A DNA stretch of 64,000 bases, taken from assembly GCF_004010195.1 (NCBI RefSeq), contig NC_057752.1, positions 8,625,616 through 8,689,615 of the forward strand. The letters are read 5' to 3'. Below are positions 1 through 64,000 of this stretch, piece by piece. Each line of letters starts with the position of its first letter. Position 1 is the stretch's first letter. The notes under the pieces are model-generated. The model was given only the letters and a program-made list of their open reading frames with translations. It made no database searches and was not told where the DNA came from. This stretch comes from Chiloscyllium plagiosum (taxonomy: Eukaryota). The position numbers and the translations under genes were made by a program.

Positions 1-2576
1 AAATTTGACCTTTCCGGGCCTAACTCCGGAACAGGTATCGGTCCTAAATGCTCCTCTAACAGTCCAAGAAATACTTGATGCAATTAGGCAACTTCAGAGT
101 GGTAAGGCACCGGGCCCAGATTGTTTTCAAGCTGAATTCTATAAAGAATTTACAGAAATACTGGTTGGTCCACTTATGGACATGTATAACTATGCATATA
201 GTCAGGGCTGTCTCCCGCCTTCGCTGAAAGAGGCAAATATCTCTCTTATCCTTAAAAAAGGAAAGGACCCAGAAGATTGTACATCATACAGACCAATATC
301 CTTGCTAAATGTAGATTTTAAAATCCTTTTTAAAACGTTAGCACTGAGACTAGAAAGGATACTGCCACGTATTATAAAGGAGGATCAGACGGGGTTTATT
401 AAGGGCCGTAGATCATCCAATAATGTTGGAAGGGCTCTGAATATGATTCAAGCTTGTCATCAGGGAAAGATACCAGGAGTAGTGGTTTCATTAGACGCGG
501 AAAAGGCATTTGATAGGGTTGAATGGTCATATTTGTTTTACACATTGGAAAGGTTTGGCGTTGGAAAGGTGTTTACCAAATACGTTGTATAGTGATCCCA
601 AAGCAGTTGTGGTTACCATTGGATTAGGTTCGGATAGCTTCAGTGTGGATAGGGGCTGCCGTCAGGGATGTCCCCTCTCGCCATTGTTATTTACGCTAAT
701 AATTGAACCACTAGCAGAAGCTATACGGGCTGATCCTAATATAATAGTCCCGAGGATTGGTACAGGTAAACATAAAATTACCCTTTATGCAGATGATGTT
801 CTTCTATTCCTCAGTAATCCTCTGATGTCCGTACCTCGCTTAATCCAAGTTATTAATACATTTAGTGCATTCTCAGGCTATAAAATTAATTTCTCAAAAT
901 CGGAGGCTATGCCAATGGGTGGCCTTGCTATGATACCCCGCTTAGTGGATGGATTCCATTTTCCGTTTCGTTGGTCCCTGGAGGGTTTCTTATATTTAGG
1001 CATTTTTATCACCCCAGTATTTGGTCAGTTATACAAGGCTTACATTTGTGCATTTACTGGAAAGGATAAGGCAGGACCTCCAGCGATGGGGAGACCTTCC
1101 AATTTCCTGGCTGAGTAGAATAGCACTAATTAAAATGAATGTCCTGCCCCATCTCCTATACCCTATGAGAATGCTTCCGGTGATGCTGCCGAGGCTGGCA
1201 CTACGTAAATTATATGGCTGGTTGGGTTCCTTTATCTGGAATCATAGACGACCCCTCAATAAGCTGAAGAAGCTACAGCTTCCACAGGCAAGGGGAATTC
1301 TGGACTTCCCAGACTTTAGGAAATATCAGTTAAGTTCCCTATTAAGTTACATAGCTGATTGGATCTTGTCTAACCTGCAATTAATCTGGCTGGACATCGA
1401 GGCTTCTCAAGTAAAATGCCCACTTATTAACCTCTTATTTTCAGACAAGAGGAAAATCATTACAGATTACTGTAAAAACCCTATAATACTAAACACAATT
1501 AAAGCTTGGAATATAATGCGGCAAAATGAGGGCAACTTACATAAAACATCCCCCTATGCTCCGATAGTGGGAGCATGGGGATTTCAACCGGGGGTTACAG
1601 ATGCCACTTTAAAACTCTGGAGATCCAGGGGTACCTCATGTTTAGAGGACCTATTTAAAGAGGGGGTCCTGATATCTTTTGAACAGCTGCATCAGAAATT
1701 CGGATTACCTAATAGAGACCTCTTTCGATACTTCCAAATTCGAGATTACATACAGAAGAAGACTACGTTATTAGATAGTCTTTATAAATCAGATAGAGAA
1801 TGTAGAGTGCTATGGCCAATGGGGGTATCTTCCGTCAGTACTATTTATCATTTACTACATTATGAAGTATCGGGAGATATGGATAATCTGCTTAAAACAT
1901 GGGATCAGGATTTGGGACTAGAAATCTCTATAGAAACATGGAATCATATTTGGGAAGAATTACTATCTGTAACAGAACCCAGGCTATCCAGCTGAAGATA
2001 CTTCATAGGGCCCATATAGCACCGGATTGATTGGCAAAATGTAAGGCAGGAGCATCTCCAATGTGTCCCAAATGTAAAATAGAGGTGGGCACTATTAATT
2101 ATGGAATGTATTCCCCTTGACTTCCTTACAAATATGGTGCACCGAAAGACCGAATTATTTTATAAAATATGGCAGCCCTTCTTGAATTATATGAATACAG
2201 ATATTTCGGCTATCCTAACAAGGGCTTTTATTTAATTGAGATTGCGAACCTGGCTGGTCCGGGGCCCCTTGGGAGAGGAATCCCGCACGAATACGGGTTT
2301 TGTTACATTTGATGTTAACACATTCCGAGCATGTATCTCACTACTCAATTTCTATGTTATCTGTTGGTTTTTTTTCTTTCTCTTATTTGAATAATGTAAG
2401 AGACTTAATTATACACTTAATTATACACTTAAGGGGAAGCATTGGATGTAATATATTAAATTTTGGTTATTATTTAAGATATAATTGTATATCAATGTTT
2501 GTACTTGAGAGTTTTGTTTTTATTTTTGTAAACTTGTAAAAATGTTAAATTTCCAATAAAAATATGTATAAAAAAA
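1..2576 (+). mobile_element. L1-clade LINE, 3' part of ORF2 (RT and C-terminus), frameshifted, with 3' UTR and A-tail
   Basis: ORFs 5-592, 510-1118 and 1021-1995 carry KAPGPD, YRPISLLNVD, SLDAEKAFDRVEW, GCRQGCPLSPLLF and LYADD. CPKC knuckle near 2062, AATAAA at 2555-2560, A-run to 2576. Confidence 0.93.
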
Positions 2577-3200
2577 TGCCTTTTGAAAATCTGACATATA
2601 TTACATCCAATGCTTCCCCTTAATCTGTCCTGCTTGATACCTCCTCAAAAACGTCTAGTAAATTTGTTAGGCATGCGCTCCCCTTCATTGAGCCATGCTG
2701 ACTCTGCTTGATGATTTTATGCATTTCTAAATGATTTGCTATTACATGCTTTGCAACAGATTGGCACATATCCCCAATAACAGATGTTAAGTTAACTGAC
2801 CTATAGTCACCTGCTTTTTGTCTCCTTCTCCTTTTAAATTCATGTGTTACATTGACAGTTTTCCAATCCCCCTGGACTTCTCCAGATTTAAGAATACCCG
2901 GAAGATTATTTCCAGTGCATCCAACTACATCCCTTAACAAGTAAAGATAAGTATCATCAGGTCCAGGGCACTTATCAGTCTTTGGCCCCATTAGTTTCCC
3001 TGGCACTTTTTCTCTAGTAATAGTTGTTGTATTTATTTCCTATCATTTTGCCCCTTGAATATTGAGTAATTTTGGGATGCTTTAGTGTTTTCTACTGCGA
3101 AGACAGATGCAAAATATTTATTCAACCCATCTGCCATTTCCTTGTTCCCCATTATTTCCCCAGCCTCATTTTCTAAAGGGGCCTATGTTCACTCCAGCTT
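2577..3200 (-). mobile_element. CR1 LINE fragment (RT N-terminal part), decayed
   Basis: ORF 2620-3006: DKCPGPD, DWKTVNVT, GDYRSVNLTSV, SQHG..KG..CLTNLL. Confidence 0.85.
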
Positions 3201-3632
3201 CTCAATTCTGAGCCAGATATGTCAGAGTAATTGTCAAAAATACAGTGGTTCCTGTGTATAGGTATGGAAAACAGACGTTGAAGCCTGCAGAATTCATCAT
3301 AGATTAGCCTGCAGTTCACATTTCTACTTAAATGTTTCCAACTACATATTTCCAAATAACAGGGTCTAACTGTACTGAAGTAGAAACAGAAGAAACAACA
3401 TGAGATTATTTTGTGTTTCTTGAATTACAATGAATCTCCAAATAAAATATCTCTCCATGTACAATACAGATACCCCAGCAATGTTGTTTGATATTTCAGA
3501 AAAGTATCATATCTAAGATATAGTTTGGTATTTGTGGACAATATGGACTCATTGATTTGAAATTTTGATGCCAGAAAGTGGGTATTCAACTCAAATTTTT
3601 ACAGTGAGAGGAAAAGCTGAAATGTATCTCAC

Positions 3633-3776
3633 CATAAGTGAGATTGTCCTTTCCTTCTTCCTGGACAGCACCTTTCACTTTCTCTCGCTTCTTGTGCTTT
3701 GATCCATGGGTCCTGTGGTGTCGGTGACTTTGTCTACCCAGAGGCATACGCACGCCAACATACAAGGTCCTGTGTC
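3633..3776 (-). CDS. SLC4A8: Internal coding exon of SLC4A8 (NDCBE, Na+-driven Cl-/HCO3- exchanger), N-terminal cytoplasmic region
   Basis: Translates (G)HRTLYVGVRMPLGRQSHRHHRTHGSKHKKREKVKGAVQEEGKDNLTY, which matches the SLC4A8-type motif (SLC4A10/7 have VHVP-type variants). Acceptor ttttccttttgtgattatag ends at 3777, donor GTGAGA starts at 3632. 144 bp, phase 1 to phase 1, no stops. Confidence 0.9.
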
Positions 3777-4286
3777 CTATAATCACAAAAGGAAAATATA
3801 AACATCAGACATAAAAGCATCATCAATTCTAAATACAATGATCACAATGTAAATTAGGATGCAGTTGAACTGTGTTGGCAGATCACACATCCTCACGTTA
3901 TTGCAAGATACAATTCTCTTCTCATATCTTCATCTTTCTATATCTCTTCCCATTTCTTTAAAAATCTCTGATACAGCTTTTGACTCTCTCTCCTAACATT
4001 GGTACTCCTACTGCTCAGGCTTGTCCATCCATTAGCATGTGCCAACAAATGACCATCAAATAACAGGAGTAACTATTATCCACACTTTAGTTTCCACTAT
4101 CCATTTGATGTTTTACAACAATCACCATTATGAAAAATCAACACGGAAATCTATTGTAGTCCTTCCAGAACCATGATGACAGGAATGGGCTCAGCAAAGA
4201 AATGCAAAGTATAGGGCCCAATCATAAGTATAAGCATAGGATGATAGAGAAGCAACAGACAAACACTTGAAAGAAGGGGGGAGCTC

Positions 4287-4383
4287 GTGTGGCATGGGGT
4301 AGTGTCCCTACCATAGTCCAGAATGTCTGGGTTCAAGTCCCACCTACCAAGGAGGTGTCATAACTGGACCGGTTCATTAAAAA
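4287..4383 (+). mobile_element. Short tRNA-derived SINE remnant
   Basis: A-box-like TGGCATGGGGTAG and B-box GGTTCAAGTCC about 40 bp apart; no intact cloverleaf. Confidence 0.5.
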
Positions 4384-6458
4384 CTACTTGAAAGGAGGAA
4401 ATTAGATATTATGTGCTGAGCAAATGCTGCTGAAATAGTGAAGCTGAAAGCAATTTCGAAGTTTTAATCAATGCAGAACTGCATTTAACCAATGTCTAAC
4501 CAACATAGAACAGCAATTAAAACCAACAAGACGTTGAAAAAAAACACAAAATAACAGAACACAAATGAGAGGAAATAACAATCAAACTTTGTAGCACTCT
4601 AGGTAGAGCAGAAATGACATCTAGCTTTTTTCTTAAACAAGAAACTGGGGAAACACTCAAACATTGGAGATAGTTTACCCACCGGTTAAGTATCTGAGTT
4701 ACAAAGAAAACATTTCAGAAACTTAATCTTTATAAACTATAAAAGGAGGCTTGTTGACAAAAGACAACTTTAGAGCTGATATCAGGAAATTCTTCACTCA
4801 AGGTGTGATCAAGACCAGGAATAATCTTCCAGATAATGTTGGATGCAATAAACCTTGGAATAATTTCAAAAGCAACTGGAAAGAAGACTTTATATCTATG
4901 AGTTGATGAATTAAATAGGCTAAACTGTCTTCTTCATCATAATTATCTTGTGAACAGGTTTATCTGTTACGTATATGCCAGATTTTTTGGTAAATTCGAC
5001 AAGTTAACTGCATCCTGCCATTGGATTAAGAATCTAATTAAGTTGAAGGAAATTACTTTGCATACTCAACATACAAACCCTGTGATTTATCCAGTCAAAA
5101 ATTCTTTGCCATTTTTATGAGGCTCTGAAGACTCTTAAAACATTACACAAGGCCAGACTTTCTATCAAATCTTAGTGCTAAACATTCACTGCAAAACATA
5201 CAATTAAGACTGGAAAAAAATGAGTCAACATGAAACTGCTTTTGTTTCCACGCTCTTAAAGAAGTCTCCATAAAATGGAGTACAAATTAGTATAATTTTG
5301 TGAAATAACAAAACTATTCAAAGAGCTTTATGCAGAAACTTAATCTGTGCCAGGCAAATGACAGATCTTGTTGATGTTCTGATGCAAAGAACCCTGGAAT
5401 ATTAAGATGTGTATTTACACATTCACAATTGTTTTGCTTTTGTGTAGTAATGAAAGCACAAACCCCATACCTTGTTGACTCTTTGGAAATAAAGTAACCC
5501 AGGTCCACATTGTAACTTCATTCTTCCACTTGTCATCAGGCTTTCAGAAAACAGGGTGGGTAATCATACCCTGAAACTTTACAATTTAACACAACCATTC
5601 TCTGCCAATGAAATTATATTCCAAAAGATAACAGCATTTAAACAGTCCACACTTTTAGTGAGAATTTTATTTCAATTAATTATGCTCATAAAAAAATCTC
5701 ACCCCTACGAAGTAATCTTCGGAACCTCAGGTACAGGTTATGATTGTTCATTTTGCCAAAATATTGCGAGAGCTTTATCTTAGAAAGATTCTGAAGCAGG
5801 ACTCTGCCTAACCAAGAAATCATCAGATATTTATACACAGAGAAACACGGAGACAGTACACTACTTGAATTCCAACATGGTCTGTTTTAGGTTTACACTA
5901 TGCAAAATACCTCTGTTGCAGATTCCTAGGAGGCAGGGTGTCTGCTATTCCTGGTCTTATCTACTATCTCTGTCTCCTGGATCCTGCCCTAATCTCTCTT
6001 TTGGAAACTACTTGTTATTACTGAGCTAAGGCTTGCTTTGCCTACAATATCATTTTGTTCAGCAGCTCAGAGTGGTTCAGAGGTCAGTAGGTATTCAAGC
6101 TGCTGATAAAGACAAGCCACTTAGCTGCAAGGCCTGTGTGTTGGCCACATTAGCTAAGTGGTGCCTGCATGTTCAGTTTAACACAGAAACTTTTCTTAAT
6201 ACAATCAAATGGGAATAAAATGAGCTATACAAATGAATCATTGTTATTAAACTAATTAAATTCCCTAGTTCTTTCTAATATAATCATTCAACCTCACTTA
6301 AGATCTTTATTAATCATATTTGTTTCTTTCCCCCGTGAATTGTTGTGAGGGTAATCCATGTTCAATGCTTTCCCTTTACATTATCCAACCAATTCAAACC
6401 CAGCTAATTCTTTAATTACGATACCCATCCCCTGTTCCCACATTCCCTCAATAGGCCT

Positions 6459-7129
6459 TGTTGTGGAGAAAATATTGAGAACCACCAGGAGACGCAGAGA
6501 GGTCTTCAAGAAGTAAGTCTTTTATTTGCAAACAAAAAACCGTGACACTGAAAAAGCAGATTGTCGAATGCCCATGAACCTGAGGGCCCGTGGATTTTTA
6601 ATTTTTTTTTATCATGTTTCTGTTAGCTTATCAGTATGTCCAACTATATTAATCAAAGTACCTCACTCTGGCTACACAATAAACCAGTGATGTTAGTTCC
6701 CATTATTTCGTTAGTTGTACATTCTACTTAATGTTATTCTAATGTCACAGTTAGATATTTATTGCTAACTGTGCTACAGTGATCTTCAATTTCAGACTAA
6801 CTTGTCATGATAGATATTTAGCTATTCCATCTGTTACAATAGTCTCGTGTCTCAAACTGACTTTACTAACTATTACTTAGATATTTTAATGTCATGTCCC
6901 AAATACTTATTGTCCCAATCCTGTCATAATAATACTTAACAGAGAAACTTGTTTTATTACTTGTGTTATCTCCTCTCGCCATAGCGACCTTTCAGCCTTA
7001 ACCTTACTCTGCTAATTGGTGTAAGAATGTTCCACTATGGTTATCCCATCCTGCCTCCACAGAACACAGATTCCCAGTGGTCTTCATGCTTTAACCCTTC
7101 CCATGCATTCATGTTCTTTATTTTCCATA
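6459..7129 (-). mobile_element. Probable solo LTR
   Basis: Ends TGTTGTGGAGAAAATA ... TATTTTCCATA are near-inverted and flanked by GCCT/GCCT. Minus-strand AATAAA at 6521-6526. Confidence 0.45.
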
Positions 7130-7194
7130 GCCTCAGGCATTTCTTCAGAACACGTTAGATGATAAAACTCCTGCGATGAGACACTGAAGGAACA

Positions 7195-7455
7195 GCGATG
7201 TCAAAGGGCAGTGGTTAGATTGTCGATCATTGGAGATGGTCATTGCCTGACACTTGTGTGGTGTGAGTGTTAATTGCCACTTGTGAGCCTCAGCCTTAAT
7301 ATTATCTAGATCTTGTATTTGTGCATGGACTGCTTTAACATGTAAGTAATCATTAATCATGCTGAACATCACGCAGCCATCAGCACACATCCCAATTTCT
7401 GATGCTGATGATGGTGATGGAGAGAAAGTCGTTGATGAAGCTGAAGATGGTGGGA
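7195..7455 (-). mobile_element. CR1-group LINE RT fragment
   Basis: ORF 7145-7504 contains EIGMCADG, QDLDNI..A.KWQLT..PHKCQAMTISN; homologous to 22040-22330. Confidence 0.7.
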
Positions 7456-8149
7456 GAATATAGTCCAGATCAGTTAATGTTTGGTAGGAATCCCAAAGTT
7501 CCATTAGTATTAAGTGATCAGCCCCAACCTAAGTAAGGGGCTACAATTACTGCTGTGTTTTCAGAGCATTTGAATGCACTGCATGAAGTCAAAGGCTTTC
7601 ATTAAAGCCAAAGTCTCAAAACATTTAATACTTCTCAGTAATGTCTGTCTCATTAGAGGCAGCTATCAAGCATCCTTATGATGCATGTACATGATTTCTT
7701 TTTGTGGAGTGGGAATAGTGAATTTGAAAATATAGTCATAAATGGGCTTAAAGCAGAATTCAAACAGGAGCCAAACTTCTGAGGCTTTAAAGATATTGGA
7801 TTGGAAATCAAGCAGAATAGATCAAGTATCACTTTGCATCAGCAATCTTCAAATCAGAGTGTTACAGGACAGAAGACCCTTCAACCCATTCAGTCTATGC
7901 CAGTCATCAGGTAACTATACTTTAATTCTATTTTCCAGCACTTGGTCCATTGCTTTGTACGCTATGATGTTCCAAATGTTCATCTAAATGCTAGTTAAAT
8001 GTTGTAATGGTTATAAAAATATAAATTATAATATATAATAACAGATAGTATAATTATAACAAATACTCTTATTGGAAGGTGTTAGCGCCATTGTCAAAGC
8101 AGGGCATTGCAAAAAGATGCAGTGTGTTCCAAAACTGAAGTGGAGGATT

Positions 8150-8910
8150 TGCAAAGTCTAATTGGATAGTTGATTTGGCTGGGTGCCCAAACAAGGCCAG
8201 GTGCCAGGTTTGAAGTATTAGAGTTGTGTACAACTATGAGAAATTCAAAGGTGAAAGATATTATTCAGGCACACAAAACACTGAAAAAATAAAAACAGAG
8301 AACTATATTTCAAGATTTCCATTGCTGGAAGATGCCAGGAACATGAAAGTTAATGTTTTTAGTAATGCTTCTTATGCAAATCGCTGGTAAGTTCTCAAGT
8401 GCAGGCGGGTTTATAATTTTACTTGTGGGAAAGCGAGGTAAATATTGCCCTTTAGTTTAGGAAATTAAAAAGATCAGAAGAGTCGTAAAAGAAAACCTTA
8501 GTGGCAGAGACTTTCACTCTTGGTGAGGCAGTAGATTTGGTATTTTTTGTTGTGAAAATATTAGAAGAAGATTTTTACAAAGAGAATTGGCAGCAATACC
8601 CATTGAGTGTTACATCAATAATAAATCACTATAGAATAGCATACAGTGAACAAAATGTGAGAATAAACATGACTGGGGATTGATATTGCTATTTTAAAAT
8701 AGATGGTGGAGAATGGAGAGATTTCCAAATTGAAATGAGTAGATAGCAGCAGTCAACTATTTGATTATTTTACCAAGGAAGCAGCAAGTTCTAAGAAACT
8801 GTTGGAAAAAGGATTGCAAAGAAACAATTGTGAATATAATCTGTTGCCTTTTAAATGTTTTGTTTGTTTTATTACAAATCGATCCATTTAAAAAGAAAAA
8901 ATTGGGAATC
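8150..8910 (+). mobile_element. Ty1/Copia-like RT C-terminus and RNase H relic, with PPT
   Basis: Hand translation: IG*LIWLGAQTRPG (8161), VFSNASYAN, KKIRRVVK, AETFTLGEAVD, DIAILK*M, VDSSSQLFDYFTK. Purine tract at 8890-8908 is followed by TGTTG at 8911 (putative LTR start). Confidence 0.72.
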
Positions 8911-9110
8911 TGTTGTTACCATCTAATATGGGCTGAGACCTAATAGAATGAGAGAACTGGTGATGCATATATTCATTAAGCATTCATTGGGTTTGAATTG
9001 ATTGTCTTAATATGGCAGTGATCAGTGGGATATGCTTCATGGAGTGTGGATAACTGGAAAAAAAAACTTTCACAGAAGTGTGGATTTGAATTCTGGTTAA
9101 ATATAGTTAC

Positions 9111-9342
9111 TGCAGTGATTTTAACAAGGGCAGCCAGGTGGACCTCGTAGAATGAGTTCCCTGATTGGACCAGATTAACAGCCCCAATCGGGGAGCCCTG
9201 GCTGACAGATATAACAGAGTGATAGAGGTTCTGTTCACTCTAAGATCTGGCTCTGAGGGATTTGGATCAGTGTCAAGGACTCTCCATGTGTACATAAAGG
9301 GTGACTTGGTCACGGGCTATTGGCCTCTGTGGAGTTATTTCA
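9111..9342 (+). mobile_element. Solo LTR of the Gypsy family seen at 54674 and 55166
   Basis: TG...CA ends. Shares CAGCCAGGTGGACCTC, CTGATTGG..CCAATC and GGCTGACAGATA with 55166-55278, and ATAAAGGGTGACT..TGGCCTCTGT..TTATTTC with 57330-57379. Confidence 0.85.
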
Positions 9343-12300
9343 ATTATCTTTGGGAGTACAAAATTCAGGTCCAGTCAGGAAGGTGGTTGGGGTCAGTAGT
9401 CAGAGGGGTGGTGGGGTTGGATCTAGTCAGATAATAGTTGAATTATGTCTAGTCAGGAGCATAGTTGGGGGTTGGGGTGCTGTTCTGGCATTACCCAGAT
9501 GTTAAGACTAGGTTTAATCCAATATTTTCAGGGTAATTACCCAGTTAAGTCTCTACACTATCCAAAGTCTTCAACTTTGATCCAGAGACATTTGTGGAAG
9601 CTCTCTGGGAGCATAGGTAAGGCCAAATGGAAGCTTACACTTCCCAGGCAATTTCCACACAGATCCATGTGTCAGGTCTTCTGCAAGATCCTGATACATA
9701 TCTTTCATCATACATCTGGTTTCTGATGATCTGGAGGCCAGAAAATATAGCCCTATGTTTCAGGTCAATAACCACTGAAGTATCACTTGGTTCTGAAAAC
9801 CCAAACAGTTAAGGAGGCAGATTGAAGAAGCTATCAAGTAATATGGAAATAGTTACTGTGTGTATCTGATAGTAGCCAACGATATACATGCAGCATATGT
9901 CTCTCCACTGCATTCCGTTGTTGACTAGCTGCTCAACCACTTTAATTGTGGTTCATGTCTGACAGGTCTGCTTCTACAGCAGGACTGTCCAAACTTTACA
10001 TGTGTGGGGCCCTATTTCAATGTTTTTTTCTTACTTAAGAAGCTGATCAGCAAATTTCAAACAAATAAAGTTTAACACAATATTAAACATGAAGTTTAAA
10101 AATGCAAAAACAATAAACATCATTAAAAAGTAATTAAAATTAATAAACACAATAAAGTGGCAAGCATCAGAGCTAACTAATAAAACCAATTTTACCTTTT
10201 CATTTGAGAAACAAAAGTAGAGAGAGAGAGAGAGACGAGGCCCCAAGTTCTGATCATCAGGGAAGTATGTGGAGACAGAGGCCAAGTAAGGCTTTGGAAT
10301 TAACTAACACCCAATAGACACTGCAGAAACTAAAGAGAAATCATGCACCTTCACTGTGTGCTGCTCCTCCAATCACAGGGACCTCAATAGCAGCAAATAT
10401 AGGAGAGAAATGGCTTGTGGTTGAATGCGCATGACTACACCAAATTTTAATTCAACTTCCTTGTTCTTCCAAGTGTCTTGGACCAAGTCTGGTGAACCAT
10501 GTACAAAGACTCCATCTGTCGCATTCTGGACTACTCGTTTGCTTTTATTTTGTTTGTTTTATTACAAAAATCTCACTTTAAAAACAAAATTAATTTACAG
10601 TACTAATTTTCAGCTTGGACTCAGAAAGTCAGCTCTCACTTAGCATTAAGTCTTCAACTTAGGCTTTCCAAATAGGCAGCAACTAAGGTCTTTAAGATAG
10701 TCAACCGTATAGGAATGTTAGTCCAAACTAATGAACAATTTAAACTAATCTGATGTACTATATTACAAACGACGTAAGTTAATTCAGACTTGGCATTCTG
10801 TGGCACCATTTAGATCCTCAAAACATTCTGCAGTGCCTGTGGACTTGGTGCATGTTTTTTGGTAACCTTCCAAAGTTTAGATTTAGTAGCTTACACCTCG
10901 TCCAATTTGGCTTTAATGAACAAGTAAATCAGAAAATAGATCTCATTCACTTACTGGGAATACCTTATTTGGATATACCATATCAATTAATTGTTAAACT
11001 GAGACAAAACAATTATCAGATTATTATTAAGTTTATATAGCAGAGCAACAATCAATAATTTTGATGCATTGCAAAGACTGCAGATGGCAAATATCTCAAT
11101 TCCATTAAAACAGGTCCTAATAACAATTTCTCCATAAATCAGGTGGTTTTTTCAGTATTTTTCTACTGAATGATCATCATACACTGAGGAATGACTTAGT
11201 TAATATCCTTGGAGTGGAAAATGATCCATGTAAATTAATCCATCAGTCTGCAGAGAACCTTTCCTTCTCCCAGTTGAGCGCACACATTTTTTATCAGATG
11301 CTAATCTCTAACACTATTAACAAACACATTACATTATGTTAAATCTTACTGAATTCGGTACAGAAGAAGAAATATGCCTATATGTCAACTATTAGTCAGG
11401 CTCATTTGTTGCTATGAAACATGAATTGTTCCTCAGCAGAAGCATAACTGCTTCCCCCAGTGACTATAGTTGTGTCAAACAGTGGAATCCCGAATCGATG
11501 CTGAGCTAGCTGATGTAAACTGGATTGCACAGCAACAGTTGGCTGGCCTCAACACAACAAGTTTGGGAGGGGTAATCAGCCCCTTGCGAACAAGTGTCGA
11601 GCCAGCCCCTAACTATAAGCTTGTGCAACAGCAAGATGAGCTTCAGCAAGGAAACCAGAATAGATACCTAGCAGATTCAGCTTGCCACTTAGTCCAATGA
11701 CCTCCATGTTGCCTCTGACCAAACCACAGCCCAAAGCACAATGAATGGACACCAGGCACACACACGCCTCCTCCATGGATATTGGCATCTAGCATCTACC
11801 AAGCTGTCACAATCATTGTGGCACATTTACTATGCACTGACAGTGTGCTCTGGAAGCACAGATTTGCATCGTAAGATGCTCTAGTAACAAGCATTGAAAG
11901 GCTGCAGCAGGGCACTCTGCATACAGAGACAGGCACCCAGCTCAATGACTGGACCAGGCTGTGTGTCAGGGCTGCTCACTTGCTCTCTTAGCACCTACCT
12001 GCCCATTCGCAGAATCCCTGCCTTACCTTGACATGTCATTTGCACAGGCAGCTTGCCTAGCTGCTAAGCAGTCCTCAGTCTAGGGGTGCACATCTTACCA
12101 CGTGGCAGTGTGCTATGTCAATCTTACAACTGCACCATGTCCAGAGGATAGAGCTAATGCAATCAGGGAGATGCATAGGTACAGTCAGGGATCTGGGCAA
12201 GTCTTTCCTGGGGCTGTCTGTTCATGCCACTGAAGGAGTGAGCCACGGTCAGGATCAGGTCTGTCCACAGAAACTAAGTGGGAAGGGAGGAGAATGGTGT

Positions 12301-15300
12301 GAGTGAGTGGGAGAGTGTGGCCATTGCCGCAGGACTGAGCCTCAGCAGATTAATCTCTGCGAGGAGACTGCAGACTCTGGGCAAAAGTACGACTGTCAAG
12401 AGAGTAGCAGGATTGGTAAAGGGGAATATAGTAAAGCACGGCTGGAAAGGGTTCAATGCAGAGAAGGGGAGTCATTCACGGGCAGGGAGGGGTTTCAAGG
12501 GGCAGCAGATGACTACACCAGGAATAATCACTTCATACGCCAATGGCTGGTGGGAAAGGCAGGCATGTGTAGGCGTATGTAAGCTGGTAGTTGGAGACCT
12601 AGAGAAGTGCGAAGCCTGTGGGGTTAACAGGATGGGTGCTATGAAAGGGATGTGGATGTCTGAGCGCTCACCAGGCTGTTTAGCCTGAGGCTGATACTCA
12701 CTGATAGAGGAGCACTCACTCTTACCTTCCATCATGTTGGAAACCGAAAGTGCACCATAGAAACAATAATGGCTGTGACCACACTCAGTAGGGGTGGGAA
12801 GTGACTCAACCTGTGAGGGAGGGGGCTGCAGCAAATACCTTCCAAAGGGAAACACCAAGCCCATGTAATGTACAACACACAGGCATACAAGCCACCTACT
12901 CCCTGACCATCCTGTAGCAAAAGAATCTCTGTATGTTGCACCTCCCTAGCACAGCCACTGCTGGACAACTCATGAACAGTTACAACTTTGTGCACAGAGG
13001 GAACGAACACTCAGGATGTTGAACAGGGAGGGACAAAGGTGTTACCATGACCAATGCCATGTATACACCTTGTTCCCACTGCTTCCAGATGGTGCAATTA
13101 GCTCCCAGCTCAGAGCCCTATTGCTCGAGGCTTGTCTGTAGCCACATAGTACTGCCAGATGGTGGGAAGGTGTATTTAGCATCGACACAGAGATACTCAC
13201 AGACACATGAAAGTTAACATCAGGAATATTTATGCATAAACAGACTGCTGGACAAGCCTTTTATACCTGCACCAGAAAAGTACCCTCAGTATGTTTTCTT
13301 TTTTCTCTCCTCACTGCATTATTGTGTACTCCCTTGTTCTGCAGCTGGGGGTCAAGGGAACCCGCTCAGCTCTTGAGCACATTCTGGGTAGGGTGATCCC
13401 AGGGTCACATATCTAGACAAGCTAGATATGCCAAGGGTCGTCTTACCAGAGGCAGGTTGACCCTCATCCACTTCTCCAGCATGTTCAGACTATGTCCATC
13501 AATAAGCAGGGCAGCTTTGGAATCCAGCACTCAACCAGGTGCACAAAGGCCTTTTAGACATGGCACAGTAATGCTGGCATTTCAGCAGGTATATGCTGAG
13601 TGGTAAATTGTTGTGGGATTAGTGTGTGGTAAGATGGGGAAAATATCAGACTTGAGAGAAACCGTAGGGACGAGGTCGGCAATTAATGTGGTGGATTTGA
13701 GAAGGTAGGGCGGGAAATCTCACTAGACTTTATGGCGAAAAACCCTCAAACTCAATGCAACTCAGGCTTACCCGAAAAAAGATTAAGGCCAATATTTTGT
13801 CATTTGGGGAGGGAGTTGCATGAACATCATGCCCTTCCTTCACCAATAATTTCAAGTTGCAAGCTGTGCAACTACATATTTGGGATGTAGATCATGTTTT
13901 TGCAGACCAATATGAACTGTTTCAACTGTTAAATATTTTGAAATGAAGACTGTGCCCTTTTAAAGGATTCACTGTTTACAGAAATGTTACATCCTTGAAA
14001 TGTTCTGAACAATGGAGACACTTTAGTATCTTGCAATGACCCTTTAGCAGCTTCGCAAAACATTGCATCACATTTGTACTTGTAAAAAAAATTCAAACAG
14101 AAATACAAATTAGCAGCCATTATCAAGTTTGAAGCTGGCCTACAAGCACAAGATCTGCAGAGATTATTCTTGAGAATCGAATCAATGACAGCTCCAGAAC
14201 TGGAGTACAATACCTTCACTGCATCTAAGCATTAGTTCTCTAAAGAGATGGAAGTCAGAGAGCTATGTGAAAGCACAAGAGAATTCTCAGCTTCCAGAAT
14301 TTGAAATTTGCTATGTATGTTGCGCAATCCTTATTTGGGCATGTTAGAATAGTTATTACATGAAAGATAATATTAAAACAATTGGCATTTATGATGATTC
14401 TTTCACACCTCTAAATGGAGAATTATAGGATTTTCCCCATTATAAAGCACATCCACCCTGCTGCTGCACCACTAACTGCACATTCATAAGTTCCAAATCC
14501 CCAAGGCTATATTTACAATTTCACTAACAAATTCCATAGGAAATCTGCCTTGTCCTGACTTTCTGCAGGCAACACCATAGGAGAATCCATTAGTATCCGA
14601 CAAAAAGGTAAGCATTACAGGAAAATAACATAATTATGGGAATTGGATATTGTCAATTTGTGAAAATAAAACTTAAGCAACTTATAGTTGAAAATTGTAA
14701 TATATTCCAAAAATTGCAAAGGAACAGACACGCATCTACTTTTACATGGTGATGGAGAAAATCCTGACAATGTGACTGATGATTGAAAACTGACAGCAGC
14801 GGGAGGAAAACAGCAGGCTGTTGCTGCATGATGTGATAATACATTGATGGTCACTATACTACAGGGTCTTCAAAAGAGTACTAATAATACTAAAGAGACT
14901 GGGGCTGTATTTTATGCAACCAACCACCAGGTTTGAAAGCAGGCAGGTTGTATAATCCAGCATGTCGCCTGACCACTTCATGCACCTGAATGGTCTCAAA
15001 ATTTACAAGGGATGGGTGGTAAAAGCTTTCGATAGCCGTCTGCTCTTGGGCATACTTGAGTCTTTAAGTGAGCATTAATGGAACATAGGACTGAGGAGGA
15101 GCAGGCCATTCAGCCCTTCAAGCCTGCTCTGCCTTTTATAAGATCATGGTGATCTTGCTGTAGTCTAAACTCCACTTTCCTGTCTGTCCCCATAACCCTG
15201 GATTTGAAAACTCATATCCAACTCAGCCTTGAATATATTCAATGACCCAGCCTCTCAAACCTGGCTCTCCCACCCTCACTGAGGTCTGGTGGCCTAGCCA

Positions 15301-15419
15301 TCTGATTGGCTGGTAGTTCTCCAAAGTGAAACTTGCTCACCTTAAATCTTACCACAAATCAAATTAACACTGCTTCCAGTGTTAAATTGCTGAGGACATG
15401 CCACCCACATTTTAGCCAG

Positions 15420-16168
15420 GCGATGATCCCTGGAATGGTAGGTCTAACATACGAGGAACGGCTGAGGATCCTGGGATTGTATTCATTGGAGTTTAGAAGA
15501 TTAAGGAGAGATCTAATAGAAACTTACAAGTGGGCGGCACGGTGGCACAGTGGTTAGCACTGCTGCCTCACAGCGCCAGAGACCCGGGTTCAATTCCCGC
15601 CTCAGGCGACTGACTGTGTGGAGTTTGCACGTTCTCCCCGTGTCTGCGTGGGTTTCCTCCGGGTGCTCCGGTTTCCTCCCACAATCCAAAAATGTGCGGG
15701 TCAGGTGAATTGGCCATGCTAAATTGCCCGTAGTGTTAGGTTAAAGGGGTAAATGTAGGGGTATGGGTGGGTTGCGCTTCGGCGGGTCGGTGTGGACTTG
15801 TTGGGCCGAAGGGCCTGTTTCCACACTGTAAGTAATCTAATCTAATCTAATCTAAGATAATACATGGCTTGGAAAGGGTGGACGCTAGGAAATTTAGAGG
15901 GGGTAAATTCAGAACAGAAATGCGGAGACATTTCTTCAGCCAGAGAGTGGTGGGCCTGTGGAATTCATTGCCGCAGAGTGCAGTGGAGGCTGGGACGCTA
16001 AATGTCTTCAAGGCAGAGATTGATAAATTCTTGATGTCACAAGGAATTAAGGGCTACGGGGAGAATGCGGGTAAGTGGAGTTGAAATGCCCATCAGCCAT
16101 GATTGAATGGCGGAGTGGACTCGATGTGCCAAATGGCCTTACTTCCACTCCTATGTCTTATGGTCTTA
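15420..16168 (+). mobile_element. CR1 LINE 3' end, split by an HE1 SINE
   Basis: MIPGM.GLTYEERLRILGLYSLEFRRLRRDLIETYK|IIHG; FRTEMRRHFFSQRVVGLWNSLP; ends in a CTTATG-type tandem tail. Confidence 0.9.
15531..15855 (+). mobile_element. Full-length HE1-type tRNA-derived V-SINE
   Basis: A box TGGCACAGTGG (15543-15553), B box GGTTCAATTCC (15587-15597), V-domain GTGTGGAGTTTGCACGTTCTCCCCGTG, CR1-like tail GGGCCGAAGGGCCTGTTTCC and (AATCT)n end. Interrupts the CR1 reading frame at TACAAG|ATAATA. Confidence 0.92.
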
Positions 16169-16934
16169 TAGGACCATAGTACCTTGTAAGTTAAGCCCAG
16201 CCCCAAAACAAGACAAAGAGCTGAGCAACAAGTGTCTTGGTGAATCACAGGCCTTAGTATTGCAGTCCCATGGCAGGAGCCAGTGGCCAGGGTGTCTCAG
16301 CTTCTACGTTTTAGAAATCATCGCTGAAGACAAAGCCTTCAGGGGATCCAACAGAGAGAAGGTAAGTATTTTTCTTTCAAGTCTTGCGAGGAGAGGGCTT
16401 TGGGGGTTCAGTATCAAGGGTAGGGGGGTGGCTTTCAGTAACCACCCCCTTTTGCCCCCAGGCTTGCCCTGATTGGCCCCAGATTGAATGAAGTGACTGC
16501 CCCACCAACACAGTAGTAAGGTCTGGATTCCCAGTCAGGAAACCGGCCACTTTTCTCAATGCTGAGGACAGTAAATGGTCTGATGGCCATTTGAGGCCCT
16601 TAAGCAGCTATCATTTGATCCCTTCTCACCAAGTACAAGAAAAGGGCAAGTATCTGAGCCAAATCACCTAATTATTTTCCCTTCTCACCATACAGGAAGA
16701 GGAAAATTGTACCACCTAGATTCACAGAGTGGTAACAACACAAGAGGCTATTCAGTCCATTGTGTCTGTGTCAGCTCTCCAGGGAACAACTCTACATGTC
16801 TCATTCCCTTAAGTCCTGCAATTTTTCCCCTTCTGCGAAGGTTCAATTATCTTTTGAAAGCCACAATTGACTCTCAGGCAACATATTCCAGATCCTATCT
16901 ATTCACTGCATTAAATGTCTTTTCATCATGTCAG

Positions 16935-17208
16935 AAAGTCATAGGGTATTGCAGCACAGAAACAAACCTTTCGGTCCAACTCGTCCAAGCTGACCAGATA
17001 CCCTCAATTAATCTAGCCCCATTTGCCAGCACTTGGACCGTATCCCTCTAAACCCTTCTTATACATATATCCATCGAGGTGCCTTTTAAATGTTGTTATT
17101 GAACCTGTCTCCAACACTTCCTCTGGCATACTGTTGTATACACACACACCACACTCTGTGAAAAAGTTGCCCCTCAGGTCCCTTTTAAATCTTTCCCCTC
17201 TCACCTTA
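16935..17208 (-). mobile_element. CR1 LINE 3' end
   Basis: VRGERFKRDLRGNFFT...FKRHLDGYM..KGLEGYGP. Confidence 0.88.
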
Positions 17209-17289
17209 AATCAAAGTTTGGCTTCCAACATTAATTTCAATCTGTGATGGATAGACATTGGGGGAAAGAGAAATCCTCAGGTAGTAAAT

Positions 17290-18375
17290 GAAAAAGGGAT
17301 CTCATTGAAGATAGTAAAGATAGTTTATCACAGGTTAAAAAGGAAACACATGAGGTGGAAATAGAAGTTAAAAAGCCTCATGTCAGAAGTTCAAGTTGTA
17401 TGATTGGTGGGTTATATTGGAGGTGTTGTGGATAGCATGAGGTACCTGTTGGAGGTCATTTCAGAGTAAGGAAAACTCAACTCAAAATATAAAAACATTT
17501 TTATTGGCCGGGACTGCACAAGGATGTAGTTGAATTTTGCCAGATGTGTCGTACGTGTCAGGTAATAAGAAAACATCAAACAATGATAAAATTCAGCACT
17601 GTTAATACCCATTCCTGCAACTGTGGAACCTTTTGAAAGGGTCTTAAAAGATTGCATAGGACCCCTTCCTAAAACCAAAAGTGGGAATCTGATTTTTTGT
17701 TTAACCATAATGGATGTGTCCACTAGATTTACAGAGGCCATTCCATTACACAATGACACAGCTAAAAGAATTGTAGAGGAGTTACTCAAATGTTTCACTA
17801 AATACGGACTACCCACAGAGATACAATCAGATCCAGGGTCAAATTTGACATCAAAATTATTCAAGGAAGTTATGGATAGCTTGGGAATTAAACAATTTAA
17901 ATCAACTGTGTACCATACAGAATAGCAAGGAGAATTAGAATGGTAGTGTCAAACTTTAAAGAGCATGTTGAGGGCTTATAGTCATGACTGTCCAGAGGAT
18001 TGGGATAAAGGAATTCCAAATTCCATTTGCACATTTTGCAATTAGGGATGCATGTAATGAATCAACTAAATTCAGTCCATTTGAATTGAGATGAGTTGAC
18101 CACTGAAATTATTTAAGGTAAGTCAGAGTTCAGAGACGACATATTTGGACTGTGTGTCAAAGTTTAGGGAAAGATTAAATAGAGTGGGTGAGTTGGCTTG
18201 ACAGCATTTGAAAGTGGCATAGTATGTGATGAAAGAGGAAGCAGACAAGAAATCAAAAATTCATTGTTCTACTGGAGAGATAAAGTGTGAGTGTTCCTAC
18301 CAGTGGTAAGTGAGCCTGAAAACCAAGGTTTAGTGTGGCTTATCAAATCAAAAGAAAATTGAGTGATGTTAACTA
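17290..18375 (+). mobile_element. Gypsy (Gmr1-like) integrase relic
   Basis: HEVP.GGH, HFYWPGLHKDVVEFCQMCRTCQ, EPFERVLKDCIGPLPKTKSGN, IQSDPGSNLTSKLF; same family as 59049-61995. Confidence 0.85.
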
Positions 18376-18384
18376 CAAGGTTGG

Positions 18385-20390
18385 TGGGTGGCTAATGTTG
18401 TGTCATTATTTAAGAAAAGCTGCAGGGAAATGCTTGGTATCTACGGTGAGCCTAACTTCGGTGGTGGATAAGTTGTTACTGAGAGATAGGACCTATAGGC
18501 ATTTGAAGAGGCAAGGACTCATTTGGGATAGTCAGCATAGTTTTGTGCATGGGGAATAGTGTCTCACGAATTTGATTGAATTTTTTGAAGGGGTGACCAA
18601 GAAAGTAGATGAGGATTGTGCGGTAGATGTTGTCTACATGGACTTTAGCAAGACTTCTGATAAGGCCTTGCATGGTGGGTTGCTAAGTAAAGTTACATCT
18701 CATGGGATCTAGGGAGAGCTAGCCAATTAGATAGAAAATTGGCTTGAAAGTAAAAGACAGAGGGTGGTAGTAGAGGGTTGTTTTTCGAACTGCAGGCATG
18801 TGACCAGCAGTGTGCCACAGGGATCAGTCCTAGGTCCATGATTACTCATCATTTATATCAATGATTTGGATGAGAATTTAAGAGCTATGGTTAGTACAGA
18901 TGACACTAAGATTTGTGGTATAGTGGACAGTGAAGAAGGTTATCTAGGAATACAACAACATCTTGATCAACTGACCCAGTGGGCTGAGGAATAGGAGATT
19001 GAGTTTACTTTAGATAAATGCAAAGTGTTGCATTTTGGCAGGTCAAACTAGGGCAGGACTTACACAGTCAAAGGTAGGGCCCTGGGGGAGTCATAGAGTC
19101 GCAGGGTTATACAGTATGGAAACATACTCTTCGGTCCAACTTGTCCATGCCGACAAGATTTCCCAAACCTGACTAGTCCCATTTTCCTGCATTTAGCCCG
19201 TATCCCTCTAAACCCTTCCTAATCATGTACCTGTCCAAATACCTTTTAAATGTTGTAACTGTACCCACCTCTACCACTTCCTCTGGCAACTCATTCCATA
19301 CATGCACCACTCTCTGCATAAAAAAGTTTCCCCTCAGGTCCCTTTTATATCTTTCCCTCTCACCTTAAGCCTCTGCTCTCTAGTTTTGGATTACCTTGAG
19401 GAAAAGATCTAAGCTATTCACCCTATCCATGCCCCTTATGATTTACGAACCTCTATTAGGCCACTCCTTGTAATGCTTAATTGCATTTTCCTGCCAGAAA
19501 TGGCACTGTAGTACTGTATGTGTTTTGAAGTAACTGCCTTCCAGCCAAATCTATGTTTCTACTTCTCCAAATCGCTGCAAAGTATTTATTTATAAATAAC
19601 ACAACCTAAGTCTGAAGTATAAATTACAGAGAGGAGTGAGTTTCCTCTCAGTTAGTTTAGTGAAGTGACAAGGTCCATCTAGCTCATCCTCTACCATCCT
19701 GCAGTGACGTAATACAGTAATAGGGATTAAATTTCCATTTCTCCAGCCTCAGATCTTGCTTTGCCCAAGGACCAAACTTGGCCTTCAATCTGTGAAGCGT
19801 GCGAAAGGTTTTATATAAGAAAGCAAAGTGAAGAGCCACTACAGAAGGCTGAAAAGAGTAACAGTGTAGGCAAATGTGATAGAACAAAGAGATCTAGGGG
19901 AACAGGTTCATAGCTCCTAGAAAGTGGAGTCACAGGTAGACAGGGCTGTGAAGAAGGCTTTCGACATGCTAGCTTTCATCAGTCAGAACATTGAGTATAG
20001 GAGTTGGGATGAATTTTTGCAGTATTGTGTGCAGTTCTGATCATCCTATTATAGAAAGGATATTATGAAACTAGAAAGAGTACAGAAAAGATTTACTGGG
20101 ATGCTACCTGGACTGGAAGGTTTGAGCTATAAGGAGAGGCTGGATAGGCTGCAACATTTTTCCCTGGACCATTTGAGGCTGAGGGGTGACCTTATAGAGT
20201 TCTATAAAACCATGAGAGGCATAGATAAGATGGATAGCCAAGAGCTTTTCCCCATGGTTGGGGAGCCTAAAACTAGAGGGCATTGGTTTAAGGTGAGAGA
20301 TACAAAAGGGTCCAGTGGGGCAAATTTTCACACATAGGGTGGTGAATGTTGGGAACAGGCTGCCAGAGGTAGTGGCGGAGGCAAGTAGTG
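18385..20390 (+). mobile_element. CR1 LINE RT and 3' region, interrupted by an opposite-strand CR1 3' end (about 19091-19465) and other DNA
   Basis: SQHSFVHG, VYMDFSK, VPQGSVLGP, KLERVQKRFTGMLPGLEGLSYKERL. Confidence 0.85.
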
Positions 20391-20503
20391 TAACCAATCT
20401 AACTACATCTGAAACACCTTACACTTGCCTTTAAGAAAGAAACTGTTAGGATCTAGGTTATCTCCTTGAAATATTTGAAGGGGATTAGGTCTAGTCCGTA
20501 ACA

Positions 20504-20955
20504 ACCTGCACCCCGAGATCTCTTTATTTGGCAACACTCTCCAGGCTCCTACCATTAACTGTGTAAGTCCTGCCCTGGTTAGCCTTACCAAAATGCAACA
20601 CGTATATTCACCTAAATTAAACTCCACCTGCCACTCCTCAACCCATTGGCCCATCTGATCAAGATCCCATTGTATTCTGAGATAAGTTTCTTCACTGTTC
20701 ATTACACCACCTATTTGGTGTGACCTGCAATATACTAACCATACCTCATGTATTGACATCCAAATCATTTATAAAAATGATAAAAAGCAGTGGACCCAGC
20801 ATTGATCTTTGTGACACACTGATGATCACAGACCTCCAATCCAAAAAAAACTCTTTACCACAACCCTCTATCTCCTATCATCAAGCCAGTTTAGTATCCA
20901 ATTGGCTAGCTCCCTCTGGATTCCATGTGATCTAACCTTGCTAACCATCTACCAT
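20504..20955 (-). mobile_element. CR1 LINE RT fragment
   Basis: ORF 20403-20768 has YLRIQWDLDQMGQWVEEWQVEFN. Joined to an LTR end fragment (about 20389-20503, ending GTCCGTAACA). Confidence 0.8.
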
Positions 20956-21329
20956 GTTTTGGTCTTTCACCAATAAGTTTAAATCAGTATTCTCTGGATC
21001 TGGATCCTTCTGCCAATTGGAATAATTTCTCCTTATTTTCTCTGTCCAGGCCTCTCATGATTCTGAGCACCTTTATCAAATTTCCTCTCACCCTTCTTCT
21101 CTCAAAAAAGAACAAATCCAGTTTCTCTAATGTATCCCCAGAACCAGACTTGAAGGTCTTTTCTACAAGCTCTCCAATGCTCTTACATCTTTCCTAAAGT
21201 CTGGTACTCAAAATTAGGTACCAAAATCCAGGTGACGTCAAATCAGTGTTTTATAAAGTTTCACTTGCTTTTATACTCTTTCATCTACTCTCTTCACCAC
21301 CGACACTCAGTAGCAATGTGTACCTTTTT

Positions 21330-23010
21330 TTTATTTATTATTTTGTGGGATGTGGGCTTTGTTAGCAGGGCCAACAGTAATTGCCTGTCCCTATTTGCCC
21401 TTGAGAAGTGGTGCTAAGCTACCTTCTTTAACTGCTGCAGTCCATACGCTGTGGGTTGATCCACAATGCCATGAGAGAGGGAATTCCAGGATTCTGGCCC
21501 AGCTACAGAGAAAGAATGGTGATATATTTCCGAGTTAGGATGGTTAGTAGCTTGGAGGGGAACTTGAACATGGTGGTGTTTCCATATATCTGCTGCTCAT
21601 GTCCTTCTAGATGGAAATGGTCATGGGTTTGGAAGGTGCTGTTTGAGGATCTTTAGTGAATTTCTGCAGTGCATCTTGTAGATAATACACACTGCTGCTA
21701 CTGAGCGTCAGTGGTGGAGGGAGTGAATGCTTATAGATGTGGCACCAATCAAGTGGGCTGCTTTGTCCTAGATGGTGTCAAGCCTCTTGAGTGTTGTTGG
21801 GGCTGCACCATTCAGGCAATTGGGGAGTATTCCATCACACTCCTGACTTGTGCCTTTGTAGATGGTGGGCAAGCTTTGGGGAGTCAGGATGGATGTTGCT
21901 TGCTGCAGTATTCCTTGCCTCTGACCTGCTCTTGTAGCCACTCTGTTTATGTAGTGAGCCCAGTTGAGCTTCTTATCAATGATAATTCCTAGGATGTTGA
22001 TAAAGGGGGGGGGGGGTTCAGTGATGGTAACACTATTGAATGTCAAGGAGCGGTGTTGAGATAGTCTCTTACTGGTGACGGCCGTTGAGATAGTCTCTTA
22101 CTGGTGACGGCCATAGCCTGGCATTTGTGTGGCGTGAATGTTACTTGCCACTTGTCAGCTCAAGCATGGATATTGCCCAGATCTTGTTGCATTTTGACAC
22201 AGTCAGCTTCAGTGTCTGAGTCGTCGCGAATGGTGCTGAACATTGTGCAATTATTGGCGAACATTCCTACTTCTGACCTTATAATGGAGGGAAGGTCATC
22301 GATGAAGCAGCTGAAGATGGTTTGGCCTAGGACACTACCCTGAGGAACTCCTGCAGAAATGTCCTGGAGCTGAGATGACTGACCTCCAACAATCGCAACC
22401 ATCTTCCTATGTGTCAGGTATAACTCTAACCACCAGAGAGTTTGCCCCCGATACCCATTGATTCCAGTTTTTCTCGGGCTCCTTGATGCCACACTTGGTC
22501 AAATGCAGCCTTGATGTCAAGGGCTGTCACTCTCCCCTCCTCTTTGGAATTCAGCTATCTTGTCCATGTTTGAACCAAGGCTGTAATGAGGTCAGGAGCT
22601 GAGTGGCCCTGGTGGAACCCAAACTGGGTGTTTCGGAGTAGGTTATTGCTGAGCAGGTGCTGCTTGATAGCACTGTTGGTGACACCTTCCGTCACTTTAC
22701 TGATGATCGAGAGTAAACCAATGGAACCGGGTTGGATTGTCCTGCCTTTTGTGACAGGACATACGTGGGCAATTTTCCACGTTGTCAGGTAGATGCCAGT
22801 GTTGTCACTGTATTGGAACAGCTTGGCTCGGAGAGCGGAAAGTTCTGGAGTACAAGTTTTCAGTACTATTTCCGGAATGTCGTCAGGGTCCATAGTCTTT
22901 GCAATATCCACTTCCTCCAACTATTTCTTGTTATCACAGAGTGAACTGATTTGGCTGAAGCCTGGCATAGTGATGCTGAGGACTTTCAGAGGAGACAGAG
23001 ATGGATCCTT
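21330..23010 (-). mobile_element. CR1-group LINE, RT to 3' UTR
   Basis: KLFQYS..TGIY.TTWKIAHVCPV, QFGFHQGHSAPDLITALVQ, SAGVPQGSVLG.TIFSCFIDDLP, VGMFANNCTMF. Confidence 0.88.
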
Positions 23011-24229
23011 TTTACAGAGCAGTTTCTTGACAGCAAAGTGACACATCAAAGGAGAGTCAAGACGTACCAGGAACCAGCAGAGAAAGTGTTCCATACTGAT
23101 CAATTCCATGTTTTTTTTTAAATTGCATGAAAAGCTCTATGTGTGATCCCTGCCTAAGTTCCTGGCATTTGTGGAGCATTCTACAGTGTCTCCACTAGAA
23201 TATTTGAAATGAATGTCTTTTGGTTTACTGTCTTCTGGGTAACCAGATTATTTGGTTATAGGATAAAAAACATGCTCATCCAGGAGGCTTGAGAGAAGAG
23301 GTGAGAGCTCATTCCCAATCTTTTATTGCAGATCATGGGCAAAGAGTACCTAATACATTTTTGGGAACAGTGAACCTGTGCATATGATGGATCATTATAG
23401 CTGCCTGAAAGAGCTTCAAGGAGCAATTTTAACTGTGGTAGTCACAAATCAATTTTACTGTGTTGAACTACATGTAGGTTGGTCTCTCGTGCATGAAAAC
23501 ATCATAAAATTGAAGAGTAGCAATTTTGAGTGTGGCCATCAACAGCTCTTATAAAACATGTGCATCATGTTTTGTTATAATACATGGAGCAAAATGAACA
23601 TATTGTGCATAACCTCACACCACTACACTTTCCCATAACCTTCCTATCTTTGCCTCACACATTGAAAAGTTGCTTGCCAAACACACATAAACAATACTGC
23701 CAGGGTGAGAGGGCAGTGTCTTAACAGAAAAAAAAAGACAGACCCATCAAAGGAGGGTCATTATATACAATTAGGAATCAGCATAGAAAATGTTCCACAC
23801 GATCAATTCCACTGATTTTGTTTCTGGCATGAATAAACAGTTACTCAGTCACTGCCCTCTGCCTTATTTCATACCGCAAGATTGGGGCAAGGGTACCCTG
23901 AATGTGATAAACAAAATCAAAAGATTCTGCATTGGTTTTCATAAAATTATAAAAGATTGCTATCAGGGTACTAGAGAACCAAATCCATGCAGTTCAGATA
24001 TCATGATAAACAGAAATTGTCTGGATTCCAATTGGTTACTACCTTATATTTTGTTCTTCATAACCTCTATGTTCATTGGCATTGACAATGTTTTCATTAC
24101 CCTATCAACACCAACACTGTCATCCTCCCAACCAAAACCTTTAATTCTTGTGTCCTCCTAAGTACCATTAGTCTCTGAACTATACAAGTGTCAGGTAGAA
24201 AATACAATAGAGAACCAAGCTAAATGCAC

Positions 24230-25282
24230 AATGTTCAGAAAGGAGGTGAAAAGCGAAAGAAAAGCAAAAAAGAAATTATGAAAAAAGACTGTCAATTAGC
24301 ATTAAATGGAATACCAAAGTCTACAAAAGTCACATCAATAGTAAAAGGGTGGTAAGAGGAGTAGGGGGGCAAAATGGGGAAGTATAAATGGAGGCAAGGA
24401 GGTATTAAATGAAAATTTTGTATCTGTCTTTACCTAGGCCATGGTGACAGAGGAGAAAACTCAGTCACTTGAAGGTGGTGGTATCAGATAAGCATTTGGT
24501 AATTAGAGTTGTTAAGAGCCCTGGACGAGATGAATGACATCCAAGGATTTGAAGGAAGTGAATTTTCTATGTTTATTCAGTGGGATTTGTTCATGGAATT
24601 GAACGCATAACTGGCTAGGCCAGTACTTATTGCCCAGAGGTCAGTTAAGAGTCAACCACATTGTGGATTTGGAGTCCCATGTGGACCAGACCAAGTAAGG
24701 ACAGCAGTTTCCTTTCTGAAAGGACATGAGTGAACCAGATGGGTTTGTCTGACAATTAATAACAGCTAGACTCTTAATTACAGATTTTTATCTGTGGAGA
24801 GGGTGGTTACTAAAACAATAATATCCTAGGCTTTATTAGTTGAGGCATGGAGTACAACAGCAAGGGAGGATTGGTTGAAACATGTATAAGATACGAGTTA
24901 GACCTCAGCTGGATATTATATATAGCTCAGGGTGCCACATTCAGGAATATATTGAAGAAAGTGCAGAAAAAGTTCACAGAAATTGTCCCAGGGATGAGAA
25001 ACTTTAATTCTGAGAATAGATTTAAGAAGTTGAGACTCTTCATTGGCAAGGGAAGGCTAAAAAGAGATTTGACTGAAGTTTTAAACATTATGAAAATTAT
25101 GAGAGTTCTGGACAAAACAGGAAGCCTTTTCCTGCTTGTAAAAGGATCAGGAACAAATGGGCACATCTTTAAAGTGATTTGCAAAAGATGCAAATGCAAG
25201 GTGAAGAAAAGATTTTTCTCACAGTGAGAGCTTCAGATCTGGATACATTGTCTGGAAGTGGAGTGGAAGCAGGTTCATTCAA
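24230..25282 (+). mobile_element. Old CR1 fragments
   Basis: KVQKKFTEIVPGMRNF..., RLKRDLTEVLNIMK. Continues after 28229 (GGCATTC...TTGGATAG). Confidence 0.7.
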
Positions 25283-26052
25283 TGCAAGGGGCCTAACAGG
25301 GAAGGCAGATGAACTCAGGGCATAGTTAGGAACATGGGACTGGGATATCATAGCAATTACTGAAACATGGCTCAGGGATGGGCAGGACTGACAGCTTAAT
25401 GTTCCAGGCTACAAATGCTACAGGAAGGATAGAAAGGGAGGCAAGAGAGGATGGGGAGTAGGGTTTTTGATAAGGGATAACATTACAGCTGTGCTGAGGG
25501 AGGATATTCCTGGAAATACATCCAGGGAAGTTATTTGGGCGGAACTGAGAAATAAGAAAGGGATGATCACCTTATTGGGGTTGTATTGTAGAACCCCCAG
25601 TAGTCAGAGGGAAATAGAGAAACAAACTTGTAAGGAGATCTCAGCTATTTGTAAGAATAATAGGGTGGTTATGGTAGGGGATTTTAACTTTCCAAACATA
25701 GACTGGGACTGCCATAGTGTTAAGGGTTTAGAAGGAGAGGAATTTGTTAAGTGTGCACAAGAAAATTTTCTGATTCAGTATGTGGATGTACCTACTAGAG
25801 AAGGTGCAAAACTTGACCTACTCTTGGGAAATAAGGCAGAGCAGGTGACTGAGGTGTCAGTGGGGGAGCACTTTGGAGCCAGCGACCATATTTCCATTAG
25901 ATTTACAATAGTGAAGGAAAAGGATAGACCAGATGTAAAAGTTGAAGTTCTAAACTGGAGAAAGGCCAATTTTGACGGTATTAGACAAGAACTTTCAAAA
26001 GCTGATTGGGGGCAGATGTTCACAGGTAAAGGGACGGCAGGAAAATGGGAAG
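25283..26052 (+). mobile_element. Young CR1 LINE, APE endonuclease domain
   Basis: NARGLTGKADELRA, DIIAITETWL, VMVGDFNFPNIDW, PTREGAKLDLLLGN, FGASDH. Confidence 0.92.
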
Positions 26053-26779
26053 TGTGGGAGGGTCAGTGCTGAGGGAGTGGGTGCTGTGGGAGGGTCAGCG
26101 CTGAGGGAGCGGGCGCTATGGGACCCCAACACTGACAGAGGAGCCGGCACAAGGTAACCTGTTTTGGGGTCTTTGCCCAAGATGGCTCCCATTCTGTTTG
26201 CCTGGCAGCTCTGTGCAATCTTTGAAATCAGGAGTGAGGTAGCTTCAGAGCCTCAGAGGAGGAGGACAGACCAGAGAATTGGGAACATTTTCATTTTGCC
26301 CAGTTGGCGCAATTTGGCCTTCATTCTAATAGGCACGGAGTATAAAAGTCGAGAGGTTTTGCTCGAACTACACAAGACCTGAGTCAGAGCGTAGCTGGAA
26401 CACTGTGAAGTTTCGGGGCCCTGTATCCAAGCAGAGATAGACCGGTTTCGGAGACAGTGCAGGGAAGGGTCCCTCGGCTGATCCTGGGAATGGAGGGACC
26501 CTCTCACGAAGAGAGGGTGAGTAAGTTGGGGTCCGTACCCCTTGAAGTTTAGAGGAACGAGAGGCCACCTTATTAAAACTGACGAGGGGGACACGACAGA
26601 GGGGAGATGAGGTGAGGTTGTTCCCCCCACCTCATATGGGAGTCTCTGGAGGGGCATCATCCCAGAGTTACAGGGTCACACACTGAAGACAGAGATGGGG
26701 AGGGATTCCTTCACTCTCCGAGGGGAGGGAATCGGTGCGATTCTTTACCTCAGATCGCAGCCAGGCTGGGTCACTCGAG

Positions 26780-27395
26780 GCTGAGGGGCTTAATCAGGAA
26801 GGGGGAATCGAGGGGTTATATTCCAGGCCGAGGGGTTTAATCAGGAAGGGGAATCGAGGGGTTATATTCCAGGCCGAGGGGTTTAATCAGGAAGGGGAAT
26901 CGAGGGGTTATATTCCAGGCCGAGGGGTTTAATCAGGAAGGGGGAATCGAGGGGTTATATTCCAGGCCGAAGGGTTTAATCGGGAAGGGAAATCGAGGGG
27001 TTATATTCCAGGCTGAGGAGTTTAATCAGGAAGGGGAATCGAGCGGTTATATTCCAGGCTGAGGGGTTTAATCGGGAAGGGGGAATCGAGGGGTTATATT
27101 CCAGGCTGAGGGGTTTAATCAGGAAGGGGAATCGAGCGGTTATATTCCAGGCCGAGGGGTTTAATCAGGAAGGGGAATCGAGGGGTTATATTCCAGGCCG
27201 ATGGGTTTAATCGGGAAGGGGAATCGAAGGTTTCATTCCAGGCCGAGGGGTTTAATCAGGAAGGGGGAATCGAGGGGTTATATTCCGGCTGAGGGGTTTA
27301 ATCTGGAAGGGGAATCGAGGGGTTATATTCCAGGCCGAGGGGTTTAATCAGGAAAGGGAATCAAGGGGTTATATTCCAGGCTGAGGGGTTTAATC
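26780..27395 (+). repeat. G-rich minisatellite, unit about 46-47 bp, about 13 visible copies, running into a gap
   Basis: Unit GAGGGGTTTAATCAGGAAGGGG(G)AATCGAGGGGTTATATTCCAGGC(C/T) repeated head-to-tail. Confidence 0.97.
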
Positions 27396-27540
27396 NNNNN
27401 NNNNNNNNNNNNNNNNNNNNNNNNNNNNNNNNNNNNNNNNNNNNNNNNNNNNNNNNNNNNNNNNNNNNNNNNNNNNNNNNNNNNNNNNNNNNNNNNNNNN
27501 NNNNNNNNNNNNNNNNNNNNNNNNNNNNNNNNNNNNNNNN
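27396..27540. other. Assembly gap (145 N)
   Basis: Run of N. Confidence 1.
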
Positions 27541-28229
27541 GTGCAGGTTCATAGCTCCTTGAAAGTGGAGTCGCAGGTAGATAGGATAGTGAAGGCGGCG
27601 TTTGGTATGCTTTCTTTTATTGGTCAGAGTATTGAGTACAGAAGTTGGGACATCATGTTGCAGCTGTACAGGGCATTGGTTAGGCCACTGTTGGAACATT
27701 GCATGCAATTCTGGTCTCCTTCCTATCGGAAAGATGTTGTGAAACTTGAAAGGGTTCAGGAAAGATTTACAAGGATGTTGCCAGGGTTGGAGGATTTGAG
27801 CTATAGAGAGAGGCTGTACAGACTGGGGCAGTTTTCCCTGGAGCGTCGGAGGTTGAGTGGTGACCTTATAGAGGTTTACAAAATCATGAGGGGCATGGAT
27901 AGGATAAATAGACAAAGTCTTTTCCCTGGAGTCCAGAACTAGAGGGCATAGGTTTAGGGTGAGAGGGGAAAGATATGAGAGAGACCTAAGGGGCAACTTT
28001 TTCACACAGAGGGTGGTACGTGTATGGAATGAGCTGCCAGAGGATGAGGTGGAGGCTGGTGCAATTGCAACATTTAAAAGGCTTTTGGATGGGTGTATGA
28101 ATAGGAAGGGTTTGGAGAGATATGGGCCGGGTGCTGGCAGGTGGGACTAGATTGGGTTGGGATATCTAGTCGGCATGGATGGGTTGGACCGAAGGGTCTG
28201 TTTCCATGCTGTACATCTCTATGACTCTA
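27541..28229 (+). mobile_element. Young CR1 LINE 3' end
   Basis: LYRALVRPLLEHCMQFWSPSYRKDVVKLERVQERFTRMLPGL; 3' end GGACCGAAGGGTCTGTTTCC...CTCTATGACTCTA. Confidence 0.93.
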
Positions 28230-29668
28230 AGGCATTCTAGGCAGCATTTGGATAGACAGAGTTACAGGGAAACTGTAGAAGAATGGCACTAATTCATGAT
28301 GCTAATTCAGTGTGTCAGTGCAGATCAGTTGAGTAGCCTTGCTCTGTACCATAATAATTCTGTGATTTTATTTTTCTTCTCCAGGGTCCTTGAAATATAA
28401 CATTATATTCCAGTTCTAAACCATCCATTATTAAAGCTTCCTGTTTGAATACCTCTCAACTACTGTTTTTCACCTCCTTCAGCCTTAATTAAAATCTCAA
28501 ATTTCTTCCCACGTGACTATATATCTATGCAACTGTGACAATGATGCATACTCTCTCCTTGACCTCTCAAAAGCCTGATTAACTTCATCACCCTCCTCAA
28601 AACATTTCTGTTTCATTGCCAATCATGGGACTGACTCAGTTAGTTCAAGTCCCACCTACGCAAAAACAGTTAGACTCTTGTCATCAGCTTTGAAACACTA
28701 GTTCTATATCCTGCTCTCATTTCTTGTCTATATATTGCCCGAGTCAATATCTGAGGCATTTAAAATTGAGACAGTTACCCCAGAAGTATGAAGAATGGGA
28801 ATGGAATTAAGATTATAATGACTTGTTATGGCTAAAAAAAAAAAATAGTGAAGCAGGCAAAATACACCAAATAAGCTACTGCTATTGTTGAATTTCTGAT
28901 AGGGTCTTTAGCCGGGAGACAAAATCATCTGCATCTTTGGCTTAGTGGGAATTAATGCATTGCAATTTTCCAACTACTCACTTATTCTATCCTCAAAGGA
29001 ATTCCAGCAGATTTCCCACCAATACTGAACTCATTGATTTGTCCCTTCCTGCTGTTTAAATGGTGTAATGTTTACTCATTTCAATCCTCCAGCATCACCT
29101 GCAAATCTACCAACTTTAACCATGAAGCACAATTATTTAAACTCACAAGACATCAAAGCTAATCTGAAGCGATGGTGCATTCCCAAGAACACATCAGATT
29201 GTAACTAAGTGTGGCTTTCAATTGCCAGCTAAACCCTGAAAACTCTTCATAAATGAGTCATACTTCTTAACAATTACACATAACCACATTTTAAAGTAAA
29301 TGTCAGGAAACAGCATTATTTTGTTTTAAAAATATGTATAACCACGTAATAGACATGCTGATTTCACCAAGAGTGCAAATTCTACATTTTCGTAAATCAT
29401 GAAATTGCTGAGAAACAAGAATATTATAACACGTTATTCTTCAGTTAGCTTGACAATTGGCAGCTATCAAGTCTATAGTTAAATTATAAGTGGTGGCAAT
29501 TAAAACCTGGAACTTGGGATCGATCACAAACTACTCTTTGAGTGTGATCTTATAACCAGGCATCTTTGAGATTTACATTCCTATAAGGTGACTGTCTTTG
29601 GAACCATATTGTACCTTCCTGCAGCCAATGAAAAGGACATGATGCAGAACTGGCTTAAAAAGTAAATA

Positions 29669-29831
29669 GGAGAAAGTGAGGACAGCAGATGCTGGAGATC
29701 AGAGCTGAAAAATGTGTTGCTGGAAAAGCGCAGCAGGTCAGGCAGCATCCAGGGAACAGGATGCCCGAGCAGGCTTATGCCCGAATGGATGCTGCCTGAC
29801 CTGCTGCGCTTTTCCAGCAACACATTTTTCA
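29669..29831 (-). mobile_element. Penelope-derived hairpin mini-insertion with 16-bp TSD
   Basis: TSD GCTTAAAAAGTAAATA at 29653-29668 and 29832-29847. 48-bp inverted arms at 29704-29751 and 29786-29833. Homologous to 44938-45148. Confidence 0.88.
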
Positions 29832-30274
29832 GCTTAAAAAGTAAATATAATTACTAAGATGACAAAGTGTGCCTTTTTTCCCCCTCCAATTTTGTTTTCT
29901 TGACTAACTTTCTTCTCTTTCTCAATGGGATCTGGCTTCCTAGAGTCCCTCCAATACATATTCCTCAGTCATTGCGCTCCACGTACAAGCTGAACCATGG
30001 ATCACAATCCACAACCAAGCCTGAACTGGTCCTTGCCTCATATCCAACTGCAGCTCCCCTACAACTACTGTTGTTCAGTTCGGCTAATGCAGCAGAAATT
30101 AAGGCGCATATTTCACAACTTCAGGATGTCTCAAATTGCCTTACAGCTGATGAAATACTTTTGAAACAAAGTCACTGGTCTGAATATTTGTCATGTTAAT
30201 TTTGAGATGCCATTCCTTATGTTAAGAAGGGTGGGGCAGTGTTCCTGTCCACCTCCCTATTAAAACCAATTAAG

Positions 30275-30410
30275 GTCATTGAGAAGGCCTTCAAATTCCT
30301 GAAAATATAATTCCAGTGCCTGGACCAGTGGGTGGACACCCTCCAGTATCTTCCTGCAAGGACCTTGGCCATTGTAAGAGCTTGTTGCATTTTCTATAAA
30401 CATGACTCCA
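30275..30410 (+). mobile_element. PIF/Harbinger transposase (HARBI1-like) C-terminal relic
   Basis: Hand translation VIEKAFKFLKI*FQCLDQWVDTLQYLPARTLAIVRACCIFYK resembles the vIErafG.LK.RFrCL...lqy.p......ACC.lhN motif; an acidic, GA-rich stretch follows. Confidence 0.65.
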
Positions 30411-31969
30411 GAGATGGTGGTACTTCAAGGACAGAAGAGGACATGTCATTTGGGAAGAATAGGTGCTGGAGGTGAGAGAGGAGGAGGGGAAAGTGGAGAT
30501 GAAGAGAGAGGAGGTTGAACAAAGAGGTGTTCTAAATGCACAAAGATGGCTGGGCATGATCTGTGGCACAAAGGACTCATGAGGACACCATGAATATCAG
30601 GGATTTCCTGATTCAGGAAAATTGAGCCCCTCTGGCCCAAGTTGAGAGTCTTAAAATGGAAGGGAGTTAGAGACACCAAAGCTAATGCATGCATTGAAGA
30701 TGCAGCCCGATTCTTCTAAATCACATAATCAATTAAAGAAGACTCTTTCACCGACTGATACCACTCTTTCTGTCACATTGGGAATAAAGACAGTCCCAGA
30801 AGACTGGCATTAACTGTCATTTATACAGTTCAAAGAACAGAAAACAGTAGACACAGTAAGAACACACCCAAATGAACAAATTTGTACTGTATGTGATGCA
30901 GTGACCTCCACATTCAGTCACTCTACACTGTGTTAACTTTCTGGCCTCAGAAGGTGAGACAGCCTGTTCACCCAGTGTGTGGCTAAGATACACAGAGTGG
31001 TCATCTTAATTTTATAAGTGGCAATGAGGGAATCTTGAGACTTTTGTACATGCACCATTGTAGCATCAACTTCTATCAGGCTCCCAATCTGCACCTGCAC
31101 CTACATCCTGCACACAGCTGAATGATTCTGCATATGGTCCTCCAAGACCTTGGCCATTTTATGGAGGAGTTCATGGACTCAAATCTCTGAATCATTGTGG
31201 AGCTGAATGAACTCCTCCATGGCTCCATAATGTCTTGAGGAACTCTGATACTGGGGGCGAGGAGGCTCATCTCCTACTTCTGCTCAAGGTAGATTCTTCC
31301 TTCCAGTGATCTTTGAGCTAGTCCCAGTTGAGCAGGGCCTTGTTCGTCCTCCCGCCTCCAAGATGAACTGAGAACACCTCTTTCTATTTACTTGTGAGGT
31401 GATTATCAATCTGTGCCGTCCCATCTTCATGAGATGAAATTTTTTGAGCTGGACGACGATGCACTTGTAAGGTGTGACAGTGCTTCTTCATCTCCTCTTT
31501 GCTGTTCTGTCTCCATTGAAAAACAGAAGGAGAAAAGTGCCAAAGGTTGGACATCTGTCCCAGTGGGAGACATAGCAGATGATGAAAGTTAGCCTCGAAG
31601 AGCAGAAACTGCTGCAGTGCTGAAAATGCCCAGTATTCCTCAAGCTGTGACATACTATTGCGTGGAGTACATTGTCCCTGCTTCAATAACCACTTTGCCT
31701 CTTGTAATAACTAGGCCCTCACGAGGAGCACCCATTTCTTCAGTGCCTGACTGCATCCTCTTCGTCTCCCGAACCCCAGTGCTGTTTGTTCCTTTTGAGG
31801 AGATGTTGCAGATGAACTCCATCCCTCCTCCCATCTCCCAGACATAGTGTCCACATTACTCCTGCAAGGACAAAAGAGCTGGAGATAAAGTAAAGTATTG
31901 TTTTCCTTTGTCCAATAGGAACTGTATATTCCAAGCTCTTGGAGAACTACTGTCCTCCCCTCATCTGGT

Positions 31970-33215
31970 TAATCAGTGCTCCTCCACATTGAACAACACT
32001 TGAAGGAAGTACGGGAGTGGGGGGGGGGGAAGAAGGTGGCAAGAGAATCAACGAGAGGGAAAAACATTTTTGACCTCATACACATGAATCTGCCTACTGC
32101 AGATGCAATTGTCCATGACAGTATCGATAAGACTGACTACTGCACAGTTCTTGTGGAGATGAAGACCTGCCTTCATACCAATAAAACCTTAAATGCCTTA
32201 AATGACTCCAGCGAGCAGAGGGTTTTCCCCCTGAGTCCCACTTTTACTAAGGCTTCTTGGACAAAAGAGCTGAATTTAAGGGGTGTGGTGAGATTGACTA
32301 CCCTTGACATCAAGGCCATGTCTCACTGAGTGTGGAATCATGGAGCCTTAGCAAAACTGGAGTCATTGGAACTCGGTGGGTCGGGGGGGGGGGGGGGAAA
32401 CCCTCTGCTGATTGGAGTCATACCTGGTACAAAAGAAGATGGTTGTGGTTGTTGAAGATCAGTCATTTCAACATCAGGCTATCTCTGCAGGAGTTCTTCA
32501 GGGTAGTGTCCCAACAATCTTCAGCTGCTTTATCATGACCTTCTCTCTACCATTAGATGAAAAGTGGGAATGTACGCCGATGATTACACAATATTCAGCA
32601 CCATTCGCAATTTCTCAAAATTTACAGAATCCCTACATTGCGAGAGAGGCCGTTCAGCCTATAAGTCTACACTGACCCTCTGAAGAGCATCCCATTCAGA
32701 GCCATTCTCCCACTCTATCCCTGCATTTACCATGGCTAATCCACCTATCTGCACATCCCTGGACACTATGGGGCAATTTAGCATGGCCAATCCACCTAAC
32801 CTGCACATCTTTGGACTGTGGAAAGAAACCAGAGCACCTTGAGGAAACCCAGGCAGATGTGAGGAGAATGTGCAAACTCCACACAGACAGTTGCTCGGGT
32901 CCCTGGTGCTGTAAAGCAGCAGTGCTGACCACAGTGCCGCCCTAAATGATTACAACAAGATTGAACCCTGTAACCTTTTGAAAGTACCCCAACAAACACG
33001 GAAGTCACACACCTTACTCATTAGGCCATGCAACCACATTAAAGCAGTCCATGTCCAAATGCAGCTGAACTGGACAATACCCAAGCTTGGGCTCATACGT
33101 GGCAAGTAGCATTCACGCCACACAAGCACCAGGCAATAACCATGTCAAAGAGACAAATCTAACCACTGTCCCTGACATTCAGTGGTGTTACCATCACTGA
33201 AGCTCTCACTTTACC
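31970..33215 (+). mobile_element. CR1-group LINE fragments (same family as 21330-23010), split by a SINE
   Basis: TRGKNIFDLI..NLP, VRLTTLDIKA, ISAGVLQGSV.PTIFSCFI. Confidence 0.75.
32643..32942 (-). mobile_element. HE1-type SINE
   Basis: Reverse complement shows GGGCGGCAC.GTGGTCAGCACTGCTGC, the V-domain and the tail region, as in 15531-15855. Confidence 0.85.
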
Positions 33216-33224
33216 ATGGACTAG

Positions 33225-34320
33225 CTATATAAATGGGAAGCCTTCAGAAATGAGATAATGAGAGTCCAGAGAAAGTATATTCCTGTTAGGTGAAAGGAAA
33301 GGCTGGTAGGTGCAGGGAATGCTGGATGACAAGAGAAATTGAGGGTTTGGTTAAGAAAAAAGAAGCATATGTCAGGTATAGACAGGATAGATTGAGTGAA
33401 TCCTGAGAAGAGTATAAAGGCAGTAGGAGTATACTTAAGAGAGAAATCAGGAGGGAATAAAGGGGACATGAGATAGCTTTGGCAAATAGAATTAAGGAGA
33501 ATCCAAAAGGCTTTTACAAATATATTAAGGACAAAAGGGTAACTAGGGAGAGAATATGGCCCCTCAAAGGCAGCCATTGTGTGGAGCCGCAGGAGATGGG
33601 GGAGATATTAAATGCGTATTTTGCATTAGTGTTTACTATGGAGAAGGACATGGAAGATAGAGAATGTAGGGAAATAGATGGTGACATCTTGAAAAATGTC
33701 CATATTACATAGGAGAGATTTGGCCAAATGCAGGCAAATGGATTAGATTAGGTTGGGATATCTGGTCGGCTTGGATGAGTTGGTCCGAAGGGTCTGTTTC
33801 TGTGCTGTCTTGATATAAGTAAGCGGCTACAAAGAGCAGGTCAGAGGCTGAGAATACTGCAGTGAGTAACTCCCCTCCTGATTCCCCAAAGCCTGTCCAC
33901 CATCTACAAGGCACAAGACAGGAATGTGATGGAATACTCTCCACTTGCCAAGATGGGGACAGCAATGTGTACCATATACAAGATGCACTGCAGAAATTCA
34001 ACAAGGCTCCTTTAGACAGTACTTTCAAAACCCACAACCACTACCATTTCAAAGAACAAGGGCAGCAAATACATGGGAACATGACTACCTTCAAGTTCCC
34101 TTCCAAGCCACTCACCATCCTAACTTGGAAATATGTCGCCATTCCTTCAGAGTCGCTGGGTCAAAATCCTGGAATTTCCTCCCTCGCAGTATTGTGGGTC
34201 TACTACAGCACATGGACTGTAGCGGCTCAAGAGATAGTTCACCACCACCTTCTCAAGGGCAACTAGGAATGAGCAATAAATGCTGGCCCAGCCAATGACA
34301 CACACATCTCATGAATGAAA
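33225..34320 (+). mobile_element. Adjacent CR1 and CR1-group LINE fragments
   Basis: LANRIKENPKGFYKYIKDKRVTRERI (33479-33712); 33820-34320 is homologous to the 3' region of 21330-21960. Confidence 0.8.
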
Positions 34321-34636
34321 GTTTTTTTAAAAAAAATCTTGGTATTGACAGGTCTTCAGCAGTGAAATGGCTGCAAACCATTCTGAGGGTTCAGTAAGTT
34401 CCCTGAACACATTCATAGACTCATAGAATCATTTAATCTCTACAGTGTGGAAAGATGCCATTTGGCTCATCAAGTTAGCACTGACCCTCTGAACAGCACC
34501 CAGCCAGAACCACCTCCATACCCTATTTCTGTAACACTGCATTTCCCATGGCTAATCCACCTATCCTGCACATCTTTGCACTGTTGGAGGAAACTATTGT
34601 GCTCAAATTTTTTGCAGTGGACTTGAACTGCAATCT

Positions 34637-34797
34637 GGATCAGTGGTGCTGGAAGAGCACAGCAATTCAGGCAGCATCCGAGGACAGGCAAAATCGACGT
34701 TTCGGGCAAAAGCCCTTCATCAGGAATTGCTGTGCTCTTCCAACACCACTGATCCAGAATCTGGTTTCCAGCATCTGCAGTCATTGTTTTTACCTCG
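34637..34797 (+). mobile_element. Penelope-derived hairpin mini-insertion with 14-bp TSD
   Basis: TSD TTGAACTGCAATCT at 34623-34636 and 34798-34811. 35-bp inverted arms at 34634-34668 and 34724-34758, with a 39-bp unpaired tail. Homologous to the Penelope end at 52879-52960. Confidence 0.88.
34692..34727 (-). ncRNA. Minimal type I hammerhead ribozyme core
   Basis: Minus strand reads ATTC-CTGATGA-A-GGGC-TTTT-GCCC-GAAA-CG-TC-GATT; predicted cleavage after the C at 34696. Confidence 0.7.
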
Positions 34798-35351
34798 TTG
34801 AACTGCAATCTACTGACTCATGAAAAACAGATAACAGGTTTAAATCCAATTTTTGAGCTTTAACTTTTGTCTTACTTTTGTACAATGTCTTCTTGCTGTT
34901 TTTTAAATTCAAATTACCAGTGGCCATTACAAACCTCATTACATTTAGTTTTGCTCTTTTAATACAAAACAGCTGCTGAGTAACAAAAGCATGTGATGCC
35001 CAATGTCAATAGAGCATGTGATGGCTGCATTCACAACTTAAGTAAACTTTCACAATAGAAACAAAAGCAGCACCTCTCAAACTGATGTTTGTTCATACTG
35101 ATCAAGATCACAAAGGGTTATTATGACTTTTCCAGGTATTCATTTCAAATTTAATATTATGTGAAGTATTATAACATGGAGACAGTCAAATCAAATCAGC
35201 CTCCCTGTCCTTGTAGTTGCAAAACAGCAAAAGTAAATTACTCAGTGACCCTAAAAATTGACCCCAATGGTTCCTAACCAGAGATTTTTTGAATAACCAG
35301 TACCAGGCTTTGTGACCAAGTTTATAGTGTAAACAAAAAAGTTTATAGTGT

Positions 35352-36535
35352 AAACATTCTAATACATCCAATACCTCCTCTACTGTGATATGGACTGTCC
35401 CCAAGCTATCACGACTAACTTCCCCAAGTTCCCAAGTCTTCATATCTTTCTCCATGGTAAACATAGGAGAAATATTCATTGAGAATCTCGCCTATCTTCT
35501 GTGGTTCCACGCATACATGTCCACTTTGGTTCTTGAGAGGTCCTAATCTCTCTCTAGTTATTCTTTTTCCTTTACTTTACTTAAAGAACCTCTCTGGATT
35601 CACCCTAATCTTCTCACCAAGGCTATCCCATGTCCCTTTTTCGCCCTCCTGATTTTCTTCTTCAGTTAACTCCTGTATTTCTCCAGGGATTCCCCTGATT
35701 CCAGCTGCCTGTTCCTGTGCCGTACCTCACTCTTTCTTATGGTGAAAGCCTCAATATCTCTTGTCATCCAGGGTTCCCTATTCCTGTCAACCTGGCCCTT
35801 CACTCTCACAGGAACATATAGACCTTGAACTCTAGCTATCTCACTTTTAAAGGCCTCCCAGTTGCCAGAGGTCCCTTTGCCTGCAAACAAATTACTCCAA
35901 CCAACCCCAGCAAGCTCCTGTCTAATTCCATCAAAACTCACCCTGAGCCAATTTAGAACTCGAGCCTGTGGACCAATTTTGATCCTCTCCATAATTATTT
36001 TAAAATTAATATGGTCACTGGTCCCCTACTGTCACCTCCGTCACCTGTCCTGCCCTATTTCCAAAGAGTAGGTAAAGTTTTGCCCCTTCTTGAGTATGAC
36101 CCTCTATATACTGCTTGAGGAAACTTTCCTGAACATACTTAACAAATTCCACTCCATCTAAGCCTTTAATGCTCCATGTTAGGAAAATTAAAATCCCCTA
36201 CTATGACAACACTATTGCCTCTGCAAGTCTCCCCAATCCCCCTGCATATTTGTTCCTCTAATTCTTGTTGACTATTTGAGGGCCTATAATACAGCCTCAA
36301 TAACATCACCATTCCCTTCTTATTTCTTAGCTCCACCCACAAATCCTCACTGGATGATCATTCAGTTATTTCATCTCTGATTACTGCTGTGATCCCCGCC
36401 TTAATCAAATGCAACGCCCCCTCCCCTCTTTACACCACCTCTATTCCACCTAAAGCATCTGTACCCTGGCACATTAAGCTGCCAGTCCTGTCCCTCCCCT
36501 AGCCATGTTTCTGTAATGGCTATAATATCCCAGGC
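35352..36535 (-). mobile_element. CR1 LINE endonuclease-linker fragment
   Basis: VLNWLRVSFDGIRQELA..W, WEAFKSEI, REPWMTRDIE; minus-strand VGDFNFPN near 36180-36200. Confidence 0.85.
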
Positions 36536-38150
36536 TTGACCCTCTCCACCTCAGCTCCGTTGGTATAGATAGGGGTGCGTTCTCTTCCTTTCTTCCTGAA
36601 GTCAATGATCAGTTATTTCATTTTATCAATGTTAAGAGAAAGATTGTTATCATTGTACCATGACACCAAACCCTCTATATCCTTCATGGGCAGCACAATG
36701 GCACAGTAGTTACCACTGCTGCCTCACAGCACCAGGGTCCCAGGTTCAATCCCAGCCTCGGGTGACTGTCTGTGTGGAGTTTGCACATTCTCCCTGTGTC
36801 TGCGTGGGTTTCCTCCGGGTGCTCCGGTTTCCTCCCACAGTCCAAAGATGTGCAGGTCAGGTGAATTGGCTATGCTAAATTGCCCATAGTGTTAGGTACA
36901 TTAGTCAGAGGGAAATGGGTCTAGGTGGGTTACTCTTCGGAGGGTCGGTGTGGACTGGTTGGGCCGAAGGGCCTGTTTACACACTGTAGGGAATCTAATC
37001 TAATCTATTCTGACTCATCATTGTTTGATATCCAGCCTAATGCGATAGTGTCATCAGCAAACATGTTAAATGGCATTCATACAAAATTTGGCTGCACAGT
37101 CGTGGGCGTACAGGGAGTACAGTAGGGGGTTGAGAATGCATCCTTGGGAGCTCCAGTATTGAGTGTTATTGTGCAGGAGATGCTGTTGTCTATCCTCACT
37201 GATTGCTGTCTGTGGGTCAGGAAGCTGAGGATCCAGTTGCAGAGGACCTAGGTCTCAGAGTTTTGGGATCAGTCTCGAAGGGATCATGGTGTTGAAAGCA
37301 GAGCTGTAGTTGATAAGCAGGGAATCTGATGTAGGTGGCCTTCTTGTCCAGATGGTCCAGAGATGAGCATTGGGCGAGGGAAAAGGCGTCTGCTGTGGAC
37401 CTGTTTAGTTGGTAGGCAAATTGCAGGGTATCAAGGCAAGCTGGAAGACTGGAGTTGATGTGGGCCATGACTAGCCTCTCAAAGCACTTCATTATCATGG
37501 AGGTCAGAGCCACTGGGTGAAAGTTGTTGAGGCACGTTGCATATGTTTTCTTTGGTATTAGGATGATGATGGTCTTCTTGAAGCAGGTGGGGACTTCAGA
37601 TTGTAGCAAGGAGAGGTTAAAGATGTCAGTGAATATTTTCTCCAGCTTGTGCACACAGGATCTGAGTGCATGGCTGCAAACTCAGTCTGGGCCTGTCACT
37701 TTCCTTGGGTTTACTCTCAAGCAGACCTGATAGAGATTTATGAGATTGCGAATCGCATGGATAGAGTGGAAAGTATGAGGCTTTTTCCCAGGTTGGAGAA
37801 GTCAATTGGGGACACAGGTTCAAGGTATGTTGGGGGGTGAATATGGTAAGTGAAGACAATTTTAGTATGGAAGAGCAAAATATGTTGGCGCAGGCTTGAA
37901 GGGCCAAATGGCTGTTCCTGTACTGTATTGTTCTTTGTTCTAAGTCTGAGCTGATGTCTGCAACAGTGACAGAAGAACAGGTGCAGCTGGGGCTGTTGGG
38001 GCAGGTGACATCCACGCCACTGGCATTCTGCTCGATCCGAGCATAATAGCCCCAAGCAAGTGAGTGGGCAGCATAGAGGCCATAGAGTTCGTGGTGGCGG
38101 GGGGCGTTTGGACTGGGTCACAGTGAATTAGGGTATTGCATCCATCAGCA
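36536..38150 (-). mobile_element. Rex1/Babar-type LINE RT relic, interrupted by a SINE and a CR1 3' end
   Basis: FTDIFNLSLLQSEVPTCFKKTIIILIPKK, PVALTSMIMKCFERLV, LDTLQFAY..NRSTADA; minus-strand FADDT near 37050. Confidence 0.85.
36687..37007 (+). mobile_element. HE1-type SINE inserted in a Rex1/Babar LINE
   Basis: TGGCACAGTAGTT A box, GGTTCAATCCC B box, V-domain, (AATCT)n tail. Confidence 0.9.
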
Positions 38151-38179
38151 AGAATCAGAACATGAACCTTGGAGAGAGG

Positions 38180-38790
38180 ACATTTCAAGAAAGTAGCCCA
38201 GACCCTAACTTCTCTAGTTGTTTTAAGCAGGTGTACAGTGGCTATTCCAGGACTGATGCAGCTGGTTAAACCACTTAGTTTCAAACATAACAGAATTTGT
38301 TTACAAGATTACCGAATGAAATACAACCAAAAGAGAACAGAATACAGAATAACAATTTATCCAAAAATCCAAAAAATTATCCCAATTTAATGATGCAGTT
38401 CCCCATAAACACCCCTTGGCACAAAAGGTAAAATCAAACGCAGGATCTCACAGGAGAAAGAGAGAGATGAAAGTGGGGTTCAGCTTGGAACACCTTCTTC
38501 CATGTTTCTGTTTCTTGGATCAGCAGCCTCAAACTGCCTGCCTGCTTTCAGTGAACAGCCAGACTGCTGAAACCAAACCAAACCAGAGAAAAGCTGAGCT
38601 GGGAGAACTGGCCACTCCCCTTTTATTGTACGAGTTTTTTTAAAACTCTAAAGCCTTTTGTCTGAGGCAGTATCTATTAAGCTATTATCAAACTGGCCCT
38701 AAAACCTTTCAAGTCAGACCTCTACGCAGCTGTGTCTTTATGACCGCTCTGAAAAAACCCATGGATAACACAAAGGAGCAGCATCGACAC
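38180..38790 (-). mobile_element. Gypsy-type LTR copy
   Basis: 38560-38790 aligns with 50161-50407 (AAACCAGAGAAAAGCTGAGCTGGG...GGAGCAGCAT..CACA) and resembles 61352-61995. Confidence 0.65.
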
Positions 38791-41610
38791 ACTAATGTGG
38801 TGACCAGAATTGAACACAATACTGTAAGTATAGCCTAACCAGAGTCTTAGAAAGTTGCAACATGACATCCTGACTCTTGTACTCAATTGCCAAACATGCC
38901 ATACACCTTCTTTACCACCCAATCGACTTGTATGGTCACTTTCAGGGACCTATGGACTTGAACTCCAAGATCCCTCTGTCCATCAATACTGTTCAGGGTC
39001 CTGCCATTAACTGTATACTTTTCCTTAACATTTGATCTCCCAAAGTACAGCACCTCACACTTACCCAGATTAAACTCCATCTGCCATTTTTCCGCCCAAT
39101 TCTGCAACTGATCTCTATCCCGCTGTATCCTTTGACAACCTTCTACACTAACCACAAAGCCACCAATGTGTATCAGCCGCAAACTTACTAATTGTGGGAG
39201 AAAATACGGGTCCCAGCCTCCCCATGACACGGCCACAAAATAGACAACACAAAATGTCTGCACTTAGCCACTGAGCCTACCCATAATGACCGCCCCAGAC
39301 ATCACACATATCTCAGGACATGACTCATCCAGCCCCAGCCCAAGAGAATATACTTCTTTAGATTAACTGATGATGAGCCTCGCATTCCACAATAGCCCAG
39401 CCACCTCTGATGTCCCTAAAGCACATCTGCTCCCACTAGGGGTCAAGCCTTCACAAAGATACTCACGCAAGGAGGCACCAAAGGTACTTCGCTTGCCCCC
39501 TCAACAATACAAATATATTGATACCAGGATGAAGCCCACTAACACCTACTCCAGCCAAGGATCGGAATCTCCTGAGTCAATTAAAAAACTTATTGTCAGA
39601 CACCAGACATTTGAATCTTTTCAATGAATGAACTTTATTTCTCTTTGTTGTACAACTCACACCATTGTCTCATAACTCACACTTCATCGTTGTAAGGGTA
39701 TAAAACTCCCACTGTATTCTCTATTCAGGGAAGAAGCTGTAGTTCCTTCTGAACAGCCTGTCCGTGACTGTTTCAATGGGGTCAAGTCTCTTCCATGATG
39801 TCGCTGTTTGTTAAATAAATCCTTGTCAGTTCTCAGTCTGATCTGTGTGTTTGTGATCTCTGATTAACTGGGCTAAATTCTCTGACACTAACCCACCCAT
39901 CTACATTTTCATCCAAATTATTTATATATCACAAACAGCAGAGGTCCCAGTACAGATCCCAGTCACAGACTTCCAGTCTAAAAAAAACACCCTTCCACCA
40001 CAACTGTCTGCCTTCTATGGGCAAGCCAATTCTAAATCCGAATGGCCAAGTCACTGTGGATCCCATGCATCTCAATCTTCTGGATGAGCCTACCATGAGA
40101 GACCTTGCTGAAAGCCTTACTAAAGTCCATGTAGACAACATCTACTGTTCTACCCTTATCGATCACTTTGTCATCTTCTCAAAAAATTCAATCAAGTCAG
40201 TAAGACTTGACCTGCCCTGCACAAAGCCATGCTGATTGTCCCTAATTGGGCTATGCTTTTCCAAATGCATGTAAATCCTATCCATAAAAATTGTCTCCAA
40301 TAGCTTCCCAACCACTGCTGCGAGATTCACCACTCCACAGTTTCCTGGATTATCCCTATTTCCCTTCTTGAACAGAAGAACAACAGTAGCTACTCGCCAG
40401 TTCTCAGGGACCTCGCCAGTGGCTAGTGAGGATACAGAGATCTTGGTCAAGGCCCCAGCAATCTCCTCCCTTGCCTCGCTCGATAACCCGGGGTAGATAC
40501 CATCAGGCCGTGGAGACTTATCCACCTTCATGCTCTTCAAGAGACTCAACAACACTTCTTTCTTGATCTCAAAATGCCCTAGCATATTAACATGCTCCAC
40601 ACTAATCTCACTATCCTCCATATTCTTCTCCTGGGTGAATACTGATGCAACATACTCACTGAGGATCTCGCCTCTAAGCACAAGTTCCCTCCTTTATCCT
40701 TGAGTGGTCCTATCTTCTCCATAGTTATTATTTTGTTTTTAATGTATCTATAGAATGCCTTGGGATTCTCTTCAACCTGACTTGCCAAGATCATTTCTTG
40801 GCGCCTTCTTGCTCTCCTAATTCCCTGCTTGAGATATTTCCTGCTTTTTAAAAAAATATTCCTCACGGGCCCTGTCCAGTTTTAGTTTCCTCAACCTTAC
40901 ATATGCTTCTATTTGCCGTTTGACTAAAATCACAATCTCCTTTGTTAACCAAGTGTCCCTTACCTTGCTATCCTTGTCCTTCCTCCTTAGTGTTATATAC
41001 TGGTCCTGAACTCTGATCAGCAGGTCTTTAAACGTGTCAAATGTAGACTTGCCCTATAACAGCTCCTCCCAATTAACACTTGCTCGCTCCTGCCTAATAC
41101 TGACGTAATTTGCCTTCCCCCAATTTAGTACCTTCCCACAGGTCCTGACTTATCCTTATTCATAGCTATCTTAAAGCTTAAGGATCACGGTTTCCAAAGT
41201 ACTCTCCCACTGAAAGGTCAGTCACCTGGCAAGGCTCATTAGTCAATTCAAACTCCAGTATGGTCCATCCTCTCGTTGGACTATCCACAGACTGATTCAA
41301 GAAACCCTCTTGGATGCACTTCACAAATTCTGCCCTGCCTGAGCCTCTTGCTCTAAGGGAGTCATAGTCAATATTGGCAAAGTTAAAGTCACCTACTATC
41401 ACAACTGTGTTTTTATTGCATCTTTCCATAATCTGCCTACATATCTGTTCCTCAATGTCTCGGTGGCTATTGGGGGACCTATACTATAATCCTATCAAAG
41501 TGATTGCACCCATCTTATTTTTGAGCTCTATCCATATTGCCTCAGTGGATGAGCCCCCGTATGTGCCCTCTGAGTGCCGATGTGACATTCTTCCTGATCA
41601 GCAATGTTGT
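38791..41610 (-). mobile_element. CR1 LINE ORF2 (EN to RT), decayed, split by a solo LTR
   Basis: IVGDFNFANID, ENPKAFYRYIK, KVDKSPRPDGIYP, QHGFVQGRSSLTDL, WAEKWQMEFNLGKCEV. Confidence 0.9.
39193..39887 (+). mobile_element. Solo LTR (695 bp)
   Basis: TG...CA ends, TSD CTAAT/CTAAC, TATAAAA at 39699-39705, AATAAA at 39814-39819. CR1 sequence resumes seamlessly on both sides. Confidence 0.8.
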
Positions 41611-41664
41611 TAGGGTGGAGAATTCCAGGATTTGAATCATCTTGTAATTCGTATACACTTCTGC

Positions 41665-42867
41665 TACAAAGTTAAAAATCATACAACACCAGGTTATAGT
41701 CCAACAGGTTTATTTGAAAGTCCAAGGTTTTGGAGTGCTGCTCCTTCGTCATGTAGCTAGTGGGACAAAACATAGGACACAGAACTGAAAAGTAAAAGGT
41801 CAAAATGCCCGACTACCGATGCAATGTATTGAACAAACCCAGATTGCTGTTAAGTCTTTAATCACTTGGAATGGGGATGCAGTTTTCAATTCATTAATAT
41901 TTAAATCCTAGATTTACTTCATGTCACAGCCCTGAAATAACTTAAGGTTTTATCAGTGTATAAAAAAAAGTGACATCTCAGCTCAGACAATGCACTAAAG
42001 GTGTGAGGTTAGAGTCTGCTGTATCCCAAACTGGAGTCAGACTGGTTTTATTTCCAAAGCAAGAATTTATAAAATGTCACATTGACTGCCTGGCTACAGA
42101 CTGTGTGCTTTTTGAACAAATTAGGATGTATCTGCAAATGTAAATTCACCCCATAGATGAGTGTGTGCCCGTGTGCGTGTATGAGAGATGGTCTGTGTCA
42201 GTGTGTGTGAGAGTGGGTATGCATGCACGCACACACTGCTATGGGGGGAAGAGGGAAAGCATGAGAGAGTAAGGGACAGGGAAAGCATGTGTGTGCATGC
42301 TTGATACAGCGTGTGCGAAAGTGTGACCGAGTATGTGTGTGTGTGTGTGAGAGAGAGAGACAGGGTCTGTGTCAGTGTGTTTGAGAGTGTGCGCGTGTGT
42401 GTATTGTGGTGGGGTCACCTGTAGTGTGACATGAACCCAACATCCCACTGGGCGCCGTACTTAGCTATCAGCCTCTGTTCTGCAACCCTGCGTTGTTGCA
42501 TATATCAAAGTCCACCTTGGAGGACGTTCACCCAAAGATCGAGGCTGAATCCTTGATTGCTGAAGTGGTCCCCCATTGGGAAGGACCATTTTTGCCTGAC
42601 GATTGTTCGGTGGTGCCCAATAATCCATTGTCGTAGCGATGGCATGGTTTCGCCAACATATCATGCCTCGGGGCATTGTTGCCGGCAGTGTATGAGATAG
42701 ACAACATTGGCCGAGTCACATGAGTACCTGCCGCATACATGTTCGCGGAAAACTGCCCAGCTTTCAGGACAACATTGACTGTAACACCATATATTCCTGT
42801 CATGGCAACCACTGCAAGACGTGTCAGAGTGTCAACACGGAAGTTACCATTACATGTGAGGACACAA
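41665..42867 (-). mobile_element. Penelope-like element: GIY-YIG endonuclease and 3' end, joined to an inverted upstream segment
   Basis: Minus strand from about 42740: HVCGRYSCDSANVVYLIHCRQQCPEA*YVGET..LRQ. Plus strand 42741-42867: VRGKLP...CHGNHCKTC (linker Cys motif). Decayed hammerhead core near 41724-41752. Confidence 0.85.
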
Positions 42868-43367
42868 NNNNNNNNNNNNNNNNNNNNNNNNNNNNNNNNN
42901 NNNNNNNNNNNNNNNNNNNNNNNNNNNNNNNNNNNNNNNNNNNNNNNNNNNNNNNNNNNNNNNNNNNNNNNNNNNNNNNNNNNNNNNNNNNNNNNNNNNN
43001 NNNNNNNNNNNNNNNNNNNNNNNNNNNNNNNNNNNNNNNNNNNNNNNNNNNNNNNNNNNNNNNNNNNNNNNNNNNNNNNNNNNNNNNNNNNNNNNNNNNN
43101 NNNNNNNNNNNNNNNNNNNNNNNNNNNNNNNNNNNNNNNNNNNNNNNNNNNNNNNNNNNNNNNNNNNNNNNNNNNNNNNNNNNNNNNNNNNNNNNNNNNN
43201 NNNNNNNNNNNNNNNNNNNNNNNNNNNNNNNNNNNNNNNNNNNNNNNNNNNNNNNNNNNNNNNNNNNNNNNNNNNNNNNNNNNNNNNNNNNNNNNNNNNN
43301 NNNNNNNNNNNNNNNNNNNNNNNNNNNNNNNNNNNNNNNNNNNNNNNNNNNNNNNNNNNNNNNNNNN
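42868..43367. other. Assembly gap (500 N)
   Basis: Run of N. Confidence 1.
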
Positions 43368-43647
43368 CCTGAGGGAGTGATAATTTGTGAACAGATGGAC
43401 AGAAATTTAGCTTTCCTCTTTGTAAGATCAGGTTGGAGTGCCAACACAAGACTGGGGAAGTTACAGTGGGATTGATTGACAATGTCAGTTCCACGAATAC
43501 AGTTTGTTCTTAGGAATGATTTAGCAGGGTCCAAGGTGGGAGTGACAACCCTCGTTGTGGAGAAACCAAAGGAAAACCAGGGAACTGAGGAGTTAAAAGA
43601 AAAATACCCTGGAATTTTCCCAGACTGTGTAGTAACCAGATCTCGCA

Positions 43648-44116
43648 TGGCATCTGCCCCTTCGTAGGATATGTGGAACAGTCCATCTTCCGCAGCTACA
43701 CTGGCACCACCCCCCACCTTTTCCTCCGCTACATCGATGACTGTATCGGCGCTGCCTCGTGCTCCCACGAGGAGGTTGAACAGTTCATCCACTTTACCAA
43801 CACCTTCCACCCCGACCTCAAATTCACCTGGACCGTCTCAGACTCCTCCCTCCCCTTCCTCGACCTCTCCATTTCTATCGCGGGCGACCGAATCAATATG
43901 GACATTTACTGTAAACCGACCGACTCCCACAGCTACCTAGACCACACCTCCTCCCACCCTGCCCCCTGTAAAAATGCCATCCCATATTCCCAATTCCTTC
44001 GTCTCCGCCGCATCTGCTCCCAGGAGGACCAGTTCCAATACCGTACAACCCAGATGGCCTCCTTCTACAAAGACCGCATTTTCCCCCCAGACGTGATCGA
44101 CGATGCCCTCCACCAC
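43648..44116 (+). mobile_element. Penelope-like RT fragment
   Basis: FVGYVEQSIF...HLFLRYIDDCIG, HPDLKFT, LPFLDLSI, KPTDSHSYLDHTSSHP..CKNAIPYSQFLRLRRICS. Confidence 0.92.
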
Positions 44117-44937
44117 TGTGGGTACAGGTGCACCCGAGGCTGTCAGGCAGGTGACATCATTTCACGGATTTATCTGATTTCTTCTTCTGATAAACAGAAG
44201 TAGCATCAGTTATGACACACATGCTGAAACAACATCACCAAGAGGATATGAAGCAACAAGTGTGTCAGAAGTATGAGTAAGTAAGGATGACAGATGAGAA
44301 GTGAGGGAGAGTTAGACACTTCTCAAAATGAACCTCCTACAATTCAACTAGCCAAAACAGAAATACTGGGATAGTTTGACACTGTGCTCTCATATTTGGA
44401 GATAGAACTTTGGGAAGATCTAGTAAGATGGTAGATCTGTAGAGAACCACCTAGATATACTATGTTAGCTAGGCATGATATGAACATGGTACTGATGAAA
44501 CAATACTGTTATTGGTTTTGCCCAGGAAAACAAGCTCAGGTAGAACACAGGAACAGAAGTAGGCCATTCAGCCCCTGGAGTCTGTTCCACCAGTCAACGA
44601 GATCATAGGTTGTGTGTGGCTCAACTCCATGTAAATGTTTTTGGTCCATATCCTTTAATACCTTTGCTTAACCTTTACTTAGAAGCAAAGATGTGATATA
44701 TGCTGGAAAACATTTCATGAAACCCAGCCAAAGCAGCTAGAGTTCATTGGTAGTGTTGGTTCCTAAACTGGATGGATCAGCTGGGTTCTACAGAAAATGA
44801 AATGCAGTCACCAAAACAGATTTGCACCCAGTTCCAACATTAAAAAGTTGTACCAATAGTTTTGATAGTGCTTCTTTCTTCAGAGATTGGTCTATGGAGG
44901 GGATGCTGACAAGTGTCATTGCCATCACTTTGGTATA

Positions 44938-45148
44938 GGAGAAAGTGAGGTCTGCAGATGCTGGAGATCAGAGCTGGAAATGTGTTGCTGGAAAAGCGCA
45001 GCAGGTCAGGCAGCATCCAGGGAACAGGAGAATCGACGTTTCGGGCATAAGCCCTTCCTGAAGAAGGGCTTATGCCCGAAACGTCGATTCTCCTGTTCCC
45101 TGGATGCTGCCTGACCTGCTGCGCTTTTCCAGCAACACATTTCCAGCT
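44938..45148 (-). mobile_element. Penelope-derived perfect-hairpin mini-insertion with 15-bp TSD
   Basis: TSD CATCACTTTGGTATA at 44923-44937 and 45149-45163. Perfect 87-bp arms at 44971-45057 and 45063-45149, 5-nt loop, 33-bp tail at 44938-44970. Confidence 0.92.
45054..45089 (+). ncRNA. Minimal type I hammerhead ribozyme core
   Basis: CTGAAGA (45058-45064)-A-GGGC-TTAT-GCCC-GAAA (45078-45081)-CG-TC; predicted cleavage after 45085; stem I is weak. Confidence 0.62.
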
Positions 45149-47085
45149 CATCACTTTGGTATAACCGATTTAGCATAACAAACGTCGAGTCATGCCATTT
45201 GGGTTAAAGACCACCATCACCACCCTGCTACCCCCACATTCCAAAGACTTGTGAATCAAGTTGTAACTGAAGAACCTAACTGTAGTTTATTTAGACATTA
45301 TTGTAATATAGAATAACATATAAGTTGAGCATGTGAGGCTATTAGAAGACGCAATTCAGCAATTGTTGTTAGCAGGCATAGTAATAAATGTCACCAATGG
45401 CGAATTCATAAAAGCAAGGGTAACCTACCTCAAATACTGGAATGGAATTTGCTCCCAAATAGCATTGTGGGTGTACCTACAACATATGGACTGCAGCAGT
45501 TCAAGACGGCAGCTCACCACCATCAGCTCAAGGGCAACTAGGGACGGCAGTAAATGCTGGCCTAGCCAGTGGCTCTTAGGAGTGAATAAAAAAATACATA
45601 GGACAAGGACAAGTTTTGCCAAGAACAGTGCAAGGGGATGTTCTAAAAGAATTCCCTGTTCTGAAAACAAAAATGTAAAATAGTGACATTTAAGAAAATG
45701 TGGGTTTTATTGGAAAGTTGTGTGTAAATTCAGTATGATATCTGTACCTTAACAAATTTATCATAGAAACAAGCAAAACTAACATTGTCAGCAGAATGCC
45801 AAACAGCCTTCGAAAAGCTGAAATCAGTCCGAATAAATGAACCACCCCTAATTTTTCCAAACTCTTTGAATGGCAATTGATGGCAGTGACTTGGAGAGCA
45901 GTCTTACTGCAAAATGATGAGTCAGGAGTAGAGAAGCCAGTAGAGTAATTTTCCAAGAAACTCTACGGACATCAGAGGAAGCACTCTACAGTAGAACAGG
46001 AAACCTTTTGATGATTATTGACTCCTCAACACTTTGAAGTCTCTTTCCAGTATGATAGCAAAACAACATTAATCTATACTGATCATAATCATTAGCATGC
46101 ATTGAAAAGTTTAAAACTCAAAATGTGACACTGTTCCAATGGAGTCTATTCATGAACCATTCAATGTAAACATTATTCACATTGCTGGACAAGATGATTT
46201 GATGGTGAATGTCTTGTCCCAAGATGATGATGAAATACGTATTTAAGAGATGATAATTCCAAGTCTTTTGTATAAATGGGGAATGAGGTGGAATGAATGT
46301 ACATCTAGTACTTTATATGCCACACTTCTTGTGGTGAAGTGACATTTCATCTCAAAGACCACATCTTTTTATCTCCTTTATCTCTGGATTGTGGGGTGAA
46401 AAGGGATGATACTGCTTCATACCAAGGAAATTGTGCAAAGAATTGGCTGAGAGTTTTTTAAAAAATTACTTGAGCACTTTTATGAGTGGTCTTTTCTGGA
46501 ACAGTGAGAAGAGCGTGGACAGTATGGAGCTAAAGAATTCTGAACTAGGGGACAACTGCTTGACAACAATATTTTATTGGCTCCTGACCAGGTAACCAAG
46601 GCTTGTGTGGACCTTTGCAGCAAAAAAAATCTAGCTTCAAAGAGAAAGCATAAAAATATCTGTCTCAGTCTCTACTTTTGTGGAGGTCCCAGAAAGTCTC
46701 CAGTAACAATTACCGGGTTTGTTTTCCCCTTTCTCTGCCTCCCCTGTTGAAAGAAAATTAAAACACCCTCAGAGACATTGAAAGTATGAATTCTAAACCA
46801 GTGAAGGAAAGACTGAACATTAGTGTGCGACAAAGAATTGAAAAGGAAAGAAAAAAAAAACTTATCAAATCCTGTGGTCCAGACTGGTGCTATTGAACGG
46901 TTTCCCTGTCTTACTTGTCTGTGGCGGCTTATGAAGTATGAACTTGAAGTATGGGTACAGTTGCAGTTAGTGATAAGTTATCAATTCATATATCCTATTT
47001 ATCATCAGTTAAAGACCATTTGTTTGCAGTATACAAATCGAGAGACAGTCTTCTTTTCAATTGTGTTTATTAGTCAGACAAATTG

Positions 47086-47172
47086 CTGAAGAGTTGGACT
47101 GGACACGTTAACTCTGTTTCCTCTCCACCGATGCTGCTAGACCTGCCGAGTTTCTCTAGCATTTTCTGTTTG
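47086..47172 (+). mobile_element. Decayed Penelope-type 3' end with an eroded hammerhead-like motif
   Basis: CTGAAGAG..GACT.GACACGTT followed by GATGCTGC..GACCTGC.GAG.TT..CTAGCA, similar to the arms at 45100-45135. Confidence 0.5.
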
Positions 47173-47904
47173 AGGGAAATTATGGAATTTGGATAGTTCA
47201 ACTAAATGTTTCCACATTGTAACAACTCTGGGAATAGTGGAGCTTGATTTCCAGCACGCTCCCCAGTGAGTCAGGACATATCTCCATAGTAAGTATGTCA
47301 GTATACCTTTACAAGAAATGCTCATGGTATCACCATTGCATCACAGCATATGACGTGAAGATATTAAGATCTCATACTCCACAACTCTTCTACTTGAAGC
47401 ACAACTCTAATTATTAGAAGTGTGCTCCTCTATTGTAAATGAATAGCTTACTGTTAGCTCAGACATTTTTTATTTAATTTAACGTGCTTACATAATGCCT
47501 AATAGTGATGTCTGTTGGATTCTTCAATTGAACAATATACATACCCAGTTTAGTTGTTTTGAGAGACAGCACAAGCAATTCCACATGAGGTAAACACCCT
47601 GCTTCAAGAATCCAACAGGCATTTATTTGAATTACCATAAGCCAGCATTTTTTGCCTATCCTTTATAGATGTAGAGAAAGCGATGATGAGCTGCTGCCTT
47701 GAACTGTTCTAGTCCACATAATTAGGTGCCCCTACTGTGTTGTTGGGAAGGGAGGTCCAGGAGTTTGAATCAATGACAATGATAAACAGTGATAGAATTG
47801 CAAGTCAGGATGGTGGGTTGGAGGGGAACTTGCAGATAATGTGTTCCCATGCTTTGTTCATAGATAGAAGTCACAGGGTTGGAAGAACACTTGGCAAGTT
47901 TTTG

Positions 47905-48525
47905 ATTTGATTTATTGTTATTACAGGTACTGGGATACAATGAAAAGTGTTGTTTTGCATGCTCTACAGGCAGATCATACAATACAAAGCGCATCAGGGA
48001 GCAGAACAGAGTGCAGAGTACAGTGTTATTCTGTAGAGAAAGTGCAGAGAGAGAGAGATCAAGATTAACATTTGAGTGGTTCATTCAAAAGTCTGATAAC
48101 AGCAGGGAAGAAGCAGTTCTTGAATCTGTTGTAGGTGTATTTAAACTTTTATATCTGCTCGATGGAAGAGAGTATAACCAGAGAGTAGGGGGTCTTCGAT
48201 TATGTTGGCTACTTTTCTGAGGCAGCAAGAAGTACAGATGGAGTCAGTAGATGGAAGGCTGGTTGTATGATGGACTGGGCTATAATCACAACACTTTAGT
48301 TTCGTGTGGTCTTGGGAATATCAATTGCCATACCACTCTAATGCATGCAGATAGGATGTTTTCTGTGGTGCATCTATAAGCATTGGTAAGAGTCTTTGCA
48401 GACATGCCAAATTTACTTAGCCTCGTGAGGAAGTAGAGGTATTGTGGTGCTTCCTTGACCATCATGTTGACATGGGTGGACAAGGACAGATTGTTGGCAA
48501 TTGTCACTCCCATGAACCTGACACC
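47905..48525 (-). mobile_element. Rex1/Babar LINE 3' end
   Basis: GVTIANNLSLSTHVN..VK.A.Q.LYFLTRLSKFGMS.KTLTN.YRCT.ENILS.CI; ends in an AATAAATCAAATCAAA-type tail. Confidence 0.8.
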
Positions 48526-48834
48526 TCAGATCTGCAGACGAATACTGACTAGTTTTTCATCAGGTAGTAGTTCCGCTCAAATATTATAACAAGATATTGC
48601 AGGAAGCACATTAAATTCTTCTGGTAGGGCATGTAGGAATATGGAAATGTCAAACATTGAGAAACCAGCATTTATACTGGCCCAGTCTTCACAAAAATGC
48701 AGTGCAGTTCTGTAAAACATAATTTACATGCCAAGTGCTGAGAAAGCCTTATCATGCAATCAAATAGGTACCTTATAATACCCATACTAGTTTTTGAGGA
48801 ACAATTCAGCAGGGTGTTAGTAGACTGTGTACAG

Positions 48835-48986
48835 GGTCACTTAGGTCAGTTGGATAGACAGCTGGTTTGTGATGTAGAGAGAAGTCAACGGCATGGGTTC
48901 AATCCCTCCACCAGCTGAAGTTACCATGAAGGACTCTCCTTTTCAACCTTTCCCCTTGCCTGAGGCATGGGGACCCTTTGGTAAAA
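48835..48986 (+). mobile_element. tRNA-derived SINE fragment
   Basis: TAGGTCAGTTGG A-box-like and GGGTTCAATCCC B box. Confidence 0.5.
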
Positions 48987-49179
48987 TGACTGACATAGTC
49001 CATTAAAAAGTAAAGGAAAAATGTCCCAAAAACAAAAACAGGACATTGATATATCTCAATGATGTGATGCATGGAACAGTCGACCTTTATTACTAACGCA
49101 ATCCTTTCATTTGTGCTGATACTAAGATCTTTGTGTATAAGGTGGTCATCCTATCAACTTATTCTATATGGGACTAAAA

Positions 49180-49510
49180 CTTGGACTACATATAGATGTC
49201 ACCTCAAGGCTCTAGGACACCAATGCCAGATTCCTATTTATTGACTTTAGCTCCACCTTCAACACAATAATTCTAACAAAATTCATCTCCTAACTCAGAC
49301 TTAGGACTGTGCTACACTTCTGCAACTGGATCTTTGACTTCCTAACTCTCAGATTGCAATCAGTAAGGATAATTGACAACACCTCCTCCACAACAATCTA
49401 CAACATCGGTCCCTGCAAGGCTGCATACTCAGCCCCTTACTATACTCAACTGTGTGGCCACATTCAGCTCTAACTCCATGTACAAATTTACACCGACACC
49501 ACCGTAGTAG
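49180..49510 (+). mobile_element. Rex1/Babar RT fragment
   Basis: ARFLFIDFSSTFNTII, CNWIFDFL, QGCILSPLLYS. Confidence 0.75.
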
Positions 49511-50160
49511 TGTCACCGTAATCAAAACAATACTTATCACACCAGCTTGCAACAAAAATAAATAAAATAAAATCACTTTACCTTACATGCTCGAAATACG
49601 GACATGAAATCCAACATTGAGGAATTGTCATTTTGTCTCAAAATCTTTTAAATTTTACATTTTCAATTAAATCAATTTTAATGAACCTCTTATATCATGG
49701 CCATAGATTAATTCAAATGGGAAAACCCCTGAAGAGTCATTCTAAGGATGTCTGGTAGCAAATAATAAAAACAGTTTGCAGATGAAATACAGTTGACTTC
49801 AATTGTTTTACACCCAAATTTCCATTTATGCCCTGGAAAACACTAGGCCAAAGTGAGAACCTTGATCAGACTGAACTTCAATTAGTAGGCTACAATGAGC
49901 AAAAAAAAACTAAGTTAACATTTCCATTGCTATCTTAGCTTTAATAGTCCTTAAACAAATAACATCTGGAAATGGGGTTGCCACATCCATAGCTGTGAGG
50001 ATATATTGATGAACTTTCATTTTCGGTAATGGTCCTATGCAATCTACTAACACTCGACTGAATGGTTCTTAAAAATCTGATATAGGTTTTCAAAGATGCT
50101 GAGTTAATTACATATTGAGGTTTGCCTACTACCTGACATTGCACTGTCCTTACGAATAGC

Positions 50161-50407
50161 GAGACTGCCAAAACCACATCAAACCAGAGAAAAGCTGAGC
50201 TGGGACAACTGGCTACTCCCCTTGCATTGTACAAGTGCCTTTCTTAAAACTTGAAAGCCTTCTGCCTGAGGCAGCATCTGTTAGTTATAATCAAACTGGC
50301 CCTAAAACCCATCGAAAGCCAAACGTTTTGGAATCACTGCTTTTATGACCTCTCTGAAAAATAAACCAAGGACAGTATAACCTTGTTAAAGGAGCAGCAT
50401 TGTCACA
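50161..50407 (-). mobile_element. LTR fragment (same family as 38180-38790)
   Basis: Direct sequence similarity; ends in TGTCACA. Confidence 0.65.
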
Positions 50408-52925
50408 GTAGGCAATTTCATAGCCTTACTCAGTACATATCCTGAACAGAGGTATCCTGGATCAGCCTACAGCAGAACGCCAAGACAAATCCAAGCCTCG
50501 GCCAAATGGTTAAAACATTCTTCAAGATCCGGCAAGTGAATGTAGTTGCTGCTGATAAGTGGTAACAAGACAGCAAAGGAGGCCTAAAGGCCTGAACTGA
50601 GTAAGGGAATTCATAGGTCGGTATCCAAGAAAGTGCACACCCTGGAACGCCCACCTACATCTGATTTGGAACAGTTACATTGCTTAACAACATCCACATC
50701 AGAACTGATTAAAATGAATGTTTGGTTAAATGGTCACCCAGTTCCCATGGAGGGGGATACCAACACAGCTGTATCTGTGGTTGCAGAATCGGTCTTTAAC
50801 AAGGTTCGCTTGGGACTCCAACCCTTAAGTTTGCACAAGACCTCAGCCAGACTGAGAACTTACATTGGGAACCTTTACAGATTAAGGGTATGCCTTTGGT
50901 TCCAGTCTTCTATGAGAAGCAGTTGGTGCAGTTACCACTGATGGTAGTAAAAGGCTTGGGCCCAAGCCTATTGGGGTGGAATTGGATGAAAAAGATTCAC
51001 CTGGATTGGCCTAACATTATTTGACCAGAAAATGGCTGCCTCAGTGAAGACCTAGTGAAATACCCAGGGGTATTTCAGGAAGGGTTTGGGACTAACAAAG
51101 GGGCCAAAGCCATTTTACACGTTTGCAGGAAGCAATTCTGAGATTTTGCAAGGTCTTCCCGGGGCCATTTGCCTTGTGTATAAAAGTAGAGGTGGAAATC
51201 AGGAGGCTGGAGAGCGAAGGAATTATTAAACCAGTTCAGTTTGCAGAATGGGCAGCACCGGCCGTACTGATTGTGAAGCCTGGCCACTGAGGTCGCCTTT
51301 GTGGGGATTTTAAGCAAATGGTAAACGACTTCTCACAGCTGGATAAATATCCAATCCCTCGCACAGGGGATTGGTACGCAAAGTTGGCGGGGGGGGGGTC
51401 CTTTAGGAAGCTGGACGTGAGCCACACGTAGCTGTAATTGCAACTGGATGAGGAGCCCCAGAGGTACGCTACAATTAATACCCATTTTATATCAATATAC
51501 AAGACTGCCATTTGGGGTATCATCAGCCTGCACCCTTTTCCAGCGGACCATGGAGAAGAATTTACAAGGGCTACCCCAGGTTGCAGTTTATCTGGACGTG
51601 CTAATAAAAGGCAGATCAAAAAAATAGCACTTGGACATGTTGCTTAAACGTTGGTTCCTGATGCTGTTTGGCTTGCTGTGTTTTTCAAGCCTCCTGCTTG
51701 TCTAAATATTTCACCCAGGCTGCTATGTGCTTTAGAAGAGAAAAATGTGCTCCAGGCACACCAAGTGACTTACTTGGGTTACAGAGTTAACACCACTGGA
51801 AGAGAACATGAGGACAATTAAAGGAGCCTCAGCTCCCACGTCCGCACCGGAGCGCACCGCACCCACGTCTTTCCTTGGGTTCGCGAATTATTGCGGAAAA
51901 TTCATATGTAACCTGGCCTCCATCTTGGCAACCTTACCCCTGCTATTGAAAGAGGGTCAGCCTTGGAAATGGTCACGGAGCCAAGAAGTAGCCTTTTAGA
52001 ATTTGTCATAGTGACAGATTACAAACCCTTGCCAGGGCTACTGAAGGAAGACATGGTGGTGCTGCCCATAACTTGTGGGAGAATTCGGCGGTGGGCCCTT
52101 ATTCTCAGCACGTAAAAGTACAAACTGGAACACCGTCCAGGAAGCCAAGTGGCTAATGCAGATGCCTTGAGCTGCCTCCCACTGGCAGGTATTCCATTGT
52201 TGGTACCCTCCCCAGAAGAGTTCATTTTGGTGATAAACTCAGAGACCATTGGCAATATCTGACTGCGGACACAAAGATCCTGTCCTCGTGTAACTAAAAC
52301 AGCTGGTAGTAATGGGGGAAACAGAAGGGCCATCACAACCCAGGTTGAAACCTTTCTGGACCTGGTAAGACTAGATCACCGTAGAGGACAGTGGAGAGCA
52401 AGGGTGATTGTCCTGAGTAAAAGGTCACCACCAGAAACTAGCAGAACTCCACCAACGTCATCCAGGGGTTTCCAAGATGAAGATGCTAGCAAGAAGCTAT
52501 GTCTGGTGGCCAAGATTGGATGCCAACTTAGCTGCATTGGTGGGGTAGTGCCAGCATGCTAACAGACAAAAATTGCTACTAGCAGCTCCCCCACATTTGT
52601 TGGAATGGCTGGGTAAACCCTGAACTCAGATGCACATTGACCATGCCAATCCTTTCATGGGCTCAATGTTCCTGATCATTGTGGACACCCATTCAAAGTG
52701 GTTGGATGTGCTTAAGGTTAATTCAACAAACTCAGGGATGACAATTTAGAAGCTGCAAGCATCGTTAACGATACACAGTCTCCTGGAAGTATTGGTTACA
52801 GACAATGGGGCATCATTTTCCAGCAGAGAATTTGAATATTTCCTAAGGCCAAATAGCATTTGGCACATAAGGACAGCTTCTGGATTAGTGGTGCTGGAAG
52901 AGCACAGCAGTTCAGGCAGCATCGA

Positions 52926-52961
52926 AATCGACGTTTCGGGCAAAAGCCCTTCATCAGGAAT
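52926..52961 (-). ncRNA. Minimal type I hammerhead ribozyme core at a Penelope 3' end
   Basis: Minus strand TTATTC-CTGATGA (52957-52951)-A-GGGC-TTTT-GCCC-GAAA-CG-TC-GATT; predicted cleavage after 52930. Confidence 0.72.
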
Positions 52962-53093
52962 AAAGGCAGTGAGCCTGAAGTCTGGAGATATAAGCTAGAG
53001 GAGGGTGGGGGTGGGGAGAAAGTAGCATAGAGTACAATGGGTGAGTGGGGGAGGGGATGAAGGTGATAGGTCAGGGAGGACAGGGAGGAGTGG

Positions 53094-53584
53094 NNNNNNN
53101 NNNNNNNNNNNNNNNNNNNNNNNNNNNNNNNNNNNNNNNNNNNNNNNNNNNNNNNNNNNNNNNNNNNNNNNNNNNNNNNNNNNNNNNNNNNNNNNNNNNN
53201 NNNNNNNNNNNNNNNNNNNNNNNNNNNNNNNNNNNNNNNNNNNNNNNNNNNNNNNNNNNNNNNNNNNNNNNNNNNNNNNNNNNNNNNNNNNNNNNNNNNN
53301 NNNNNNNNNNNNNNNNNNNNNNNNNNNNNNNNNNNNNNNNNNNNNNNNNNNNNNNNNNNNNNNNNNNNNNNNNNNNNNNNNNNNNNNNNNNNNNNNNNNN
53401 NNNNNNNNNNNNNNNNNNNNNNNNNNNNNNNNNNNNNNNNNNNNNNNNNNNNNNNNNNNNNNNNNNNNNNNNNNNNNNNNNNNNNNNNNNNNNNNNNNNN
53501 NNNNNNNNNNNNNNNNNNNNNNNNNNNNNNNNNNNNNNNNNNNNNNNNNNNNNNNNNNNNNNNNNNNNNNNNNNNNNNNNNNNN
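53094..53584. other. Assembly gap (491 N)
   Basis: Run of N. Confidence 1.
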
Positions 53585-54673
53585 GGTGGGCACCAGGGGC
53601 GTTCTGTCCTTGTTACGGTTGGAGGGGTGGGGTCTGAGGGCCGAGGCGTGGGATGTGGCTGAGATGCGTTGGAGGGCATCTTTAACCACGTGGGAAGGGA
53701 AATTGCGGTCTCTAGAGAAGGAGGCCATCTGGTGTGTTCTGTGGTGGAACTGATCCTCCTGGGAGCATATACGGCAGAGGCTGAGGAATTGGGAATACAG
53801 GATGGCATTTTTGCAAGAGGTAGGATGGGAAGAGGTGTAATCCAGGTAGCTGTGGGAGTCGGTGGGTTTGTAAAAAATGTCAGTGTCAAGTCGGTCGTCA
53901 TTAATGGAGATGGAGAGGTCCAGGTATGGTCCCCATCTATGCCTGTCTCTTTGTTGGCTACGTAGAGCAGTTGATCTTCTGTAATTACACCGGCACCACT
54001 CCCCATCTCTTCCTCCGCTACATTGATGACTGCATTGGTTCCACCTCGTGCTCCCGCAAGGAGGTTGAGCGATTCATCAACTTCACCAACACATTCCACC
54101 CTGACCTTAAATTTACCTGGACCATCTCTGACACCTCCCTCCCCTTCCTGGACCTCTCCATCTCCATTGACACTGACATTTGAAATGGTAGCAGGAATGC
54201 CAATCCCAGCCACGTGCCTCCTCTAAGTGCAAAAGATAATTTAATTCAGGGGACGCAGTTTGGTGCCAGAACCATGGAAATGGTGCTGTATAGGTACAAG
54301 GTGAGGGTGACATGAGGTTAGGTCCAGTCACATCCAAAGTTTGGGTCGGTGATACAGTCCTGAACAAATATGTGGATCACCTGAAAGCTATTACCTCTCA
54401 AACAGGGCAGGAGCAAAACATATCTGGATCCTCAGAACAGCTAGAAGGCTTGTCTGAAGCTGCAGATTCTCCCTCTGTCTCGTGTTAAGGAAACCTCAGA
54501 ATCTGAGTCTGATACCATTACCATCAGAATGGGAAGGAGGAAACTTTTCTGGGACACTTTGGACGCAAGGGACGGTCTACAGTCTGGTACATGCTGCCCA
54601 CGTCAGAGGGAACCTGGAGTGAAAACATTGCAGGTGAACCAGGTCTACGTCCCCCGACTTAGGGGGTGAGGGA

Positions 54674-54772
54674 TGTCGTGATTGGATCCTCGTTGAACAC
54701 AAGGTCTTTGATTGGGGTTGTTTGACCTAGGCCAATCAGGACAGCCCAGGCTGACTAATATAAATAGGGGAG
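54674..54772 (+). promoter_or_regulatory. Gypsy 3' LTR U3 half (inverted CCAAT pair and TATA), interrupted just after the TATA motif
   Basis: TG directly after the PPT; TGATTGG..CCAATCAG; TATAAATAGGGGAG at 54759-54772. Confidence 0.8.
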
Positions 54773-57050
54773 GGCGTCCTTTCGAGAAGGAGCACGTGGT
54801 GTCCACCAACACCCTGGAGTTGTTCAGGGAGAGGTGGGTGCCGCAGGGAGTGGAGTGCATCATTTCTCCCTCCAACTCTATTTTGATTTAATCCCTACCC
54901 TCCCCTTCACTGTCCGTCAAGCATTGAAGATACCTCAGAATCTGAAATGGACATGGTGGACGTCACTGCCTTGATGCCTTTGCTGCGTGAAGAGGAGAAT
55001 TAATTTCTTCCGAGACACTCCGGGTGCAAGAGATGAGCTGCTTTTTGTTACACAACGCTCATATCAGAGGCAGAGTCAGGGGAACCTGACCCGCTGCTAA
55101 AAAGCCACAGGAGGGGTTATAAGAAAAAGAACCAGCCTATGTCCTTGGACTCAGAGGGGGAGGGATGTAGTAATCGCAATGAGATCAGCCAGGTGGACCT
55201 CATACATTATGAATACCCTGATTGGGGCTGTTAATCTGGTCCAATCAGATAGCCATGGCTGACAGATAGAAACAGGAGGGTTGCCTGCCCCTCTTCCGCG
55301 GTTACGTTAGGGCCCGGGTTTCCTTGGAGAAGGAGCACGTGGTGTCGACCAACACCCTGGAGTTGTTCAGGGGGAGGTGGGTGCCGCAGGGAGTGGAGTG
55401 CATCATTTCTCCCTCCAATTCTATTTTGATTTAGTCCCTACCCTCCCCTTCACTGTTTTGATCACACAGCATTGCCCTTTGATGTGAAGGGCAGTGTTTG
55501 TCACTGGCCACTCGGGTGTTTTCCTATCTTCCTGGTGGTGGAAATTGAATAAAAAAAAAAAATAAACAGGAGATTCCGCAGGGAGTGGAGTGCATCATTT
55601 CTCCGTCCAATTCTATTTTGATTTAGTCCCTACCCTCCCCTTCACTGTTTTGATCACACAGCACTGTCCCTTGCTGTGAAGGGCAGTGTTTGTCACTGGC
55701 CACCCGGGTGTTTTCCTATCTTCCTGGTGGTGGAAATTGAATAAAGATTCGTGCACTTTGTGTCTCTCACTGTGTCTCCCACCTGCACACACACACACCA
55801 TGGGTGCTGGGGATAAAATAAGCACTACCGCACTTAGGTGGTAGTGTGGGGGTTTAAAAGAAGAAGAAAAAAAAACAAACAGGAGTTGATTTAGTCCAAA
55901 AAAAGAAATATAAATAGGGGAGGGCGTCCTTTCGAGAAGGAGCACGTGGTGTCCACCAACACCCTGGAGTTGTTCAGGGAGAGGTGGGTGCCGCAGGGAG
56001 TGGAGTGCATCATTTCTCCCTCCAACTCTATTTTGATTTAATCCCTACCCTCCCCTTCACTGTCTTGATGACACAGCACTGCCCTTTGATGTGAAGGGCA
56101 GTGCTTGTCACTGGCCACCCGGGTGTTTTCCTATCTTCCTGGTGGTGGAATTTGAATAAAGATTCGTGCACCTTGTGTCTCTCACTGTGTCTCACACCTA
56201 CACACACACACATGGGTGCTGGGGAAAAATAAGCACTACCGCAGTTAGGTAGTAGTGCGGGGGTGATAAAAAAGGGGGATCACCTTGACATGCCCATTTG
56301 CCACCAGATGGTGGGAATCCCCAGTGAAGGGCTCTCGATGTGGGAGTCCTCCCCCTTTCTCTCGGGGATCTGGGGTGGAGGATGTTGCACAGAGCAGTCT
56401 GCTGCAACCGCAGATTGTGGTGGTTCATGGACTGTTTGTTCTGTGGTCCCGTGGACCATGTATATATTGGATGTGGGCATTTGCACTCCTTTATAGTTTT
56501 CTGGAAAACCTTCTCTGCTTTTGGTTGCACTTCAGTCTCATACTCCCAATTTTTGGGCACCCGGGGTGGAAGAAGGTAGGTCAGAGGATCCTCTCGTGGG
56601 TCTGCTCCTCGGCCTGGCCAAACTGGCCATAAACAGGTCCAGGCAGCGGGCCGTGGAGGGGGTCGTTAGGGCCGACTGCCTGCCCCTCTTCCACGGTTAT
56701 GTTCAAGCCCAAGTGTCCCTAGAGAAGGAGTACGCGATGTCTACCAGCACCCTTGAGCTTTTCAGGGAGAGGTGGGCATCGCGTGAAATGTTTTATTTCC
56801 TCCTCCAACTCTATTTTGATTTAATGTCTTCCCTCCCTTTCACTTTTTTGATCACACAGCATTGCTCTTTGATGTGAAGGGCACTGCTTGTCACTAGCCA
56901 CTCTAGTGTTTCCTTTCTTCCTGATGGTGGATTATAAAGAAAGATTTACGCTCCTGTTGTTCTTCACTGTGTCCTACACCTGCGCACACAACATGGGTGT
57001 TGGGGAAAATATAAGCACTACCCTGTTAGGCGGTAGTGTGGGGGTAAAAA
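54773..57050 (+). mobile_element. Cluster of 5'-truncated Tx1-like (L1-group) LINE 3' ends: about 54773-54914, 55279-55562, 55573-55875, 55923-56270 and 56280-57051
   Basis: Repeated ORF2 C-terminus CLPLFRGYVRARVSLEKEHVVSTNTLELFRERWVPQGVECIISPSNSILI*. The longest copy has LGDLGWRMLH..CNRRL, C.FCG..DHVY..C and LLLGLAKLAINRSR. Shared 3' UTR and A-rich tails. Confidence 0.85.
54915..55278 (+). mobile_element. Second Gypsy 3' internal end, PPT and LTR U3 half
   Basis: ACCTCAGAATCTGA is shared with 54493; PPT AGAGGGGGAGGGA at 55153-55165; TGTAGT at 55166; homologous to the solo LTR at 9111-9342. Confidence 0.82.
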
Positions 57051-57052
57051 AC

Positions 57053-57379
57053 ATAAGCAGGAGATTTAGAACCTCCTCAGTTTTGGGCACTGACCCTGTG
57101 CTGGCTGGGCCACCGTCAGTGTGCTCCTGCTGCTAGTCTCTGTTTTGGAGGAGGAAAGTTTCTTTTTCATCCCCCTGCCCCCACCATTTTTCCAGGGAAG
57201 ATATTTGTTCTTTTTGGTTTTCTTTTTGTTTTTTGAAAAAAAATATGTAAAAGGGAATTTAGAATCCCGTCAGTCCAGGAGACTGACTCTGAGCTGGCTG
57301 GTCACAGCTAGTGTACTGTGCACAAGTAAATAAAGGGTGACTCGATGATGGGATACTGGCCTCTGTACAATTATTTCCA
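57053..57379 (+). mobile_element. Downstream (R-U5) halves of the Gypsy LTR, separated by another A-tailed insert (about 57130-57243)
   Basis: ATAAGCAGGAGATTTAGAACC.. and TATGTAAAAGGGAATTTAGAATCC..; AATAAAGGGTGACT..GATACTGGCCTCTGT..TTATTTCCA matches the end of the 9111-9342 LTR. Confidence 0.75.
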
Positions 57380-58060
57380 AAATGTTTTGGTACAAAGGAA
57401 TCTTTGTATCCTTGTGCATAAATCATAAAAACTAGTATGCAGATATAGCAGGTAATAAGGAAGACAAATGTAATTTTGGCATTTATTGCTAAAGGAAGAG
57501 AGCATAAAAGTAGGGTCGTGTTGCTGCACCTGTATAAGGCATTATAGCTCAACTGGAGTCTTGCATACAGTTTTGGTCCTCTTACTGGAGGGATGTAGTT
57601 ACAATAAAGACAGTTCAGAGGTTTACTAAATTAATGTCAGAAATTAGGGTTTGTCCAATAAAAAGGAGATTGAGCACTTTAGGCCTATATTCTAGAGTTT
57701 AGAAATGAGAATGAAGATCTAATTTAAATACATAAAGGGGATTAACAAAGTATATGTGAAGCAAATGTTTCCACTTGTGGGGAAATCTCAAACAAGAGAT
57801 CATGATTTAAGGTTGCAGGATAAGGGATAGCAGATTTAAAACAGATGAGGAGGAGCTATTTCTCCTACACTCTATGGAACTCACTCCCCAAAGTGTGATG
57901 GACGGCTGGGTTATTGAGTAAATTTAAGGAGGAGATAGATTTTTAATTAGTAATGGATTGAAAGGTTGTGGACAGTGGAGTCAAGGCTGAGATGGGATCA
58001 GCCAGCCATGATATCAAGTGGCGGAGTAGGCTCGAAGGGCTGAATTGCCTACTTCTGCTC
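57380..58060 (+). mobile_element. Old CR1 3' region
   Basis: LAFIAKGREHKSRVVLLHLYKAL; 3' end GATCAGCC..ATGAT..TGGCGGAGTAGGCTCGAAGGGCTGAA. Confidence 0.8.
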
Positions 58061-59048
58061 TTACAACCTGCTGAGTCTTTCCATTTTCTCTTTTGGACTT
58101 CCAGCATACTTTATTTGGTTTTCTTTTTCTCAACTCTATGGGGATGGATCTTTTGGCCTTTCTTCACCTCTCCTTTACTTTCTCCTGGTTCACATGCTCT
58201 TTAGTAGTCAGTGGAATATCATAGCTGTTGGAGTTCACTGAAATACCTGGTTTACAGCACTGATGATCAAATTCAATTGCATAGGAGAAATCCTGATACT
58301 TCCTTGCATCTTATCATCCACCCAAAGGAAATTTGTCAATGGCACTGCAGAAAATGTTTCTCCTATTCAGCCCACAAACCACTCCCTCCCCCAACCCCAA
58401 CTGTTAAAACTCGAAGTAAGCTGGCTCAAGACTTTCATGCTTTTACTCTGCTCCATTCAAGACAAGCCTTGATTAGTTTGAAGGGGGGGGGGGGGGGGGT
58501 GGCGTGTTGAAAGCAAATACACATATCTGGAAACTTGATTGACTGTAGTTTCTTATCAAGGTCCAGTATGAAGTGTATCAATTGAGGTGTCAAGTGCATA
58601 CAGAGAGAGGGCATTCACTGGATGCTTACTAGAGCACACACCAAGGAACACTTCCTGACACAGGAGCAGAGTGGAATATGATGATATATACCTGCAATGC
58701 TTACGTGCAACAGATTAAATCACAGTGAAATATTAGTTTGTCTCTTCCTTCATGAATTGGCTATTTGAAAGAAAACATTCAGGACCCCATGGTTTGCAGT
58801 ATCTGCTGCCTTTCTGTTCCCAACTCTGGTTAAGACACATTCCTGATCGTCAGCCTGCAAACCCATCTTCACACACTTGACGGATGCGGCAGATGATCCA
58901 TTCAACTGGAACAAGTGATCTTCTTTCACTTTTTTCATGAGATGGAACCATTGCTAGGTAAACCAGCATTTATTGTTAAACCTTAATTCCCCCTCGAGGT
59001 GATGGTAGCATGCCACCTTCTTGAACCACTGCAGTCGATATGCTGTCG

Positions 59049-61995
59049 TGTTATGGACTAGGCCAGACCATTCAAAACTACAAAATTCAACTACATCCTT
59101 GTATAGTCCAGGCCAGTAAAAACGTCTTTGAATTTTAGCCTGTGTTTTCCTCACCCCTAAATGATCTCCAAGCGGTAGCTCATGCGCCACTCACAGCACC
59201 TTTTTATACCCTACTGGCAAAACAATTGATGAATCTATGCCCACTTCCCATTTGCTTGAATGTGTGATGGTCTCCATTTCCTCATTAAGGCATCATTTGT
59301 TAAGTAATAACACAGGGATGCATTCACTCTCCATCTCTGTATATGCCTTTTGATACAACTGTTAACTTCTCATCTTTCTGCTGTAATGTGATCAGCTCAG
59401 CAGAACTAAAGATACTCGCATGTTTACCTAGTTGCTCCTGCTCTATCCCACTTACCGGATTAAAAAAAGTCCCGGATAAAGCTTTATCAGCTTCCTTATC
59501 TGTGCCTTTTGATCACTCCTGCTTCAACTTGTGCCTCTGATCTTGTGGGAAAATTCCTGGATAAACATCTGTCATTTCTTCAGTTGCCTGTTTCTCCACT
59601 GGCTTTTCAGCTAGAGCAGGCGACACACCTACCAGTGAATTAGCTATATCATTTGCAAGGACAAATTGTATTCCTGGAGGGGAGAGTTTGTCCAGTACTC
59701 CTACCACAAATCCTCCACTCTTCTCTGGACTCTCTAGCTCGCTTTACATAATTGAGCACCTTTTGTCTCACGACAAATTCCTGTTACCAGTACCTTTTCT
59801 GGCAATAGTCCCTCAAGAGTACATATCTCCTCATCCTTCAAGATTACAGACTGAGAGGATCCTGTATCCCTTAATATTGTAACCTCTTTACCTGCTACTC
59901 CTAGCCTATGTGAATAAACTTTATCCTTGCAAGTATATTTTTTTTACGCAGACCTGTCACTTCCTCCTCAATCACCCTCTGATCTTGTACACTGAGGCAG
60001 CTGTCTTATTTTTGCTTTGTGTTTTTTGTTAACAGTCCAACAAAACTTCCAAGCTTGTCCGGTTTTCCTACATCTGGATTTCTCCTAGCCCATCACCACT
60101 GATTTCATGTGGCCCACTTTATTACAATGAAAACACTGGAACTTTTTAAACTTTTGTCTCCCTCAAGGGTTTCTTTTTTACCCTGTGGTAAGTTATGACC
60201 TTCACCGAGATCTACCTTTCCCTTTCCACGTGAGGATTTCTCTTTGCCCCAATTTCTATCCCTCATGGACTGAAATGGATTCTGGAAGCCAAACCATGTT
60301 TTATGGACCAGCTCATAATCATCAGTCACTTCAGGTGCTAACCATGTCATTTTAACACTCTGCTCTTCCACGAGTTTGTACTACTTTCAGCAGTGAATTT
60401 TTGAATTCCTCCAAAATAATTGCCTAAGGGCATCATAGATTTGCTCAATTTTTAAAGCTCTTATCCATCTTTCAAAATTACTCTGTTTGATCCTTTCAAA
60501 CTCAATGTAGGTTTGACATGGGTCCTTCCTTAGACTCCTGAAACATTGTCTATAGGCTTCTGGTACAAGTTGGTCCATGCTGATATGCCCTTAAAATGTT
60601 TCTTTCCACCACCTTTAACTCCCCAGATACTCCTCTGATAGTGATGCAAATACCTCACTCGCCCTACCTACAAGTTTTGTTTGGATTAACAAAACCCACA
60701 TTGCTACTGCATTTGTTTAGCCACCTTTTCAGAGGAGATGAAAAAGGCTTTCACATCCTTCTCATCAAATTTAAGCAATGCTTGAACATACTTCAACAGT
60801 TTCTCACTGGGCTTCTGACTACCAGGGGCTTGCGCATCCTCACTGTTGCTCACTAAGCCTTAAGCGGACTTTCCTTTCAAGTGCAAGTTTTTGAAGTTCA
60901 AAACCTTTCTTTCTCTTCTGCTGTTCTTTCTCTGTTCTGCTGCTCTTTTTCCCTCTCTTCTGCTTTTAATCATAACTCAAACTGTTTCATTTCTGCTGTC
61001 CTTTCCTTATCTCTCGCCTCTAACCCAAGCTGCTTCATTTGCAATTGAGTTCTTGCCATCTCTATAGATTCTGATAGTTTCTCCAACAAGTTTAAATGCT
61101 GTGCTACTGCTGTAATTATCTCTCCTTTCCTCACAGAAGCAGGCAGTTCCAATTCCAGCTTCTCTGCTAATTCCTGCAACTTGGTCTTATTCATCTTTTG
61201 CAAAACTTCCAAACTCACCGCACCCACTTCCAGAAACCTTTCGGTGACTGAAAGAGCCATTACTATTCCAAGCTTTGTCTACCCAACCAAATCAACAAAG
61301 ACACTAACACCTACCAGCCGCTGTTAAAAATCCTGCAAAGAGCCCCCAGTCTGTTATGGACTCAGCCAGACCACTCAAAACATTCTTAAACAAACAACCC
61401 AGAACATAACTTTGCAATTTTTTTCGGTAAGTGTACAGTGAAAATTACCTGAACTTAGTGAGGTTCACTATCAGGTTTTAAAACAGTCAAAAATTTATTC
61501 TCAAAATTACACAATAAATACAAAGAACAGAACAAACAGCCCCTACAGAACTCAGTCTATCCAAACTAGACTTCATTCCAAATAAAGACAATAGTCCCAA
61601 TAAGCAACCCCCCCCCCCCCCCCCCCCCACTTAAAACCAGTAAAAATAGAACAAATGCTTACAGGTTGAAGTTAGAAGGGCAGAAGGAGAGAGAGTTTTT
61701 GCAGTCTGTTCACACAGTCCACTGCTGAACATCTAACTAGTTCTGGACTGAACTGTTCAGCTAGAGAGCTGACCACTCCCCTTTCATTATACAGGTCACT
61801 TCTAAAACATGACCACTTTGGCCTGAAGTCTCATCTTATTACACAAACAAAAAGGCCTCAATACTCTTTAATCTCTGTACCAAACCAGTCTAATCAGATC
61901 CAGGAGCTGTTTACGATCCCTCCGAAATAAACCAAAGACACAGTATCCTTGAGAAAAGGAATAGCTTTTCGAAAAAAGGGTTCAGCTTTGTGACA
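59049..61995 (-). mobile_element. Gmr1-like Gypsy element: 5' LTR (61352-61995), tRNA-Pro-type PBS, gag, protease and integrase start, with an internal deletion leaving about 30 bp of the 3' LTR
   Basis: PBS TGGGGGCTC at 61348-61340; gag MALSVTERFL.., LVPEAYRQCFRSLRK; protease ILRDTGSSQS near 59850-59878; AHELPLGDHLGVRKTQAKIQRRFYWPGLYKDVVEFC follows with no RT in between; TGTTATGGACT..GCCAGACCA.TCAAAAC at both 59049 and 61352. Confidence 0.88.
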
Positions 61996-63473
61996 ATAGG
62001 TACACCCAAAGTGTTGTTAGGAAGGAAGATTCAGGATTTTGGCAAGTTTTTTTATATACCAATTAGAAAGCAAACAGGCTCTTCATTACCCAACTGATTA
62101 ACTGAAAGAAATCCAAACAGCCAGGTTTTTCAACAGCTAATGTTTCTAGATCTAAAAAGTGTGAAACTATTTTTTGTGAAAACACAACTTTTTCTTTTTA
62201 ATGCCACTATGAGGTTTCTTCTGGGTTGTATGCAACATTGCAATAGGAAATAATCAATGGAGAGATTGAGCAACCCTACTGCTGCCCCAAACTTATCAAC
62301 CTCCTCCAGTAATGATCAATGCTGAACAGAAAAGTTTAGCTGTGATTTCTTCATAACTGTGCAACATCCATTAAAACTGAAGTTTACATGTGTAGAACCC
62401 AGTACTAAGCGATGACAAGAGGTTTACTTTTAAATATAGCAGAGCAGAAGTCTTCCTGCTTAACATAGATCTTGCATCCTGCTCAATGCACTGTTAGATC
62501 CATATAAATATTATAAAATGCACATAAACACTATTACTGTTGTACGTGAACCATTTACAGCTTACCAAGAGGAGTCTGTCCTCGTGCACTACATAAGTGA
62601 GATCCTGTTACTTTGATATGCAGTGTAATATCTACTAAAAAAATGATCTCACCAACCCATTGGTGAGGATTACTATTCAGTCTATTGCTTAATGCACTAG
62701 TTATATGATTTAATCAGCTTAGCAGCTACAGCAGAGTCACATCTGCTCAGTCCAGAATCCATGTGCTCACTAATCTCCGTAGGGCTCAAACCAAGGAATA
62801 TAGCCTGTTGTGCAAGTGAATCAATCTGACCTTACTGAGTAAATTACAATATGTTGCACCCACATATATAAATGTAGCATTCACAAAAAACTGTTGAGCA
62901 CTCACTTATTCAGATGGAGTCAAAAATCATTAATCAGAATAGAAAAAGATTAAAATAATCTGAAACCCACTGAATTAAATAAAATTGAATTTTCTTTTAG
63001 ACATTTTAAAAATATGTATTATAGTTGCCATTTTTCCTCTTTCCCCCCTCTAACCACCATGGCCACATGCAGGTCAGTGAAATACTTCTGTACCTAACCA
63101 ACTCTGGCAAACTACCAGAAGTAACAACCCCTTCTTTAGGGCCAGAAGCATTTTTAAAAAACAAAGCTCGATCTTCCACATTAGTCAGAATGTGAACCAG
63201 GCCTCCGATCATTTGGACATTAAATCCATAGGTTTCCTCAGACCACATTCTAAATGGCAGGAGGAAAAGTCTTCTCTACATTGTGGCAGATTAATGACAA
63301 GACCCACAGTGGAGATGTACAACACTTCTGATGTATATCCAACAGCTTCCCATTAATAGTATCATTCAGCTAGAAAATAGTTAACTCTTTCATTCTTTTC
63401 ATTATTGCCTACAAGTTAGATTTGTATTTTCTGTGGAAATGGATTATCAACTGCTCAGAAAGTTAATTGAATG

Positions 63474-63782
63474 TGTCATGGACATGTTTATGGGAGGTTA
63501 CCATATTGGAACAGTTAATTAGTAATAGTTAACACATCTATATTTTGTTAAGTATTTCGATCGAGTTACAGTTAAGCCAATTTGTTTCTTTTTACTTTGT
63601 CTGTATTTTAACTGTAGTGTAAAAAGACGTTAAGTGTTTTGCTTAACGTCAAGTAATTTGACCAATCAAATTACATCTGGAATGAAACACCTTACACTTA
63701 CCTTTAAAATAAGAAAAAGTTAGGGTGGGGACTATCTTATGGATATATTTTGAGGGGATTTGGTCTGGTCCAGTCCATAACA
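63474..63782 (+). mobile_element. Short or internally deleted Gypsy-type LTR
   Basis: Ends TGTCATGGAC...GTCCATAACA; 3' part homologous to 20389-20503 and to the reverse complement of the start of 61352-61995. Confidence 0.65.
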
Positions 63783-64000
63783 GCATAAAATAGTGTCTCT
63801 TGCATCCTAGTTCTGATAAGTACAAGATGAAAAGCTTCAACTTCTAGTCTCCATTTAGCAATGGTTTGAACTTCCAGGAACACTCGAGCAGGCACACACT
63901 GGTTTAAAATCTTGGTTCCAGAAAGACCGATCTAGTTAATTTATTTAAAATACCTCCATAAAAATAGATACATCCCCAAATGCCACTTGTTTAAAATCCA

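Follow-up and report, generated by a model that had tools for sequence, protein, structure and literature searches.

In the present study, a Tx1-like LINE in Chiloscyllium plagiosum was found repeatedly at one site of related LTRs, and we consider it probable (roughly 0.8) that this site is its preferred target for target-primed reverse transcription, with every insert there in the sense orientation, and that its arrays are built up serially. The target is a TATA-like motif, (A)TAAACAGGAG, which follows a CCAAT box at a distance of approximately 26-33 nt, the TATA label referring to its position only. The window, namely the whole stretch of 64,000 nucleotides that was analyzed, contains five pieces of one LINE between two halves of an LTR, as placed by BLAST against a natural copy of 1296 nt that served as the reference LINE and whose positions are numbered q. 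The parts, in window positions, are as follows.

9111-9342, + strand: solo LTR of a related family, empty, with ..GCTGACAGATATAACAGAGTGATAGAGG.. at the site (for comparison)
54180-54673, + strand: LTR retrotransposon, 3'-terminal portion of its internal region, closing with the polypurine tract GGGGGTGAGGGA (54660-54673) directly before the LTR
54674-54756, + strand: 5' part of LTR1 (U3-like), with a TGT start, CCAATCAG inside and the end ..GGCTGACT
54757-54772, + strand: target motif, local variant of LTR1, AATATAAATAGGGGAG (string match)
54773-54905, + strand: LINE piece A, tail-less, about q952-1084 (BLAST match 54772-54913 = q952-1092)
54906-55562, + strand: retrocopy of a read-through transcript (98.5% match to locus L066 over 54907-55425)
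55282-55553, + strand: LINE piece B, q918-1189 (BLAST)
55563-55575, + strand: motif copy TAAACAGGAGATT (string match)
55576-55876, + strand: LINE piece C with an A-rich tail (BLAST 55576-55851 = q1020-1294, 95% to the reference copy)
55877-55906, + strand: motif AAACAGGAG, then fragment D of the LINE (12 nt, TTGATTTAGTCC), then the A-run with which the 1001-bp insert closes
55907-55922, + strand: motif copy, LTR1 variant (string match)
55923-56265, + strand: LINE piece E, end of ORF2 and 3' UTR (BLAST 55922-56262 = q952-1294, 94%)
56266-56279, + strand: degenerate motif copy ATAAAAAAGGGGGA (string match)
56280-57052, + strand: LINE piece F, older, with a short tail (BLAST 56283-57043 = q495-1294, 81% identity)
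57053-57242, + strand: motif ATAAGCAGGAGATT, a 168-nt "a-type" piece resembling the first part of an LTR 3' half, and an A-run (two-part query matches)
57243-57258, + strand: motif copy TATGTAAAAGGGAATT, a degenerate LTR1 variant resembling 54757-54772 and adjoining LTR1's own 3' part
57259-57379, + strand: 3' part of LTR1 (R/U5-like), with the start TAGAATCCCGTCAG.., AATAAA at about 57329 and the end ..TGTACA

Regarding the LINE, it is Tx1-like judging by the C-terminus of its ORF2, as a sequence-only reading of the window had proposed. P0001, an ORF2 C-terminus of 362 aa encoded in this genome, is collinear with residues 951-1291 of Xenopus Tx1 ORF2 and 40% identical to the Tx1 149 kDa protein over 344 aa (E=7e-57). 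The CxxC..H..C motif is kept in this alignment, in which CLFCGTVESVDHVYIGC of the LINE lines up with CPFCGKGESVFHAYFTC of Tx1; the Pfam zf-RVT test of this Cys/His motif gave 24.7 bits, under the cutoff of 27.5. P0002, a relative at 61% identity, contains YADD and zf-RVT and matches Xenopus Tx1 with E=1.5e-138 (41% over 99% of the P0002 length), whereas its match to an L1-type LORF2 reached only E=4.5e-6. PF03372 was found in P0004, a related Tx1 protein, and the first 15 residues of the ORF2 N-terminus are METTIASLNINGTGK (L065 from 2318). In the two long copies, L031 and L065, the RT region reads N (positions 1362-4846 and approximately 2367-4826, respectively). The translation of piece F is a decayed ORF2 C-terminus.

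The target LTR ends in TGT..ACA, and polypurine tracts, GGGGGTGAGGGA or AGAGGGGGAGGGA, stand directly before the LTRs. The motif, ATATAAAC, lies 26-33 nt past CCAATC and approximately 85-95 nt ahead of AATAAA. Weak leads in the sequence suggest that the target element may be Gypsy: at L063, a FLGLVNYYRKFI-type stretch precedes a weak Pfam rve match in decayed ORFs (E=3.9e-4, below the cutoff), a "transposon 17.6" lead scored 0.92 (weak), and the upstream flanks of 11 loci yielded one integrase fragment. A homology search for the type of the LTR element gave no match.

The seven motif strings named by the sequence-only reading lie exactly where it had placed them, the motif precedes each LINE piece and is found again after each A-rich tail, BLAST revealed no other copy of the LINE within the 64 kb, and the solo LTR at about 9111-9342 is indeed empty. 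Empty LTRs at other loci have 5' halves homologous to the 5' part of LTR1, and the 3' part of LTR1 is 88% identical to the 3' half of the empty LTR F1_3, with 84-90% matches at many loci. The LTR1 variant of the motif is found a second time at 55907-55922, while the copies at 56266-56279 and 57243-57258 are degenerate forms of it. Not all seven sites are local hits, however. The motif and piece A (54757-54905) are identical to 55907-56055 over 149/149 positions, so that pieces A and E represent one duplicated junction rather than two hits, and we read the 149-bp duplicate, from its sequence, as a long target-site duplication around the insert 54906-55906.

This insert includes the retrocopy, which comprises 260 nt of the internal 3' end of a second LTR element, a polypurine tract, the 5' half of LTR2 (55166-55265), the motif AGAAACAGGAGGGT, LINE piece B and A13; piece B ends in an A-run right after the internal AATAAA of the LINE. 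The first internal region (54180-54673) forms a direct repeat with 54906-55174 (73-76%). Between 54907 and 55425, the window and the paralogous locus L066 differ by 8 mismatches in 519 nt (98.5%) and have the same LTR2-motif-LINE junction at q918; at L066, the internal region extends 442 nt further upstream and the LINE continues to q1294. By this comparison, the LTR2-LINE junction arose through a hit at another locus and was carried into the window. Of the hits taken as local, one is therefore a duplicate and another, with piece B, a carried-in retrocopy. The retrocopy supports the further proposal that the RNA of the LTR element is truncated inside the LINE; the inserts may, as was also proposed, be transcribed from the LTR. 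The motif copy at 55563-55575 was probably also carried in because it differs from the local LTR1 variant. Mini-fragments and A-runs resembling fragment D occur at L005, L014, L026, and L030.

The downstream half of the LTR had been thought to resume after 57053-57063; its own 3' part begins at 57259, after the motif at 57243-57258. Parts 1-171 and 172-314 of the query for this region match separately. The a-type unit measures approximately 190-200 nt, the sequence beyond it differs from locus to locus, and of 11 a-type pieces at other places, at least 9 immediately follow a LINE 3' end with its tail and the motif; positions 57053-57234 were, on this pattern, probably carried in with piece F as a 3' transduction.

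With piece E (55923..56265) as the query, a first look yielded 1995 candidates, the best 40 of which were scored. The 39 scored matches outside the window were 93-96% identical to piece E, and the best 29 non-self places served as the locus sample. Because only the top 40 scores among at least 1995 places entered it, this sample is biased toward young copies like piece E. Seventeen of the 29 loci were at the homologous LTR motif and 1 was probably so, 7 were off-target and 4 were ambiguous; a locus was assigned to the LTR site when an array adjoined the 5' and/or 3' half of the LTR on the same strand with its junction at the homologous motif. The LINE was in the sense orientation in 17/17 of these loci. 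Copies of this sample therefore sit mostly at the LTR site rather than at unrelated ones, and under the criterion of Kojima (2015; PMC4494074), by which a target-specific family has one kind of sequence in >20% of its flanks, one sequence type was present here in 17/29 sampled loci (59%). The preference is strong, but not absolute as "site-specific" had implied: the off-target loci (7/25 resolved loci) are solitary insertions with unrelated A-rich duplications, namely AAAATCGCACAGC, TTAACCACTGAACC, CAAAATCCAATCA, GGAAACAGGCCATTTG, ATATAGAGAAAGCA, AAAGGCTCCCC, and ATAATCCCACCTTT, which indicates that the endonuclease is not strictly site-specific.

Counts of the motif itself agree with this preference. 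AAACAGGAG, with at most 1 mismatch, occurred within 90 nt after 40/72 LINE 3' ends at 29 non-window loci, versus 165/5000 random windows (3.3%) and 201/3600 shuffles (5.6%). A same-strand LINE end lay no more than 200 nt upstream of 15/29 sampled LTR 3' halves, and inspection of 29 such halves by eye classified 17 as occupied, 6 as empty, 1 as having an A-run only and 5 as other. Many LTR-motif-LINE and tail-motif-LINE joints were also present in independent DNA contigs (run X15), and parts of the LINE occur in related species.

Local variants of the motif are common to the LTR side and to the copies between array members (AACAGGTAGT at L010, AAACAGAAATGT at L016, ACAGCAGGAGT at L004, AAACAGTGGTCT at L021, and AAACAGGGAC at L025), and this recurrence within single arrays identifies the motif as a target-site duplication of 12-15 nt; tandem insertions are thus separated by duplications of constant sequence. 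These duplications and the 17/29 loci bear out the earlier idea that the promoter region of a retrotransposon LTR is the target, that the site is regenerated by duplication and that arrays grow by repeated insertion. In the mechanism that we propose, the first nick would fall on the bottom strand in the A-run of the motif, the T-rich end priming on the A-rich tail, and the second nick would fall 12-15 nt downstream, 3-5 nt past CAGGAG. A second nick at this distance would leave the motif on both sides of the insert and preserve the site, and later insertions would stack into same-strand arrays of 5'-truncated copies. If the second nick fell inside a resident copy, the 5' junction of the resident would be duplicated as well; either the new copy would then repeat that junction, or a stub without a tail would be left, as in the case of piece A. 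Source copies embedded in LTRs would give rise to read-through RNAs with the motif, and sometimes 170-200 nt of the LTR, at their 3' ends. An insert would also part the upstream promoter of the LTR from its downstream part and offer earlier polyadenylation sites to the RNA of the LTR element, and occupied LTRs would presumably lose function. By analogy with Tx1L, specificity is likely to be set by the endonuclease.

Homing might alternatively be set mainly by RNA, in that a read-through RNA with AAACAGGAG near its 3' end pairs with the nicked bottom strand of the LTR (..CTCCTGTTT-3'), so that generic A/T-preferring nicks lead to insertions much more frequently where this motif is present. Read-through RNAs did insert: in 6/8 insertions at non-canonical sites (L006, L008, L012, L015, L019, and L020), AAACAGGAG plus 0-17 nt, or array pieces, lies inside the insert and is followed by a second A-run, and RNAs bearing the motif are therefore common. 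Some motif copies after a tail thus derive from RNA, and not every one is a duplication. The off-target sites resemble generic A-rich nick sites, the tail and motif together form AATAAA, which may serve as a polyadenylation signal directly ahead of the downstream part of the LTR, and target-specific integration can be reinforced when element and target are transcribed together (Kojima, 2015; PMC4494074). However, a second A-tail follows the motif in these RNAs, so that the motif is not at the very 3' end, and RNAs without it were inserted at L009 and L027. Pairing alone would not account for a fixed second-strand cut, and the introduction of PMC4494074 and a title cited there describe target choice in this clade as mainly determined by the endonuclease. 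We regard homing set mainly by RNA as unlikely.

The arrays, the largest of which contains 14 pieces in 3.3 kb (L018), may also be viewed as descending from one insertion that was multiplied by unequal crossing-over or tandem duplication, with no repeated targeting. The same 5' junction does recur within arrays (q1041 four times at L005, q1038 three times at L010, q990 four times at L016, q1009 four times at L026, and q934 four times at L028), pieces A and E are exact duplicates over 149 bp, and two copies in the L024/L062/L063 array have a common junction and a common motif variant. However, copies within an array are no more alike than those from different loci: the distance was 0.0565 for 35 pairs within loci and 0.0539 for 1190 pairs from different loci (p~0.72 by permutation), and the nearest neighbor was in the same locus for 1/33 LINE copies. 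Same-junction pairs have only 0-2 rare alleles in common, mostly 2-8 nt from the junction, and very unequal loads of private variants (9 vs 36, 3 vs 30, and 4 vs 14; p=7e-5, 1e-6, and 0.03). A-rich tails differ among array members, truncation points also vary within arrays, and so do 3' ends, which include internal A-run ends and mini-fragments. Although many 5' truncation points are common, as the sequence-only reading had foreseen for duplicated copies, variants, tails and age differ, and these differences indicate that the arrays are serial insertions. Duplication also leaves unexplained why insertions at independent loci agree in orientation and in the LTR nucleotide at which they sit. It is largely refuted for the arrays tested, and we consider it very improbable. 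The shared junctions may instead be caused by in-register priming. Microhomology was considered as their cause, but strong microhomology was not evident at the junctions inspected; no clear case was found at same-junction pairs except for AGAGGT in L026.

It is even less probable that the LINE piece is part of a composite LTR and was spread by replication of the LTR element or by segmental duplication. The junction common to the window and L066 at 98.5% identity is what such spreading would leave, but the 5' truncation of the window copy lies in the internal region, an A-run closes it, and the 149-bp duplication stands on either side, all of which fits LINE-mediated copying; truncation points, tails and motif variants differ across loci, empty LTRs of the same families are present, and the RNA of an element with an insert between promoter and R, carrying its own polyadenylation sites, should lose the 3' R. 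Random insertion at A-rich sites with retention of copies in dead LTRs and purging of others, for which the off-target insertions at generic-looking A-rich sites speak, is the least credible reading because retention cannot yield nucleotide-precise junctions at one motif, 17/17 sense orientation and arrays at that point.

In L1 3' transduction, transcripts that continue beyond the end of the element take adjacent DNA along to new sites, and the second nick is variably staggered. In the present case, what is taken along is the target motif, and the long duplications reproduce the junction of a resident element, which distinguishes them from the long target-site duplications of L1. The closest named protein is that of Tx1L of Xenopus laevis, which resides in Tx1D (40-41% over the C-terminal part of ORF2). 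Tx1L, for which endonuclease specificity is reported, likewise targets another transposon; Tx1L goes into a non-autonomous DNA transposon of the piggyBac type (PMC4494074), whereas the target of the LINE described here is an LTR retrotransposon. The Tx1-Mar LINEs and SINEU-3 of crocodilians similarly prefer one site of another transposon, Mariner-N4_AMi, and their tandem copies "sandwiching a TSD" were explained by sequential insertion, with transcription from the flanking target suggested (PMC4494074). Their target is a DNA transposon; here, LTRs are targeted, arrays reach 14 pieces, and the 5' junction is often inherited. The rDNA-specific LINEs of the R1/R2 type resemble the present LINE in dependence on co-transcription with the target and in read-through 3' ends that can aid precise homing (see also PMC4494074); they belong to other clades with other endonucleases and target a host gene array instead of a retrotransposon, so that the likeness is one of working, not of membership.

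The target class had been thought undescribed, but Tx1 families preferring LTR retrotransposons are in print, namely Tx1-8_Crp and Tx1-4_AMi of crocodilians (Kojima, 2015; PMC4494074). The one sentence given to them in PMC4494074 names no site within the LTR, arrays or occupancy figures; compared by description, the LINE in this different vertebrate uses a TATA-like site between the CCAAT box and the downstream part of the LTR. In a literature search outside Repbase Reports, no publication describing a Tx1 LINE at the TATA motif of an LTR came to light. The present LINE is a clear new example of a transposon-targeting LINE of a kind already in print, and the gain is in detail and a new lineage rather than in principle. 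It shows in nature, and in good resolution, how the promoter region of one retrotransposon can serve another as a safe place to land: the target is described to the nucleotide, a high share of targets is occupied, and there is evidence of host-element transcripts ending inside the invader. The defined short DNA target may be useful for studying site choice by Tx1-type endonucleases or their RNAs, the junctions are a natural record of how the position of second-strand cleavage shapes 5' junctions, and the system allows us to ask whether transposon-on-transposon parasitism limits the activity of LTR elements.

A more far-reaching possibility, which we consider doubtful, is obligate parasitism of the LINE on the promoter of the LTR element, with long RNA made only from copies in LTR arrays, homing partly via the motif in read-through RNA, and most LTR copies disabled; if true, it would act as a genome-wide brake on another retrotransposon. 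A fixed chimeric leader consisting of an older LINE 3' segment, approximately 75 nt of LTR R/U5-like sequence and then GC-rich monomers was present in 21/21 copies examined (L068 and L070-L089). The 5' end of the long LINE RNA was not found in the C9 copy, which is cut by another repeat, or in other copies, where the truncation of the LINE-like leader falls at different positions. The LINE array at L031 consists of 1.3-kb copies, and the LINE copy at L064 is truncated approximately 60 nt above the start of the reference copy.

The repeat pieces in the window correspond to the ORF2 end and 3' UTR of a LINE, and the label Tx1-like, originally assigned from the sequence alone, holds at the level of closest named relative because the proteins P0001 and P0002 both match the Tx1 protein. 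P0001, a 362-aa ORF2 C-terminus from another copy in this genome, is collinear with the 149-kDa Tx1 protein of Xenopus laevis over its residues 951-1291 (40% identity, E=7e-57), with a Cys/His motif kept between the two. P0002, a database relative that is 61% identical to P0001 and carries YADD and a zf-RVT signal, matched Tx1 with E=1.5e-138 and an L1-type protein with 4.5e-6. In a long copy, 15 residues of the ORF2 start were readable (METTIASLNINGTGK), as was an ORF1-like region with a weak zinc-knuckle match. Runs of N were present in the window (27396-27540, 42868-43367, and 53094-53584) and in many loci cut from the same genome (L002, L003, L014, L021, L027, L031, L065, and L066), and cover most of ORF2, including its middle, in two long LINE copies (L031 and L065).

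Regarding the target site, the 3' UTR query returned at least 1995 first-look candidates, and the 29 best non-self places, a small sample biased to young copies, were studied with 1.5-kb flanks each and mapped against natural LINE and LTR reference pieces. The genome-wide check of flanks favored the sequence-only reading: the LINE or array was flanked on the same strand by the LTR 5' half and/or 3' half at 17 of the 29 loci, versus 7 solitary insertions outside the site, whose A-rich duplications (11-16 nt) are clean and unrelated (L006, L008, L009, L012, L015, L019, and L027). One further locus (L023) has a decayed LTR by appearance, and four arrays have flanks that are not assignable (L005, L011, L014, and L018). 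All 17 LTR-site loci hold the LINE in sense orientation, and the 5' junction falls after ..GCTGAC(A/C)(G)ATA(T/A)AAACAGGAG plus 2-5 nt. Within 90 nt after the LINE 3' end, exact ACAGGAG was found in 25/72 cases (controls: 32/5000 random windows and 18/3600 shuffles) and AAACAGGAG, with at most one mismatch, in 40/72 (165/5000 and 201/3600, respectively). At least two diverged LTR groups are targeted at the homologous point, with ATTTAGAATCTCCTCAG.. or TGTCAGACATCCTGTTCAC.. downstream. The Gypsy label of the target element comes from a sub-threshold integrase match and a language-model lead; we infer a promoter function for the motif and any harm to the LTR family.

Occupancy was assessed in 29 loci retrieved by searching with just the LTR 3' part. 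A script detected a same-strand LINE end at most 200 nt upstream of this part in 15, and a split by eye gave 17 occupied sites, 6 empty ones with the LTR 5' half contiguous, 1 in which two motif copies enclose nothing but an A-run, and 5 others. Some sites in a set comprising L042 (~1460-1530), L054 (~1420-1530), and L047 consist of an A-run only between two motif copies, and others of a short LTR-downstream piece plus an A-run before the second copy; both arrangements resemble insertions into the same site that are extremely 5'-truncated or derived from LTR RNA.

Motif variants are locus-specific: within a locus, the copy adjoining the LTR 5' half and those separating array members carry the same variant, which identifies the motif as target DNA.

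Local motif variants
L010: AACAGGTAGT
L016: AAACAGAAATGT
L004: ACAGCAGGAGT
L021: AAACAGTGGTCT
L025: AAACAGGGAC
L020: AAAATGACTCG.GG

The duplications are 12-15 nt where the two sides were compared, and extend from the A-run of the TATA-like part to 3-5 nt past CAGGAG. The first nick would be placed in the bottom-strand T-run and the second 12-15 nt downstream.

A rival explanation is that an array was built by duplication of one insertion rather than by serial insertion. In many arrays, several members begin at an identical 5' junction, as duplication would produce, and the test therefore needed care. However, the within-locus distance (0.0565, 35 pairs) was not below the between-locus distance (0.0539, 1190 pairs; permutation p ~0.72; 50 copies, q1051-1294, where q denotes positions on a natural 1296-nt reference copy), and 1 of 33 copies had its nearest neighbor in its own locus. 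Same-junction pairs had 0-2 rare alleles in common, which in L017, L018, and L028 lay within 2-8 nt of the junction, and their private rare alleles were many and unequal (9 vs 36, 3 vs 30, and 4 vs 14; binomial p 7e-5, 1e-6, and 0.03); the tails of array members were also unlike in length and pattern. These distances, private alleles, and tails show separate insertions of different age, in which the junction was inherited. Thus, of the signs of tandem duplication named in the sequence-only reading, shared 5' junctions were observed, but shared diagnostic variants were not, and we read the arrays as serial insertions. When a new insertion occurs at the upstream motif copy, the second nick would fall some nucleotides inside the resident copy, and the top-strand end could then pair in register with the new cDNA, leaving an inherited junction. 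Tail-less stubs fused to another piece, such as those in L016 (q990-1042 joined to q1128 and q990-1031 joined to q1246), would be out-of-register outcomes of the same event, and piece A of the window is such a stub.

In the window, all seven motif strings listed from the sequence alone are present precisely at the coordinates given, the 64 kb contain no further copy of this LINE, and the solo LTR near 9111-9342 is empty, as had been claimed. Five LINE pieces lie between the LTR 5' part (54674-54772) and the LTR 3' part.

LINE pieces in the window, by comparison to the 1296-nt copy
A, 54772-54913, + strand, q952-1092
B, within 54906-55562, + strand, q918-1189
C, 55576-55876, + strand, q1020-1294
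E, 55923-56265, + strand, q952-1294
F, 56280-57052, + strand, q495-1294

The stretches 54757-54905 and 55907-56055 are identical (149/149) and flank a 1001-bp insert ending in an A-run, an arrangement suggestive of recent LINE-mediated insertion in which a long target-site duplication was formed. The first 657 bp of the insert (54906-55562) comprise a second LTR element's 3' end and LTR 5' half, the motif, LINE q918-1189, and A13. Positions 54907-55425 are 98.5% identical to L066, a locus 6.5 Mb off on the same contig, in which the internal region extends 442 nt further upstream and the LINE reaches its normal end within a complete, thrice-duplicated site. Considering this longer counterpart, the window copy is a 5'-truncated retrocopy of an RNA that passed from the LTR element through the LTR upstream part, entered the LINE, and stopped at an AATAAA internal to the LINE. 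This directly shows that LTR-element transcripts can be terminated early by such inserts, which supports the proposal that the inserts truncate LTR-element RNA. The local LTR site does hold insertions, but the second LTR half and its junction, previously counted as another targeted copy, arrived inside the retrocopy. Additional copies of the variant found at the local site (ATATAAATAGGGGAG) stand at 55907, 56266, and 57243. The motif copies at 55563 and 55877 differ from this variant and, because theirs is not local, were probably carried along with the insert; the interpretation of the returning motif as a target-site duplication stands for the locus-specific variants between members, but probably not for these two copies.

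The LTR half was previously taken to resume after the motif at 57053, which is probably not the case. The following 168 nt (57067-57234) resemble the start of the LTR 3' half, are matched at other loci independently of the LTR's own 3' part, and are read as a 3' transduction belonging to the old piece F; similar pieces elsewhere have a LINE end, tail, and motif directly upstream in at least 9/11 loci.

Discrete unit of ~170-200 nt
Window 57067-57234; L033, L035, L037, L039, L041, L043, L046, L049, L055, L056, and L060: LTR-downstream-like start, T-rich end

This unit nearly always stands right after the LINE 3' end, tail, and motif, with downstream sequence that differs per locus, and probably marks 3' transduction by an older LINE subfamily. 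Based on the 149-bp duplication, motif variants, and transduced flank, the local site took at least three insertion units: the 1001-bp insert, piece E, and piece F together with the flank it transduced. An open frame at 54000-54180 (..RYIDDCIGSTSCSREEVERFINFTNTFHPDLKFTWTISDTSLPFLDLSISI) looks like part of the RT of another retroelement, lying directly against the remnant of the LTR element, and presumably resembles Penelope-like RT motifs; the LTR 5' half contains an inverted pair (CTGATTGG .. CCAATCAG) at 55205-55250.

Long copies carry GC-rich tandem units of ~180 nt each upstream of ORF1. These are preceded by ~280 nt in one long copy (L068) and in 20/20 further copies examined (out of 445 first-look candidates). 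The first ~75 nt of this leader stretch resemble the R/U5 part of targeted LTRs, and LINE 3'-UTR sequence ending at ~q1163 is always directly upstream.

Fixed chimeric leader
L068:683-960; L070-L089; L090-L094: LINE 3' UTR to ~q1163, then TGAGAGTTGGATCAGTGTGAG.., then ~180-nt GC-rich units, then ORF1

The 5' truncation point of the LINE-like part varies among copies, with the motif or array members upstream, and the true start of the long RNA was not found in the long copies examined. The leader structure suggests that this RNA begins upstream, inside an older LINE piece, which fits transcription out of an LTR-embedded array. Another long copy (L065/L067) ends in an LTR site (ATATATATAACCGGGGGATT plus LTR 3' part); its 5' side borders a ~175-nt repeat (L067:2575-2750) for which the genome gave 22,298 first-look candidates, and a different short repeat interrupts its 3' UTR at L065:6591-6700.

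According to passages of the main text of Kojima (2015; PMC4494074), many Tx1-clade families are target-specific (Tx1L for Tx1D, Keno for U2, Kibi and Koshi for microsatellites, and Tx1-Mar for Mariner-N4_AMi), and tandem copies sandwiching a duplication originate by sequential insertion. The present family resembles Tx1L in targeting a transposon and Tx1-Mar in sequential tandem insertion, whereas its target is an LTR motif. Tx1 families preferring LTR retrotransposons are already in print in the same paper, with no site detail noted in these passages, and the class of target is therefore not undescribed. Full-text literature searches returned no account of a Tx1 LINE inserted at the TATA-like motif of an LTR. 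We therefore regard this family as a known kind with some new detail, comprising the promoter-proximal site, high occupancy, inherited junctions, retrocopied chimeric transcript, and chimeric leader.

At L006, L008, L012, L015, L019, and L020, the insert contains, before a second A-run, AAACAGGAG followed by 0-17 nt or by additional array pieces; the source copies were therefore located in LTR sites, and their transcription continued beyond their own tails. Pairing between RNA and target may thus play a role in homing. In X19, a poly(A) single-cell RNA run with the same species label of which ~2% was read, 615 reads fell on the LINE part of 54906-55575, strongly strand-biased as expected for LINE-sense RNA, with depth increasing towards the 3' end; 311 run on into the normal 3' UTR and, therefore, derive from other copies. 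Next to no reads covered the LTR/LINE junction of this locus (bin depth at most 0.7; no bridging reads listed), and X19 shows family-level sense transcripts only. Reads on the LTR 5' half (55205-55250) had first mates on the strand opposite to the LINE-part reads and unlike sequence on both sides, and are probably from LTRs elsewhere in the other orientation. DNA contigs of run X15 contained many LTR-motif-LINE and tail-motif-LINE joints; therefore, the arrays are no artefact of this assembly. Runs labelled as four other organisms (B-E) contained 12-27% of the words sampled from window 55100-55900, so related species probably possess parts of the LINE or LTR as well.

What the first reader, a model, noticed from the sequence alone, without database searches (positions are those of the whole stretch)
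54757..56064. 992-bp Gypsy/Tx1 chimera ending in an A-tract and flanked by an exact 158-bp direct repeat
Seen: 54757-54914 and 55907-56064 are identical (offset 1150) and both begin at the TATA target. Between them, 54915-55906 holds a second Gypsy 3' internal end, PPT, LTR U3 half, two Tx1 3' ends, a 12-bp Tx1 scrap (TTGATTTAGTCC) and an A-tract. Inference: an RNA from another Gypsy locus already carrying Tx1 tails was retrotransposed in trans into the same target with an unusually long TSD, meaning the LINE can mobilise pieces of its host element. Ectopic recombination or misassembly are alternatives.
Basis: partly seen in the sequence, partly recalled or inferred. Interest (0 to 1): 0.7.

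Follow-up and report, generated by a model that had tools for sequence, protein, structure and literature searches.

The report
LINE-copied Gypsy fragment, long target duplication
A piece of one jumping gene, already carrying the tails of a second jumping gene that parasitises it, was most likely pasted by that parasite's enzyme into a related copy elsewhere, duplicating an unusually long 158 bases; it is probably real and neat, but a single event made of steps already described in other animals.

Summary
In detail: 54757-54914 and 55907-56064 are identical and cannot be extended. The repeat is about 15 bp of LTR TATA target plus about 143 bp of a resident Tx1 tail. The 992 bp between come from a different Gypsy subfamily, start inside the pol tail, carry two Tx1 ends and a 12-bp scrap, and end in an A-tract at the Tx1 target. 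Neither junction has long homology, so unequal crossover is unlikely. Best reading (0.62): Tx1-primed reverse transcription of a read-through RNA from another locus, with a 156-158-bp target duplication. Public contigs confirm the resident LTR/Tx1 junction in two other samples and hold near-identical insert-interior sequence (a likely donor). One runs through the repeat start unbranched, as an empty allele would. Neither insert junction was seen, so DNA-level template switching (0.17) and a haplotype-merge artefact at the 5' junction (0.13) stay open. 'In trans' is unproven. Tx1 targeting of LTR elements, LINE copying of LTR-element RNA, host-transposon 5' extensions and duplications over 100 bp all have precedents. 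An older repeat of similar layout lies 1.1 kb downstream. New member of a known kind; interest 0.27.

The parts
50700..52878 (+). Resident decayed Gypsy pol (RT, then integrase); start approximate; many stops and frameshifts
   Evidence: Pfam RVT_1 E 0.0026, Integrase_H2C2 E 3.8e-7, rve E 1.7e-4; RT-before-integrase order
54170..54673 (+). Resident Gypsy 3' internal end with polypurine tract (54661-54673)
   Evidence: X16 contig 54424-54813 with 0 differences
54674..54756 (+). Resident LTR U3 (starts TG), up to the inferred first nick
   Evidence: similar to the solo LTR at 9111-9341, 57 of 82 columns, 0 of 500 shuffles reach it
54757..54914 (+). Left copy of the 158-bp repeat: LTR TATA target (54757 to about 54772) plus the 5' part of resident Tx1 tail X
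   Evidence: the LTR/Tx1 junction is spanned by an X16 contig
54915..55152 (+). Insert: 5'-truncated pol C-terminal tail of a second Gypsy subfamily
   Evidence: 28 protein relatives at E<=0.001; the junction falls inside their coding tail; X15 piece 54981-55153 with 1 difference, organism B piece 54973-55155 with 4
55153..55165 (+). Insert: polypurine tract
   Evidence: sequence
55166..55278 (+). Insert: U3 of the second subfamily, ending in its target AAACAGGAG (55270-55278)
   Evidence: 82 of 111 columns identical to the solo LTR; X16 piece 55142-55243 with 0 differences
55279..55562 (+). Insert: Tx1 3' end a, ending at an internal AATAAA that runs into an A tail
   Evidence: tblastn of Xenopus Tx1 P0008 at 55291-55416, E 0.001
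55563..55572 (+). Insert: donor-type target copy (short duplication of insertion a)
55573..55876 (+). Insert: Tx1 3' end b with intact terminal stem-loop (about 55822-55847) and A-rich tail
   Evidence: fold -16.5 kcal/mol, z -3.6, 1 of 200 shuffles as good
55877..55885 (+). Insert: donor-type target copy (short duplication of insertion b)
55886..55897 (+). Insert: 12-bp Tx1 scrap of the a/b variant, probably the start of a third Tx1 at the donor
   Evidence: exact matches only at 55426 and 55618
55898..55906 (+). Insert: terminal A-tract (7 A, G, A; up to two more A shared with the repeat)
55907..56064 (+). Right copy of the 158-bp repeat
56065..56279 (+). Remainder of resident Tx1 X, its tail and a target-like copy (56266-56279; 11 of 14 alike to 54758-54771)
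56280..57063 (+). Older Tx1 3' end (76-80% to a, b, X) with tail and target copy 57053-57063
   Evidence: tblastn P0008 56307-56778, E 8e-9
57064..57243 (+). First R-like stretch (to about 57125), 110 bp of unknown T-rich DNA, then an A-tract (57236-57243): candidate second, older event
   Evidence: 52 of 71 columns alike to 57251-57317, 0 of 500 shuffles
57244..57379 (+). Target-like motif and LTR R/U5, ending CA
   Evidence: match to solo LTR 9290-9341; X16 piece 57196-57305 with 0 differences spans the A-tract junction

Best explanation
A Tx1-clade LINE targets the TATA region of this LTR family and stacks its tails there. At a donor locus, a Gypsy of a second subfamily had two or three such tails in its 3' LTR. 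A sense transcript ran through the pol tail, U3 and both tails and was cut and polyadenylated 12 bases into the third. Tx1 ORF2 protein nicked the bottom strand at the target of the resident LTR, just in front of Tx1 X, and primed reverse transcription on the A tail. It stopped after 992 bases. The top strand was opened 156-158 bases downstream instead of the usual 9-15, so that stretch was duplicated. Shown: anatomy, Tx1 and Gypsy identity, foreign origin, junction positions. Inferred: RNA intermediate, which enzyme acted, site of the second nick. Speculative: pairing of the incoming Tx1 sequence with the neighbouring 95%-alike tail helped open the long overhang.
For: The 3' junction is an A-tract placed at the motif that precedes 6 of 6 Tx1 pieces in the window, one of them the duplicated copy. 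All insert parts are in sense, and the 5' end falls inside a coding tail. The insert holds an intact Tx1 terminal stem-loop about 50 nt from its end. An AAGAAA hexamer ends 28 nt before the A-tract (weak; its signal role is recalled). Stacking order fits age: old copy rightmost (76-80%), X next, insert leftmost with 0 of 158 differences. Donor-like sequence: X15 1 difference in 173, X16 0 in 102, organism B 4 in 183. X16 contig 54424-54813 passes the predicted branch point unbroken, as a pre-insertion allele would. Duplications over 100 bp occur in L1 assays (PMC5223499).
Against: No listed contig piece bridges 54914/54915 or 55897-55909 (24 pieces shown, 82,627 not). X15's contig ends at 54787, one base off the 54786 predicted if the window's second copy were present, so neither sample shows that branch. 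The A-tract is short and interrupted. There is no AATAAA within 30 nt. The other stacked insertions here have 9-14-bp duplications. The donor was not seen contiguously. A proxy test for 5' microhomology was negative (107 of 315 controls as good).
Confidence: 0.62

Rival explanations
1. DNA-level template switching (microhomology-mediated break-induced replication or synthesis-dependent annealing): a polymerase left the locus at 54914, copied 992 bp of the donor, and returned 158 bp upstream by pairing of A-rich target-like sequence. No RNA step.
For: Produces the same duplication-insertion layout. The A-tract is short and could be templated. The donor and recipient share a target-like A-rich motif at the return point. 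Base 54914 can be read as the first base of the donor codon, so 1-2 nt of microhomology is likely.
Against: The return falls exactly at the Tx1 nick site and the insert is all-sense and 5'-truncated, as reverse transcription predicts. DNA-patch insertions typically lack a duplication and an A-tract (PMC5110952). No extended microhomology by proxy.
Confidence: 0.17
2. The insertion is real and Tx1-made but heterozygous, with an ordinary short duplication. The assembler joined the empty haplotype (to 54914) to the filled one (from 54915), creating a false 158-bp repeat.
For: 100% identity. The assembly has N gaps, one 1.2 kb away. An empty-type path exists in X16. The 5' junction was not seen in reads.
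Against: The join has no N and no visible overlap that an assembler could use. The 3' junction cannot arise this way. A young true duplication is also identical (0 of 158 allows up to 1.9% divergence).
Confidence: 0.13
3. The whole arrangement is a misassembly of two separate loci through shared Tx1 repeats.
For: Tx1 tails are present in thousands of copies (raw-read depth up to about 2,300 against about 0-1 in single-copy bins). Neither junction was seen.
Against: Neither junction lies in shared repeat sequence: one joins Tx1 to Gypsy pol, the other joins an A-tract to a locus-specific LTR/Tx1 junction with only two or three A's in common. Two independent false joins would have to mimic a LINE insertion.
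Confidence: 0.04
4. Unequal crossover between Tx1 copies, or insertion by the Gypsy integrase.
For: The region is full of 94-96%-alike repeats.
Against: Crossover needs homology at both junctions and there is none. An integrase product would begin TG, end CA and have a 4-6-bp duplication (established knowledge); the insert begins inside pol and ends in A's.
Confidence: 0.04

Closest known systems
Tx1-8_Crp and Tx1-4_AMi (crocodilian Tx1 families; PMC4494074, passages)
   Same: Tx1-clade LINEs preferentially inserted into specific LTR retrotransposons; tandem insertions sandwiching a target copy are described for the related SINEU-3.
   Different: Exact target position and LTR family could not be compared (supplement not readable); no long duplication is described in the passages read.
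SINEU-2B 5' extensions derived from Mariner-N4_AMi (PMC4494074)
   Same: Tx1 machinery moving sequence of the host transposon that lies 5' of the inserted element, explained by transcription from the flank.
   Different: There it forms a multi-copy SINE subfamily; here one copy, the host is a Gypsy in sense orientation, and the passenger includes PPT and U3.
HERV-W processed pseudogenes (PMC5537654, passages)
   Same: LINE machinery reverse-transcribing LTR-element RNA; poly(A) tail and target duplication.
   Different: They end at U3-R, land at TT/AAAA sites with 5-15-bp duplications and number 135 of 213 loci; this one ends in Tx1 sequence, lands in another LTR's target and has 156-158 bp.
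Long target duplications of engineered human L1 (PMC5223499; category in PMC4245944)
   Same: Duplications over 100 bp from a distant second nick; under 10% of events in HeLa cells, most events in repair-deficient cells.
   Different: Cell-culture L1; this is a germline Tx1-type event beside a homologous tail.
Tx1L of Xenopus laevis (P0008, 'Transposon TX1 149 kDa protein')
   Same: C-terminal ORF2 homology, E 8e-9, 29 of 83 identical; targets another transposon.
   Different: Its target is the DNA transposon Tx1D (PMC4494074).

Membership tests
Tx1 clade (the LINE tails) | ORF2 homology to Tx1L | tested here: met
   C-terminal match to P0008, E 8e-9; P0008 carries endonuclease, RT and zf-RVT
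Tx1 clade (the LINE tails) | RT-domain placement in the Tx1 clade | not testable with these tools
   No RT of this family lies in the window and no genome is held
Target-specific Tx1 family (criterion in PMC4494074: target in over 20% of flanks) | Genome-wide target preference | tested here: inconclusive
   6 of 6 pieces in this one stack follow the motif; three joints fit other LTR/Tx1 junctions but have only 21-26-base sides; no genome-wide count
LINE-mediated (TPRT) insertion of a passenger RNA | Flanking direct repeat starting at the endonuclease site | tested here: met
   156-158 bp, starting at the target; far longer than typical
LINE-mediated (TPRT) insertion of a passenger RNA | Non-templated poly(A) tail | tested here: inconclusive
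   A-tract of 9-11 nt present where Tx1 has none; donor not available to show that it is non-templated
LINE-mediated (TPRT) insertion of a passenger RNA | AATAAA signal 10-30 nt upstream of the tail | tested here: not met
   Only AAGAAA, ending 28 nt upstream (sequence)
LINE-mediated (TPRT) insertion of a passenger RNA | 5' truncation, sense orientation | tested here: met
   Starts inside the pol tail; all parts on +
LINE-mediated (TPRT) insertion of a passenger RNA | Donor locus and empty allele | tested here: inconclusive
   Donor-like pieces in 3 of 3 contig runs; empty-like path in X16; nothing contiguous
HERV-W-type processed pseudogene | 3' end at U3-R followed by poly(A) | tested here: not met
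   R is absent; the 3' end is Tx1 sequence
Gypsy integrase insertion | TG...CA ends and 4-6-bp duplication | tested here: not met
   Sequence
Unequal crossover product | Long homology at both junctions | tested here: not met

The most novel reading that the evidence does not exclude
This is one visible case of a recurrent loop. By landing at the LTR TATA box, Tx1 adds its own 3' stem-loop and poly(A) signals to Gypsy transcripts, turning tagged Gypsy loci into Tx1-dependent passengers that are delivered into other LTRs of the family. Landing beside a homologous tail favours long duplications because incoming RNA or cDNA opens the neighbouring duplex. The older repeat at 57046-57317 would be a second such event at the same LTR.
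Probability: 0.12. Interest if true: 0.6.

Novelty: new member of a known kind. Interest (0 to 1): 0.27.

Why it matters
As a single event it is a clear germline example of a rare class (a target duplication over 100 bp) and a usable insertion marker, but it teaches no new principle. If a genome-wide count showed many such chimeras, or long duplications enriched in front of homologous tails, it would give a natural test of an open question, what sets the second-strand nick in LINE insertion, and show a target-specific LINE shuffling pieces of its host family between LTRs.

Tried and rejected
Donor search in the own genome: no genome is held. Metagenome contigs: 344 pattern matches but no relative of the Tx1 C-terminus; 0 matches to a 23-base Tx1 motif. 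Indexed protein search with the insert's Gypsy tail: 0 of 22 candidates; the full HMMER search found 28, of which I used the 21 whose match starts at query residue 1-3. 5' microhomology by proxy with the resident Gypsy: not above controls, 107 of 315. Covariation in the Tx1 stem-loop: 0 of 10 pairs with changes on both sides in 3 copies, so the hairpin rests on energy alone (z -3.6, -3.2, -1.6). Copy number from contig depth (insert interior 17.5 against 8-12 in X15; 10 against 6-8 in X16): not used as evidence, since a flank piece in X16 also shows 15. Raw reads X19 cover single-copy DNA at about 0-1x, too thin for junctions. 57126-57250 as an L1 3' end: 16 of 500 shuffles as good, not accepted. 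The scrap as an LTR R start: only a gapped match, against an exact 12 of 12 to Tx1. Local duplication of the resident Gypsy: rejected (58-70% of columns identical). Tx1 a and b inserting after arrival: unlikely, since they differ by 3.5-6% from each other and X while the repeat has no difference. A bacterial promoter scan was irrelevant. Look-ups of earlier findings by sequence, words and nearby place gave nothing.

Full report
Observation. The two stretches 54757-54914 and 55907-56064 are identical over 158 of 158 bases and extend no further. The repeat starts AATATAAAT; the first two A's could be tail, so 156-158 bp. It consists of about 15 bp of LTR target and about 143 bp of a 5'-truncated Tx1 tail (X), which continues normally only after the right copy.

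Identity of the parts. The resident element is a decayed Gypsy: RT precedes integrase (Pfam; 3 of 10 pieces scanned from it gave hits, two below the curated cut-off). The LINE tails match the C-terminus of Xenopus Tx1 ORF2 (P0008; tblastn E 8e-9 at 56307-56778; 29 of 83 identical). P0008 was reached through a predicted protein (P0004) that shares the tail and has endonuclease and RT parts. No RT of this family is in the window, so clade placement rests on the C-terminus. A sawshark hit (P0005) and earlier notes suggest a cartilaginous fish; nothing depends on that.

The insert is foreign. Its Gypsy tail aligns to the resident one at 141 of 245 columns and its U3 at 62 of 89; blastn finds no other copy of the tail in the window. 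It starts inside the pol C-terminal tail: 21 relatives whose match begins at residues 1-3 (of 28 found) carry unrelated residues upstream, where the window has Tx1 3' UTR. So the 5' junction is sharp, with perhaps 1-2 shared bases; a proxy test for more was negative (107 of 315 controls). The 3' junction is scrap, A-tract, recipient target. Neither junction has the homology that unequal crossover needs.

Targeting and order. All 6 Tx1 pieces in the window follow the LTR TATA motif or a copy of it, and the ordinary ones are bounded by 9-14-bp copies. A solo LTR at 9111-9341 has the site empty. Age falls from right to left: old copy 76-80%, X 94-95% to a and b, insert with no difference in its repeat (upper bound 1.9%). 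Six earlier notes of this scan report the same targeting at other loci; they are unchecked leads, not support.

Public reads (4 of 22 runs listed; one call allowed; 24 pieces shown, 82,627 not). Organism A matches the window closely (X16: 0 differences in five listed long pieces). X16 contig 54424-54813 spans the resident U3/target/X junction, so that junction is real. Logan contigs overlap by 30 bases; a k=31 graph of the window branches at the 31-mer 54757-54787, so a carrier's contig should stop at 54786. X16's runs on to 54813, where family-shared words begin: this fits an empty allele, or a lost side branch at depth 7. X15's stops at 54787, one base off; I cannot explain this (a variant at 54788 or a different tail would both do it). 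Insert-interior sequence is present in X15 (1 difference in 173), X16 (0 in 102) and organism B (4 in 183), so a donor older than the event is likely. No listed piece bridges either insert junction; such pieces would be about 60-90 bases and fall below the listing, so this is no evidence either way. The structure is therefore plausible but unconfirmed.

Mechanism. Best supported (0.62): a sense transcript of a donor Gypsy, with Tx1 tails stacked in its 3' LTR, was polyadenylated 12 bases into a third tail; Tx1 ORF2 protein primed on it at the resident target; reverse transcription ended after 992 bases; the second strand was opened 156-158 bases away. Tx1 b keeps the terminal hairpin (no covariation), a possible recognition signal (inference from other LINEs, recalled). 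The RNA as inserted cannot encode ORF2, but a full-length Tx1 upstream in the donor cannot be excluded, so trans is likely, not shown. A speculative cause of the long duplication is pairing of incoming Tx1 sequence with the 95%-alike tail beside the nick; against it, the other stacked insertions here have short duplications. Rivals: DNA template switching (0.17), true insertion with a false 5' join of haplotypes (0.13), full misassembly (0.04), crossover or integrase (0.04).

A second candidate. 57055-57125 and 57251-57317 are alike at 52 of 71 columns (0 of 500 shuffles); 110 T-rich bases and an A-tract lie between, and the second copy starts at a target-like motif. An X16 contig confirms that junction. 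It may be an older long duplication or a 3' transduction of another LTR's R region by the old Tx1; not resolved.

Comparison with what is known. PMC4494074 (passages; section 20; supplement not readable, and it may hold the target details): crocodilian Tx1-8_Crp and Tx1-4_AMi prefer LTR retrotransposons, tandem insertions share a target copy, and SINEU-2B carries 5' extensions from its host transposon. PMC5537654 (passages): L1 made 135 of 213 HERV-W loci. PMC5223499 (passages): duplications over 100 bp are under 10% of L1 events in HeLa cells and most in repair-deficient cells. PMC4245944 (passages): L1-clade duplications peak at 13-15 bp. PMC5110952 (passages): hallmarks of LINE-made against repair-made insertions. 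Listings of searches showed no paper on this shark family or on a Tx1 moving PPT-U3 pieces between LTRs; the library lacks most subscription journals and Repbase, so this is not a claim of absence.

Verdict. Real-looking, young, single-locus LINE passenger insertion with a rare long duplication. It works like an L1 transduction or processed pseudogene; it is not an HERV-W-type copy by structure. New member of a known kind; interest 0.27. The bolder reading, a recurrent LTR-to-LTR shuttle with homology-aided long duplications, has probability 0.12 and would deserve about 0.6.

Noticed in passing
window 57046-57317: Older direct repeat (52 of 71 columns alike) of target plus LTR R start, with 110 T-rich bases and an A-tract between: same layout as the finding; old long duplication or 3' transduction. 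Junction present in X16.
   Followed up: partly
window 55822-55847, 56233-56258, 57014-57038: Conserved hairpin just before the Tx1 tail (z -3.6, -3.2, -1.6; no covariation in 3 copies).
   Followed up: partly
window 55540-55562: Tx1 a ends about 110 bases early: an internal AATAAA runs straight into the A tail, suggesting internal priming.
   Followed up: no
window 9111-9341: Solo LTR of the same family with an empty target; closer to the insert's U3 (82 of 111) than to the resident U3 (57 of 82).
   Followed up: partly
window 52879-54168: Very high-copy element interrupting the resident integrase, with a 491-base N gap and a 22-bp exact inverted repeat (53903-53924 / 54147-54168); looks Penelope-like (recalled; Pfam gave no hit).
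   Followed up: no
window 44971-45149: Perfect inverted repeat, 87-nt arms, 5 nt apart; 52 nt of it are identical at 29710-29761.
   Followed up: no
window 1-2560: 3' part of an L1-like LINE (RVT_1 E 6.5e-15) with a T-rich 3' UTR and A-rich end.
   Followed up: no
window 26729-27404: Tandem array of about 46-bp units next to an N gap.
   Followed up: no
joints 55276>56174, 55277>56182, 55571>56513: Joints at depth 67-167 in both organism-A contig runs may be multi-copy LTR/Tx1 junctions elsewhere, which would mean tagged LTRs were amplified; sides are only 21-26 bases.
   Followed up: no
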